A DNA stretch of 64,000 bases. Source: Vermamoeba vermiformis (lineage: Eukaryota). Both the position numbers and the translations under genes were made by a program. Location: assembly GCA_045837725.1 (NCBI GenBank), contig JBEWZL010000077.1:62001-126000 (forward strand). The letters run 5' to 3'. Shown one piece after another: positions 1 through 64,000 of this stretch (position 1 is its first letter; each line of letters begins with the position of its first letter). The notes beneath the pieces are model-generated. The model did no database searches. It was given only the letters and a program-made list of their open reading frames with translations, and was not told the DNA's origin.

Positions 1-386
1 TAACGGAAATCCAAGCATTTTGTGAGGCGTCAGTTTCAGGGGCACTCGCATCTGCGATCTTTTTTTTCTTTTTTGGTTGTTCGACAATTTCTTTGTCAAC
101 GGACTCGAGGTTTCTTTTTTTAGCTCTGCTCATCTTTGCTTTCGTCTGGTTAGAGTATCTTTCCTTTTTTTTACAGGAAATTGTCCGCGGGCCTGTCAAC
201 AACCGCGTCAGAAAAAAACACGAACAACGTGCTAATGAGGCCTCGAAATGTCAGAAAAATAGAAGAATGAACACGAAAGTTCTTTACACCGCAAAGTAAG
301 TCGCCATTGTAAGTACAAATATTATTGCTATTATCCAGGAGGTGTTGTCGAGCCACCCATTGGAACGTGCCCCATCTTTACGCAGG

Positions 387-3300
387 TTAATCTGCATCGT
401 TGTTATCCAAGTTGAAGGCACTGCCGGCACGAGTGAGAAGTTGTTGACTGGAAGCAAGACTCGATGAACGAGCGAGCAACGGTCGATTGGCATTGTTGTT
501 GTTGTTTGCTGCTGATGATGACACGTCAGTAATTGAAAACAAAGACACGAAAAGTCGATTTTGACTCACTTCTGCCAGATGACTTGTTGCGTGTGTACAG
601 CTCTTCTTCGACACTGTCACGCACAACAAAGCGAACAAGATGCACTTTCTGATCTTGTCCTTGTCGATGCGCACGACCCAGTGCTTGCATCTCGTACGCT
701 CGTGCTTCTTCAATGCTGCCTTGCATCGGATCCAGCAACACGACGTAGTTGGCTTCGATCAAATTCGTTCCCGATGCTGCGTCACTCAAGCACAACAACA
801 AGACTTTGACATTCTCTTCTTTGAATTGTTTCAATTTCTTCGTCTTTTGCGTCACATTTCTATCACACAATCGCGTTAAATTAAATAGTACAGTAAAGAG
901 TCAATTACCCTTCTAGTCTAACGGAGTTGATGTTTGATTGTTGAAGAATAGTCTCCACCGTTTCTAAATAACTAGCGAACTATTATGGGAATAATTATTA
1001 GTGACTCGTTCATGAGTGAATTTTTCACTGAACCGAAGAAAGCTTTCCTTTGAAAACAAAATGAATCGATTGTCATCGTCCTCTTTGATGCAATCATTGA
1101 GCCATTCGATAATTTTGCTCATTTTGCTGCCGTGTTTGTTCATCAGCGTCAATCGTGCATGTTCATCGTTCTCTGAAATATTTTTGCCTTGAAGAACGAA
1201 CGGCACTTTAGGCCACTCATTGCGCAGCACTTCAGTTTCCTTGATCTCTTTTTGATAGCTCTTAATGGCCGCTTTCTTGACTTTGATAATCTTGTTATTT
1301 CGCGTAATGTTTCTTTTTTTCTGCTCGGGTGCCTGTAAATAACACATTAGTCCACCTTGTCCTATAAAATACTGCCTAGTGCAATGTATTCACTTACCAT
1401 ATTAGCGTAGAAAGGGTCGGTATCATAATCAGCGATTGATTTTTCGACGCGTTTAATCTCATCCTCACAATATGCAATCGAGGACTCCATTCGTTGGATC
1501 AAGCTCTATCAAAATATTAGCTCTTGTATATATCAATAAATGAACAAGTTGCGACGTACATTCAGTTCTTCAATACGGCGAGGTGGAATTTCATCGACAG
1601 AAGGATACGAAAATATTCCACAACACAGTTTAATATTAGCTTCGGCCGTTGATTCTGGGAAAAAATTAGATAGTAACAATAAGGGATTAACTATTTTTCT
1701 GCTTACGCAAACTTTAATGCAATAAAGTTTCAATGGGACTGAAGTCGACGTATACCACTTCTTCGACGTAATCAGGCACGGTATACTCCGAAGTGATACT
1801 TTCTTTCGTGTTTCGCCAAATAAGGTTATTGAAGATCAAATCATTTTCAATCCACCTAGCAAAGGATTAGCCTCGTCAATAATTGAAAAACTCACATCTC
1901 GTATTGTTCACCGATAGTGTTCTCAGGCACCAAATCATTCGCCCAAATTCCTAAAAATCTCTTTGCAGCCGAGTAGAGCTCCCTAAATTAGTCGTTATTA
2001 CCAAATTTGGAAATTATTTTGCTATGTAGGGCTTACGGCTTCGGAAACGGCGTTGCACTGACGTACCAACCAAATGATTTAGTCAGGCCACTAACACACC
2101 CTACAATAGCACAGATATTATTAAGACAACGTTGTTATGATAATAAAACGTACGCTCGACCAGGGAGTCATTAAAAACCTCATGTGCCTCATCAACGACC
2201 ACGCGTTCCCAGTGGAAGTGATCGAGAATTGGTGCGGACTCATTGAACTTGTCACCGCTTTTAACCTTCTATAATAAAGATATTAGACGTGCTTAGTAAG
2301 AAATGATCGCATTTGAATGCTTGCCTCAAGATTTTTTGCCAAATGACCGGCACGCTTCTCAAGTCCAGGAATGCTAACTGTAACTTTCTTTTTGTCGCAT
2401 CCAAGACTGAAAAAGTTCTTGTTCTTAAATAACGTTGAGGTAGCTATGAAAATGTCTACGAACACATTAATAGCCTATAACTAATAGTATTTGAATCGTA
2501 CCAGCCGAGGCAATGTCGCCGTAAGTCAAGCCTTTGATGTCTTCGAGCGTGGTATACATTTGCACCTTGAGATCGGTATACTTTTTAATTTCATCCACCC
2601 ATTGTTGCGCCAAATGATTAGGGCACACGACTACAATAGTACTGTTAGCTCTAATACCAAGCACTCTACACGAAACTGTACCTAGTGTTGCACGAGTGTT
2701 AAACAGGCCACTCTCATCAAACTCGGGGAGTTTTTCCTTGTTGTGCGATAGCAAGGCCATGCCAATCACTATTAAAGAGTTAGTATGAAGATAATAAAAG
2801 TAAAATATCGTGACCGGACCTTCGACAGTTTTTCCGAGTCCAACAGCATCAGCGAGCACCCCACCCTTTGATTTGAAGCTGCCAATATACTCGTTCACTT
2901 TATCGCTCGACACGAACTTCTTATCGTGCAAATTGACCAACACGGATGAACGACTGGCACGCCATGGAACCAAGTCACAGTACTTGAACTCTGTATTGAT
3001 TAGGTTAATAATTAAAGTCAATAGGAAACGGTAGTATATAAGACCTAGCATTACGTTGATGTACCATTAATATAAGAAATTATAGCGTACCTTCATCAAC
3101 ATCATTTTCAGTCGAGGTCATCCAGCTGATTGCATCAAGTTGATATCTGTGGAATTTGAATTCTGCCTTCAGTCCCTGCGGCGCATCTATTTTAGGCGGC
3201 ATCTGCGATACATTTTGAGTTTATTGAGGCCAAATAATAATAATCAATGGAAACTTACGAATGGGAACATGGCCTGCTTCAATTCATAAAATTTTTCGCC

Positions 3301-4292
3301 CTCTTTTTTCATGAATTGCGTCACTTCAGGAACTACTCCCTGATTAATTAAGAAGTCTTCGAGATCGATTTTCTTGCCAGAATTGACGAGATTCTCTAAC
3401 CTAATAAGGAAATCGTAAATTAATACTTCGATCTGGATGCGAGCTGACACTTACTCAAACGCGTTGCAGAAGTACTTAATCTTTACAGCAGGCTCTTCGT
3501 GCTCCATTACTTTCATAGCATGAGCTTCTATTTTAAGAAGTGACGAATTAACGGCGTCGCTTTCAAGCATCTGTTGATCCGGCAATGATTTAATCAACTC
3601 CGCGAGAAATACATCCATTTGCCTCTTGGTATTCGTACTATCGTATACTTTACCACTATCATGGCAGTAAAACGATTTACCGTCGAATTTCTTCGATGCA
3701 TCAAAATTCAAAAATTCGACCTGTAGATCTTGCTTATTAAACTGCTTTAGTTTATACAACCATTTACGTACGTCATAACCCTCGAAATTGCCTGCTGCTC
3801 TCTCGTGGGCACCTGTCTTGGAAACGCGAAACAACAGTTCATCGCCAGGCAAAAAGTGCTGATTGAACTTCCGGCACATCGTTCTTAGTTTATCTTTTTT
3901 TACTATAAAAGTAATTAAAAAATAAATTATCGTTCCTTTAGTAATGCAGATGTCGTTTTTGTAGTCTGAGATCGGTTGAATGAAAATTAAAGAAAATATT
4001 ACATACTGTCTGTATCGAAGAATAGCTCGGAATACCAATTAGCTTCATAATTATCAATGCCAATCAGAGTCCAATTTAAAGAAGCAGATGCGCAATCCCA
4101 CCAGTATTTACAGACTTCACTGCACTTCAGCTTATCATTATAAGGCAAATTTTCAAAAACTTCCAGCATAATCTCTTTGGGCAAGACAAGGTTAACGAAA
4201 GCGGTGTGATCGGAGTCGATCTTCCGTTTCTTATTGGGCTGATGAATCGCTGGCGATTCTAAGGGTCTCTTTTTTGATGCAGTGCTCATCAT
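387..4292 (-). CDS. F-box + SNF2-family (Rad5/16-like) helicase/ATPase, multi-exon, paralog 1
   Basis: N-terminal F-box LPKEIMLEVFENLPYNDKLKCSEVCKYW; motif I GGVLADAVGLGKT; Ia VVCPNHLAQQW; II VVVDEAHE; III WYVSATPF; helicase-C AASGTNLIEANYVVLLDP and QALGRAHRQGQ; GT-AG introns join the ORF pieces. Confidence 0.9.
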
Positions 4293-4544
4293 GGTGTTGT
4301 TATAAATTCTGAACCAAATCTCGAGCTAATTAATTTTAGGCGCGAACACAAAATCAGAAAAATCCCCGAAGGCCGTTCTTGGTTGGTATCCGGCTAAAAG
4401 TCACCACTGCTCAAGATTAGTCTTTGGTATTGTAGGCCACTAAATAATCGAGACCTAGTTGAACAAGCTCAGGAACACCGCCTGTAGCTTCGACAAACCA
4501 TTCCAGGTCCAATTCTCTACAACCCAACCACATTACTAGCTGCA

Positions 4545-6115
4545 ATGAAGAGAAACGGTAAATGATTAACAAGAATTCGAGGAAGAGAAGTAAAAAGACT
4601 CATTATTAATTTGCAGCTGACTCGATCGAAGAAAAGGATCTGGGTCCTGCCCCAAAGAAAGCTAAAAGTAACGTGCTGTTTTGTTATGAGTTTTAAATCT
4701 CACCAATTAATTTAATTAGCGGAAGACACTCTTTTTAACCGCAAAAACAACTGGGTAGTGGTTCGTACTGCAAATGAATCCAGATGTGATTAACTTCATT
4801 GTAGCATTGGCTCAAACCTGTAGCCAAAAGGGAAGACGGTAGCTTTCTCAAATTAAATTACTCGTTTAGTAGTGTCGAAGATCCTCTGCCGGTGCACGTC
4901 GCAGACTCCGAATACCTCGGAATGCAAGGGCAATTCTTTTGTAATAAGAGTCTGGAACCAAATCTTTGGATTCAAACTGGCATACCAGGCAGTGGCAAAT
5001 CAACGATGGTCATGTCACTGGCAGAACAAAATAACTGCGCCTACGTTCGATTGGATGCAAACGCGACCATTTTCAAAAGTATGATGGCCACGATGGACAA
5101 AGTTTGCAGCGAGGCGCCAATATATCACATGAACTTGCATAATGAATTGTCTATAATTGCTAAGCTTACGCTCACAACTATCCTGGAACATTTGTGCAAG
5201 TTGATGGTCAGTAACAAAACCGAATTCTTGCCTAACGGAGATTTCAATCTGGAATTAACTGGGTACGCCGAACTGGCAGACAAGCAACAAAGAGGCGAAG
5301 TTCATTACAATACCAACTCTCGCTTAATGGAAGTCAGGAATCGAGTGCGAGAAATTGTTACGCGGGAATTCCTCATCATTCACATTGACAATACGGAGTG
5401 TTGGGCCTGGCCAGACAAAGGCACATATACTCACGAAGGCACCGTTCAAACTGTTGAAGAAGCTAAAGCGTACAGAGTTCACGCGTTTGTGCTCGCATGC
5501 ATTTGTTGGAGTGGCGACGTAAGAACTGTTCTGACTGGAAGAAATCCATCAATTGAGCGCTTGATTTATAAACCATTTCTCAAGCGATTCAATGCCAAAG
5601 AGCTACCTACATCAACGCTAGAATCAGTACGCTGTATTCTTGACTTATTTGTGGACACAAACGTGATTGATACGACGATAATGAAACAATTGATCGGACC
5701 TTTTAGAATACTGCAGTACTTCATATATTACCTCTATAATGGACGAGATCCACAACAAGCTCTTGAGAGTGCTTACAACCGTTGGAAAATTATACCGGAA
5801 GAGTCTTTGAAACAATTTCCTGAACGAGCAGACGCCTTGATGTTTATCCACAATTGTCCTGAAATGTTCTTCGGAGCTAAGACCCACGACGTAGTAAGAA
5901 TTTCAACGGCAAAAGTGCCTGAATGGGCTGAGTTGGTTGAAAAATCGTTACTGACGCTAAATTGGATGTCGAGCAGCAATGTTCTGTATATTCAAAGGCT
6001 TTATCCGTTTTTGCTCCGACTATTGATTGAAAATTGTCGACTGGTCGATTACACATTTAGTCGCAATTCATTAATGAAAACGCTGTGCGGCGTTGATTTA
6101 CAAGAAAATGACTAG
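4545..6115 (+). CDS. P-loop NTPase protein, Crinkler/RHS-effector-like
   Basis: Short spliced 5' exons (MKRN|ADSIEEKDLGPAPKKAK) lead to the 407-aa ORF with Walker A GIPGSGKST and Walker B-like LIIHID. Family assignment is inference. Confidence 0.6.
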
Positions 6116-6224
6116 GCTCAAAATCTCATCTGAAGCAGGATAATTACTACAATATTTCCGTTTTAACTAAAATAAATGTTTACCTTTAAATGTAATACAT
6201 TCAAGTATTGACGTCTTCAAGGGC

Positions 6225-9200
6225 TCACGTCCTGCTAAGCCTAGCCTCAACAGTGTCCTCCACTGCAAATCGCACAAGATGTACTTCTCGATCTTGTCTT
6301 TTTAGACAAACACGACCCAATGCACGTTGTTCGTGTGATTGACTGCTCGTACTGCCTTGAATCGGGTCCAATGGCACGACGTAATTCGCTTCAAGTGGAC
6401 TAAGATCAGCCGCATCTTTTAGCAAAGTCAATGCCACTCGAACATCCTCTTCTATGCACCGCTTAATTGCAGCCATTCTATGCAAAACATTCCTAACGAA
6501 CTGTAAGTTCAGACTTTGAGTCTTTTTTTGGAAGAAAACTTACCCTTGAATATGTATCGCCTTGATATTATTTTGAATAAGAGCGTTGTGAATTTTCGAT
6601 AAGTACGTAGGATCCTACAGAATGAATATTCATTCCGTTATTTATAAAACACAAAGATCGACGACTTACCTGCGAAAAAATTACCACGCGATTTTTCTCC
6701 GGGTTATTTAGCACTGTTTTGTTGAGCCACTCAATCAACGCTGCCACTTTACTGCCGTAGTTATTCACTAACGTCAGATGTGCCAACTCTTCGGTATCTT
6801 CGATATGCTTGTTTGCCAACACTGTATCGACAGCATTCCATTCTGATAACGACTTTTCAATCTTTGCTAGCTCGGAGTTGCAGTGAGACGAAGTGTAGCG
6901 ATTATTGGGCTTGTTTTGAACCCTGCTACTAGAAACAGGCCGAAAATTCGAAAGTACTCTTTGCCACTTTTCCTCTTCTTTCTATTTGAATAGTTAAATC
7001 TATAATATCGACCCATATGTACTTAGTACTTGCCTTCAAAGAGCTAATTCGCAACGCAATCGTATCGTCGATCGTACCGCCCGGTAGAAGGCCTTTCAAA
7101 ACGTTCGACTGCTGTTCCCGGCTACTGGCTTCTATTAAAATATTAATAATGGGTTAAATATTATTTACTCAAATTAACCTTTGTAAAGCAGCATTTCAAC
7201 TGGATGAAAATGAATTTTGTTGAAAATTTTGGTGTGCGCATAAGCTGGATCCATGATCGATTGAGGAGTGTTACGCCACGTGAAGTGATTGTTAATAATA
7301 GTGTGTTGGATATGCCTAAAAGATATCGCTTAGGACGAGAAAACAATCGATTTGACCTGATACTTGCTCCTCGTATCTATTTCCAATATCGGTATTGTCG
7401 ACCTTTGCCTCGATCTCAAAAAATCGTCTGGCAAAATGGCGCACACTCCTAAATTGCACAGATTAGATCCGGAAAAAGAAAGCACAACTTTCATTCAAGT
7501 GTACGTACACTGCAAGACGAATAGTTTCTTTGGCATCCAGATCGTGTTTAAACGGCTTTGCACTAACGTACCAGCCAAATGACTTCGGAATACCGCATAT
7601 TATATCTGAAAATAGTTTAGCACAGTTAACGCAGGAAGTAGAACCCTTACCACAAATGTACAACCCCAAAGTCAGTATTGAAGGAGCGTCGTCTAAGACT
7701 ATTCGCGGAAATTTGAAGTGTTCTAGCAAAGGTAATTTTCTTTTTAAGCCCTTTCCCGCTTTGACTCTCTGTTGTGCGACATCAGTCGTTAAACTTCTCG
7801 CGATAAATATACCGTAAACATACTTCGAGGCCTATTTTCAAATGCTCGACGCGAGCAGCAAAGCCAGCAGCATCTCTCTTGGGCTTGTTTTTCTTCAGCT
7901 TCGAACAAGCGTCAAAATATTTATTGTCTTGCAGCACTGCCGAAGAAATGATGACAAATCCTTCCATAATCTGTTAGGTTTATTGTCAAGTACCAAAAAC
8001 GCCTTACCTGACGTTGCTATATCATCGTATGCGATAGATTTAAGCTCTTCGAACTTAGAAATAGCGATAACTTTCATTTCAGTAAAGCCCGTCACTTCAT
8101 CGACCCAATGCTGAACCAAGTTTGCGGGGCATACCACTATGATAGATTAAAAAATCTTGCAGTTCTTATTATCGCCGTACATACCTAACGTCGCCCTCGT
8201 ATTGTATAGACCGTTGTCTCCTATCTCCGCAAACTCTTGCTTCAGCGTAAGAAGCGCTAACCCAATGACTGACAACAGTTAATGAAATGGTTGCGTCTCG
8301 CGACATCGTCATCTTGTACTTACTTTCCAGCGTTTTCCCAAGTCCAGTAACGTCAGCGAGCACCCCTCCTTTTATCTTGAGGCTTTTCATGTACTCCTTA
8401 AGGTCACCAGCTTTATCGCTCGACACGAACTTCTTATCGTGCAAATTGACCAACACGGATGAACGACTGGCGTGCCATGGAACCAAGTCACAGTACTTGA
8501 ACTCTGTATTGATTAGGTTAATAACTCAAGTCAATAAGATACAGTCAAATGTTACAGCAAAGTGAGAAAGTGACTCGTTACAAAAAGTCAAAACACGTAC
8601 CTTTATCAGCTTCTTTTTCAGTCGCAGCCATCCAATTTATCGCATCCAGCTGATACTTACGGAATTTAAATCCTTCCTTCAGTCCTAGCGGCGTGTCAAT
8701 GGTTTGAGACTGTTTTGGAGGTTAACGGCATGCGAGGTAGATCTAAGTGTCTTACCTTTGGAATATTCCGCACTCTAGGATTCATGAGCTCCACGCTTTC
8801 TTTGTCAATCAATTTTATAACCTCCTTTCCAACCATTATATTAATTAGGGCCTTTTCCCACTCCACGGATCCCTTCTCGACAGCACTCTCCAACCTAAAT
8901 TTAGCAACGAATGAGTATCGTTTAAAGATAGCGTAATTAACTTACTCCGATACATTGAAAAAATAATCTATGTAAAAAGCTTTCTGTGAACTTTGGATCC
9001 CACTGGCAGTACACTCGATTTGCCACTGCTTAGATTCGATTGAAGTACTGAATTCATTATTGACAAACAAATATGGCAAGAATTGCACTCCCTTTGGCGG
9101 GACATCGGACAACCAAATGCTGCCTGCAATTTGTACACCGGGATCTGCAACGGCAGAAACGTTTACCTATCAGACGAAATGTTATAAGCACTCTCCTGTT

Positions 9201-9651
9201 TTATTATTTAATTAGTACCGAGCACCACGGCGGCGTAAGTTTTGCTGTTAATTTAAAAGCTTCCTCAGAGTAGTACAGCTCATCGAATTTCTGGTTTCGT
9301 TCTGAATTCAATGTCATTGACGGTTAAGTTAAAACTCGTCAAATGAGTTGAAATGCAATTACCTGAGCCAGTGAGGATTTGTATTTCATCTCGACCAACG
9401 AAGATCCAGCCTTTGGATGTTGCGGATTCACATTCCAGCCAGTATTTACAAGTAACCGAGCAACTGCACAGATCTTGTAGCGTTAAATTCGAGAATACCT
9501 CTACCATTATTTCTTGCGGTAAAATCTCGTTGGATTGATGTCTTGTTTCCAAGTCAAGTTTAATTCTCTTTCTCGGTTGATAAATATCGACTTCGTAGTC
9601 ATTTAATATAGCACTTATTTTTCTCTTTTTTGATGAGGCCTCTAGCTCCAT
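6225..9651 (-). CDS. F-box + SNF2-family helicase paralog 2 with degenerate catalytic motifs
   Basis: F-box LPQEIMVEVFSNLTLQDLCSCSVTCKYW; GGVLADVTGLGKT; VCPANLVQHW; motif II IVLDDAP; motif III WYVSAKPF; motif VI QRALGRVCLKRQ. Collinear with the gene at 387-4292. Confidence 0.8.
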
Positions 9652-10171
9652 TTAATTCAGTTAGATTTTACTGTTCTTGTTTGATGAGCAGATTAGCGCT
9701 TTGCACAATCAGTATTGACCTCTCATTAAAAGCCCACGTCGACACTTCCTGGCATGTGTTGAATTTCGAAAAAGCAATAAATTGGGACGTTTTGTGGTGC
9801 TGAAAGCGTTCGTGTCAAAGTTCATTCATTTTGAAATATTTTTTCAGCTGTTTACAACGGTTACTTTACACTAGTAGCAGTTTATAACAGGTATGTACTG
9901 TTCACTCCTTAGCGTCATCTTAATCATGCAACTAATTGGGAAAAATCAGCTTCTTCCCTAACTTTTCTCGTGGTTGCGCGATCACCGAAAAACATTTTAT
10001 AAATTCATAACAATGCTCTACGGCATTGTAAAATATTATTGTAATATCATACCACGAGCACTGATTTTTCTAATATTTTATTGACGCTAATTTGCAGCGT
10101 CTTAAATTTTTCTATTCTCTAAACGTAATCTGACCAATTCTTACGAGCAGACAATCAACAGTACAGACATA

Positions 10172-11060
10172 ATGTCACAAAACAGAAGAGTCGTACTCTC
10201 AGGTAGCGGTGGCGACAGCGGTGGTTCTTTGAGCGATCGCTTTGGCCAGATTAACAAGCAATACCGCTCTCAAAACAGAGACGACGACAGAGGCGGACGA
10301 CGTGACAATAATAACAGCTTCGAGCGAAGAAAGCGAGGAGGAGGCGACAACAGACGCGGTGGTCGTGGCGATGGCAAAAAGTTCGGATTGAGCAAAGGCC
10401 CCAAGGATGGCGGCGTTCAAAAGCGAGATCGCAGTGGAGATAACAAGCCACGAGGTAAGACTCTAAGCATATTCAATACATATTATTTTTTGGCAATTTT
10501 TAGAATTAGTAGCTGATATTTTCTCGTGCAGGTGCCGGCCGAGGTGGATTCGGTAGAGGCGGAAGAGGCATGCATTTATATTTAATATTATAATATTCGA
10601 CCACTGTTTTTCTGTCGCGAAGTCCTTCGTACGCGTTGCTCTATGGTCTGGAAGTTCAAGTAGCTCTGTGCCCGCGAGGCCACATCCGGATTCAATAAGC
10701 GCTCGACGACGTGATTTCCGCAAATCAATCAATCAATTATATAACAAAACTGATCGAAGCCACAGCGTTCATAATAGCAAATAATTAAACGTTGTACTTA
10801 TCATTACAGGCGGTCGCGGTGGAGGTCGCGGTGGACGCGGAGGAAGCCACGGTGGCAAAGGCGGCAAGAAGGAGAAATTGTCAAAGGACGCCTTGGACAA
10901 GGAGTTGGACAGCTGGAACGCCGAAGATCCCGACAAGATGAAGGAGCTCTTGGACGCTGATTTGGAAGATTATGCTGCCAAGCGCGACGATGCCCCTGCT
11001 AGCAACACGAACGACAAGGCTGCTGCCGCCAACGACGACGACTTGGAGTTGGAGAAATAA
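10172..11060 (+). CDS. RGG-rich CHTOP/FoP-like mRNA export/chromatin protein
   Basis: N-terminal SLSDRF motif, RGG repeats over three exons, and duplicated C-terminal LDKELDSW/LDADLEDY motifs typical of the FoP duplication. Confidence 0.7.
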
Positions 11061-11326
11061 GCGCACGAACGATCTGTTTGTAAGAAGAAGATTGGACGAG
11101 AGAAGAATAAGACTCGTCAGATCTGAAAGAATTAAATATGGAAAAACGTTACAAAATCAAATAAAGATTGTATAGTAATCAAGGTGCGCAGGTACTTTTG
11201 AACTATTTACATATTAATATTATGTTACAGCAGGCTATTAACAATGGTGGTGGCAGTGGTTGTAGCTGACACTAACGTTATTACTGTTATCTAAAGAAAT
11301 GCGGATTAGACTTTTTGATCAGATCT

Positions 11327-12782
11327 TCAACGTTGATTAGTCGAGCACTTACTGTCATGGCAACAACGATCAATAACAGCGACACAAGCCATCATTACAA
11401 CGACGTCTTCACCTGGTTGGACTTCAAGGCCGTAGTTATCAGCGCAGGTGAAAAACTTCTTGGACACGTGGCCAACAGTTGCGTTGCCGCGTTGAATGGT
11501 GAAATCATAGGCACCCCAATTGCCCTTCATGATCAAGTCTTGTTGACCGTTGTGGAACTCTACGTCGTATTTTTGAGAGAAGAACTGGAAGCGACTCTTA
11601 ATGGTGGCCACGTGACGACCGCCCATCATAATCTTGAAGTGCGGCATGCCAAAGCGAACCTAAGGTACAGCACATTAGTTTCTATATTGCAAGTAATCGC
11701 TTGATAGTCCTGCAAGAAATTTCTGAAAGTTTAAGAAGCTCGTGGATCGGGCCATAAAAAAGCATTGACTCGTTGACTACGAATGAATTTCTAAGACTTA
11801 CCTTCTGTTCAATATAACAGGCCTCGAGGCCAGTGCGCAGATCGATAATTCTCATCGATGCGGGCCAAAATCTAGTCAAGCTTTCGAGTTGGAAAACGTC
11901 GTTGTTGAACGCGTCTTTAATCTTCATGTCACCGCAAGAGTACCATTTCTCTTTGATTTGCCAGCGTGTAGGCATATTAAAGACAGTGCCCTAAAGAGTT
12001 CCAATTAATAAGAACGTTTGTTTACGGGTCTTAAGGCAGTTTTCGTTTTTGCAATCTCACTTACCATTGGATATCCTTGTCTTTGCTGAACGATAGTCAC
12101 AGGTTGAATAATTTGTTGCGGGATCTGCTGTTGCATTGGCATATAGATCACTTGTTGATTGGGGTAAGGCGAGGGAACGAATTGTGGTTGAGGCATTGGA
12201 TTCACCATTTGCTGTGGTGGAGGCACGTTACCAACAACGTTGCCATTATTGTTAGGATATTGGGGGTATTGAGGGTACGGGTATTGTTGTGGCACATTTT
12301 GTGGGTACGCATATTGAGGAGGAGGAACGTAACCAGGTTGAGGGAAATACATTGGTTGAGGTGGATTAGGTGCAGGTGAATAAACTACGGGTGGTGCGAT
12401 GTAAGATCTTCCGTCACTGTTGTGAGGTGCTACAGATATCACTAAAAATAAAAGAATTAACAAACTTGGAAAATAAATTTCGAGTTTCCTAGATTTACAG
12501 GGGCGACTTTTACAACGTATGTTCTCGTCACTTTTTCTCATTTTCGTCCTCGTAGTAATTTAGGATAATTTAATACGCGTTCACTAAGGCTAAATTACCT
12601 GTTTGAGGCTGTTGCACGTGAGGGTTAGAGATGGGGGCTGGTGCTTGGACAGGTTGCGGTGCCAAGTTCGAAGGAGGCATGGGGTACATATTTTGGGATG
12701 AATAAGCTCCCGGGTAACTCATTTTATCCTTAAAAGTGTTGTTTGGTTGATCAGGAAAAATAAATGGCGGAAATGCGGCCAT
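11327..12782 (-). CDS. Pro/Gln-rich protein with C-terminal LURP-one/Tubby-C (scramblase-like) domain
   Basis: Pro/Gln/Tyr-rich N-terminal exons, then WQIKEKWYSCGDMKIKD...MKGNWGAYDFTI...VGHVSKKFF...YGLEVQPGED...VAVID, which matches the LURP-one pattern. Confidence 0.75.
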
Positions 12783-12872
12783 TTTGATTCATTTTCATTT
12801 TGTCGGCTGATTGTAACCTCAACAACTTCTCCTCATGACATAAAATATTGTATTGCATTATCACACGAGAGA

Positions 12873-15238
12873 ATGAGCCAGACAGCGTCGACCTTGCATC
12901 TGTTGATCGCCATCGGATTGTGGTACGGTTTCAACACTGGTGCCAACGTTTATTCAAAGAAGTTCTTGAATGCAAAGCATGATCCAATGTTTTTGTCGTT
13001 AATGTCCATGGTATTTGGAGCCATCATATTGGTGGGCTGGAAGATCGTGGATGCGGTTACAGGAAGATCGACAATGAAACCGATTTATATCGTGCGGACG
13101 ATACCCGTGGCTATTTTTCATCTCGGAAATACGTTATTAACGTACATTAGCATGACAAGCAGTTCAGTTGCGCTGACGTACACAATCAAGGTATGAGCCA
13201 TAAATTAAATATTGTAATTAATTATTTGATTTCGAAATAACACATAAGCTAGAATGAGGATTAAATTTTAATTTTATTTAAATTTTGATATTTTGGCGAA
13301 TTGAACTGTTGGGATTTCAAATGTTAATTAATGTACTCTTTGCAGGCCGCGGAGCCCTTATTTACAGCAACGGGCAATTATTTGATTAAGAAGCAAGTCG
13401 AATCACTTCCAGTGTACGCCTCGCTAGTGGTGGTGCTCATTGGTGTTGGTCTCACATCCATCACTGACGCCACCTTCAATACGCTTGGTCTCGTTGCAGC
13501 ATTGGCATCAAATATTACTAGCACACTACGATCTATATTTGTCAAAGCGGATATGGAGACGCATCCGGTGGCCAAGAGTCCTTCACAGTTCTTCGCGCAG
13601 ATCTCACTAGTTGCGACGCTGCTCAGTGTGCCTCTGGTGCTCTTGCGATGGGCGTTCGTCGATGCTGATTCACTCGTCATCGATGAGGTGCCTGCCAAGG
13701 GTTCAGTATTGGATGTGCCATTCGTTGCAGTATTGCTCGCTGGATTGCTGAACGCTGCGTACAACTTGAGCTCGTACCACGTGATCGCACATGTGCACGT
13801 GCTCACTCACGCAGTCGCACTGGTCATGAAGCGAGTGGTGCTCATTGTAGCCTCCCTTGTCATCTTCGGTCAAGCGGTCTCGCCGTTGCTCGTTGTTGGC
13901 GTGCTGTTGTCGAACTTGGGAGTGATTTGCTACGTGTATTTCAAGTCCAAGTCACACGCCCCAGCCAAGCACGCGCACGGTGATAACCAGCAGCAAGCAG
14001 GCGTGTCTTCTACTGTCTGGCGTTGCTCAATGTTCATCGCCGTTATCACACTCATTGTATTCGCTGCTGGTGAAGCAAAGACGATGCAGAATGCAGCGAC
14101 TAACATCGACTACGATGCTACACAAGTCAACACCGACACGGCCAGTGTGCGTACAAGGATTATGCAAAGAGAATTCCAGCTTCAAGAGTGCTTGGGACAA
14201 GTCAAAGTTAACACGTATGAACGGTACAAAGAAGTCGTCAAGGCACAACTACACGTGGCTCTAGTCGATGTTCCTCTTCACGGCTCGTTGAGCGATGGTG
14301 TCACGTGGTACGCGGAACAAATATTCTTTTACGCGTACGGCCAGTACTTGTTTAACGTGGATAAGGAAACTAACACCTATTTGCCTCAGATGCAGGTATG
14401 TAGCTAATGTTCGGCGTTAAATGACATCGCTCTAACTCAATTATGCTTGTAGCATATGAAGTCTGGCACCGTGTTCTTCACGGGTATTGTTCCCTTCGGC
14501 GATGCGAATAGAAAGCACATAGAATATCAATTTGACCTCATGAACATGTACCCCAATATGCGCATCGTCTACTTTCCGATGAGCATCTCGTATGACTCAC
14601 CCGCCGTGTTGAAGAAAGACAAGGAGCGACTGACGCACGAAGACGTCCACATGTTCCTGCGAGATTCGTACTCCCTCGCCATGGCACGGACCCATTTCCC
14701 TAACGTCAAGTCAGAGTATTTGCCAGATATGGTATGGACTTTTGGTGTCCAAGAGCGCGCTCAGAAAGCAGTGGTGGATGTGGTTATTGTTCTCGATCCA
14801 GCGAGCACGATGGGCTCTGATCTCGATTCTGCTAAGAAAGTCTTGGACAAGAAGGGCCTTAAGTACGAAGTTTGGGACATGGCTAAGCCAAACATGACCC
14901 TTATTGCGCCGTATTTATATCTGACTGAACCCGAGCATCGCGACCTCTGGCCCTCATTCAGAACGCAACTGTTCAACAAGTTGCTTAGTCGTGGCAAAGT
15001 GCTCATCACCGACCATTTGCAGGCTAGTTCATTCGGCTCATTATTGCGCATGCCCGTGGTATACTTGGACGACAACCAAAAGACGATCTCGAAGACCAGA
15101 TCTGACTTAAAGTCTTTCCACCCGCCTTGTGACGACTATGCACTTGATACAGTTGCTGCTAAGAATGGTGCGGATGCTGCGGCACGTGCTATTAATCTCG
15201 TGGCACGTGTAGAAAGTGAATCAATTCACTGGGCTTAA
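12873..15238 (+). CDS. Triose-phosphate/PEP transporter (TPT/SLC35E) fused to polysaccharide pyruvyltransferase-like domain
   Basis: TPT motifs (LWYGFNTGANVYSK; SVALTYTIK|AAEPLFT; LTHAVALVMKRV) in hydrophobic exons. In-frame intron 14396-14452 joins a domain with FPMSI, FLRDSYS, LPDMVW and LSRGKVLITDHLQ. Confidence 0.8.
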
Positions 15239-15345
15239 AAAAACAACATTTTTATAATTTGTACAACAGTTCGTCAACACAACAGCGAATTTGTAAATAA
15301 AAGTTGTGGTTGATTTTATTTATATAACAGTATTATATTGTAAAT

Positions 15346-16926
15346 ATGGACACCGAGACAGATTTTGTGTTGGAAGTGGGACAAATCCCGCTTTGGAAGC
15401 AACTCCACTTAAATCAAGAGAAAAATCAGCATAAAAATCCTCCTAGGGCGTAAGTAGATATATCATTCAATTCGGTTGTCTAACTTCAATTTAGATTTGG
15501 TTTAACGACAGAAATGCAGATGGATCCGGAGACACGTTGGCAACTTATTTTGCAACACATCATATGGCAGCGGGAACGCGAAGAGTTACCTCCTTTTTTT
15601 GCAATGATTACAGGGCCAACTATTCCAAAGTATCGGAGTAAGTACCTGATCTTAAAATTAAACTTTAAAGAGGGAAACTTTTATAAACCGATAATTATTT
15701 GCAAAATACTTTCTTTGTCTTTAAACGACGTTATATCGATGTTAACATTATATCTGGGTGTTAAATTAATTGTTAAAAATAGTGGAAGCCCTCCGCGTTG
15801 TGATCGGCCGAAACACTCCAACTGCGCGTGACTGTGACGTCTCAATAGATCATCCGACCTCAATAGGGTAATATAAAATATTCATATAAATATATCTAGA
15901 GCGACTAACAGTAAGTTTGATTCAAGTATGAGACATTTTGCAATTGAGTACGATCGTGGAATGAACTGCTACGTGGCCAAATTATTCGACCATAATTCAA
16001 TTAAAATATTAGAAGACGCAGAGAGCACTAAATTTGTTAAAGTAAGTATTAGTGCCCCTATCGAAGTTGATCTAACTACTTATTTATTATTTCTTTTTTT
16101 AGTATACTGGTTCGGGCTCAGCTCCGATCCCATTGTACAGTCCAATTATGATTAAGGTCGAAGGAGTCCCTATATTCTTTCAAATGTTTTATATTCTAAA
16201 GAACTCAAACGGTCACAAAGGTACATCCGCCAGTTGTTCAAAAATTTAATGCTAACTTAATTCCTTCCAGTGACATACACAGCTGTTGAAGGCAACGATA
16301 GGGTAAGCAATAATATGACACTACATGTTAGGTCGTAGTATTAATTGAATGAATTACAGCCAAGGAGATTAAAGTTCAAATTGCCGTCAATTCCTGAAGC
16401 GATTTTACAAGCCAAAAAGCCAAAGAAGTAAGCACATATTATTTATTCTTATTAATTTTAATGCTGTTTGATATTAACAATATTTATTTACGTAGGGTCA
16501 GGTTGTCTTTTGCTGTTATGATTGAAAATGCTTTGAATGGACTAAACGGACGTGCAAAATACAATGAAATTGTCGAGTACATCGCGGAACATTATCCGAC
16601 GCAAGTTGAGAACAAAAAGACGTGGAAAAATTCCGTGGGAGGCGTGCTAAGTTCAAACGATAAATTTATTTCGGAGGCTTCCGAGGACGATGAAAAACGG
16701 TACGTACATTAAATTACCCCACGTTAATGCGAAGTATAATATTAATATGGTAAATAATAGTGGTCGCGGAAGTATATGGCGATTAAGAACAGAAGCAGAA
16801 CGAGAACAAAAACGAGCGTTGAACGAGTCGGATCACGTCATGTTGGGCGATTACAGCGACGACGCAGACATTGATCAACAATACGAGATGATGGATGTAG
16901 AAGGGGATGAGTATTCGAGTGAATAG
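15346..16926 (+). CDS. FHA-like + divergent forkhead (winged-helix) transcription factor
   Basis: SFAVMIENAL...YNEIVEYIAEHYP...TWKNSVGGVLSSNDKF...GRGSIWRL parallels the forkhead consensus; an upstream exon RHFAIEYD is FHA-like. Many small exons, so the model is approximate. Confidence 0.6.
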
Positions 16927-17113
16927 AATAAACGGTAGAAATTTTTGTGTATTTCAGATGCGCTTCTTGAACCACTTTTTGAAAACTCATAAGCGTTCAA
17001 GCACAATTTCATCACTTACACTATAATACAAATACTATTGTCAACTCTTTGAGTACGTACCGATCTGAAGCTGTGTGGCTTCCTAAGCTTCTCTAATAAA
17101 GTAACATTTGCAG

Positions 17114-18403
17114 ATGAATAGCTTTCATGTGGTCGTGGCCTATCTTATGGAAACTAATAGTCTTCATGAAGGCATATTTAGAACTGTATTTTGCACTAAT
17201 AAGCTGTATTCTCGATTGACTCCAAGACACAGATCCAAGCCCAGCTCGTGTTTTATTAGTATTAAAGAAGATAAACAGAAAGCCGCACACAATTTATTGG
17301 TATGAATATCATAGGGTACGACCTCATTAACTTTTGTCCGTAGATCTGCATTCGAGTGCAAAAGCAAAAAATTAATTTGAGCCCTCGCCAGTTACTAAGG
17401 TAATTTCCGTTTGTATTCTCCATTATAAGATTTATTTTACAGGTTTTTGAGCGATATTGCCGAATCGCGTCTGACCAACGTCACTTCCCATTCGGCGGTT
17501 CTTCGCGCTTCGTGCATTTGTCTGTTTAAACCCGAGAGTATTTTAAAGATATTCTTTCCGAGTTTTTTCTGGTCTTTGGAAGACGCACTATCGGTTTATT
17601 TTGATAAGAATCTTTCTCTTCGAGATTTTCAACTGGAGATCCGGCTGCAGATGTCGAAGCTTAGATATCAAAAACTACATCCAATGCTAGCAGACATCGA
17701 TGTTCTGTCGCCATCAAGCTTTTCCTTGCAATTGAATATCGATCATATTGTCAACAGAACAACAATCGGGAAAAAAGGTAGGTACACAAATCGCTTATTT
17801 CCTCGTAATTAAATCGTTTGCAGAGGTCGTGGTATTCACCATAGATAGCGTAAAGCATTATGGAGTAATTTTAGGCAACGGAAATAGTTATTCCTTTGTC
17901 TACAAGACATCAGATGGATCTTTTATTGCCTCCAAAAGTCCCTCGCAATTTATTCGAAAGGTGACGCGTACTCAATTAACTTAAATATTAATTCTTAAGG
18001 CAGTTTGCCGCACTTCACGCTGGAAAACAAGATCTTCAGAAAAAAGGAAACGGATGGTACTCACTGTACTGCAATGGCCGGTCCCTTGCCAACATTCGGT
18101 CAGAGTGTGAATGCAATGCATTTTCAGCCGAGTTGAAAAGGTAAATCAGCGTACATTTGTCTTCCAGTCTAACGCATGGTCAGGGTTCCTGGTGTCAGTC
18201 GAGCAGGCGTAGATGGCAAATTGACAGCATTCTCCAAAATGAGTGCTGAAGAACTCAAAGCATTGCCAAACACGTCGCTACTACATTCAAAGTACGTTGA
18301 CGTGAGATACGACCACTACACTCCCACTGTACCTCGAACTGCAGTTACAATACCCATTGGCCGTAAAGTGGACTTGGCGCGTGGATTAAAGTACAATGCA
18401 TGA
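17114..18403 (+). CDS. Hypothetical protein with probable RAMA domain
   Basis: Spliced reading SKSPSQFIRK|FAALHAG...GNGWYSLYCNGRSLANIR matches the RAMA pattern SPS.F...NGW...Y.G..L...R. Start uncertain. Confidence 0.5.
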
Positions 18404-18428
18404 GCACTAGTTGTTTATTATTTACATG

Positions 18429-18984
18429 TTACGAGTCGTCATTAGCATAATCAGCCAACAAGTTTTTGCCCAAGTAGTAGCCAATGGGCAGAGCTGGAAT
18501 GCCAAATAAACTGCCAGCAGCCATGCCGGGGAAAAACGCTGAATTGATGATTCTACCCCCTGAAAGGCTACTACGTAATATGCACATTGCTAGACCGCCA
18601 TTTAGAGCAGAGTTGCTGAACAAAATGAGACTCGAAGCAATTCCTGCCCGTGTTTTCGGATCCGCACTGGGGATAGCGTGTGCGATTGGCTTAAATAATG
18701 TTGATGATATCAGCCGTGAATACGAGCTGCCTATTGTGCCAACAAATCCGGTGAAGGGACCCATCAAAAAACTGGTGCATCCGAAAATTGTGGCAGATCC
18801 GCCTAACGCCAGAGCTGGGGTAATCCTGAACCAGCCAACTTCTAAAACAAATGATGAAGCTTGATAGAATTTTTACTCGCTAAAGGCAAATTAACTTTTG
18901 ATTGAAGTTGCCCCAAAAATTATTACGGCACCGTAAATAACTGAATTTACCTGTCTTATTGTCGTCGCGCATAGCAGGGTCCAT
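18429..18984 (-). CDS. Small Gly-rich hydrophobic (membrane) hypothetical protein
   Basis: ATG 18984 with GT donor, then an open exon with Gly-rich hydrophobic segments ending at the 18429 stop. Confidence 0.5.
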
Positions 18985-19332
18985 TTTAATTGTTTGTGTT
19001 GTTGCGTTAAGTTAACTCACGAAATGAAAATTAGAGAGAAAATTTGGCCTGTCAATCCCAAAAACTCACTTAATGACGATTCTCTATTGATAGGGGAAAG
19101 AATTATTTATTTAACATTTATAATTGGTTAGTGCTACGATCAAGTATGAGCTGTAAATAAGTAAATTGTTAGTCAGTAGATCCTGATTAAAAAAACGACG
19201 AGGCATTTGTTTTTCGAGTTTTGTCTTTTTTGTTCTTTTTTTTTTGCCTTTTTTTCTTTTTTTTCCTTTTTTTTGTTTCATTTTATCTTTTTTGAGGCAC
19301 TGTACAATCGCATTAATGTCAACAAAGAAATT

Positions 19333-22337
<3,005 letters not shown>

Positions 22338-22533
22338 GGTTTATTTTAATGATAGTATAATACAAATATAAACAATAATAGGATTATTTAAAGCTGCATT
22401 GTTGTCAGCTTACGCGGATCAGAACAAAAATAGAAAAAATGAAATTCAAAATTATTTTTGCAACGAGCGACCTCACACAACGGCTCAAATTAGGCTGTGC
22501 ATGTAATATCTAGTATCGAGGGGTTAATGTATC

Positions 22534-25512
22534 ATGGCTGACGTGGTAAGTGCCAAAGTTAAAAGTAATCAATGATTTGGTATCAATCAACTTGTTTATC
22601 ATTTTAAAGTATTTATTTGATTTTATACAGCGTGTAAAATGTAAAATATCACTAATTTTGATTTTTCTAAGGCTACGGGCAATTTCTCCAACGAGCCTAT
22701 CACTCTCAATCTCTCTCTAGAAGCCTCGCTCATCAATAAGATAGAAATTCAAGAGCATATTGCGCGTGAAGTTAAAGATTTATTTAAAGACCGACCTTCA
22801 TTCGACCCGATCGAATCTACAGTAAGATGCGAGCCCGGCCGTGCTTTCGTTCACAGCAATTACATGCACTACCTTACCATGGCATGGAACAACCATTTGT
22901 CAGTCGTAATATCGCCAGATATAGTATTTTACACGATTCTGTGCGAAATTGCTTCGAGCGTCAAAGCAGATCCTGAAACGCATCGGCACCTGTTTACTAC
23001 AAGCACCGAAAAGATTGAAATTATGACAATCACTCATGCGCCTCACGTCATTGACTTGAATCAGATCATTAACGGTAAGCATCACCAAGATTTGCGATTT
23101 AGATCAGAACCGAACTTTCCAGTTCTGCCATGCCATCCAGCAGCTTTGTAAATTTATTCGTATTCGCGGTACAATCGTGCTATTAATTCTCTAGCTTGTT
23201 TATTTTATATTACCAGAAGCAGATCTGGCTCTGACATATCAGTGATTTAGGCATTGCTCAGCACTCCCCGATCGATTCGAGCCTGTTCACGGCGGAGTTT
23301 ACCTCAACGACCCTCGAATCACGTCTCGCACTGCAAGCTGCGTTCTGCGACGCCATGTCACCGTACTTCCACTACTCGCGCACTGCTTGTGGCATTCCTC
23401 GCATTAAAGTCCTCGGCACGAAACAAGACTGGCAAACTTTGCAACGAAAAGTTCATTCGCTCGCTACAGAGGTCTTTGCACAAGATATTTCGACGGAAAA
23501 ATCGCTCTCGACCTACCTGAACCGCGCAGAAACAGTCATTGCTAAAATTCACTCGTCACGTGATCCGAAGTTCTGGGAGAATATGTTCGCTATTAGCGGA
23601 TGTTATTCGGGCCACACTGACATGGTGATTGGCTGGATCACGTTGTTGTACAGAAATGGAAGCGGTGTACTCGAGGGCGGAAGATGTTCCGGCGATGATT
23701 ACTACAACTACGAATCACACATTTCCACTGTTAGTTGGAAGTGCAAAGATACCTCAAAAGAATTCGAACTGCGGACTGGATTGCTATATTCGGTAATCAA
23801 CGATCACGGTCAAGAAGAATTGGACAAGAAATTCCCGTGGTTTGAGCCGCAATTCGGTCACGTGGTCTTGGACAAGAACTTCAAAATGACAGCGGAACAA
23901 TTCCAAGAGTACATTGACACCGTGCTCAAGGGTGCGGACAAAAGATTGTGGCAAACTTTCTTTGAGTTGCTGAAAGATGATCCTGTGATGATGGATAAAG
24001 GCCCTGGCGAACTCAAGCAACGATTAAACATTGCGCGGAGACAGATGGATGTTTGGAAAAAGAACAGCAAAGACTTGGAGTTGGCCGAACTAGATCTGGA
24101 GAACAGTGATTTTGGGTCGTTGATTTACATGCACACTGAAGATGGAGACAAGCACGTGATCGAGAAGTTCATCGACGATCTCGTAGAATTTTTGCAAACA
24201 ATGAAGATACGCAAAGTAGTGATGGCACAAAGTGGTGTTTGCGCCGGTGAAATCGCCGAAGGACGATTGTTGCGAGCACTGATCGGCAATGAAGTATTAG
24301 AAGAATTAACAGCTTCGTGCTATGCTTGTGAGGACGAATATAGCGCCATGAATGTCGTGTGCGAGGTGCTGACACATCCAAAGTGTCGGATCAGAACGCT
24401 CAATGTAACTGGCCCGCGATTGAAGGCAGCTGATATGGTCTTATTAGGAAATGCATTAATGAATTCAACTGCGCCAATTGAGCATTTTGCCGTGACCAGC
24501 GCGGATGTGATGGAGTTGGCGGATGCGATCTACCTGTTTTCGACGAAAAAGAATTTGAAGACATTTTCGATTACGTATCCATTTACAAGCTTCTACGGTG
24601 AAAATTCTATGAAAGAAATTGAAATTTCGAAGCGAATTTATTACGCTATCAGAGATTCACGAACGTTAGAGGAGGTCAAAGTTTGTCCGTTTGGAGATTT
24701 GGTCGATAGCTCGTACAAAAAACAACCGATAGATGTTAGCGACTTATTTGAAGACATTGCAGCTAACTTGAAGTTGAATACCAATTTAAAGGCATTGACA
24801 ATCGAAAAGTGGCAGTACGACGACGAATTATTGACGGACCTCGTGTCAGTGCCCTCTTTAAGAAAAATCACTTTCCAAGAATGTCCGGACGCCATTTCAC
24901 TCGATTTTTTGGATGTAACGAAGAACTTGGAGTCATTTACTGGAAGTTTTGACTTCACCGCAGAAATGGTCGCAAAGCTATCAAGCTGTTTATCCGATCC
25001 AGCGTGCAAGATACGCGAGTTGAAGATAATGGGATCTAATTTTGCGAGTGAAGAAGAAGATAAGTTACTGACGACCCTTACGAAGAGTTTTATCGATAAC
25101 AAGTCCTTGACCTCGTTGAAACTTAGTTCACTGAAGTACGACGATGCTGACCGATCTTTTCTCGACAACATTGTTGAAGCCATTAAGAACGGCATGCCGC
25201 TGCAAGACTTGGACATTGATTATTTTTCTAAGAATCCTGAAGACCTGGAGAAGTTACTGGCTGGACTGACGCACTGCAGAACCCTTCGTCAATTCAAGAG
25301 TGATCTGTCGGTGGTTAGCGAGGCAGGATTTAACGCTGTACTGCAGATCGTGCAGCACAATACGTTCGTTGGAGAGCTTTGAAGCGAACTATTATGGTTG
25401 GGATGAGGGTGATCGTCTTACACTGACCAATGAACAACAAAGTACTCTGCTCAAAGCGGCAAAGGCATTGCCATTCGTGCATAAATTTGGAATTAATGGT
25501 GTTAATTTGTAA
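22534..25512 (+). CDS. DUF4419 domain + RNI-like leucine-rich-repeat protein (apparent 1-bp frameshift near 25365)
   Basis: AWNNHLSVVISPDIVFYTIL and MSPYFHY...CGIPRIKVLGTKQDW match DUF4419. The C-terminal half has LxxLxL/NxSLxxL repeats, and its tail continues in another frame to 25512. Confidence 0.7.
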
Positions 25513-25568
25513 TTAAATATACGTTGTTCGTGTGTTTTTCTGAACGTTGTTGATCGTACAGCAATTAT

Positions 25569-28221
25569 TTAACTACTTTCTTTCTCTTGCAAATACCGAT
25601 TCATACTGATAAACCACGGCGATAACCACTTCTCGCAATTTTGCTGCAAATATCTATTTTGTTTCCTCCATTCATCGAGCAATGCAGAGTCCTGAATGTA
25701 TTTAGAATGCAGGAGTAATCATGAGTCAACTTACAATGGAATCGGGCGAAGCTTCACAGGGACCAGGTCCAGGCAGCAACGCGAGATAGAAGAAATTGTC
25801 ATTTTTTAACACTTCTTGTGCAGGAACCAAGTTCGTTGTGCCCTCCTGTGAATTTGTTAGACCATTCAAAGAAATTGTAGTGACGTACAATCCTCTTGTT
25901 ATTGCTTGCCTGAACACCGATGAAATACTGTTGTGGTTCGTCATCAAAGAAGACGGGCAGAATTACATTGGCGAACACAGAATTACCGCTGTCCAAAGCA
26001 ATGTACTTGCTGTCAAACAGGTCCGTAAACACTTCTGTAGATTTGCTGTGTAAATGTTTTGTTGGCCGTACAACTCCGTGTATTTGCACCTAATATTGGT
26101 CAATTCAGTTTTTCACGGTGACAAGTAGGCTTACTTTAGCGTCACCCAACCGACCAAACCAGGGTGCTGGAATGAGGTCTCTGAGATTAATCACTTTGTC
26201 GTGTCTGTACTGAGTGAGAACGAGGAACCGTGTGTACAATGTCGCTGCAATTGTGTCTTCAAAGCTCGTTCCTGTCAATACATTGCCATACTTCATCGAT
26301 ACTCCAAATGTTTGCGGAAGAAGCAGTTGACTGTAAGTGATCTTCTTTTCTAACAAGTTGGCACTCAGAAGCGTGCTTCGAGGCCGTAACACTTCTACTT
26401 CGGTATCAAGCCAATCGCCAAGCAGAAATGGAAAGGTGTACTGAGTTGTCCAACCGGTAGATTTCCAAGGAATAAGATAAAAATCCTTGGCTAGCTTGCC
26501 ATAAGATTTGCCCTCAAGCGGGGATGCCAGGGCTGGGTCAACTTCCCAGCACAGTGCGGCTTGAATGAGCAACTGTTCCTCATCTCTGGAGGTCCTCAGC
26601 GGTGTCTTTCGTGCTAGCCAATTGTGCGCATAGTAAGACCTAATGATCTCCGAGAATTCTTCCTCCATCTGTGATGCACTGACGTTGGATTGCTCTATTG
26701 CCGCAGAGGCTGAAAGGAACCGACATACAGGAGAAGATCGAAACAGATCTGCAATTGCTCGCGGATGACCACAGCTTTTCATAAATGCTTGTTGAAGTGC
26801 ATAGGACGTTGTCTCGTCTAGTTCGCGGCAATGGAACGCCTTTGAATCGGGCCTGCAACTGACATTAACATTACACAAGGAGCAGCTTTGGACCTACCAC
26901 ATATTGTGATGCAACTTGCACTTTAAAACGCCCATGCACATGTCATTGAGATACCGCAACTCAAGTAAACCACCCATTGGTACGTCGACGGTCCTGTAAT
27001 GTTCCGGTACTAGAGGCAGCTTGATAAAGAGGCCAGTCTGCATTGAACATTATACCTGGAGCATCAAACAAGATCTTACGTACCACATATGCTGTGCAAG
27101 GAGTATCGAGTTGTTGACGCAGCTGTGCGATTTGAGATAGCAAGTTGTTCACTCGTTGATGCTTCCAAGCTTGTATCTGATCGCCCAAAAATAGCAAAAA
27201 CGGTTTGAAATTGTACGGAGTGGCGTTGTAGAACTGTTCTGGCCGGCTGTAATTTTCGTCGATGATTTGATTGAACATTTTGACAGCCTCTACCGCTGAC
27301 TGAGGCTCAGGAAGATCTTCGACAGTAGTTGACTTGTTATCGTATTTGAATGTGCAATCGCGAAATCGGCTATTAATGCACTCAACAATTATATGACGCA
27401 GCAGATCTAGAAGGAAGGAAAAATGATCATTCAGTAATTAATCGTATCATGCTGCTTACCTTTGTTATCGACATCATTAGGTACGTCACAGCATTGAAAC
27501 ACGATTATTCTTTGTTGATGAATCGTTGCCCAAAGGTCATTCACGAATTGCTCTTTGGTTTTGACGTCTGTAGCGTCAGTACCATCGCCAAAAAATTCTT
27601 TCAGTACGCTCGGAGAAGCAAACGCGCGCACCGGCCACTCTAAAAGTAGTCTAGTTTTTCCAGATCCAGATGTGGTACATTTCGTAACTATTTTAGGCTT
27701 GTCGTTATTCACTGACCAGTTTTCGAATGCAATGTTCAGCAGAGCTAACACTGAGTCTTCACGGTTCAAGAACGGTGAAATCTCCTCGTAACCCCACAAA
27801 ATACTTGCACGTGCAATGGTGCCGTTGTAGCCATCAATGGTCACTGGAGCATCTGTTTCACCAACTCTCACTTTAGGAGAACGGGCGAGTAAGTCCGCAA
27901 CGCTAAGGGGGCACCTGATTAGCTTTTCGCCTGAATAAAAATATCTTACCTTTTTTTCTTGGAGGCTATTGAGGTAATGCTCTTCTTAATGTGCAGCTCT
28001 TGAGCGGCCTTCAAGTCCGCATTCTTCTGCACTAATTATTAAAATAAATAATAAAGTAGTTATTTAATTTTGAAATCTCTACCGTAATTAATTGCTTACC
28101 AAACTCATCGCGCACGTTCATACTCAAGGGCGTAAACAAGTTCTACGTAAATTTAATGATTAACTAAATTAGCTGGTATTTTTAGATCAGTTGACTCATT
28201 ACTTACCGAGTCGTACGCCAT
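25569..28221 (-). CDS. Crinkler/RHS-like NTPase + degenerate restriction-endonuclease-like protein (possibly decaying)
   Basis: Walker A TTSGSGKTRLL; CGHPRAI helical motif; FEDTIAATL and NSVFANVIL...IGVQAS resemble an REase D...QxK with substitutions. Some junctions do not splice cleanly. Confidence 0.55.
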
Positions 28222-28390
28222 CGATAATAGCCACGAATGGTCTGCGTAACAAAATATTGTTCGAATTGCATCTTGTTGTTATTTTAAAATCAAAAAAAAA
28301 AGGTTGCAATTTTTGACCAAAAGGCGGGCGCTGTTGGAATTCATATTTTTGAAAAAATATTGATGCCCACAATTGCCTTACAATAAAGCG

Positions 28391-31221
28391 ATGCATATTC
28401 GAGCAGCGCCTTTGGTTATTGTTGCCCTGACGTATCTGTTAGTCGCGGATGCCAGTTCGGCTCCTCCAGGTGCTCAAATCAACTTTCAAGTACGTAATAT
28501 TATGCACAATATTGTGCTTAATAATAACGGTACTTCACCTGTATTAAATGCAAGGAAAGTTCTATCGAATTTTTGTGTAATTAAATTAAAATTCACAACT
28601 GGGCCGAACAGGCTGAAATATGTTGCATATCATTGTATAGTGCTTATTTAATATAATTATTCGCGAAATTCTAATATTTGGACTAGATCCACTCGTGGAA
28701 CGACATTCGAGAGTGGGAAGCTGGCTTTGCGAAGGGAATGCGAATGTTTAAGATGTAAATATGGTCTATATTGCATTCAATTAATTTAATGAAACTGTTT
28801 TGAACAGCGATCCGTTCTTCAAAGACCCAAATTTTTGTAAAAATCAACCTCATGCAAAACCAAATGATCAACGCGGCTGTTTCGTATTGAATCATGATCC
28901 TCCCGTGCCTACTCGTATGTTTGATATATTATACATTCAAGTTGCTAACTCTAATTATAGAAACGTACAACACAACGGACGGTGTTTTAAGCTTCATTAT
29001 GGATCCGAGTCATCAACATTTATTCAAAGTACGTTATTATATTATTATTAACGGCTATGTAACACATGCTATCCAAGGGCGATCCCATCAAAATAGCACT
29101 TTGCTTCAAAGAATCACCGCGGATTGTTTGTGCGGATTCGCCACCACAAGGTGAGGCCGAGCAGCACCAATAATAACTTGCTAATTATCAAATTAGGCAA
29201 ATATTGGAAATCTCTTATCGATGATTTCTTCAACACCGCGAATATACTGATCGAAAAGTTCGAGCTCAATTTAGAGTTTATTCTTGACGGCGGTAAGTTC
29301 CTCTTAAACCTCATTGCGCACTATTTATTAACACTTATTATAGATGCTACTATTGATTATCATCCTTGTTTAATAGTAAGTGCATATCTTATACAATCTC
29401 TGCTTTGATCTGATCTGATCTGTCGTTAGAACAAATGGAGGCCTTGGAATATGACTTGGATCAAGTAAATAGCAATTAATATGATAATGTGCATCGATAT
29501 TAAGCTCATTTTTAGAGGTCCTATTGACGCATTCACCTCCAACAATGTTACATACGGCTACGATCGTTACCAGATCTACAACTCACCAGCGGTACCTGCA
29601 TTAGTTACACTCGAAGCGAGCTTGAACTTTGGTAAGACTAGACACCTACTATATAGTGGCCTAATATAGTCATTGTAGGTAAATTCCCTGGCTCGGCCTA
29701 TCCATTGCAAGTATGGGAGCCGGCAAATCAAGGCACCTTCGAACAAATTTCAAACATCTATTTGCACTGGGCTCACGTATTCAATAATTCACACGATTTT
29801 AGGTACTAAGTATAGTATGACAAACAGGTCAATCAACTAACTTTTGTAGATTCGCGATCAACCTCGATCCGAAAATGTTTGAGTTCTACACGGCACGAGT
29901 GTCAGGCAAAAATGTTCAAGAGCTCATTTACAGCACCGGCGATTACCCGCAAGTGATTGCAGTGCCGAGAGACGGATCCACACCCGAACAATACAACATT
30001 TTTACATTCTTCGCTGCCTCATCACGCTTGTTCTATTCAGCCTCCACGCTCTCTTATTCTGTTTATAGCTTGCCAGTCCTTAGCAAAAATACTGCGATGT
30101 TTTCATTGCCACAAGTCAATTTAGACTTCGCATCGATGCGTGCTTCATGGTCAAAAGGCACGAGCAACAATCTCTCAGTGCTGCTGTCGGACAAGAGCGG
30201 GGCATTTAATGAGGTCATAGTCGACAAGCAGAACCTTCAGCACGCGACACTTGGCAGAAATGGCACTTTGTTCTCATTGGACGGTTTCAACTTTACCCTC
30301 TCTTCCACGAGCTGGCTGCACCGAAACACTTCATCACCGTCAATCATTACACAAGTCTTTCAAACGGCAAATTGCGATACGTATTTGGCGGTGTGGATGT
30401 GGAACGGTAAGATTCAATGTTGGCGCGGAAATCGTTTCTAAGATTATATTTATTCCTTTTCAGGCAATAGAATGGAGCCCACTTCGTTCAAACCTGTCAA
30501 AATATCGTCGAGTTTGTGTGCACAAGAGATCAGCCACTCGTTTTTGACTCAAAAGGATGCGCAGTTGTCGTGCGATGTCGAAGGAATCGTTACAGTGACG
30601 GCGAACAACAACACTTACGGTGGCAATCTGTGCTTCTATCTCGACAATAGGCACACGGTCGTCAAGGCTCTACTTAACGGCCAGCCACTTAGTGACACCA
30701 ATCGGTTCAAGTTTATCGATGTTGGTACTCGTGCTCAGGTCAATCACTTGCTCAGCTCGGGTGGCAAAGTCAACACGTAAGCGATTTTTGTGGTCTTTAC
30801 GTTAATGAATTGGTACTCACCTTATCTTGGCTGTAGGCTGCTAACACACGGCGATGGATATTGCTGGAACACTGAGCCCCGCAACAAAAGACCCACACCA
30901 CTAATGTGCGATCAAGTGCCACAATCCACCGCGAATGTCTTGTCGTACTCATTGGCTTCATTTGAAGAGTGGCGCAGTATTTTTGCTGGCACTCGTGAGG
31001 GGTTGCCATTGACTCCTTGTCGCGTTACTCCGCTGACAGGCACATGGAGCCTTGGCTCATCACAGTCCAGCGCTACCTTTGCGAGAAGTGACGGCACTAT
31101 TGGCTTTGTGTCCGCGTTCAGAGGTCTGCCCACTGCTGTGCCCGATCCCTCTGACGAGTGCGGTCGACCACTGTCGTTGTCAGATGATGGCGGCATTGTT
31201 CTCGGTGTGCTTCACTTTTAA
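28391..31221 (+). CDS. Secreted glycoprotein, possible PLC-like phosphodiesterase N-terminal domain
   Basis: Signal peptide MHIRAAPLVIVALTYLLVADASS; spliced IHSWNDIREWEAGFAKGMRMFKID...FVLNHD resembles the HSHND...G...E.D...V.HD pattern; many NxS/T sites. Confidence 0.5.
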
Positions 31222-31280
31222 AAGCCACGTGTACATTAATTAAGGATTTAAAGATTATTTAGTCTTATATACAATACAAA

Positions 31281-34111
31281 TTACAGGTTTTTCTTACTGC
31301 CCGGGGTGCCGTAAGATTCGTTCATGCTGTTCAAACTGTTCGTCATGCTGCTATTAGCACTGCTGTCCGAATGATCGCTCGATGGACTTGATTCTTTTGC
31401 GTGCGCCGATCTAATTCCACGCGGAGAAGTGGGAGCTGAGGCCGCATTCGAAGCTGCTTCTCGTGGCTCACGTTTCAAGGACAACGCGTACATCTGTTTG
31501 TTATCAAGCGGCTCGTAGTTCTTAATGTAATCTTGTATCTTTTCGACCGACTCGAACCAATAGCGATGTCCTTGGTTGAATTTAATGTTTTGTAGAATTC
31601 CTGCCAAGCTCTGCATCTTGCCAAAGTTGATCAACTCGGTGTTCGGTAACCGATCTGGATACTTTTCGTCCATGAACAAGAAGTCGCTTAGATATCGGCC
31701 AATGTAAGGCAAGCGTGGTGGCTCAGCTTGATTGAGTGCCTCGCGGTAGTTTTTGTAGTTGTTGTCGGACTTGGTTATATGTTTCAACTTTTGGAAATTA
31801 GTCCAGGTCTCTTCTGGCAGGCACTATGCATGCGGTTAAATTAATCCATTTTAGCGAACAAAATATGCGCCTTACGTTCCAAGTATTCTTCATTCTATAA
31901 ACAGCTCGAGACAACAGAGCCGAATGAGTCTCAAACACACCGTTGAAGTTGCCTAGTTTCAAGAAGTACATGCCAATAGTGATGATTCGATTGAAGACCA
32001 AGATTCTTGTGCGTAAATCTTCTGCGCGCAGCACTTCATTCGTCATCATACTCACGAACTAAATAGAGTAAATAAACCATGGTCGGTGAGTGGCAGCATG
32101 AAGGACACTTACATGGTTACTAAAGTGAGTCATTGCAACAACATTCGGTGACAGCTTCTCTTTCTCTTTTTTAGTCCACGACAGACCTATATAGCAGTTT
32201 TAACGCAAATTCCGCAAGGACTCATTTAGAACGTACCTAGTAGCTCTTTGGGAAGTATTCTCATGAAGTACTTTTGCTCTATCAAGGTGACTTGACGTGC
32301 AAACTCTTCAGGGTGAAAATTCAAAATGCTGACGTGCACGAGAGACAACAAGGGCACGACGATTCGCTTAGGGCATTGTTGATTTGATATCGGCTCCGAG
32401 GATTCACCGTCGATCTAGAATATTGTTAATTAATCAGGCACCGGTGCCTTAGCGATGAACGATGGAACCTACCTTCTTTTGCAAAATGTCTTGCAATCTC
32501 TCGGATTCTTTAGGCAATCCGTCAGCACTCATTCGCTCGATGAAGGTGTGCAGCATCTCTAGCATTTCAACGTCTTCTTTGAAATCTTCATCGTAACCCT
32601 TTTCGATCCATCCTTTGAGCAGATTGAACACTCTTTGCAGAGAAGGTTAGATAATGCCAGTCAAGCATTAAAAGGGCGTACTTGAAACGAATGACTAGCA
32701 GCTTCCTCGATTTAAATTCGTCAATGTCCATGCCAGGGGGTGGATATGAGTTCCATCGTAATTCAACTAATTGGAACAGCTCGCGCGGTGATAAGAATTG
32801 TCGGTATGTTAGGAGGAAGGAGTTGATCAAATCAGCAGCTGTCATCAGATGTCAGTACTGCGCGTCGTGGTACTACATGTGCATAATTGAGTACGTACAA
32901 GGATAGCTCTCAAGTGTCAATTTTTGCATTAATTTCTCGAGCGTGCAGGCAGCTATAATTTGCTTCTCGTTCACATCAGTCATCTGTACATTGGTAGCAT
33001 CGTCGGGTTCTTCAAATTTCCTCACACGAGGATCTCCAACGTCAGTCCACTAATAAGTAAGTTAGGTTAATGCACGAAGAAATCAACCTTTGCCACGTAC
33101 CCGCAGAGGTGGAGGTGCTCCAGGTCTCTGAACTTTCGGTGAGTCAGGTCGCGAAGGCGATCGATCTTTGCTAGGTGTTGTGATCAAAGGCTTTTTAATC
33201 GGCTTGACGACTTGCGGCGCTTCAGAGATCCGCCTCTCCTTCTCCGCCGAGGACTAGTCAGAGTTAGATTGTGCATTCCTAGGACAAACTTGCCTTTTTC
33301 TTAAATGGCGATACTATCTTTGTGTCCATGGACTTTGACTTGCTTCTATCACGGTTCTCGGGCGTAGTAGGAGTAGAAGGGGCGGTTGATCCAACAGTTG
33401 CACGTTTTACGTGAACAAAATCATCGCTCTTCCTTAGCCCCTTCTCATCTAAATCTAAGGCCTTCAGAGCTCTCTTCGTTAATGTAATAGACCTTTTTGT
33501 TAAAATTAGACATTGCACGGCAATTTTAATAACACTTACTTGGTACGAAGCTTGCGAAAAAAATTCTTTCCTCCATCCTCCTGCAATCATAATAATATTT
33601 AGCACATTATAATATTTTTGTTTTCGATATTTGTAATTTTGAGAGCCATCCGAAATTTTACCTGATCATCCGCTTCTGGAGGTTCAGTCGAGAGTTCTTG
33701 CCAATAGTTTCTCGGTGATAAATCTCCTTCTATAATTACATTTTCTAAACTCGCGTGTCGCTCTCCGTCTGCTGTCTTTTTGAAAACAAGCTCGGGAGAA
33801 TACACTTCCAACGATATTGGATTTCCAGAGTGATCTGACGGACGAAAAATTAAAAAAAAAACGAATTAATATTAAATATGAGCAGCAGGCATACCTTCAG
33901 TAATACGAGGCGATAAAATAGTTTTCACGGGGGTGTCGGTTGCTCCGGATGTACGAGGAGAGTAAGCCAGCAAATTAGGCATCGACTCGCTAAATACAAA
34001 TAAGTTTTCTTTCATCTTCTTTGGAGGAGGAAGAGGCTTCGGCTTTCCTTCGCGCTTGGTTTCCGACCCTTCATTATTTTTTGTACCATTATTGGATTCG
34101 TTCTCTTCCAT
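31281..34111 (-). CDS. Ras guanine nucleotide exchange factor (REM + CDC25 domains)
   Basis: FLLTYRQFLSPRELF (REM); HPEEFARQVTLIE; LGNFNGVFE; NYKNYREAL...PPRLPYIGRYLSD...INFGK. Confidence 0.93.
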
Positions 34112-34339
34112 TCCTCTTATAATTTCTACGTATTCTATATGTACACGAAAAGCATGTTCTGTTGTTGTGATTAGGTTTGTACGGTCTGGTACAAATTTCG
34201 GTCTTCGCCTTCAAAAAATAAATTTTTGCCAATAATCGGAAATTTCTCCTTGATGGACATTATATATATTCTAAATGCACGAGGTTCCGCTTGATTGGTT
34301 TGCACTCGATGTAAGGAAGAAAAATAAATAACTGCCGGT

Positions 34340-35639
34340 TTATTTATAAGAAGGATTTACACCAGCAGTGGGCGCGCCAGAGACGACGTAAGTCTGAGTT
34401 ACAGACTGCGAGGGAGTGACGGTGGTGGGATAGACAGTCGTTGTCACTGCTGTGGTTGGAGGTGGTAATACCGTGGTAGGAGGCACAGCCACAGTCGGTG
34501 CTGCCGAATAGGGCCTCTCAGGGAACGGCAAGTTCCAGGGGATGGGCAAAGGTGCAGCAGTAAAGCGATTGTACGAAGCTCTCCCTAAAGCAAAGCAGAT
34601 CAGCGACCTGATTTTGTCTGTGAAGCGTGAGTTACTTACAAGCATGATCGAGAACGTTGTAGACGTCGCGTGAACCGTCACCAAAGCCGTAGAATCGATG
34701 CATTGTGTGGTCATTAGTATATACCATCAAGCCACGTGTTGAAGTCGTGGCAAGAGGAGAAGCAATGAAGGTCTTGTACTCCTTCTTGCCGGTAACATTG
34801 GCAGGCAAGATGGAAACAATGTTTCTCAAGGGAATCATAAACTATGAAGGGTTCAATTAGTACGGTTTGTTTAGAATGTGAACTGCAATCGAAATATGTA
34901 CTTACAGACAAGCGCTCTTTCTTGTGCTCGGAAGAAAAGCACAAGTAATTGTCGCTAATGAACAAAATACCATCGCGAGCGAACATTGCGGGACCAGTGA
35001 GGCATCGGCAATAGAAGGCTGTAAATAGCGTTAGTTTTGCTCGTCTCTGATAAATTTGTGTCGCCAAGACTTACCATCCCATAATCGCTCCTCCCATGGC
35101 AAACGGAACAGGCGTCTGTAGTCACTGTCGAAGCTCTCGTGAGACACGTTCGTGTAACCTTTTTGCACTTCGCTGGAAAAGTCACCAACACCTTTTTCGA
35201 CGGCTACTGCCGCTCCTTTAATAGCCGTACCCATCTTCTTGAAGAAGCCACCACCGGTTTCTAAATGAAAGTCAATCTAATAGTTCTGATGATTGCAGGA
35301 AGTGACGACTTACGCTTGTGGTAGTGTTTCTCAGACTCATAGCGCTGTTCTTTCTCGAGGATACGAGCACGACGCTGTTGCTCTTTAAGCATCGTGCGCT
35401 CTTTTGGAAGAGGCTCCATCACTGGCGTGAGGGCAGGAGGAGCAACATCGTATCTGAAGAAGCCAGGTCAGACAAATAACTCAAAAAAAATTACATTGCA
35501 ATCTTTGGTAAATCAAATTTCGAATTTTGTTTGCTAAGATAAGTACTTACGTGGCTGGCTGGTATTGGATCGCCATAATACCGGCAGGAAAGGGGGCAAT
35601 CGGAATTGCCACGGGGGTAGTAGTACTGACTGTTTGCAT
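34340..35639 (-). CDS. GRAM-domain protein with Pro/Thr-rich termini
   Basis: YRRLFRLPWEERLW|AFYCRC...GILFISDNYLCFSS...IPLRNIVSI, the GRAM signature. Confidence 0.8.
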
Positions 35640-36042
35640 GTTGTTTTGTTTGATTGATTTAGTAAATGGTTCTCGTGGGAACCTTTTTATTGCTATTTTT
35701 GTGATACTTTGCGTAAATCTGTAGGACCTTTCACTCAAAAACATCCAAATTTTGGTTAAAATATCTGTTGGTTGAACTCTGAATTTATATGGTGATTGTT
35801 TGATAGCACAAAAGGAATTATTTGGAAATGTTTTGATCAAATCTCTCACCAAATCTGTTCGGAATTCCACTACCTGCCTCTTATTTGAAATCAAGAATGC
35901 CTCATGCTCGCCTTGCAAATTAAAATCAAAAAGAGATTTAAATCTCCGTGGTTCACGGCTTGGGACCAAAACGACAATAAAATTTTCATTCTTTTCGTTC
36001 TCTCCCTACCCCACCACCACACCTCAACACTAGATAATAAAC

Positions 36043-36794
36043 ATGAGCCTCGCTAGACATAACTTCTCCGCTAAGGCTGAAGCCGCACTCAACTCCCACA
36101 TCAATGTGGAATTTAACGCGTCCTACATCTATGCTTCTCTTGGTACGTTAGGATCAAATCTTTTTTCCTCCAAAGGACCCCAAAAATATCTTTCACTACA
36201 TATATTACTATGGAACCAACGAAGGCTCCTAACGAAAATTTCCAGCCGCGTACTTCAAGCGAGATGGCATTGCTCTTCACGGCTTTGCCAAATACATGAG
36301 CAAGCAATCTGACGAAGAAAGAGAACATGCTCACAAGTTTGTTGATTATGTTAACAGAAGAGGTGGTCGTGTTGTTTTGGAACAAATTGCTAAGCCTATT
36401 TCTGAGATCGAATCTCCCTTGAAGGCTTTGGAAGCCGTCCTCGCCCTTGAGAAGGATGTTACCACTAAGATCGAGCAACTCTACGAGGTAAGTAAACTTC
36501 GGGAATTTAAGCGTACGGAGCCGCGGTGATTTTCTCCGTAAACTTGATCGGTGTACGATCTCACGCGACCGAAGCTCCGGTTAGCGTCTTAATTATTGTA
36601 CAACAACCCAAATACTAATTTCAATCCAGCTTTCCGAAGAAGAGAAGGACGTCGATCTCCAGTTCTTTTTGGAAGAGTTCATTAACGAGCAAAAGACCTC
36701 TTTGAGAGAAATCTCCGACATGATTACCAGATTGAAGAGAGCTGGTGAGACTGGCCTTGGTTTGTATTTGTTCGATAAGGATCTTAGCTCTTAA
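36043..36794 (+). CDS. Ferritin
   Basis: ARHNFSAKAEAALNSHINVEFNASYIY; SDEEREHAHKFVDYVNRRGGRV; GLGLYLFDKDL; three exons. Confidence 0.95.
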
Positions 36795-36983
36795 ATTTCT
36801 TTTTTTGTTGTTTCCACTATTCGTGTAAGTCGAAAGTTTAATAATAAATTCGATGCGAATAATGCCAAATATCGTACCATTTATTGGGCAGATTTTTTTG
36901 TACTATTACTAAGATAATGCTACAAAAGAAATATTTGTTTTTTTTTCTCTGATCCAATATTAATTCGGCACCAACGCCTTTGC

Positions 36984-39900
36984 TTAATGAGCAGCAATAT
37001 GAACAGCGTTGTTAATTTGAGTAGTCTTGCAAGCCAGCGATTCATAAATCAGCTTGGTGAAGATCACCTTGGCTTCCTCTTCGTTTGCATCCAAGCTGAA
37101 GGCTTCGCGCAAGTACTCAATGTCTTCGCCAGAACGAAGTTCAGGAATACCGGTAGACAACATCTAATGAATGACAACCATTAGTTAGCAACTAGGAATG
37201 TTAAATAATCGTCACGTTAACTCACCATAGCAAACAAGTTGATAAAGATCGAGGCGTTCTTACGCAGAATGTTGTAAGCAGTGCAGCACAAGTTGACGTA
37301 GGTCATAAAGTCAGGCGAGTCTTTACCACCCATCACGTAGGCAAAGTCAGGAGTGAACACGAAAGGTGCACGTTCTCTCTTGATACCGAACTTCTTCTTG
37401 TAGTTGCCCAAGAAGTGACCGAAGTCGATGTGAAACAAACGACCGTCTTTGGTGACCATAATGTTGTCGTTGTGTCTGTCACCAATACCGAGCACGTATG
37501 TTGCGACGGAATAACCGGCACAAGATTTAATAAAGCGCTGAAGTGCTTCACGGTGATCGGGTTTGGATGCGTTGTTCGTCTGCAACCACTTGGCGAGAGG
37601 AGTTTCTTTGAAGGCAGCAGTGACACCTCCGTCGGCCTTGGTAATAGCGGCAGTAGTCTGAGCGTTGAGCACAACCTCAATCATGCCGACATCACAGCCA
37701 GTAGCCAAACATCCGTAAGGACTCATTTGTAAGTCGTAACCTTCGCGCTTCCACAACTTGTCCATAATACGGATCATTTGAAGAGTTAACATGTCTTGAC
37801 GCAAGTCATCTCCGGATTTGAAAATGACGTACGGATCAGCTCCCTTGGTGTCGGCATTCTTGAACACCAACCAGAGCGGCAACTTCTTCGAGTCCATATA
37901 CTTGCATTTGTCCACATTAAGACCATTAACCTCCAATCTGGGGTTCAAGGGCAATGCAAGCTTAGTAGGGAAGTTAGCGTTGAGCTTGGTAAGTTCCGTG
38001 CGTAATACGGCAAGACGTTCGCTGTCCTTGTAGTTCTTGATCATGTTGGCGGTGTGGATGAACTTCTTCTGCATCTCATCTTGAGTTTTGAGCTCTTGCA
38101 AATGCGAACCACAGCCACGCAAGTAAGCTTCCATCAACAGGCCGTAGCGCTCGCTAATTTCTCCGACGTGAATTTCAGACTTGAGCAACCAGAAGAACAA
38201 GTGACCGAGGTGACGGTGACGCAAAGCGTGTTGCAATAAGAAGCGTGCCAATGCACTGTCGTGGTACGGTTCGTACTTTAGGACTTGGACCAACTCGAGC
38301 AAGTAATCAGAAATTTCTTCGTTGGTTAACTCTTCAAGGCGCGCCACAGCATACTCTCGAATGCGTTTGTCAGGGAACTTGCTATCCAATAGCTCAAGAG
38401 CATCAAGCGGCGCCATTGGAGCCCATGCGTCCAATAAACGGTAGGACTCTTGCACCGCATTACGATCAGTTTTTGGGACAGACGCCAAGAATTTGGGCAA
38501 ACACTGCAAAAGGAAGTCGAATATTAGTGATGTGATTCAAGGCTTGCACGTGGCACTTACCCTTGGCCAAACTTTGCATTGTTCTCTGTACTTCCAAATC
38601 AATTGTTTATCAGCTGGAGTCATCGGATAGAGTGGATCAGCGTTAGCGATGAACTTTAAGCGCTGCGACTCTTGAGGAGTGATGGCTGAGGGCGCAGGGT
38701 AAGTCTCCACTTGCAATCGCTCGGTAGGGAAAACCACAGTAGAGGCGAAGCGATCGAATTGCACGAACAAAACGGGTGAAGTAGTTTCAGGAGACTGCAC
38801 GCATGTACCGATGGGGTTAGCTTTGTCATCAGGCCACATGTTGAGGCTGACGGGGCCAGTGCGCAACTCGTGCTTGTAGTCGAACAAGTGGCAATTCACC
38901 CAGGCAAGAGGTTGATCTTTCTCAGAGATGACTCCCTCCTTTCTACCAGCCCACAAGGTGAAGCAAATGCGGGTGGAGCGAGGCAAGTCACGCACCTTGA
39001 TGTTCGTCTTGACCCATTCGTACCAACGAGGATTAGGGCAGCAGAAGGCAGTGCCAGTTGCGTGCAGGGTGTCCAACAGCTCGCCACCATGGTACAAGCC
39101 AGCGGTAACGTACAAATACAAGTTGGCTTCATCGCATGAGACTTGCTTTCCAGCAGCAGCAATGAAATTAGCGCTGTGAGGATTGAGGTTCTCCACACCC
39201 AGAATGCGGAATCTGAACGTCTTCATAATGTCCCACGAAGAGAGAACGGAAGGGTTCTCGACGCCACGTTCGATCGTGATCTCTTTGTGGTCGTAGCGGA
39301 TCTCAGGATCAGAAATCAAGAAGGACTCTTCTTCGTTGTCCACTGCGTGTTCAAGCTCGGACTTTGAAGCTTGTGCACCGTCTGCGCCGCCTGAGGGAGC
39401 CTCAACAATGGAGAGATCAGGCTTCTTGCCCTTCTTGATGCACTCTCGAATGTAAGTGAAGTCGGTCACTTTGTACGGTCCGGCAATGTACTCAGCCAAG
39501 CCAGTGGCCTTCATAACAAAGTCCTTGTAGGTCTTGCCAGGGATCACCTTTGCAAGCTTCTTCTGGAAGATTTCTTCTAGGACAGAGTCGGCAGTGGCAT
39601 CCTCTAATTAAGGCGTTAAACACATGGATTCGAAGCTGAACCTGTACGAGGGCCTCGTTTACTTACCGTCCGCAGCGATGGTTTTCTTCATGGACAATTC
39701 ATCCAAACGCAACTCAAGGAAAACCTTTCCAGTGGGGTTTTTGAATGGTGCCTACAGAAGTTAGAAGTCTAATCGATTAAAGAGATTACAATCGCGTACA
39801 TCAGACAAGTGCACTTGAACAGCAGGTCGCTCGGTGTTGAAGCCCTTCTTGGCAATATCTTCTTGCAACTTTTGACGCTCGAAGTAGCGGACACGCGTCA

Positions 39901-41425
39901 TCGATTGACGGAACGAAGTGATCTCGTCGTCCTGTTGAGTCCAACACAAAGGACGGCCAATCAATGCACCGATTTCCATGTTGAGTGTCTTAATCTTTCT
40001 TGCTAACGAAGAGGTTCTTTCCAACAAAATGAATTGTGGCTTGCCGTTCTTTTTAACACAGTTTTGTACGTAAGGCAACGACTTGATTGGTACGTTCTCG
40101 TTGGTCAAGAAACCAGCACCAGGCATCTTCAACAAGTACTTGTCCATGCCCAACTCCAAGCCCAGTTGAGTACTAAGAAGCAAGTTAGTTCCGGTGATTA
40201 GCTATCTGTGTGCTCTACTAACCGAGCTTGTTTGCCGATAATGTCCTTAATTGTCGAAATGTATTGTGTGCCTGGAGTGGAGACTTCAATAGTCTGACCT
40301 GAAGTCAGCATAAATTCAATGCTGATCTCGCTTTCTTGTGGCTTGAACGCGTCTTGAAGATCATAAACATCAAACACACTGGTTCTGTTGCGCGGCAAGT
40401 GCTCAGGTTTCAAGTGGCGTTGACTTGAGCTCGCTGCACGAAGGGTTCTTGTAGGGGCCTTCAAGCTGGGTCCATTGCCATTAGCCTGAGGAGCATTGAG
40501 AGGCTGCAGAGTGGGCGACGATATTTGCGAGGTCACGGGTGAAGGGTCCTCAGAACCAGAAGTAGCACCGTTTGTAGACAGCTAAAAAGGATTGAAGTTA
40601 AAAACCATAAAGCAATATCATTAATATGGATATGGGGATATAGACCTCGTCAGATGTGGCAGAGTCGATGCTAGCGTCACTAATACGAGGTGAACGATCA
40701 ACTTCGCTGAGAATGCTCACGCCTTCTTCGCGATCAATAATTGAGATTCTCAAGCGAGGCTTTTCGAGCGCTGACAAGCTTGGTATGCCGTTAGGTTGAC
40801 CTGCTCGTGGAATCAACGAAGGAGCTCCATTCGTGTGATAGTCATTCACGGTGATACTCGGCATACCACCCACTTGTGGATTGGGCAAAAGTGACGCACC
40901 AATTCGAGGCTCAGCTACTGAAATAACAGGCTGTTCGTTTACAACGAATCCATTTGGTGGGTTAGCATTAACAGCGCTGTTAGGATTGTCAAACTGAAAA
41001 TCCAGAATGTTCAGTTCATCATCTGCAACGTTTTGACGTGCTGAGATGGGGGCCGATGAAGGGGCAGAACTTGGAGAACTGTCATCGCTTTGGACTGATT
41101 TGTGGCTCGTGGGAGGACTGCTAACACTTTCAGCTGAAAGTGGTGATTGCGTGCCTGATGTGGGAAGATTTGGGTTTGAATTTTGTCTGGGAGGCTGATG
41201 CACGAACGGTTGGGGATTGTGCATCACAGAGTTGATATTAACAACGGCAACTGACTGCGCCGGACGACGAGCTGGACCAGGAGAGGGATCCTTCTTGTCT
41301 GATTTATCCTTCTTATCGCTTTTATCTTTATCTTTGCCAACGAGCTTTTTTACTAAGCCCATGACTTTATTTTTCTTTTTCTTCTCGTCGGGGGAAGCCA
41401 GCCCGACATTTTGTGGATTTGACAT
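36984..41425 (-). CDS. Class I phosphatidylinositol 3-kinase (RBD, C2, helical, kinase)
   Basis: CKYMDSKKLPLWL; IFKSGDDLRQDMLTLQ; LGIGDRHNDN; HIDFGHFLGN; RERAPF; C2 and helical domains upstream. Confidence 0.97.
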
Positions 41426-41728
41426 TTTATTTTCACCTCGTCAAACAGCAAAAATAATTATTAAACCCACGCTGAAAAAATAATAGCGACAGTTGTTGAT
41501 ATCGACTAAATAAATAACGGTAAATAAGAAAGATTCAGGAAACCACCAATTCAATTTTTTGCATGTCAGAAGCGACTGACAGCTCTCAACTCAACGACTT
41601 AGCGCATGACCCCTTTTTGTTTTCAGCCTCCGCACTTCGTTAAGTCAAAGTCACATCACAATCGCAGTGATGTAGTTGATAATCGCAAAAGATTAGCGGC
41701 CCGCGTTTAGCCTTCCGAAGTGTTTCAT

Positions 41729-42251
41729 ATGCTAGATAATGAAGATTACCTCTGTTTTTGGTGATTTTGGCGTATTTGGCGTAGTAGGAGGAGCCATTGC
41801 TGAGCTGGTCACATTAGAAGAGCTGTTTCCTGTGGAATCAAGGTAAGTAAATAAATAATATTTCAATTAGGTCCTAAAATATTGTTAGCATTATTTTTAT
41901 TGTAAATATATTATTGGCTGTGCAATTAAAGGTCGGAGATCGAAAACATAATTTAGATTGAATAAAAGTTATTTTAGATTTGAAATTGCTGAGTGAGCTG
42001 TGCACTAAAACATTCATCGTTGAAGTACCTTTGGATAAAAACGAAGGTCGTCTGACGTTGTTTTCGGAGAGAAGTCCACGTTCAACCGCAGTTGGCGAGG
42101 CGGCTGGTTGAGGGCTTGTACCAATAGGGCTTGTAATGGAGTGTACATGCTCTAATCGCGCACTACTAAGTGACAGTGTGTGTCGTTTCCACTGGTGCGC
42201 AACTTTCGGGCTTCCAGCAGCCTTCGCGTTCGCCGGGTTCCGATCTCCCAT
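41729..42251 (-). CDS. Ser/Pro-rich hypothetical exons (possibly a separate small gene or alternative 5' exons of the PI3K)
   Basis: MGDRNPANAK... exon with GT donor at ~42028 and a further exon ~41750-41828. The 3' end was not resolved. Confidence 0.35.
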
Positions 42252-42462
42252 CTTCCGTGTGTTTATCAACTATCCGATAGAAAACCCAGAGAGCTTGGTC
42301 AAGACTAAATGAGGGAATTTATAAATAATAAAAATTGTACTGAAGGCGAGGACGGGTGGTTTGGACGCGAAAACTTTGCCTTTTTTTTCCTTCAGGCTGA
42401 CAAAATTTTATTTTGCAATTTAATAATCCCCAGTGCACCACTCATTTTAAAACTACCGTACA

Positions 42463-44003
42463 ATGCAACAAGCGAAAGAATTATACGATCAGTTGGCTGT
42501 TTTGGCGAATCAGCCCCAGCCAAACGCAGAAAAGACCCGACAGCTCTTAAATACATTGAAGGTACTTTATTTATAAATGCAGCACTATATATATTTATGC
42601 CACGCTTTAATTGATTTATAATAATCAATTTTCAAACTGGATACAGATGAAAAATTTTTCGTCGCGCAAAAAATTATTTGTAACTTGGTTGATAACAATT
42701 TGATCTTTTGATTTTTTTTCGGAACCTATTCGACTGTTATTTTTCCACCATAATATTCTGAAATTTAAAACACGAGAGAAACACTAAACAAATTCCATCC
42801 AGGTTGCTACCCTTCGTCTTTCCACACCAGCGCCAAACAGTGACCCCAATGTTATTAGCAAGGATTTATTTTTAGCCAGTAAGACGAGTCTATAATAATA
42901 TTTTAACTTAGGGACAATCAAAATTGACTTTCTATCGCAGGGGAAATTTTGGAGACCTCCGCGTTGGTGAGCATCAAGCTGCAAGACGAGGCTGCTTTTG
43001 AAAAATACATCGCACAACTCAAGCCATTCTATTACGATTATAAGTAAGACAGCTCTTGCCAATCAAATCAGTGTTGCTGCTATGATAATTTACATTATTA
43101 ATGCGCATTTCAGCAAACTTTTGCCGCAATCAGAGCGTCAATACCCAATTCTTGGCCTTTATCTGCTTCACCTGTTAAGTAAGGGCGCGTCAAATGCTGA
43201 ATTCCACTCCGAATTGGAAGTTATCACCGATCACGAGAATAGGTAAGCAATTTTAGCTTTGGTTGCCCAAATTTGCAAGTGAAGCCTCTACATGCGGATA
43301 TGCATTACTTTTTCTTTCGTGACTTGTTCTCAAACCTGCCGCTTTCCAAAATCAACAAGCTTCCATAGCTCAGTCGGCAGAGCGTTCGGCTGTTAACCGA
43401 AAGGTCCCTGGTTCGAACCCAGGTGGGAGCGATTTTTTTTTTTTGCTCGTGTGTTTCATTTGATTTTTATCTGTAACGCGTTTTTACCCTGTCTGTTTCT
43501 GCTTATTAGTTATTTACACGTGTTACAGATACATCAAGTATGCCATTACTTTGGAACAAGACATTATGGAGGGTCGTTACAACAAAGTTTGGAAGGCCCG
43601 CGAAACTGCTCCCTCCGAGTACTACCTCTTCTTCCTGGACAAGTTGAGTGGTACTATTCGGTAAGCACATTCAGCTTCGTTGTGATGCGAAGGCCTTACC
43701 AATTGGATTTAGAAACGACGTCGCCAGCTGCTTGCAAGTTGCTTATGACAAGATTTCCACCGCTGAGGCAACCAAAATGCTTTTGTTCAAGGATGAGAAG
43801 GAACTGCGCCCGTTTGTGCAAGAGGTATTTGAGTTTTGTTAATCTTTGAGCGATCTAACGTTAGCTTCACTCAGCACAACTGGCTTATCGAGGGGAAAAC
43901 TGTTTCCTTCAATCAAGAGAGCCAAGGCGCTAAAGAAGTTCCTGCTGTGCCGTTAATTCATCACTCGCTTCGATACGCGCAAGAGCTCGAGAGAATCATT
44001 TAA
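42463..44003 (+). CDS. RPN12: 26S proteasome non-ATPase regulatory subunit Rpn12/PSMD8
   Basis: FEKYIAQLKPFYYDY; ILGLYLLHLL...AEFHSELE; LEQDIMEGRYNKV; C-terminal YAQELERII. Confidence 0.92.
43359..43431 (+). tRNA. tRNA-Asn (GTT), inside an Rpn12 intron
   Basis: 73-nt cloverleaf GCTTCCA...TGGGAGC+G; A box TAGCTCAGTCGG; anticodon GTT at 43392-43394; B box GGTTCGAACCC; followed by an oligo-T Pol III terminator. Confidence 0.97.
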
Positions 44004-44356
44004 GTGCTCGAGATTGATCTCTTTATTAGATCTGGTTTTCTCTCACATGTGAATAAACTCCAAACACCGATGTACCTCGAATTATGTTTGTATGAAATAT
44101 GTCCGATGAGACTCGAGTAGGTCGGTGAGTAACCTGTCATCGTAGTAAAGGTTGGATGGAGACCTAAAGTCTTCAAAAAGCCGTAGGTTATGAGGGAAGC
44201 CCTCCGCTTCTTCATTTTTGCTGGTGTGCCATTCTTTGTGGGCATTCGGTCAGATCGGAAAGTTTTATTAATTCAAATTGAACTGTGACGTAAACCACAC
44301 GTGCTTGTAATTTTTGTATTATATTAGTGTTGTATATATTTAATCTATTTTAAATA

Positions 44357-45613
44357 ATGGCGTCTGCTGGTCCAGGAGGGTTTGGTAAGTTGCTAACAAA
44401 TTCTTGCGAAGGGATGAGAGCAGAAAATTATTGTATTAATTTTAAAAATTCAGTAAATGCTCCTGTAATGAAAGGTGTAATATATGCATCGGCTGGAGTA
44501 TCTATATTGGCTACTTTAATGAATTGGCGACATCTGCTGGCTTTAGATCGACAAGGATTACAGAGTCTGCAATTATGGCGTCTTTTTACCCATCACTTCG
44601 TTTTTAACAGCATGGGAGAGACAATATTTGGGCTTATTCTGTTATACCAATTCCGTCTCTTCGAGCGGCAGATGGGATCTAAAAAATTCGGGGTAAGCCT
44701 AGCCTAGCCACCAAAGATAAGGATTATCTTACTAATAACGAGCATAAATATGTAGGCTTTTACTGTGCTCTCAATGTTCATGTCCTCATTGGTCGAAATT
44801 GCGTCGCTTGCTTTGTTCAATCGCGATGCCGTTTATGTTGAGAGAGGTGCCGCTGCAGCAAGAGGATTAAGGTTATCTGGACCGTAAGTTGCAATAGAAA
44901 TATAGAGAATTGCAGTTTGTAGTCTAATAATGGCTGTAGCTTCACGCTCATCTTTTCTCTATTCGTGCAATACTGGCGTGACGTGCCTTCGACGTACAAG
45001 TTCCGAGTACTTGGAGTTCCATTCAGTGATAAAGTCATTACGTATATTATGGCTGCACAGGTTAGTTAATCTTATCTTTATGCAAAAGTGAGCTCACGTG
45101 TCTTTAGTTATTCTTCGTCAATCCTCCTCTATCCACGATTGGAGGTATCGCAGGTCTGATTGCAGGTGTCATGTATCGCATGGAGGGCTTAGGACTGCAC
45201 CGATTCCGCTTGCCAGGTGTGATCACCAACTTGGCTCGTCGTATTTTTGGTCCTTTGTTGTACAGTCGTCCTCCTCCACGTGGTCACACTCGTGCTCCTA
45301 ATTTCAACGATTTTATGCCGCAAAACAACAATAACAATAATCGCGATGTAAGCTTGGATCATTTTTTAACCGTAGGACGTTTCTAATTCGCTGTCAGTTC
45401 GAGGAAGGTCAGGGCTATCGTGACACTTTAGTCGATGCTCCTGGGCACCCCAATCAGTTCTTTGTGCCTCCTCAACAAGGCATCTACCCGACAGAAGATA
45501 ACATTCAAGCGTTAATCAATATGGGATTCACACGCGACGATGCAGTTCGGACTTTGACCGAAACGAACAACAACTTGCAGTTAGCAATCAATGTTTTGTT
45601 AGATGCGAACTAA
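44357..45613 (+). CDS. Rhomboid-like pseudoprotease with C-terminal UBA (UBAC2/RBL-like)
   Basis: NAPVMKG; QLWRLFTHHF; LLYQFRLFERQMGSKKF; UBA IQALINMGFTRDDAVRTLTETNNNLQLAINVLL. Confidence 0.88.
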
Positions 45614-45814
45614 GTAGTAGTAAATTACGACGTACTAGTGTTATCAATTTGATTAAGCTATCATATTTCCTTAAGTAAATGATTTTTAAATGATTTTTAA
45701 AGCGAGTTTCAGACAAGGGCCGAGACATCGTGCGACACTCGGAAATTATCTCCCTTTATTTATGAGGTGTTTGTCTTTAATTTACAGTACAGTAAGAGAA
45801 ATAACACACTAAAT

Positions 45815-46234
45815 ATGATGTCATTTCGAAGAGCCTCTCAATTTCTAGTGGCAACAGGATCGAAACAACAGACCCGTCCCTTGACGATCTCATTGTTTCG
45901 AGGTACGTTATTAGAAGCTTGTGGCAGACATTCTAATAAGTTTATTAGCGGAAAGAGAAAAAGCAGGATACGATAGAGCAACCTCCGACGTTCGTTTTTA
46001 TCGACTACAAGTCACTCATTCCCAGTAGGGCTTGGAATTGACCAAGTATTTTACCAGGACTTTGCCGAAGAAAATGATTTCCGATTTTTTGCGAAAGAAA
46101 TTAAGAACCCTACTTCGCAATACAGATCAGACTTGCTGGACGAGATGAAAAAGGCTGGTGGGGAGCCGGGAGAGCTTCCCGGATCTGGCAAGACAGACAA
46201 CCAAAAGAAGACTAATCAAGAAAATCAATCATAA
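45815..46234 (+). CDS. Small protein with probable mitochondrial presequence
   Basis: MMSFRRASQFLVATGSKQQTRPLTISLFR is Arg/Ser-rich with no acidic residues; a three-exon model is open to the TAA at 46234. Confidence 0.5.
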
Positions 46235-46246
46235 TTAAATTGCAAT

Positions 46247-48592
46247 TTATTCCTTTTCAATAATTTTGAATCCTTCCTCTGCTGATCCAATGCGCAATGT
46301 CTTAAAACGCTTCTCTTGGCAATCGAACACTTCCACTGATTTTGGTATGGGGTCATTAAACGATGTATTTTCTGGTAATACAAGCGCGTGTGCTTTGCCA
46401 AATCGTTTGTCGTACTCCCATACCATGAGCAATTCAAGATAGACTTCTTTGGGTAGGAAATAGGTGAATATTTTCTCGGTAATATCATCGGTGCCCTTAG
46501 TAATTACAATTAGTAATTATTATTGAGTAAAGTGTGGCGTACTTGGTTCTCGAGCTTCGCATCCGGTTGGCAGATCTTCAGTTCCAAATTCGGATAAATA
46601 AGACATCGCAATCGTCTTACATCAATGTTGTTCGTTGAAATATAATCTCGAATGAATTCTAGCCACTCAGGATCGGTAATTGGTCGAGAGAACGGCAAGA
46701 AACAGGGGACATTAAGGTTCGCTGGCGTGATTTGCAGGTATTGCAGTGCAGTCAAATGAAGGAGCGGAGTTAGGGTACCAGGGAAATCGCTATATCATTT
46801 GTTAGTCCTTAAATCGTAGTGTACAGAAATAGTAGCGTACTCGATCTGTAAATAGACGAGCGACGTGCAGTTCGCCAATGCTCCCATGTCTGATATTTTG
46901 TGTTTTCCCTGTTTTCACGTGAGTAATAGTCAGCAATGATAATCTTAACCATACGTGTAAAGTTAGTCTCGCTAATGAATTGTTCGGACTTATATCGAAT
47001 GTCTTCAAGCGAGTGTTTCTAACGGATAACTTTTCGAGCTGCGTTAAGGACTTCAATACTTCCGACCACGGTCCTTCGCAGTCGTAAATTAAATCAAGCT
47101 CTTTCAGCGATTTGAAGGCCGTAAATTGTGTTGGGATATCTTGCGACTGCGGAATAGTCACGCTCAGCTTTTGCAAGTTGACGAGTGTAAACATCGCTGG
47201 TGGTAATTCCGCTAACTCGCAGTGAATGAGCTTTAAGCTTGTAAGTTGGGTTCCCAATTCTATCTACAAGCAAAAATACTTCAGTATTTCCGTACAATCG
47301 TCAACTTTAAACTTACATTTAATACGTTCTCGCTGAATTGAATACTCAAATCAGATAAATTTGGCGCACATTTGAATATTTCCGCAACGTCGACATTCGT
47401 GCTCTCGATTAGCGATAGAGAAGTCAGATTAGGTAACGCAACATTTTCTACTTCGATCTCCGTGCGCCAAAATTCCAACCTCTCAATGGCCTTGAACGAA
47501 TTTTGCAAGCATTTGATGCTAGTGCCATCGCAAAAATCCGCTCTTTTGATGTTCGAGTACGGAAGTGGTTGCTCGCTGATTCGGGGATTGTCGCGGATGT
47601 CTAATGAAATCTGTAGGCGTTATTTTGGGGTTGTATATTCGCTCGTGCTTACATCTTCGATAGTAGGTGGTAATTTGCCACCCCATAGTAGCGCGGTCAA
47701 TTTGTTTTGTCTGTCTCTCAGATCCATACGTTTCGTTACAATTATTCGACTTAATAAGTCGGGCGTAACTTCCATTCGCGGTCTTGATACTGAACTTGGT
47801 TAATATGACAACTCGAGGATATTATCGATAAAACATACCCAATTCTAAAGTTTCAGTTTCAATCCGTAGATCGGCTGGTAAAGTTTGAAAGGGAAAATAG
47901 CCGGGCAACGTCAGATATTTCAACTTGCGAGGTAGTTTTTGTATAAGTGAGAATATTAGACTAGTTTGAAGATTGTCTGCAAGAGCCAATCGGAATTCTT
48001 GCAAATTTTTCATCTGTCACGACGTCGGATCTGATCAGAAAAAGTGAAGAACATTCGCTCGGGCTTACCTTGTGGATTACCGAGTTTAAAAATTGGACGA
48101 CTGTTCTAATATTCTCGATTGACGGAAAAGATATCAAACTGCCACCGTATGAAAACGATCTGCAGAGCTGAATGTTTTTTGATAGGAATGCGAACAATTC
48201 TGGATAAATGTCTTCTTCATTTAACGCAATATCTTCGGGGCATGATTGAATGGCAATATTCTTGAATGCTTTAGAGACGCTGAAGAAGCGTTTGAAATCA
48301 TTCAAGCCGCAGATCGGCAAAATTTTGGTTGTCCAAACCTCAGTGGGTAACGTAAGGCAAGCTGAATATTAAATTTTAACGAGATTAATGAGGTCTTTGC
48401 TCTACGATTGAATAAATTGGCATCCAAATATCGGATTTACAACAGAACGAATTTCAACAAATTTAAATTCGAAAATATAATAATTAATAATATATATATT
48501 TATTAATGTAAGCATGTGGTATGCAAACCAGACTGCCAATTACCTGGATCGTTCGGAGAGGTAGATCTTCTCTTTTCTTCTTCTTTTTCCAT
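46247..48592 (-). CDS. F-box/leucine-rich-repeat protein
   Basis: F-box LTLPTEVWTTKILPICGLNDFKRFFSVSKAF, followed by LxxLxL repeats (LPNLTSLSL, LTSLKLIHC, LVNLQKLSV). Confidence 0.8.
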
Positions 48593-49284
48593 TGTGGCTC
48601 GCTGAAACGCAATCTCAACTTAGTATAAACGACAACCAGCGTGTGTAATTATTATTGTAACAAAAGGGTGGTGTTGTTGCGGATAATCGTTTGACAAATA
48701 ATAAGTTTCTTGTCAACCTCTAACATACACCACAGCACGTCATGCAGGCAACAAAGCATATTACTCTATTAATCACGGAATTGCTGCTATTTGGTACGGT
48801 ATACTGACGTTTTTTTGCGCTCATCCAGTGTTTTAAAGAACTATTCAAAGTAGTGACACTATCAGACGTCTGATAAAATTTGTGGTAGAACAAACTCGAT
48901 TGAAGAGCATGAATTTAGAACGCTGGTAAGAAAAATTAATTTTAGTACTTCATACGGTAATATTTTCATTAAAATAATTAGTTTTTGATTACCACGTGAC
49001 GTTGGCTGGAAGAAAGAACTCTCAGCTCATTATTTTCGTGTGCAACAACAACAATGCTAGGCGCAATACTACGCAGCTATTTAGTGGTTGGCAGTCGTTG
49101 TCGCCGTTACGCATCAGCAACAATGCCTTCGCAAATAAGGCCTTTTCCCTCTGCGCAATATTCCCAAAGGTAGTGATATTTTTTTCTAAATAATAGGACT
49201 GAAATGAACTGTATTAGGCACCAATACGAAAAATCCAATCCGATCAGGAAAACGGAATTTACACAACCTCAACCACGGCTCATA

Positions 49285-52200
49285 ATGACCTCCGCGAGTC
49301 TACTGGCCCGTGCAAAACCACCTAGAGGTCGTTTAGGAAAAAAGAAAGCCAGCGAACAGCCGGAGAGGTACATTACCAAAGCTTGTAAGCTTCGTGTATT
49401 TATGTATTATTTATATTTTATCTTAATCATTAAATTTAAGTTGTAAACTGGACTTGTGGCCAAGTAGCAAGCTGGCTGGAAGAGCAAGGCATGTTGACTG
49501 CAAATCAAGCGCGAATTTGGTCACTCGACGGCTACGAATTAGCCCAACTGGAAGAAGACGAGCTGATTACAATAAAGCGCAAGCAGATACGTTTGGCGAT
49601 AAGAAAAAAAACGAGTTGTAAGTCCCAACGAAACGATAAAAATTACGACTAATTGCTGGTAGGTAATGAAGAAAATTTCAAGGCGATTGTTGACGATGCT
49701 GTGGCCACCTTAACCTTCAAAAGGCTCGCTGATTTACCTGCTTACGATCACGCCAAACTGCTTAAAAACTTTTACAAACGACCGCTGGACTTCAATCCCT
49801 ACAGCCCTCTCAAGTTCGACGTGCGATTTATCAGCAAATCAGGGTTTGATCCTGTTTATGACGAGTTCGCAAAATTTGCACGTCACGGCATCGATTATCA
49901 TCTGTTTCCTATACAAGGACTCTCTGGAGGAGGAAAAACAGGTAATAAATTAATTAGAAGTACTTAAATTTTTTAATTAAGTAATTGTAGGAACAATGCT
50001 TAATGCTGTTGGTCGAAATCGGTATTTGATATTTGTAGAGTGTGTTGACGAAGAAGCAATTGACTCTAAGGATTATGTAAGTGTTTTTCCGAACTTAGTG
50101 CAAAAGACTCAACTATTTGATAGGATGACAAGCCATTTCAGAGTTTTGTTTCCGTTTTGAACACAACGATGGCTCTGTCTTTTGGTTCTTTGGTTGGCAG
50201 CAATAGAACATCTTATGTCATTATGTATTGTAGGGTATTTTGGCTATGTCGTTTGATGCTGCTTCAAGCAATGCAAGAAAAATATTCCATAACACCAGAG
50301 GAGTGGATATTGTGGACTAATGATGGAAGGGGTCAAGACTTAATTAAGCATGTACAAAGGCTTTTCCTTTCTGCTTTGTAAGTCATTGTCATATCATATC
50401 TGGCTAATACCATTTGCAGGTCAGCAGAGCTTAACGCCAGAAACGACATCACTCCTGTATTTAGAACATTGGGCTTGCTGGTTGAAAATTATATTGAAGC
50501 AACAGGTGCTTGGTTTGCCATTGATGAAGCTCAAACTGCACACAAGAAAAAGGCCTACACAAAGCTTTCAGACGATGTTGACCAAGCTCAGTATACAGAG
50601 GAAAAAAGGTCTCTTTTGCACATTCTCTCAATCTATGCTCTTCCTGGTGACAGCAAAAGAATTATTGCAGGCACAAGTCTGACAGACTTTGAACTCCTTC
50701 TAAAGTCTGGAGCAGCAAAAAGAAGCATAGTCTACTACTATGCACAACAAGGCCTTTCATTTCCCTATATTGAGCCTGAAGACGGTTGGAGACGTATTGA
50801 AGAATACTTTGATTTCTCAGAAATCAAACCAAAATACATAGCCGAAGCAAAAGAAGTTCTACAAGGACGTCTCAGATATGTATTCGGATTTATTAAGCAG
50901 TTGGCAGCACAAATTGTCTATCGAGAGCACTCAAACAATAAGTTCAGTGCTGAAGAAAAAAATGACATATTTATTTCAGCTCTAAAAGATCATAGAGAAG
51001 ATATGAAAAAGTATTTTGCAGCTCATTGGCAAAGGCTTGTCAAATGGGGAGTTTGTATGTACTATTTTGAGAAATTTGCATCTGTTAACATTTACTTGTA
51101 GCCCTTCAACATCTCACACATGTCCTCTTGGCACAAAATTATGCTCCATGGCAACGGTGGAATGTTGAGCACATCAACAAAGTGCACTCTGGAATTAGTG
51201 TTGAAGAGACTGGATTTTTATTCATTGAAAAGACTGGTATGTAGTTTAATTAAATAGTTCAACATTTTGATTTGTTCATAGAAAGTGACAGCCAACCAGT
51301 TTACTCCATTAGAGAACCTTTTGTAATGAAGGCTCTTCTATCCAATCCAGATATTTCCAAGTCAATCACTGACCAGCTTGGCTGTTCATTTGAAGACATC
51401 AAGGCCAAGGGTTTCCTCAATGCTCAGAGTGTGGGACATGCTGCTGAGCAGTTTGTATTGTGGAGCATTGTAAGTGATTAATTGCAGTAGTTCATTTAGT
51501 AACAAGTTCTGCAGGTGAGCAACTTTAAATCATTTATGCAATCTCATGCATTGGCACCCACCCCTGGTTATGAATGGGTTGAAAAAGCTCAATGTCACTG
51601 GATTACTGGAGGTTCTATAACTGATCTTCAAGAAATTAAGAGTCTAACAAAGGCTGTTTGTGCGTTGCAGCCCAAGATTGAAGCATGGATGACTTCAGCA
51701 GATACAACACTGGTCACAATTTTACAAAATAATCCCAAACTTAGTGGATTGCTTAAGGATGGTCAATTAGCACGTGAAACCGTTGAACAACTTCTCAAAA
51801 TTTGCCAGGCTGATGCAGACAAACAGTCAGAGCTTCTCTATCTCACACTTCAGCCCATGCACTATCTATTACAACCCTCAGTTCATCTTGGCCCAGATAT
51901 GATTGGATTCTTAGGTATGTTACAGTACATTAATAGAACATAGCCAGGTCTGATTTGCATTTAGATTTCAATGGTGAGCCAATTTTAGTCACCATCTCCA
52001 TGTCAATCTGGAAAGAAAGAAGTGCGCTGAAGTTCAACGAAAACATTCAAAAAACTGATCCTGCAGAGTTCTATCATTACAAGAAAACCGTAAAAGTGAA
52101 TGGCAAAACAACCAAAGAGCCAGCTGTTTATGATGCAGCAAATGCATTGCCACCACTGCCATCAAAAGTGCTGCGAATCAGTATCACAATACCATCACCA

Positions 52201-52311
52201 AAGCATGCAGAGGAGGTACTACCAACTCACTACTTGCTGCATGTTAATGAAGACAAGCTTGCTTCTCTTGGGTACAATTTTGCTCAAGTTATTGCAAATG
52301 TTAGGATCTGA
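49285..52311 (+). CDS. Crinkler/RHS-type effector: SAM header + P-loop NTPase + REase-like C-terminus
   Basis: Exon 49441-49617 NWTCGQVASWLEEQG...LDGYELAQLEEDEL (SAM); Walker A GLSGGGKT; Walker B WFAIDEAQ; LQGRLRY; C-terminal GHAAEQF...PSVHLGPDMIGF. Confidence 0.75.
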
Positions 52312-52756
52312 AGACAATGGTTACAAAACTGACTACACCTCTAAAATTAAATTCTTCTTGTTTTAGTTTTCAATGAATGACTATTCTCACTTGTGCCCTG
52401 CAATGATCCAATTTTCTGTTTATTTGTTGTAGGTTCCTCTGTTTTCGGTTCAAAAGCATGTATGACTATATAAACTTGCTGAATTTTAGGCTTCAATTGA
52501 CTCTTTGGCTTTTGAAATTCACCCCATTAAATTTGTAATTATAGCATGAACTAAGTTGTACACATTAGTAGACTATTCATATATCCTTTAGGAGCATCAG
52601 CCTGATGACACATATCCCTTAAACGGCAGATAGATAAAAGTTCTAAAATTTTATTAGGCAACATTTCATAAACATGTAATCACTATATTTATATATATAA
52701 CAAGGCTTGGCCATATAGGGGCTAGCCCAGTTACGACTATGTTGAACAAAGAATGG

Positions 52757-52980
52757 GTTCTGAGGTGGTAGAAACAAGTTCCACGGCAGTCGAACCAGTT
52801 CCAATGTGGTTGCACCAAGTTCCAAGGCGGTTGATCCTGTTCCGAGGCAGTTGAACCAGTTCCAAGGCAGCTACCAAGTTCCGAGGCTGTTGAACAAGTT
52901 CCGAAGCGGTTGAACAAGTTTCAAGGCAGTCACACAAAATTCCGAGGCAGTTGAACAAAGTTTTGAGGAGGTTGAACCAA
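52757..52980. repeat. Tandem array, ~11 degenerate copies of a 19-21 bp unit (consensus GTTCCGAGGCAGTTGAACAA)
   Basis: Units read directly, e.g. 52839 GTTCCGAGGCAGTTGAACCA, 52878 GTTCCGAGGCTGTTGAACAA, 52898 GTTCCGAAGCGGTTGAACAA. Confidence 0.92.
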
Positions 52981-53290
52981 GTCACAAAGTAAAAATAATT
53001 AAAGTCCAATATCTTGATTGTGCTGGCATGAAGTGAAATTTCATCTAAGTCCAAACTTGCAACTGCACTGGATGCAGTAACACTAAGTTCTACACTTGTG
53101 ACTGGTCAAAAGGATGTGACACAGCAGTCACGAGGAAAATTACCCAAGTCCAACAGTTTTGACCGCGCTGGTCACGAGCAAAACTGCGCTAAGTACAACA
53201 GTCATGACCTCTCTGGTCACAAGTAAAAACTGTCTAAGGACAACAGAGACCTCACTGGCACACGCGAAAATTCATTCAAAGTCCAACATT
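52981..53290. repeat. Degenerate ~45-bp tandem array (AAGTCCAACAG...GACC...CTGGTCACGAG.AAAA)
   Basis: AAGTCCAA-like anchors near 53002, 53047, 53085, 53146, 53191, 53236 and 53279; clearest for the three units from 53146 to 53280. Confidence 0.75.
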
Positions 53291-53431
53291 CGCATTACGA
53301 GATTGGTAGGATTGTGAACGAAAAAAAACACAACCAGCCCTAGCACGTGGTAAGCTTCTATTAACGAATTTTCGTGATTGTAGAAGATATAAATTTGCAC
53401 GCAGCTGCGGTCATTTGTATAATAATCAACG

Positions 53432-53953
53432 ATGGAACGACAACGCTGGACACCCACTAAAATTCACCGCGCAAACACTTACGGGATCTTAGATTCGTAT
53501 GTTAGTGAAGGAAGAAACTTGCGCAGATCTGTGAACGAGCAAAGAGACCATATTTTAGAGCTTTTAAATTCCAGAATAATTTTTGGTCGTGCCCGAAACC
53601 GTTGTGTTCAGATCTTCATGGATAACACAACTTTCGCGAACATGTTTGTCCGTCACCTGGATCTGGCTAGCGTTGGTTGGCGAGTTACAAAAGCAGTTCT
53701 CACCGGCAAAAGACCTCGATTGCAACAGACACACATCAGAAAATGGCTGACAGCACGTCAGGCGCTTCGCATTCTGCACCTTGGTGACGGAGAAATCACA
53801 CGCCGAGATAATGGTAACTTGGATTATTACGCTAAGTTAAAAGATGAAAAAGGACTCGTTTATTTTTCATATTGTATCGATACAAAGTTGCTTACACTTA
53901 GATTTAGCTTTGTATTGTATAGAAAAATTAACGATAATGTATACTATATTTAA
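53432..53953 (+). CDS. Orphan basic 173-aa protein convergent with the transposase
   Basis: Uninterrupted ATG-TAA ORF; its stop overlaps the transposase stop (shared TTAA 53950-53953). No family recognised. Confidence 0.6.
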   Translation: MERQRWTPTKIHRANTYGILDSYVSEGRNLRRSVNEQRDHILELLNSRIIFGRARNRCVQIFMDNTTFANMFVRHLDLASVGWRVTKAVLTGKRPRLQQTHIRKWLTARQALRILHLGDGEITRRDNGNLDYYAKLKDEKGLVYFSYCIDTKLLTLRFSFVLYRKINDNVYYI

Positions 53954-55843
53954 ATTCTATTCGAATTGAATAAAAGCACTTCACTGTCATCACTGTCTTG
54001 CATCTCTTCATCTTCCAAATCATCGTTGATATCAATCACTGCATGCAGTTGTTCAATTTGATTTTGTCTTTGCCGCTGGTATCTTCTTTTCTTTCGCCCT
54101 CTCCTGTTCCTCACTCGGTTTACTATGCCTAACATCTTATGCTTAGTTAATAAGGACTTGCGGCGAAATACATTTCGCATCGTTTGCACCGGAGTTTTCA
54201 CTGCATTTAAGCCGCCGTTGTGATTCGTTCCTGTCCTAAATATTTGCTTATGTAGGCGGTTGGTATGTTCAAAGCCTTGCTGACTCCACTTTCCAATTGA
54301 GCCATGAAGTTCAATTGTTTCGATTGAGTGCTTGCACACAATGTGAACGTACGGTGTTACTCCGTTTGGAAACAAAAACTTCCACGTTGTGAAAAGTAGA
54401 TCACAAGCTTGGGCTAGAATGTGTCTAGAGGCCAGTGACAGGTCTTGCATTTGATTAATTAGCTGATAAGTGGTGGCCCAACTGGTCACTAGCGACAAAA
54501 ACAATGATTTGTCCCCAGTGTAGTTGTTGTATAAGAGAAGCAGGCCAGGAGCTATCGCTTGAGTAGAATGATCAAGGGCCATCAACTTCTTGACGTTGTT
54601 GCCTTGAAGGTACACCTTTAAGGCCCTGTTTGACTTCTCTTTTGGCTTCACAACTCGAATGCCGTAGTTGGTCTTCAATGCGGCCACCAACGGAGGAAAC
54701 GCCACAGTGTTCATTATAGGAGTAGCTACATATTCAATCAACTTTTCTGTTATTCGTAAAGAAGCATGTAGACTGCAGTAGACAAATTGTTTGCGCAAGA
54801 ATGGAAAGCCAGGCAATGTTCGTCTGCAACAATTATCTAACTCGGTCTCCACGTCGGCAATCCTCTCAGAGACAATGTCACAGCAAGGGCAGAACTGATT
54901 GCCGTTAGAGTAGTGTAGTCCCGAAGTAGTCCAGAAGGAGCATAGGTCAATGCAAAAGCCAATCCACAGCTTTACGGATCGCCCACCAATGACTCGATAC
55001 GAGTGGTGCATCTCTGCAATTGTGCGAGTCAATTGATTGACTTGTTGTTTAGCTTCTGATTCTTTCGCTTGGAAGATACCCAAAGGGAATGTTGAGTAAC
55101 CAGATTGATTAGGCAGGCCAGGTAGATTCATAGGCACGATGCCCACCATTACTTCGTCAATGCCACCATTAGCTCGGCCATCGTAGCTTAGCTTGAGTAT
55201 CACATCGTTTGGTATTTCCATTTCGGGAAAGTTACTCGTGTGCAAACGGAATAAATAGTCACCGCACTCGCCCACGACAACGGAGCACGAGGCGAAATTT
55301 CCATCCTCGTGTTTCATGCCCAGCTCTTGCTCAATGTCTTCGTTCAGCTCTTTTCGTATTCTTTTAATATCGTTCAGGCTTGGCATCCTGACGGCAATGT
55401 CCTTTGGGCAAGCACGTCGCCATAGTTGAAACGCAGCATCGGACATGGAGCTCTCTTCCTTGGCTAGTAAGAACTATCTATTGTTAGAACACTCAAGATG
55501 CTTGCAATGAAGTGCTTACTCTTTGTATTCGCTCGTCGTCCATCTCCGGACGTGCCCGCTCATTGTCCATCTCAAAACCAGCGTGCACGTTGCCAACAAC
55601 GTTATTTCCCTGGGCCGCTGGTGTTGCTGGTTGATTACGCTGAATGAGCTCGTGTAATATCCTTGCTAGATCGTTTGCTGAATTCACCAGTGCGTTGCCG
55701 ATCTCCTGATCGGTCAGATTCTGTTGTTGTTTAAAGTCGTGCAGCACCAAATTGAGCGCGTCAACCACTTTGCCATTCTTATAAGACCCTTCTGCAAGGT
55801 CTCCAAGAAGTTTACAAGGTCTGCCCCTTGGTGTGTTATCCAT
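53950..55843 (-). CDS. RAG1/Transib-like DDE transposase (2 exons, ~615 aa)
   Basis: join(55843..55520,55473..53950) is in frame. RGRPCKLL resembles the NBD; LKLSYDG, GFCIDL...FCPCCD, SLHASLR and TPYVHIVCKH...HGSIGKWSQQGFEHTNRLHK parallel RAG1 core motifs. Confidence 0.85.
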
Positions 55844-56053
55844 GATCTGTCAGAAAAAGCGATTAAAATTTAGCCGTAAAAATAATTTTTATACTAGTGG
55901 TTCACTCTATAAAATTGAAATAAATTATATCAACTGTTCTTTATTTAAGTATTTATTCGATGCATATATGGGCTCAATTGCAACTACACTAATGGAAAGA
56001 AATTGGATCACATCTAGTGATCTCCGAAAAATTCACACTACGGTACTAAAATC

Positions 56054-57171
56054 TTACTTGTTTAATGCAGATTGGTGCGCAAAGAGTACCATAGAGTATC
56101 GCTGACCTTCAGTTACTTCTAAGTTCTCGTGCAACAGAGTGGCCGAATTGAATGCGATGAGATCTCCCGGTTCGCATTCAATTTTCAGCTTCAGATCACG
56201 AAAAACAAGCTGTCCTCCTTTGAAATTTCCATAAGGGATCAAGAACGATAATCCCTCCATATGATCATGCCAATCGTAGTGAGCAGAGGCTGTTCCAGCA
56301 TTAACTGCCGCTGTTGGGAAAGCACGCCCGACGAGTCGCATATCTAAGGGCATATTGATTTCTGAGTATGCCTTGTAGAGTGACTTGAAGCTCTTTTGCA
56401 AGTGCATGTTCAGTTTCGTGAACAACTCTCTATTCAGTTTGTTCTTTAAGAAAGTCTCGGAGGCCTCGCTCTTCTTCGTGTCACCCGTGAAAAAAAAGTA
56501 ATCTTGGTAACAACACCAGGCACCAAGGTGTTCTGTCTTCTTTCGCTTCGTCACCCCTCCGCCATTAACGCGTAGCAATCGGCGCGTGCTTGACTCCAGC
56601 GCGTTCAGGTATTTCTTTGCCACTGCGTGCTTCCATACACGCACCTTGACACGCTTTTCATAAGAGAGGCCTTGGTTGTTGTCAAGAAGCACAAAGTTGC
56701 CCTTTACGGCTTTGAGGTTTGCTCTTTGGCTCCGTGTTAGCGGACCAAGTTTTCGACCACGCTGTCGCGGAGGAATCTCCATTGTCATCGTCTCTAGCTC
56801 TGGCTCTTGCTCTTGATTTTGCTTCTTCTGCTTGGTTTTCCAGTAATTACGAGCGTGTGACTCTCGATCAGCCTCTCGATCCACTGCTCTAATAATATTT
56901 AGAAAAAAATAAATATTGACGAAAATTATTCTAAAAATTATATTGCTGTAATATATAGTCGGCTTACTTCTTGGATTTTTTTCTTGGTGGCTTTAAGCGA
57001 GGGATGTGAGTGAGCCCATCCGAGGCCGGCTTCAATTTTGGTTTCTTTGCTTGTGGCTTACGTGTGCTCTGAATTTAATAGTAATTAATTTTGAACTAAC
57101 TCTAAAAACATAATGAGAGCGATTACCTTGCGAGGATCTGACCCCTTCTTTTTCGCCTGTCTCGTGCGCAT
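56054..57171 (-). CDS. TET/JBP-family 2OG-Fe(II) dioxygenase (3 exons, ~326 aa)
   Basis: join(57171..57127,57068..56968,56888..56054) is in frame. Basic N-terminus, then FPTAAVN..SAHYDWHD (HxD), GNFKGGQLVF, PGDLIAF, LLHEN (distal H), QRYSMVLF (RxS). Confidence 0.85.
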
Positions 57172-57444
57172 TCGTGTTGTGGTCTTGCACGTGTTAATTG
57201 CTTCTAGAACGAACACAAAAAGGCAGGTGGTTTGTGTTTTTTACCGTAAAAAAGTACTCCGAATCTTGTAATGAAGATACACAACACTCATATAATGGAA
57301 TATTATAATAAGCAAAAATATTGGGACAAAAATTTGCAGGAACTAGATTCAGAGATTGATCTCAGAAAAGGTGGCATATATTTGACCGTTTTCTACGACG
57401 AAGTCGTCTCTTATTTATACTAGTTATAGTATATATTATATATT

Positions 57445-58921
57445 ATGGCTTCAGCACTATTAGACGCAATACCAGACATCCTTCTCGAATACGCTCAGCA
57501 TTGGAATTTGTTCGATCTGTGCGCGTTACTTCAGACGAACAAAACAATAGCAGCGATGTTGAATGATTTTAAAATAGTAGCCATAATTACTGAGAATTAC
57601 AAGTAAGTGAATAGCGGTTTTGTTGAACAGAAATTAATTATTAGCCGTGAGCTGTTTCTTAAAAAGGCAGACGAACGTATTCTCAAATTCTTAAGCTATA
57701 AAGCCAAGGTAAATAAGATAGATCATTTATTTGGCACTATTTAATTAATTTTTCTTTTTAATACTAGATGGCAGCAAAACAAAATGACGCCGAGGCAATC
57801 AACTTCGTATTAGAGCAGTACAGTCGATATTTCAAGAATCATACATTACATTACTTAGGACCCATGGTTCTGCCTGCTATTTTTCAATACGATGCAGATT
57901 TGGCTTTGGAGTGCATTTGGAATGTAAGGAAAGCTTAAATCATCACTCATTCTAACGTTTATATACAGCATTATAGTATATCTAAGTCGGCGAGCGAGAC
58001 CGATTCAGATCTATTGCCTTTCCTTGCCAAGTTCACGATCCACCCGTGTTACGTGTTGGGATCGAACATTACTTTCAGCAAGATCTCAAAAACGTTTGAA
58101 TTTGTCTTACGAAAATGTAATGAGCACTTCGACAATATAATTGCTAATATTGTGCGCGATGCAATGGGCGGTCGAGAAAATCAGCGTCGAGTAAGATCTG
58201 AGCTGCTATACCAGCTACTATACTCTACTTAATGATTAATTTGACAATATTATTTAGAATGCACCTATCGATAATATTACTCTGTTTCGTGCTGTAATGC
58301 ATTGCCGGAGAATCTTCCCTGAATACTTCTCATTCGACATAAACAGAAGAATGGACACACTCCAAGTACGTAAAAAACATTATTTATAGCTAGTTTTATA
58401 TCTAATAATGAATAGAATGTATCACCATTAGAAAAGGCAGCTCAACTGCACAACCGAGAATTATTCGAATTATTCTTAGAACACGGCGCTGCGATTGATA
58501 ACGAGAATGTTAGGTATTGTAAGCTTGCTTATGATAATTTCTACAAGTGGGTTGGTCCATTTGTTCAATACATGATTAAAAGAGGTGTTGGTACGTTTTA
58601 TTTCCTAAAAAGGAAATTGACACGACTTAACTTTTGTTTGTTTTAGATGTGAATGCAGATTATAATGAACATAGTCTTTTATATTTTTATATTAGTCAAT
58701 ATGATGACCCTGATGATGTCTAGTAAGCTACCATAGAAAAGATCTTTTTCCCAGGATCTGCAGTAACTTTTTGTTGCAGCATTATTGAATTCATTAAAGA
58801 AAATACTAGAAAAACTTATTTAACATTTGAGCCACTCCATGATTTTGTAGGCAACATAACCATTCACCCAAAAGGAAAAGCAGAACAACTGAATTCTGTT
58901 CCACGTAAGTTTTCAACATAG
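57445..58921 (+). CDS. F-box-like + ankyrin-repeat protein
   Basis: MASALLDAIPDILLEYAQHWNLFDLCALLQTNK is F-box-like; SPLEKAAQLHNRELFELFLEHGAAID is an ankyrin repeat. Many short exons. Confidence 0.6.
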
Positions 58922-58952
58922 AACAATTTTATCTTGTTTGCACATTTTCTAA

Positions 58953-61900
58953 TTAAATGTAAAGCCCTAAGTGGCACTTGGCAATATCAAAAGCAACAAG
59001 TTCACCATCACTATCAAAATCAAAGACTATAATAAAATTAATTACGTTGCATTACAATATCATAAAACTCTAATATTGCGACGTACATTGTGGTAATCCA
59101 GGGATGTCCTCTTTTTCTCCAGTTTCGCTATTTATGATTGCTGTTTTTTCTCCAAAGGCACAAATAATTTGCTTTTGTTCGGCAAATATTCGAACTCTTG
59201 GCAGTAGCAACTCCCAATGAGTATTGTTACTAGGCACCTCCTAAAAAGAAAATCAAATAGTGCTATTAGTACTTGTATTTTAACCTCTTTGAGTAAACTT
59301 ACAAAAAGTACTCGCAAAGTTTTAGTGTCCATGACTGCTAAGTTATCGTTGGTTATGATGGCAAAAAGATTATGTTTGGCATCATAATCCATGTGGCAAG
59401 ACCTAAAATAAATATGTAAGAGTTGAGTCTAGTTTAATTGTGACTAAAACCTACGCGGAACTATCTTCATCCAGGTTAAGGCGAACAACAAAATAATCGC
59501 CTAATTAGGAAAGTCCATTAAGCACGTGATTTTAAACCACTTCAATACTGTACCATGTCGCATATTAACTTGAGTGTTCCACTTCTTCGCTAATTCTTGT
59601 TTGACATTTTGACACTTGACACTTTGACACGTGTCATACTCACGTGTCAAAAGTTCTCGCCACAGCACATCATCATCGCCCCATATTTTGAGTTGACGAC
59701 ACGTTGATGACAGTGCCACGACTGTTTCAACGCTGGCAAACTTCATAACGGTCAATACAACCTCTTGTGGCAGGTGCAAAAATGAATTGGCAGGCTGCAA
59801 ATCCATCATGCACTCGTACGAAATTTCAGCTTGGCGTAACTGAAATCCGTTGCGGAGATTTGCAATTTGACTCGGAAAAAGTTTTTCGTAGTCAAAGATA
59901 TCGATTCCTCTTTTAGACGCAGCGATGATCTTTTCCTTAAACAGATATTCGATGCCCTAAAATTGTGTTAAAATATTACCTATTTAATTAATTAAAGCTT
60001 ACTTTATCCGCGGCCAGATCTTCCGGGTAATAGTTTTTCTTATTTTTCCCGTTAAGTAATTCAAATATTTGTTCTCGTGAGGCTGAAATAATATTAGTAT
60101 CGTTCACTCATAATTATATATGCTAGCTTACCATAATTTACTATACTAGGAAATAGATACTTGGCCAAGCGCTTCAACATGGCAATTTCGTGCAAAATAT
60201 TATTGCCGTTTTTATCGCGCACAAAGATCGAAGCACCGTGACTCAACTGAGAGATATAAATTATTAGAATTACCGAATTAATTAATCTGATCAACTTACG
60301 AGTAATTCTAACAGTTCTGGGGCCTCATTTCTAACGGCATAATAAATGGCTGATTGGCCGCTACTATCAACAGCGTCAACGTCAGCGCCATTTTCAATCA
60401 AAACTAGCACAAAATCAATGGTATTAACGTTATAGTAACGTTGGCCGGGCTTAAACTTTGAAATGCAGTGAAGTATGGGCGTCAACCCGTCACGATCTTT
60501 CTCGTTCACTGAACCACGCACTGAAGTGAAATTCAATTAAAAACATAACCAAATAAGGAATAATAGTTGCTTCTTACGTTGTCGTGCTGCCCAGGAATAA
60601 ATTTCGATGTTTGGATTTTCGAGTAACAAATGCAGCAAATTTTCGCCGTTAATTTTGATGCTCGGATCAGCCCCGTACGTTTCTAGTAACTTTTGTTCAT
60701 GAAAATAATAAAATTAATAAAAATGGCATCGTCATAGTAAGTTTTGATGTTTGTACCCGAAAATGAGCGAGCGATTCGGCCAACATCAGCGGAACAACTC
60801 CGTCATCTAAACAACCAAATTTAGTAATTATTAAATGTAGTCTAATCAGCGTTACCATCAATGTGATTGAAATCGGCGCCATGGTTAGCGAGTACCGCTA
60901 ACATTGCATCAATTTTCGGGCCAGCAAGTAGCTTCTCTTCAAAGCGATTTTCCTAAAATAACCTTATTAGTAAATGTGCTAATATTATTTGAAGTATATT
61001 ACGTTATAAACGGACAAACTCGTATTAGGATTGGCGAGTACGGCGTGCACAAGTGTTTTTCCTTTTTTGGAAAGTGCCTTAACGTTCGCTCCGTGTTCGA
61101 TTAATTTAATCAACATCTCAATCCATTTTCCTTTGCACACTGAAAACAAATCAACGCTGTCGTTGATTTTGGCGCCTCGTTCTGTGAATGCACGGTTCAG
61201 TGAATTTTCGTTGCATCAGGTAGATTCAAATTTAACAAACCTAATAAGGCTAATATGACGTCCCCTTTTCGTGCCATAATTGCGTAAGTCAAGGGGCTAT
61301 AATTTCCTTCTTTTTCATTCAGGTCAACGCCGGCGGCTAAAAGCAGATCCAACATTTCAAAATAGTCCTGGGAGTGGAGTCCAGCAGCGATGTATTCTAA
61401 AAAATCATTATTAATTAATCGTATAGTTAACAAATAATTGTATCGGTCCTCTTTACTTACTCCTAATGGCAATGCAGTGAAGCGGATGTACCAATTTTTG
61501 CTCCGGCGTTGAGTTGATGATTGGTGGCTGTATTTTTTGCTTCAATAAGTACCTTAATACGCTGAATCTATATTCTTCCACTGCCAACTCTATTGGTGAT
61601 ATGCCGCTGGATCTGGCGTTGATGTCGACACCGTAGTTCAGAAGGAATTCTAGCACCTCTATAATAACAGAATTTTATAAATAACACGTCTCCATAATAT
61701 AGGTGCCGGGTACTATTAGTATGTATATATAATACGTACCTATATTTCCTCCTTTAACGGCAAAATGAAGCGCATTCCCCTCTTGAGAGTTGAATTTAAT
61801 GTCCGCGCCACGTTCAACCAAATATCGAATTTTGTCGCAAGAAACACCGTTTAATAAGGCTTTCATAATTATAGTATGTCCTTTTCCATCGTTCACAGTG

Positions 61901-62257
61901 CCGTTTAATTCAAATCCAGCATCCAACAACAATTTTAGAACGGCTGAATAGAAGTAAATTAATATCCATAAAACTTGATAATTTTATACGTACGAACGCC
62001 TATTTTATCTGAATTAATCGCGAGAGTTAGAGCACTGACTCCGTTTGGGGTTTGGAAGTTGATCCGACTTTGTTGCAGTCCCTGAGCGACTAATAATATT
62101 GTTAATTATTTGAACAATAGCAATATTTATTAGGCCTAATTGATCGAGCATTATTTGCAAAAATACCTGAATTAAGATCCAAGCTGACCAACCCATCTAT
62201 CACGGCCAATAAATAATTGATTAATGGCTCCGAAGTGACGCGCAATTGGAAATCCAT
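58953..62257 (-). CDS. Ankyrin-repeat protein with internal F-box and beta-rich C-terminus
   Basis: Many ankyrin repeats (GNALHFAVKGG, SPIELAV, SPLTYAI, TPILHCI, SAIYYAV) splice in frame via PEDLAADK|GIEYLFK to the F-box FLHLPQEVVLTVMKFASVETVVALSSTCRQL. Ends approximate. Confidence 0.75.
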
Positions 62258-62888
62258 GAGTTATTGTGCATTTTATGATTGCGAGGCACTAAATACGAAG
62301 GAGAAAAATGCATTTTTATTTTCTTTACTAAATACAGACCACAACCAGTTCAATAATGATCCACCAAAGATTAAAATATATAAATACGCCAAAGTAAGTA
62401 TATTCAGATTATTCTCAAGTAAACTAATAACTTAATTTCGTTAAAAACGAAAGATATTTTCACAAAGTACCGCCCAATTTATTAAATCATTAAACTCTGT
62501 TCGGCCGTATAAATTTTGTTATATTTTTGCGAATACAATAATTATGTATTAGTTTAATTAATTTAATTAGTTTTTTAGGGCTCATGCTATTTTCTCGTGA
62601 GCTACGATCTAATCACCTGCGCCGCAATCTTCAATGAAGAGGTTGCTCCGAACGCATATTGAGATATATTAGAGGCCTGGCAATTATAATATCCGTCATA
62701 ACACGTGCCTAACTCAGCAAAAAGATTCGTTATTCACAACGCGAGAATTTCTCAACTTTTCTTTCCTGCTTTTAGTGCGCCAAAGGTCCATCAGTAAGGC
62801 ACCACTAATTGGCCAACACGAGAAGTCTTACGTAAGACTGAAAAGTATCTTGGAGTGTCAAATCCGCGAGTCAATCAATTTTCCACCA

Positions 62889-64000
62889 ATGGTAAGCCTT
62901 TAAGCTGCTCAATTATAACATAGTAACAATAGTTGAATATGAATTTCATACTGCCTATAATTATCATTACGCTTTCGTTTAATTAAAGGATCGGATCAGA
63001 TTCGAAATTTACTTTTGGATTTTTTTTGTTTCTTGTTAAACTGTTTGACTTAGTATTAACTATTTAATTTATAGCTGTCTAAACGCAAGCGCGAAATTAG
63101 TATTAAAGAGCAAAAGTCACGCAAGAGAAGAAAAGTTGTTGACTCTTCTCCTCGCTTGGATCCAGGCATTTTCGGAGAACTGCCGCTAGAAATAGTCGTC
63201 AATCATATCATGCCTTATATAGCCATTGATTGGTTATACGTATCAAAAGCATGGCACGATCTCGCATTTCAGAGTTTGCGCTCAGATCCAAGCACCGAGT
63301 TGTCAGATTCGACCTTTGTTGACGCGGCACGTTGCGGATCTATTCGCGGTCTCGAGCTTCATACTCAACACGCCGACGAGATCGACATTAAAATGCAGAC
63401 TTATGATATGGCCATGACTGTGGCTATCGAGAAAGGTCATATGAAGGTGGTGGAGTACCTCATCGAAGAATTGTTTCTGGATGTGCACTATGACTACTTG
63501 ACGACAGCGACAGGCGAGGGCCAGCACCGCATATTGAAGTACTTCTTGGATTGGCTCGACAACGACGAGATCTACGTCAGCTACAACGACGAATACGTTT
63601 CCATGTTTGACACCGAGATCCGCATGAAAGCATCGGTCTTGATGCCTCTCGCGATCATGCACGGACATTTAAAAGCATTCAAAGTGCTGTTCAAAAAGCT
63701 ATCCGACACCGCTGAAGGCCGAAGAGACGCGACTTACGCAGCGACCAAGTACAACCAGTACAAAATATTGAAGTACTTGGCCCGTCACAATTTCCTTGAC
63801 GCGAGCAATTCGTTCTTCTATTGGGTGTTCACTGAAAATGTCGAGAAAGGCCAAACGAAGATAGTTCAACTCCTGCTGAAGCATATTAATGTGCAAAGCG
63901 ATATATTAGTCAAAGCGATTAATAAGAATCAATTGGAGATGGTCAAAGTACTCTTGGCGGATCCAAAAATAGATCCGTGCTACAACCAAAACGAACCTCT
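62889..64000 (+). CDS. F-box + ankyrin-repeat protein (3' partial)
   Basis: ATG|gtaag micro-exon, then exon from 63075: FGELPLEIVVNHIMPY...VSKAW (F-box) and AIEKGHMKVVEYLI, AIMHGHLKAFKVL (ankyrin). Runs off the window. Confidence 0.8.

Follow-up and report, generated by a model that had tools for sequence, protein, structure and literature searches.

The minus strand of the 64,000-nt stretch of DNA analyzed here (the window) carries, at positions 53950–55843, a gene for what we judge, at a probability of about 80%, to be an expressed, correctly spliced and full-length DDE transposase of the RAG1/Transib type. By the same judgment, the protein belongs to a large and mostly unannotated eukaryotic lineage that is about equidistant from RAG1, amphioxus RAG1L and insect Transib and that lies within the CACTA-Mirage-Chapaev-Transib (CMCT) clade. 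Profile and fold comparisons show homology to the RAG1/Transib catalytic core over the whole length of that core.

Gene structure and transcript evidence

The transposase gene is real, spliced and expressed. The open reading frame listing divides it between two minus-strand frames, 55493–55849 and 53950–55473, and the first in-frame ATG (55843–55841) follows a stop codon at 55850–55852. Excision of a phase-0 intron of 46 nt (55474–55519, minus strand; GTAAGC...CTAAC...TAG) fuses the frames in phase, joining the 324 nt of exon 1 (55520–55843, minus strand, 108 codons) to the 1524 nt of exon 2 (53950–55473, minus strand, 507 codons plus the stop) to give a protein of 615 amino acids with the exon junction ...DDERIQR/FLLAKEE. 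Exon 2 holds the RAG1/Transib-like core, recognized through Pfam, profile searches, conservation, AlphaFold (AF2) modeling, Foldseek and VIA-align. A first-pass annotation, made from the sequence alone, had already given these coordinates and the two-exon structure correctly.

The 46-nt intron from that annotation is borne out by assembled sequencing data. A transcript-like contig of 1880 nt from dataset X3, at a depth of 7.45, maps to 53916–55473 and 55520–55841 with a gap of exactly 46 nt, whose ends are CT..AC on the plus strand, equivalent to GT..AG on the gene strand, and a contig from the DNA run X1 (54723–56457) is unspliced and retains the intron. The X3 data consist of contigs only, labeled “RNA?” as a guess, and come from a strain that is closely related, the 1880 nt showing 6 differences; the absence of X3 depth over the intergenic bins 55864–56171 and 56942–57249 fits an RNA origin. 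As the X3 contig ends 2 nt before the ATG, the 5′ end of the gene and the use of this start codon are ones that we infer. Two raw-read RNA runs labeled with the organism of the window gave 0 reads over 4.6 kb, which counts as no test of expression.

Sequence homology and predicted fold of the catalytic core

RAG1 (PF12940) was the sole Pfam family matched by the query at E ≤ 1, with exon 2 scoring 29.9 bits against a cut-off of 25 (E 2.1e-7) in a match that spans only profile positions 537–596 of 653. When the single sequence was searched against the PDB with phmmer, 15 of the 16 matches were RAG1 sequences (best E 1.9e-5), with the likeness limited to residues 324–412, and HzTransib was not matched at E ≤ 10. 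A profile of 42 relatives extended the PDB matches to RAG1 at E 8.6e-16 over about 340 positions, to BbRAG1L at E 3.1e-11 and to HzTransib at E 5.2e-9 (profile 76–520 against chain 6–439), the next unrelated match having an E value of 0.078.

Residue numbers for D98, D176, E402, C195, C198, H236, H377 and H382 refer to exon 2; addition of 108 gives full-length numbering, in which the D-D-E triad is D206, D284 and E510. Across the 42 aligned members, D176, C195, C198, H236, Y375, H377, H382 and E402 are invariant and D98, E138, C233, L235, R240 and G291 are kept in at least 90% of members, in agreement with the earlier statement that the triad and the zinc ligands are intact. That statement had come with a series of short motifs paired with RAG1, and most of these pairs were recovered by aligning the profile with zebrafish RAG1. 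The significant alignment pairs vaDLk with GYDEK, CpfCd with CTLCD, LHaklR with LHCDIG, tpYiHilvkH with TNYLHKTLAH, and SqQGfEashK with ASEGNESGNK; in it the second D and the E of the triad pair with their RAG1 counterparts, C195 and C198 align with CTLCD, H377 and H382 with H..LAH, and H236 with LH. For LSCSQYHKMYR, the proposed parallel is seen solely in a first domain that is not significant (i-Evalue 7.2), and the GRP/GGRPR parallel was recovered by no alignment. The KLSYDG/D600 parallel falls outside the significant alignment and is suggested solely by the family conservation of D98, its first-strand position and the range of the structural alignment. As a whole, the motif series is far beyond chance. 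After the core, exon 2 continues with a basic stretch and then an acidic tail.

The AF2 model of exon 2 (pLDDT 88.1, pTM 0.85) places D98 in strand 90–102, the first strand of the RNase H-like sheet, D176 just past strand 165–173 (strand 4), and E402 in helix 399–415, and these modeled positions fit a D-D-E triad on an RNase H-like fold. Foldseek searches of the PDB yielded 49 matches at E ≤ 1e-3, all of which, among those listed, are RAG1, BbRAGL or HzTransib (HzTransib at E 1.6e-10, TMq 0.60/TMt 0.63); the P element follows at rank 50, with an E value of 1.4e-3 versus 4.8e-13 for RAG1. In VIA-align, RAG1 reached Z 22.1 (rmsd 3.5, 412–417 residues aligned, model 1–447 against mouse RAG1 467–1005), followed by BbRAG1L at 21.8, HzTransib at 15.4, the P element at 12.9 and Hermes at 8.3. 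The RAG1 and BbRAG1L alignments cover 412–419 residues, from the DDBD to the C-terminal domain, at a structure-based identity to RAG1/Transib structures of 12–16%, and a protein language-model look-up also gave RAG1 clusters. The first-pass annotation had suggested such a superposition on RAG1 and HzTransib as a check and had named P-element and CACTA/Mirage/Chapaev transposases as the matches that would speak against it; the Z scores for RAG1 and HzTransib both exceed that of the P element, and no CACTA Pfam model matches the query at E ≤ 1, so that this check does not speak against the RAG1 reading.

Neighboring genes, element ends and mobility

Two genes adjoin the transposase that the first-pass annotation did not mention, an adjacent Tet_JBP gene and a conserved convergent ORF. 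Directly upstream and on the same strand is a gene for a TET/JBP-type 2OG-Fe(II) dioxygenase of 244 amino acids (56054–56788, minus strand), whose stop codon lies 210 nt before the transposase ATG. Judged by its sequence, the predicted product carries a full 2OGFeDO Tet_JBP domain, with a Pfam Tet_JBP score of 40 bits against a cut-off of 34.9 over profile positions 2–164 of 164. Its PDB matches are the Naegleria Tet-like dioxygenase (E 3.9e-4) and CcTet; the alignment with Naegleria Tet pairs LLHEN...GQRYS with YKHVV...GWRIG, and an H-x-D motif (HYD) occurs in the sequence, where we take the H-x-D and the distal His/Arg residues to have their usual roles in the TET/JBP domain. Low-depth X3 contigs over this gene cover 56288–56438, 56502–56652 and 56720–56870.

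On the other side, a plus-strand orphan ORF of 173 amino acids from the ORF listing (53432–53953) converges on the transposase tail to tail, the two stop codons overlapping, and is covered by an X3 contig at 53437–53855 with a depth of 34. It has no Pfam family at E ≤ 0.1 and no Atlas match, and in a set of 5.8 billion proteins it matched only itself and a protein of the metagenome contig L001, in which it also adjoins a transposase relative (tblastn E 2.5e-27, 45% identity). With a 173-residue ORF outside Pfam on one side and a Tet_JBP gene on the other, the neighbors include no RAG2-like kelch-propeller gene. A complex prediction for the transposase core and the orphan product returned a score of 0.00 and “no answer”, the fold of the partner being uncertain, which speaks neither way on binding.

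The search for related loci yielded L001 and none in prokaryote genomes or viral contigs, and word-index protein searches with the transposase returned only its own product. In L001, the orphan ORF is intact, the transposase is 5′-truncated and split over three frames, and there is no TET gene, so that the TET linkage is seen in one of two loci, L001 being the only other locus compared. The flanks of L001 and of the window share nothing outside the two genes. The TET/JBP gene is probably part of the same unit as the transposase, and its product would oxidize methylated bases and so permit escape from methylation-based silencing, as proposed for fungal TET-carrying transposons.

Three scans of the window revealed neither terminal inverted repeats nor a target duplication, and inverted ends of the CAC type and a 5-bp duplication were likewise missing from the plausible boundary zones. 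Between the left zone (52300–53950) and the right zone (56990–57500), the closest 30-nt inverted match agrees at 18 of 30 positions, a value reached by 98% of 200 shuffles. Several candidates were set aside: the repeat pairs 53912–53931/57745–57764 and 53318–53333/57232–57247 are AT-rich, unexceptional among many such pairs and free of duplications; CACTAG words near 56016 and 55898, compared by eye with CACTTAG at 53894, show no extension; and an empty site at the loose end of the X1 contig at 57281 was rejected, as nothing near the left side corresponds to its 15-nt consensus, which makes a duplicated segment the more likely source of that end. There is one transposase copy in the 64-kb window, and contig word depth, which is not equivalent to copy number, is 466–566 over the gene versus 413–780 over the flanks. 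The first-pass annotation had suggested possible activity, a reading that goes further than these results. The element looks low-copy or immobilized.

If mobile, the transposase would be expected, by analogy with RAG and HzTransib, to bind both element ends as a dimer and to nick one strand; the freed 3′-OH would then form a hairpin on the flanking DNA and release the element, which would integrate with a short target duplication. For RAG, BbRAGL and HzTransib, nicking followed by hairpin formation and a duplication of 5 bp are described in PMC10462144.

These observations bear on the possibility, which we hold unlikely though worth serious consideration, that the gene is a domesticated or immobilized transposase kept as a single-copy host gene, with or without the TET gene and the orphan ORF, for a host function. 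Domestication would suit the missing ends, the lack of a second copy in the window and the flank-like depth, as well as an intact frame that is expressed and spliced and that differs between strains by 4 synonymous versus 2 non-synonymous substitutions (2 versus 1 in the TET gene). It would also suit the tail-to-tail pairing with the orphan ORF, which persists in the distant relative L001 even where the transposase is broken. However, six substitutions are too few for a test of selection, and the differing flanks of L001 and the window suit a moved unit as well as lost synteny. No catalytic or zinc residue has been lost, a TET/JBP gene beside a transposase is a signature of mobile TET-carrying elements (PMC12730594), and no conserved host-gene context was shown for a family of at least 205 clusters.

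Family of relatives and placement within the CMCT clade

The family comprises 205 representative clusters at E ≤ 1e-3, with 33 at E ≤ 1e-10 and 3 at E ≤ 1e-30, the query itself included. RAG1 is the commonest Pfam match among relatives (8 of 48 in one set and 15 of 101 in the other), yet even a weak RAG1 match is found in only 23 of 149. The Pfam models for CACTA, Plavaka and KDZ matched neither the query at E ≤ 1 nor any of the 48 relatives at E ≤ 0.01, and the 25 families listed for the remaining 101 relatives include none of them. Measured by profile against the PDB, the family is about as far from HzTransib as from RAG1. Likeness to RAG1 at the level of the single sequence is limited to the C-terminus, so that the protein looks like a member of a separate RAG1-like lineage and not like a canonical Transib; the unmatched HzTransib and the identity of 12–16% are further, indirect signs of an outlying lineage.

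The D/D/E and 2C/3H set is common to the entire CMCT clade (PMC12730594, section 16 and Figure 4 legend), so a list of motifs cannot by itself assign the gene to the RAG1 line. Similarly, as no CMC-type structure occurs among the PDB fold matches from Foldseek and VIA-align, the fold search cannot separate Transib from CMC.

An alternative that we regard as possible, with the odds against it, is therefore placement on the CMC side or in the ESTA lineage (ESTA, Chapaev or Mirage type), in which case the RAG1 likeness would only mirror what is available for comparison, since solved structures and a Pfam core model exist, within the clade, for RAG1 and Transib alone. Besides the clade-wide motifs and the makeup of the PDB matches, such placement draws on the ESTA transposases, which carry TET/JBP and are tied to RAG1 only by HHpred (PMC12730594). 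Two features of relatives point in the same direction. DUF1280, which we take to be a nematode family and which has a putative Mirage link, is weakly matched by 3 of 149 relatives and one Atlas cluster, and the relative P0058 ends in a Ulp1 protease domain, Ulp1 captures being usual in CACTA and MULE elements. Nevertheless, CACTA and Plavaka are missing, within the limits given above, from the Pfam matches of the query and from those listed for the relatives, the curated RAG1 threshold is passed, and the fold match reaches beyond the RNase H core, from the DDBD-equivalent to the C-terminal domain. The host also differs, as ESTA elements are from rusts and the present host is probably not a fungus.

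The view that the host is probably not a fungus draws on another gene of the window, whose product is a class I PI3K containing a Ras-binding domain, a kind of protein that is not known from fungi.

Exon 1 and the question of a nonamer-binding domain

The first-pass annotation had called the GRP motif of exon 1 “NBD-like”, after the nonamer-binding domain of RAG1. Exon 1 contains an AT-hook-like P-R-G-R-P at residues 5–9 (RGRP at 6–9), followed by three predicted helices (8–22, 25–41 and 45–69) and a disordered linker, and its AF2 single-sequence model has a pLDDT of 67, with residues 20–70 at 74–93. The RAG1 NBD, which we take to be residues 389–464, likewise consists of a GRP motif and then three helices. 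As the exon 2 alignment begins at mouse RAG1 467, just past the NBD, exon 1 holds the position of that domain. Agreement does not go beyond position and helix count. Alignment of exon 1 with the N-termini of relatives gave no match, neither by hhalign to the family (probability 0.33) nor by phmmer with filters off (nothing below E 0.18); phmmer against the PDB found nothing and no RAG1 likeness; Foldseek returned 0 matches at E ≤ 10; and a wide VIA search peaked at Z 5.1 with generic helical proteins and no RAG1 entry. Among 25 relatives with N-terminal extensions, GRP is present in 2, about 90–105 residues ahead of the core, and absent in 23. The NBD-like label was thus not upheld at the level of detectable similarity. 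An N-terminal exon with an AT-hook-like RGRP and three helices would take the place of the RAG1 NBD, where it probably adds DNA binding in AT-rich minor grooves.

It is improbable, in our estimate, that the locus is a genuine element of the Transib/RAG lineage in which exon 1 is a true NBD homolog, bearing on V(D)J ancestry and perhaps active on RSS-like ends. The exon boundary at RAG1 467, the RGRP with its helices and the 2 GRP-bearing relatives would all agree with homology, as would the GRP-bearing NBD equivalents reported in both Transib subgroups (PMC9435367). Set against these are the lack of similarity between exon 1 and RAG1 or the relatives' N-termini, the 23 relatives without GRP, the lack of CAC-type ends or a 5-bp duplication in the boundary zones, and a family that is no nearer to HzTransib than to RAG1, at an identity far below the level within RAG1L and Transib.

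A bolder proposal, which we consider a long shot, combines all three genes into one element of a deep-branching, as yet unnamed RAG1-like lineage from a microbial eukaryote outside the fungi, comprising the TET/JBP gene, the transposase with an NBD-equivalent of AT-hook GRP and three helices encoded by an exon of its own at the NBD/DDBD boundary, and a small, conserved convergent partner in a RAG2-like position. Were it true, an end-binding module of the GRP type and a convergently placed accessory gene would be older than the RAG1-RAG2 arrangement or would run parallel to it, and RAG1-like transposons would have captured TET outside fungi as well. Finally, a chance motif resemblance or a dead pseudogene, in whose favor only the lack of element ends could be cited, has a negligible probability given E values of 2e-7 to 8.6e-16, a fold Z of 22, an intact 615-codon frame, a spliced transcript and invariant catalytic residues.

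Significance and comparison with known systems

The RAG1/Transib-type transposase described here is an expressed example of a RAG1-fold enzyme from a lineage that Pfam leaves almost unannotated. Its relevance to the deep ancestry of V(D)J recombinase, which the first-pass annotation had put forward, is modest, as Transibs in bacteria, fungi and plants and a protist RAG-like element have already been described, together with GRP-bearing NBD equivalents (PMC9435367); the locus is one more member of an element type already known and does not open a new route to explaining how V(D)J recombination arose. Its value would lie in two uses, as an outgroup when the RAG1/Transib tree is rooted and as a case in which to ask whether DNA transposons that have captured TET are better able to evade methylation. 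The TET/JBP gene beside a RAG1-like transposase in a probably non-fungal host matters in this respect, as the survey of TET-carrying transposons in print is restricted to fungi (PMC12730594), and a search of the main text of openly available papers found no report of a Transib/RAG1-like transposase linked to TET/JBP outside fungi.

In common with the P element/THAP9 transposase (PDB 6p5a), the present protein has a DDE core of RNase H fold that contains a large insertion. The two folds match in part, with 321 residues aligned, but at 8% identity and with no zinc motifs shared in the alignment. HzTransib (PDB 6pqn/6pqx) has the same overall fold, and the profile aligns along nearly its whole chain. 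Like Transib, the protein is compact: its core spans about 450 residues, the RING and the remainder of the RAG1 N-terminal region are missing, and no RAG2-like partner was recognized beside it. Unlike HzTransib, to which its identity is about 12%, it has an intron, a separate N-terminal exon and an adjoining TET/JBP gene, and the CAC-type inverted ends and 5-bp duplication of Transib were not found.

ESTA and the fungal TET/JBP-carrying CMCT transposons (Kojima 2025, PMC12730594) resemble the locus, going by their published description, in pairing a transposase whose nearest characterized relative is RAG1 with a TET/JBP gene and in the D/D/E and 2C/3H set of the clade. ESTA elements come from rust fungi and have TA duplications and CA..TG ends, whereas the present host is probably non-fungal and no ends were found. 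From RAG1, the protein differs in having no RING/zinc-finger N-terminal region, no CCGHC C-terminal tail and no kelch RAG2-like gene. Its identity to RAG1 and RAG1L is 13–16%, compared with a mean of 26% within RAG1L and Transib (PMC9435367), and its core is about 90 residues shorter. Even so, the RAG1 core and amphioxus RAG1L (PDB 4wwx, 6dbi, 3jbw and 6b40) are its best matches by every method, and with them it shares the D/D/E triad, the C-x2-C and H-x4-H motifs and the equivalent of H795 (H236).

Gene structure and splicing

The transposase gene lies on the minus strand and begins with an ATG at 55843, which opens a 108-codon frame (exon 1, 55843-55520) after an in-frame stop at 55850-55852. 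A 507-codon frame (exon 2, 55473-53950) continues it in phase across an intron at 55519-55474 that opens with GTAAGC, contains a CTAAC box and closes with TAG at 55474, giving 324 + 46 + 1524 nt and a protein junction of DDERIQR to FLLAKEE. As the ATG, the intron signals and the phase all fit the sequence, the gene coordinates and intron proposed in the first-pass annotation are exact, both in the ORF listing and in the in-phase join of the two frames.

Splicing of the 46-nt intron is directly visible in a contig of X3, a run available as contigs only, whose RNA label is a guess and whose strain shows 6 differences per 1880 nt. This single 1880-nt contig covers 53916-55473 and 55520-55841, skipping exactly those 46 nt with GT..AG on the gene strand; the contig of X1, a DNA run, over 54723-56457 is unspliced. 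Because its intergenic bins have zero depth and another GT..AG joint lies close by, X3 behaves as RNA, and because its contig ends 2 nt before the ATG, it does not reach the 5' end of the transcript. Two RNA runs available as raw reads and labelled with the window's organism gave zero reads on the 4.6 kb, a result that carries no weight either way. Two relatives with 31-35% identity (P0002 and P0003) have the same first methionine as the ORF-called exon-2 product, which may hint at an intron position common to all three genes. Separately, X1 yielded two haplotype contigs each at 53400-53631 (depth 366 vs 183, 9 differences) and 54633-54721 (261 of 730), which suggests heterozygosity or uneven allele dosage in the sequenced culture.

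Sequence and predicted fold of the transposase

The sole Pfam family matched by exon 2 is RAG1 (29.9 bits vs a cut-off of 25), with only the H..H...E segment covered. In a phmmer search of exon 2 against the PDB, 15 of 16 hits were RAG1 (best E 1.9e-5) and none was Transib. A full HMMER scan of 1.84 billion representatives returned, self included, 205 relatives with E<=1e-3, of which 33 reach E<=1e-10 and 3 reach E<=1e-30. The relatives are almost without annotation (weak Pfam RAG1 matches in 8 of 48 and 15 of 101), and one carries a Ulp1 protease at its C-terminus. A protein language-model look-up gave RAG1 clusters, plus unnamed clusters of rotifers, arthropods and Mucoromycota. DUF1280 was weakly matched in 3 of 149 relatives (P0019 and two of the 101 in alignment A5), with another weak match in the Atlas cluster at rank 8, in the stretch ahead of the catalytic core. 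This uncharacterised Pfam family could be tied to the lineage.

In the 42-member family alignment (exon-2 numbering), D176, C195, C198, H236, Y375, H377, H382 and E402 are invariant, and D98, E138, C233, L235, R240 and G291 are conserved at >=90%. The resulting profile matched zebrafish RAG1 (E 8.6e-16, about 340 positions), amphioxus RAG1L (E 3.1e-11) and HzTransib (E 5.2e-9, nearly the whole chain), the next unrelated protein being at E 0.078. Among the RAG1 motif parallels drawn in the first-pass annotation, the second Asp, C-x2-C, LH, H-x4-H and Glu are paired in the profile alignment; LSCSQYHKMYR appears only in a non-significant extra domain, and the first Asp falls outside the RAG1 alignment.

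An AlphaFold2 model from the 42 sequences (pLDDT 88.1, pTM 0.85) places D98 in the first long strand, D176 directly past the fourth strand and E402 in a helix, and from this model we infer that the D/D/E residues cluster in space. Foldseek against the PDB gave 49 matches at E<=1e-3 (best E 4.8e-13, TM about 0.6), and among the matches listed all are RAG1, BbRAGL or HzTransib; the P element ranks 50th (E 1.4e-3). With VIA-align against 48,161 representative chains, model residues 1-447 aligned with mouse RAG1 467-1005 at Z 22.1 (rmsd 3.5, 412-417 aligned), followed by BbRAG1L (21.8), HzTransib (15.4), the P element (12.9), ISCth4 (9.4), Hermes (8.3) and Tn5 (7.4).

Exon 1 and the nonamer-binding domain

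The structural alignment begins with exon-2 residue 1 against RAG1 467, just past the RAG1 nonamer-binding domain (NBD), which we take to be 389-464. The intron accordingly sits at the NBD/DDBD boundary, with exon 1 in the place of the NBD. Exon 1 carries P-R-G-R-P at residues 5-9 and predicted helices at 8-22, 25-41 and 45-69 (pLDDT 74-93 there), followed by a disordered linker, presumably the same layout as in the RAG1 NBD (GRP motif, then helices). Several results speak against homology to the NBD: hhalign of exon 1 against the family (probability 0.33), phmmer with filters off against the N-termini of 25 relatives (no match), phmmer against the PDB (no RAG1), Foldseek with the exon 1 model (zero matches) and VIA-align (generic helical rows, Z<=5.1). 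Of the 25 relatives that have an N-terminal extension, 2 carry GRP, though in both it lies about 90-105 residues ahead of the core, as in exon 1. AT-hooks are widespread and readily gained. The exon with the GRP motif that the first-pass annotation called NBD-like is thus NBD-like in position and, by its predicted structure, in architecture, while homology is unproven. NBD equivalents with GRP are reported in both Transib subgroups (Tao et al. 2022, PMC9435367), and NBD-GRPR/K in RAGL-A is discussed by Martin et al. 2023 (PMC10462144).

Neighbouring genes and host

A complete Tet_JBP dioxygenase gene, overlooked in the first-pass annotation, lies on the minus strand at 56788-56054, 210 nt upstream of the transposase (Pfam 40 bits vs a cut-off of 34.9; PDB matches Naegleria Tet and CcTet). 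The TET (56788-56740) and transposase (55843-55800) N-termini both have a short basic R-G-R, then L-G-(P/D)-L (PPRQRGRKLGPL vs TPRGRPCKLLGDL), which may be a nuclear-import or DNA-binding signal, or coincidence.

On the other side, a 173-aa orphan ORF (53432-53953, plus strand) is convergent with the transposase, their stop codons overlapping in the palindrome ATTTAAAT. It has the highest X3 depth of the three genes (34, where the transposase has 7.45 and TET 2-2.7), with no Pfam match, no Atlas match and no relatives beyond one copy at L001, a metagenome contig and the only related locus retrieved. That counterpart (3855-4229, minus strand; 45% identity) is in the same tail-to-tail order next to a transposase relative and is without a 52-residue middle stretch. 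The L001 transposase relative covers residues 247-588 only, spread over three frames; L001 has no TET, and its outer flanks have no counterpart in the window.

The window also codes for RasGEF, F-box, LRR and ankyrin proteins and for a class I PI3K that has a Ras-binding domain. At 37217-39607 (minus strand) and 22645-25382 (plus strand) lie this PI3K (RBD, C2, helical and kinase domains), intron-split over adjacent frames, and a pair of DUF4419 frames. All are ordinary genes of the host, of value only as a hint to its lineage. Class I PI3K is not known from fungi, which makes a non-fungal microbial eukaryote the probable host.

Mobility of the unit

Repeat scans of the locus found no inverted ends or target duplications, and the best inverted match between plausible boundary zones (18/30) was equalled by 98% of shuffles. 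The window holds one transposase copy, and X1 word depth over the gene is similar to that of its flanks, although depth here does not equal copy number. Compared with the X3 strain, the transposase shows 4 synonymous and 2 non-synonymous changes and TET shows 2 and 1, too few for a selection test. The unit may be a low-copy element or a domesticated gene, and the orphan-ORF pairing kept at L001 is compatible with both.

Just upstream of the orphan ORF are tandem arrays at 52771-52982 and 53127-53246 (the first with about 10 copies of a 20-bp unit, the second with 2.7 copies of a 45-bp one). All 8 matches of the 20-bp unit in the window are inside the array, and an inverted counterpart on the other side of the unit was not found. 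The arrays could represent either an ordinary minisatellite or subterminal repeats that belong to an element. At 57274-57400, X1 depth is about twice that of the surroundings (1224 at 57305 vs 414-632), and X1 and X3 contigs each link this segment leftward to different sequence (loose ends 57281 and 57274), which probably means that the 5' part of the neighbouring gene exists in two copies. Near the left side of the unit, nothing matches the loose-end word. An X3 contig at 57371-57645, where a plus-strand ORF starts MASALLDAIPDILLEY, shows a 42-nt GT..AG intron (57603-57644, plus strand) and a 146-nt skip (57372-57517) with non-canonical ends, for which an indel between copies or strains is a likelier cause than splicing.

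Placement among RAG1-like transposases

The first-pass observation is confirmed and its interpretation partly supported. By the clade description of Kojima 2025 (PMC12730594), where the CACTA-Mirage-Chapaev-Transib group is named CMCT, the D/D/E plus 2C/3H set runs through the whole group, and the motif list therefore marks this clade rather than the branch of RAG1. The fold searches cannot split Transib from CMC, since their matches included no CMC-type structure. We read the transposase as a separate lineage, either close to where RAG1/Transib is rooted or on the side of CMC and ESTA, the TET/JBP-carrying RAG1-like transposons of rust fungi. The RAG1/Transib side is favoured by the curated Pfam threshold passed, by a fold match spanning the full length, and by the Pfam CACTA, Plavaka and KDZ models, which had no match in 48 relatives and are absent among the 25 families listed for 101 others. 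A canonical Transib is disfavoured, since the single-sequence search did not retrieve HzTransib, identity is 12-16% vs a mean of 26% within RAG1L+Transib (PMC9435367), and the family profile gives similar scores to RAG1, RAG1L and Transib.

Beyond the observed residues, fold and expression, the catalytic steps would follow by homology: a dimeric DDE enzyme would nick the element ends and then hairpin the flanking DNA, the chemistry described for RAG, BbRAGL and HzTransib in PMC10462144, with a C2H2 zinc site likely bracing the catalytic domain. The TET enzyme would plausibly strip cytosine methylation from the unit, as proposed for such units in PMC12730594, which also places DNA transposons with TET/JBP genes, RAG1-like ESTA included, in three fungal lineages. 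The locus belongs among the RAG1-like CMCT transposases, some with TET/JBP, a group already well populated in print.
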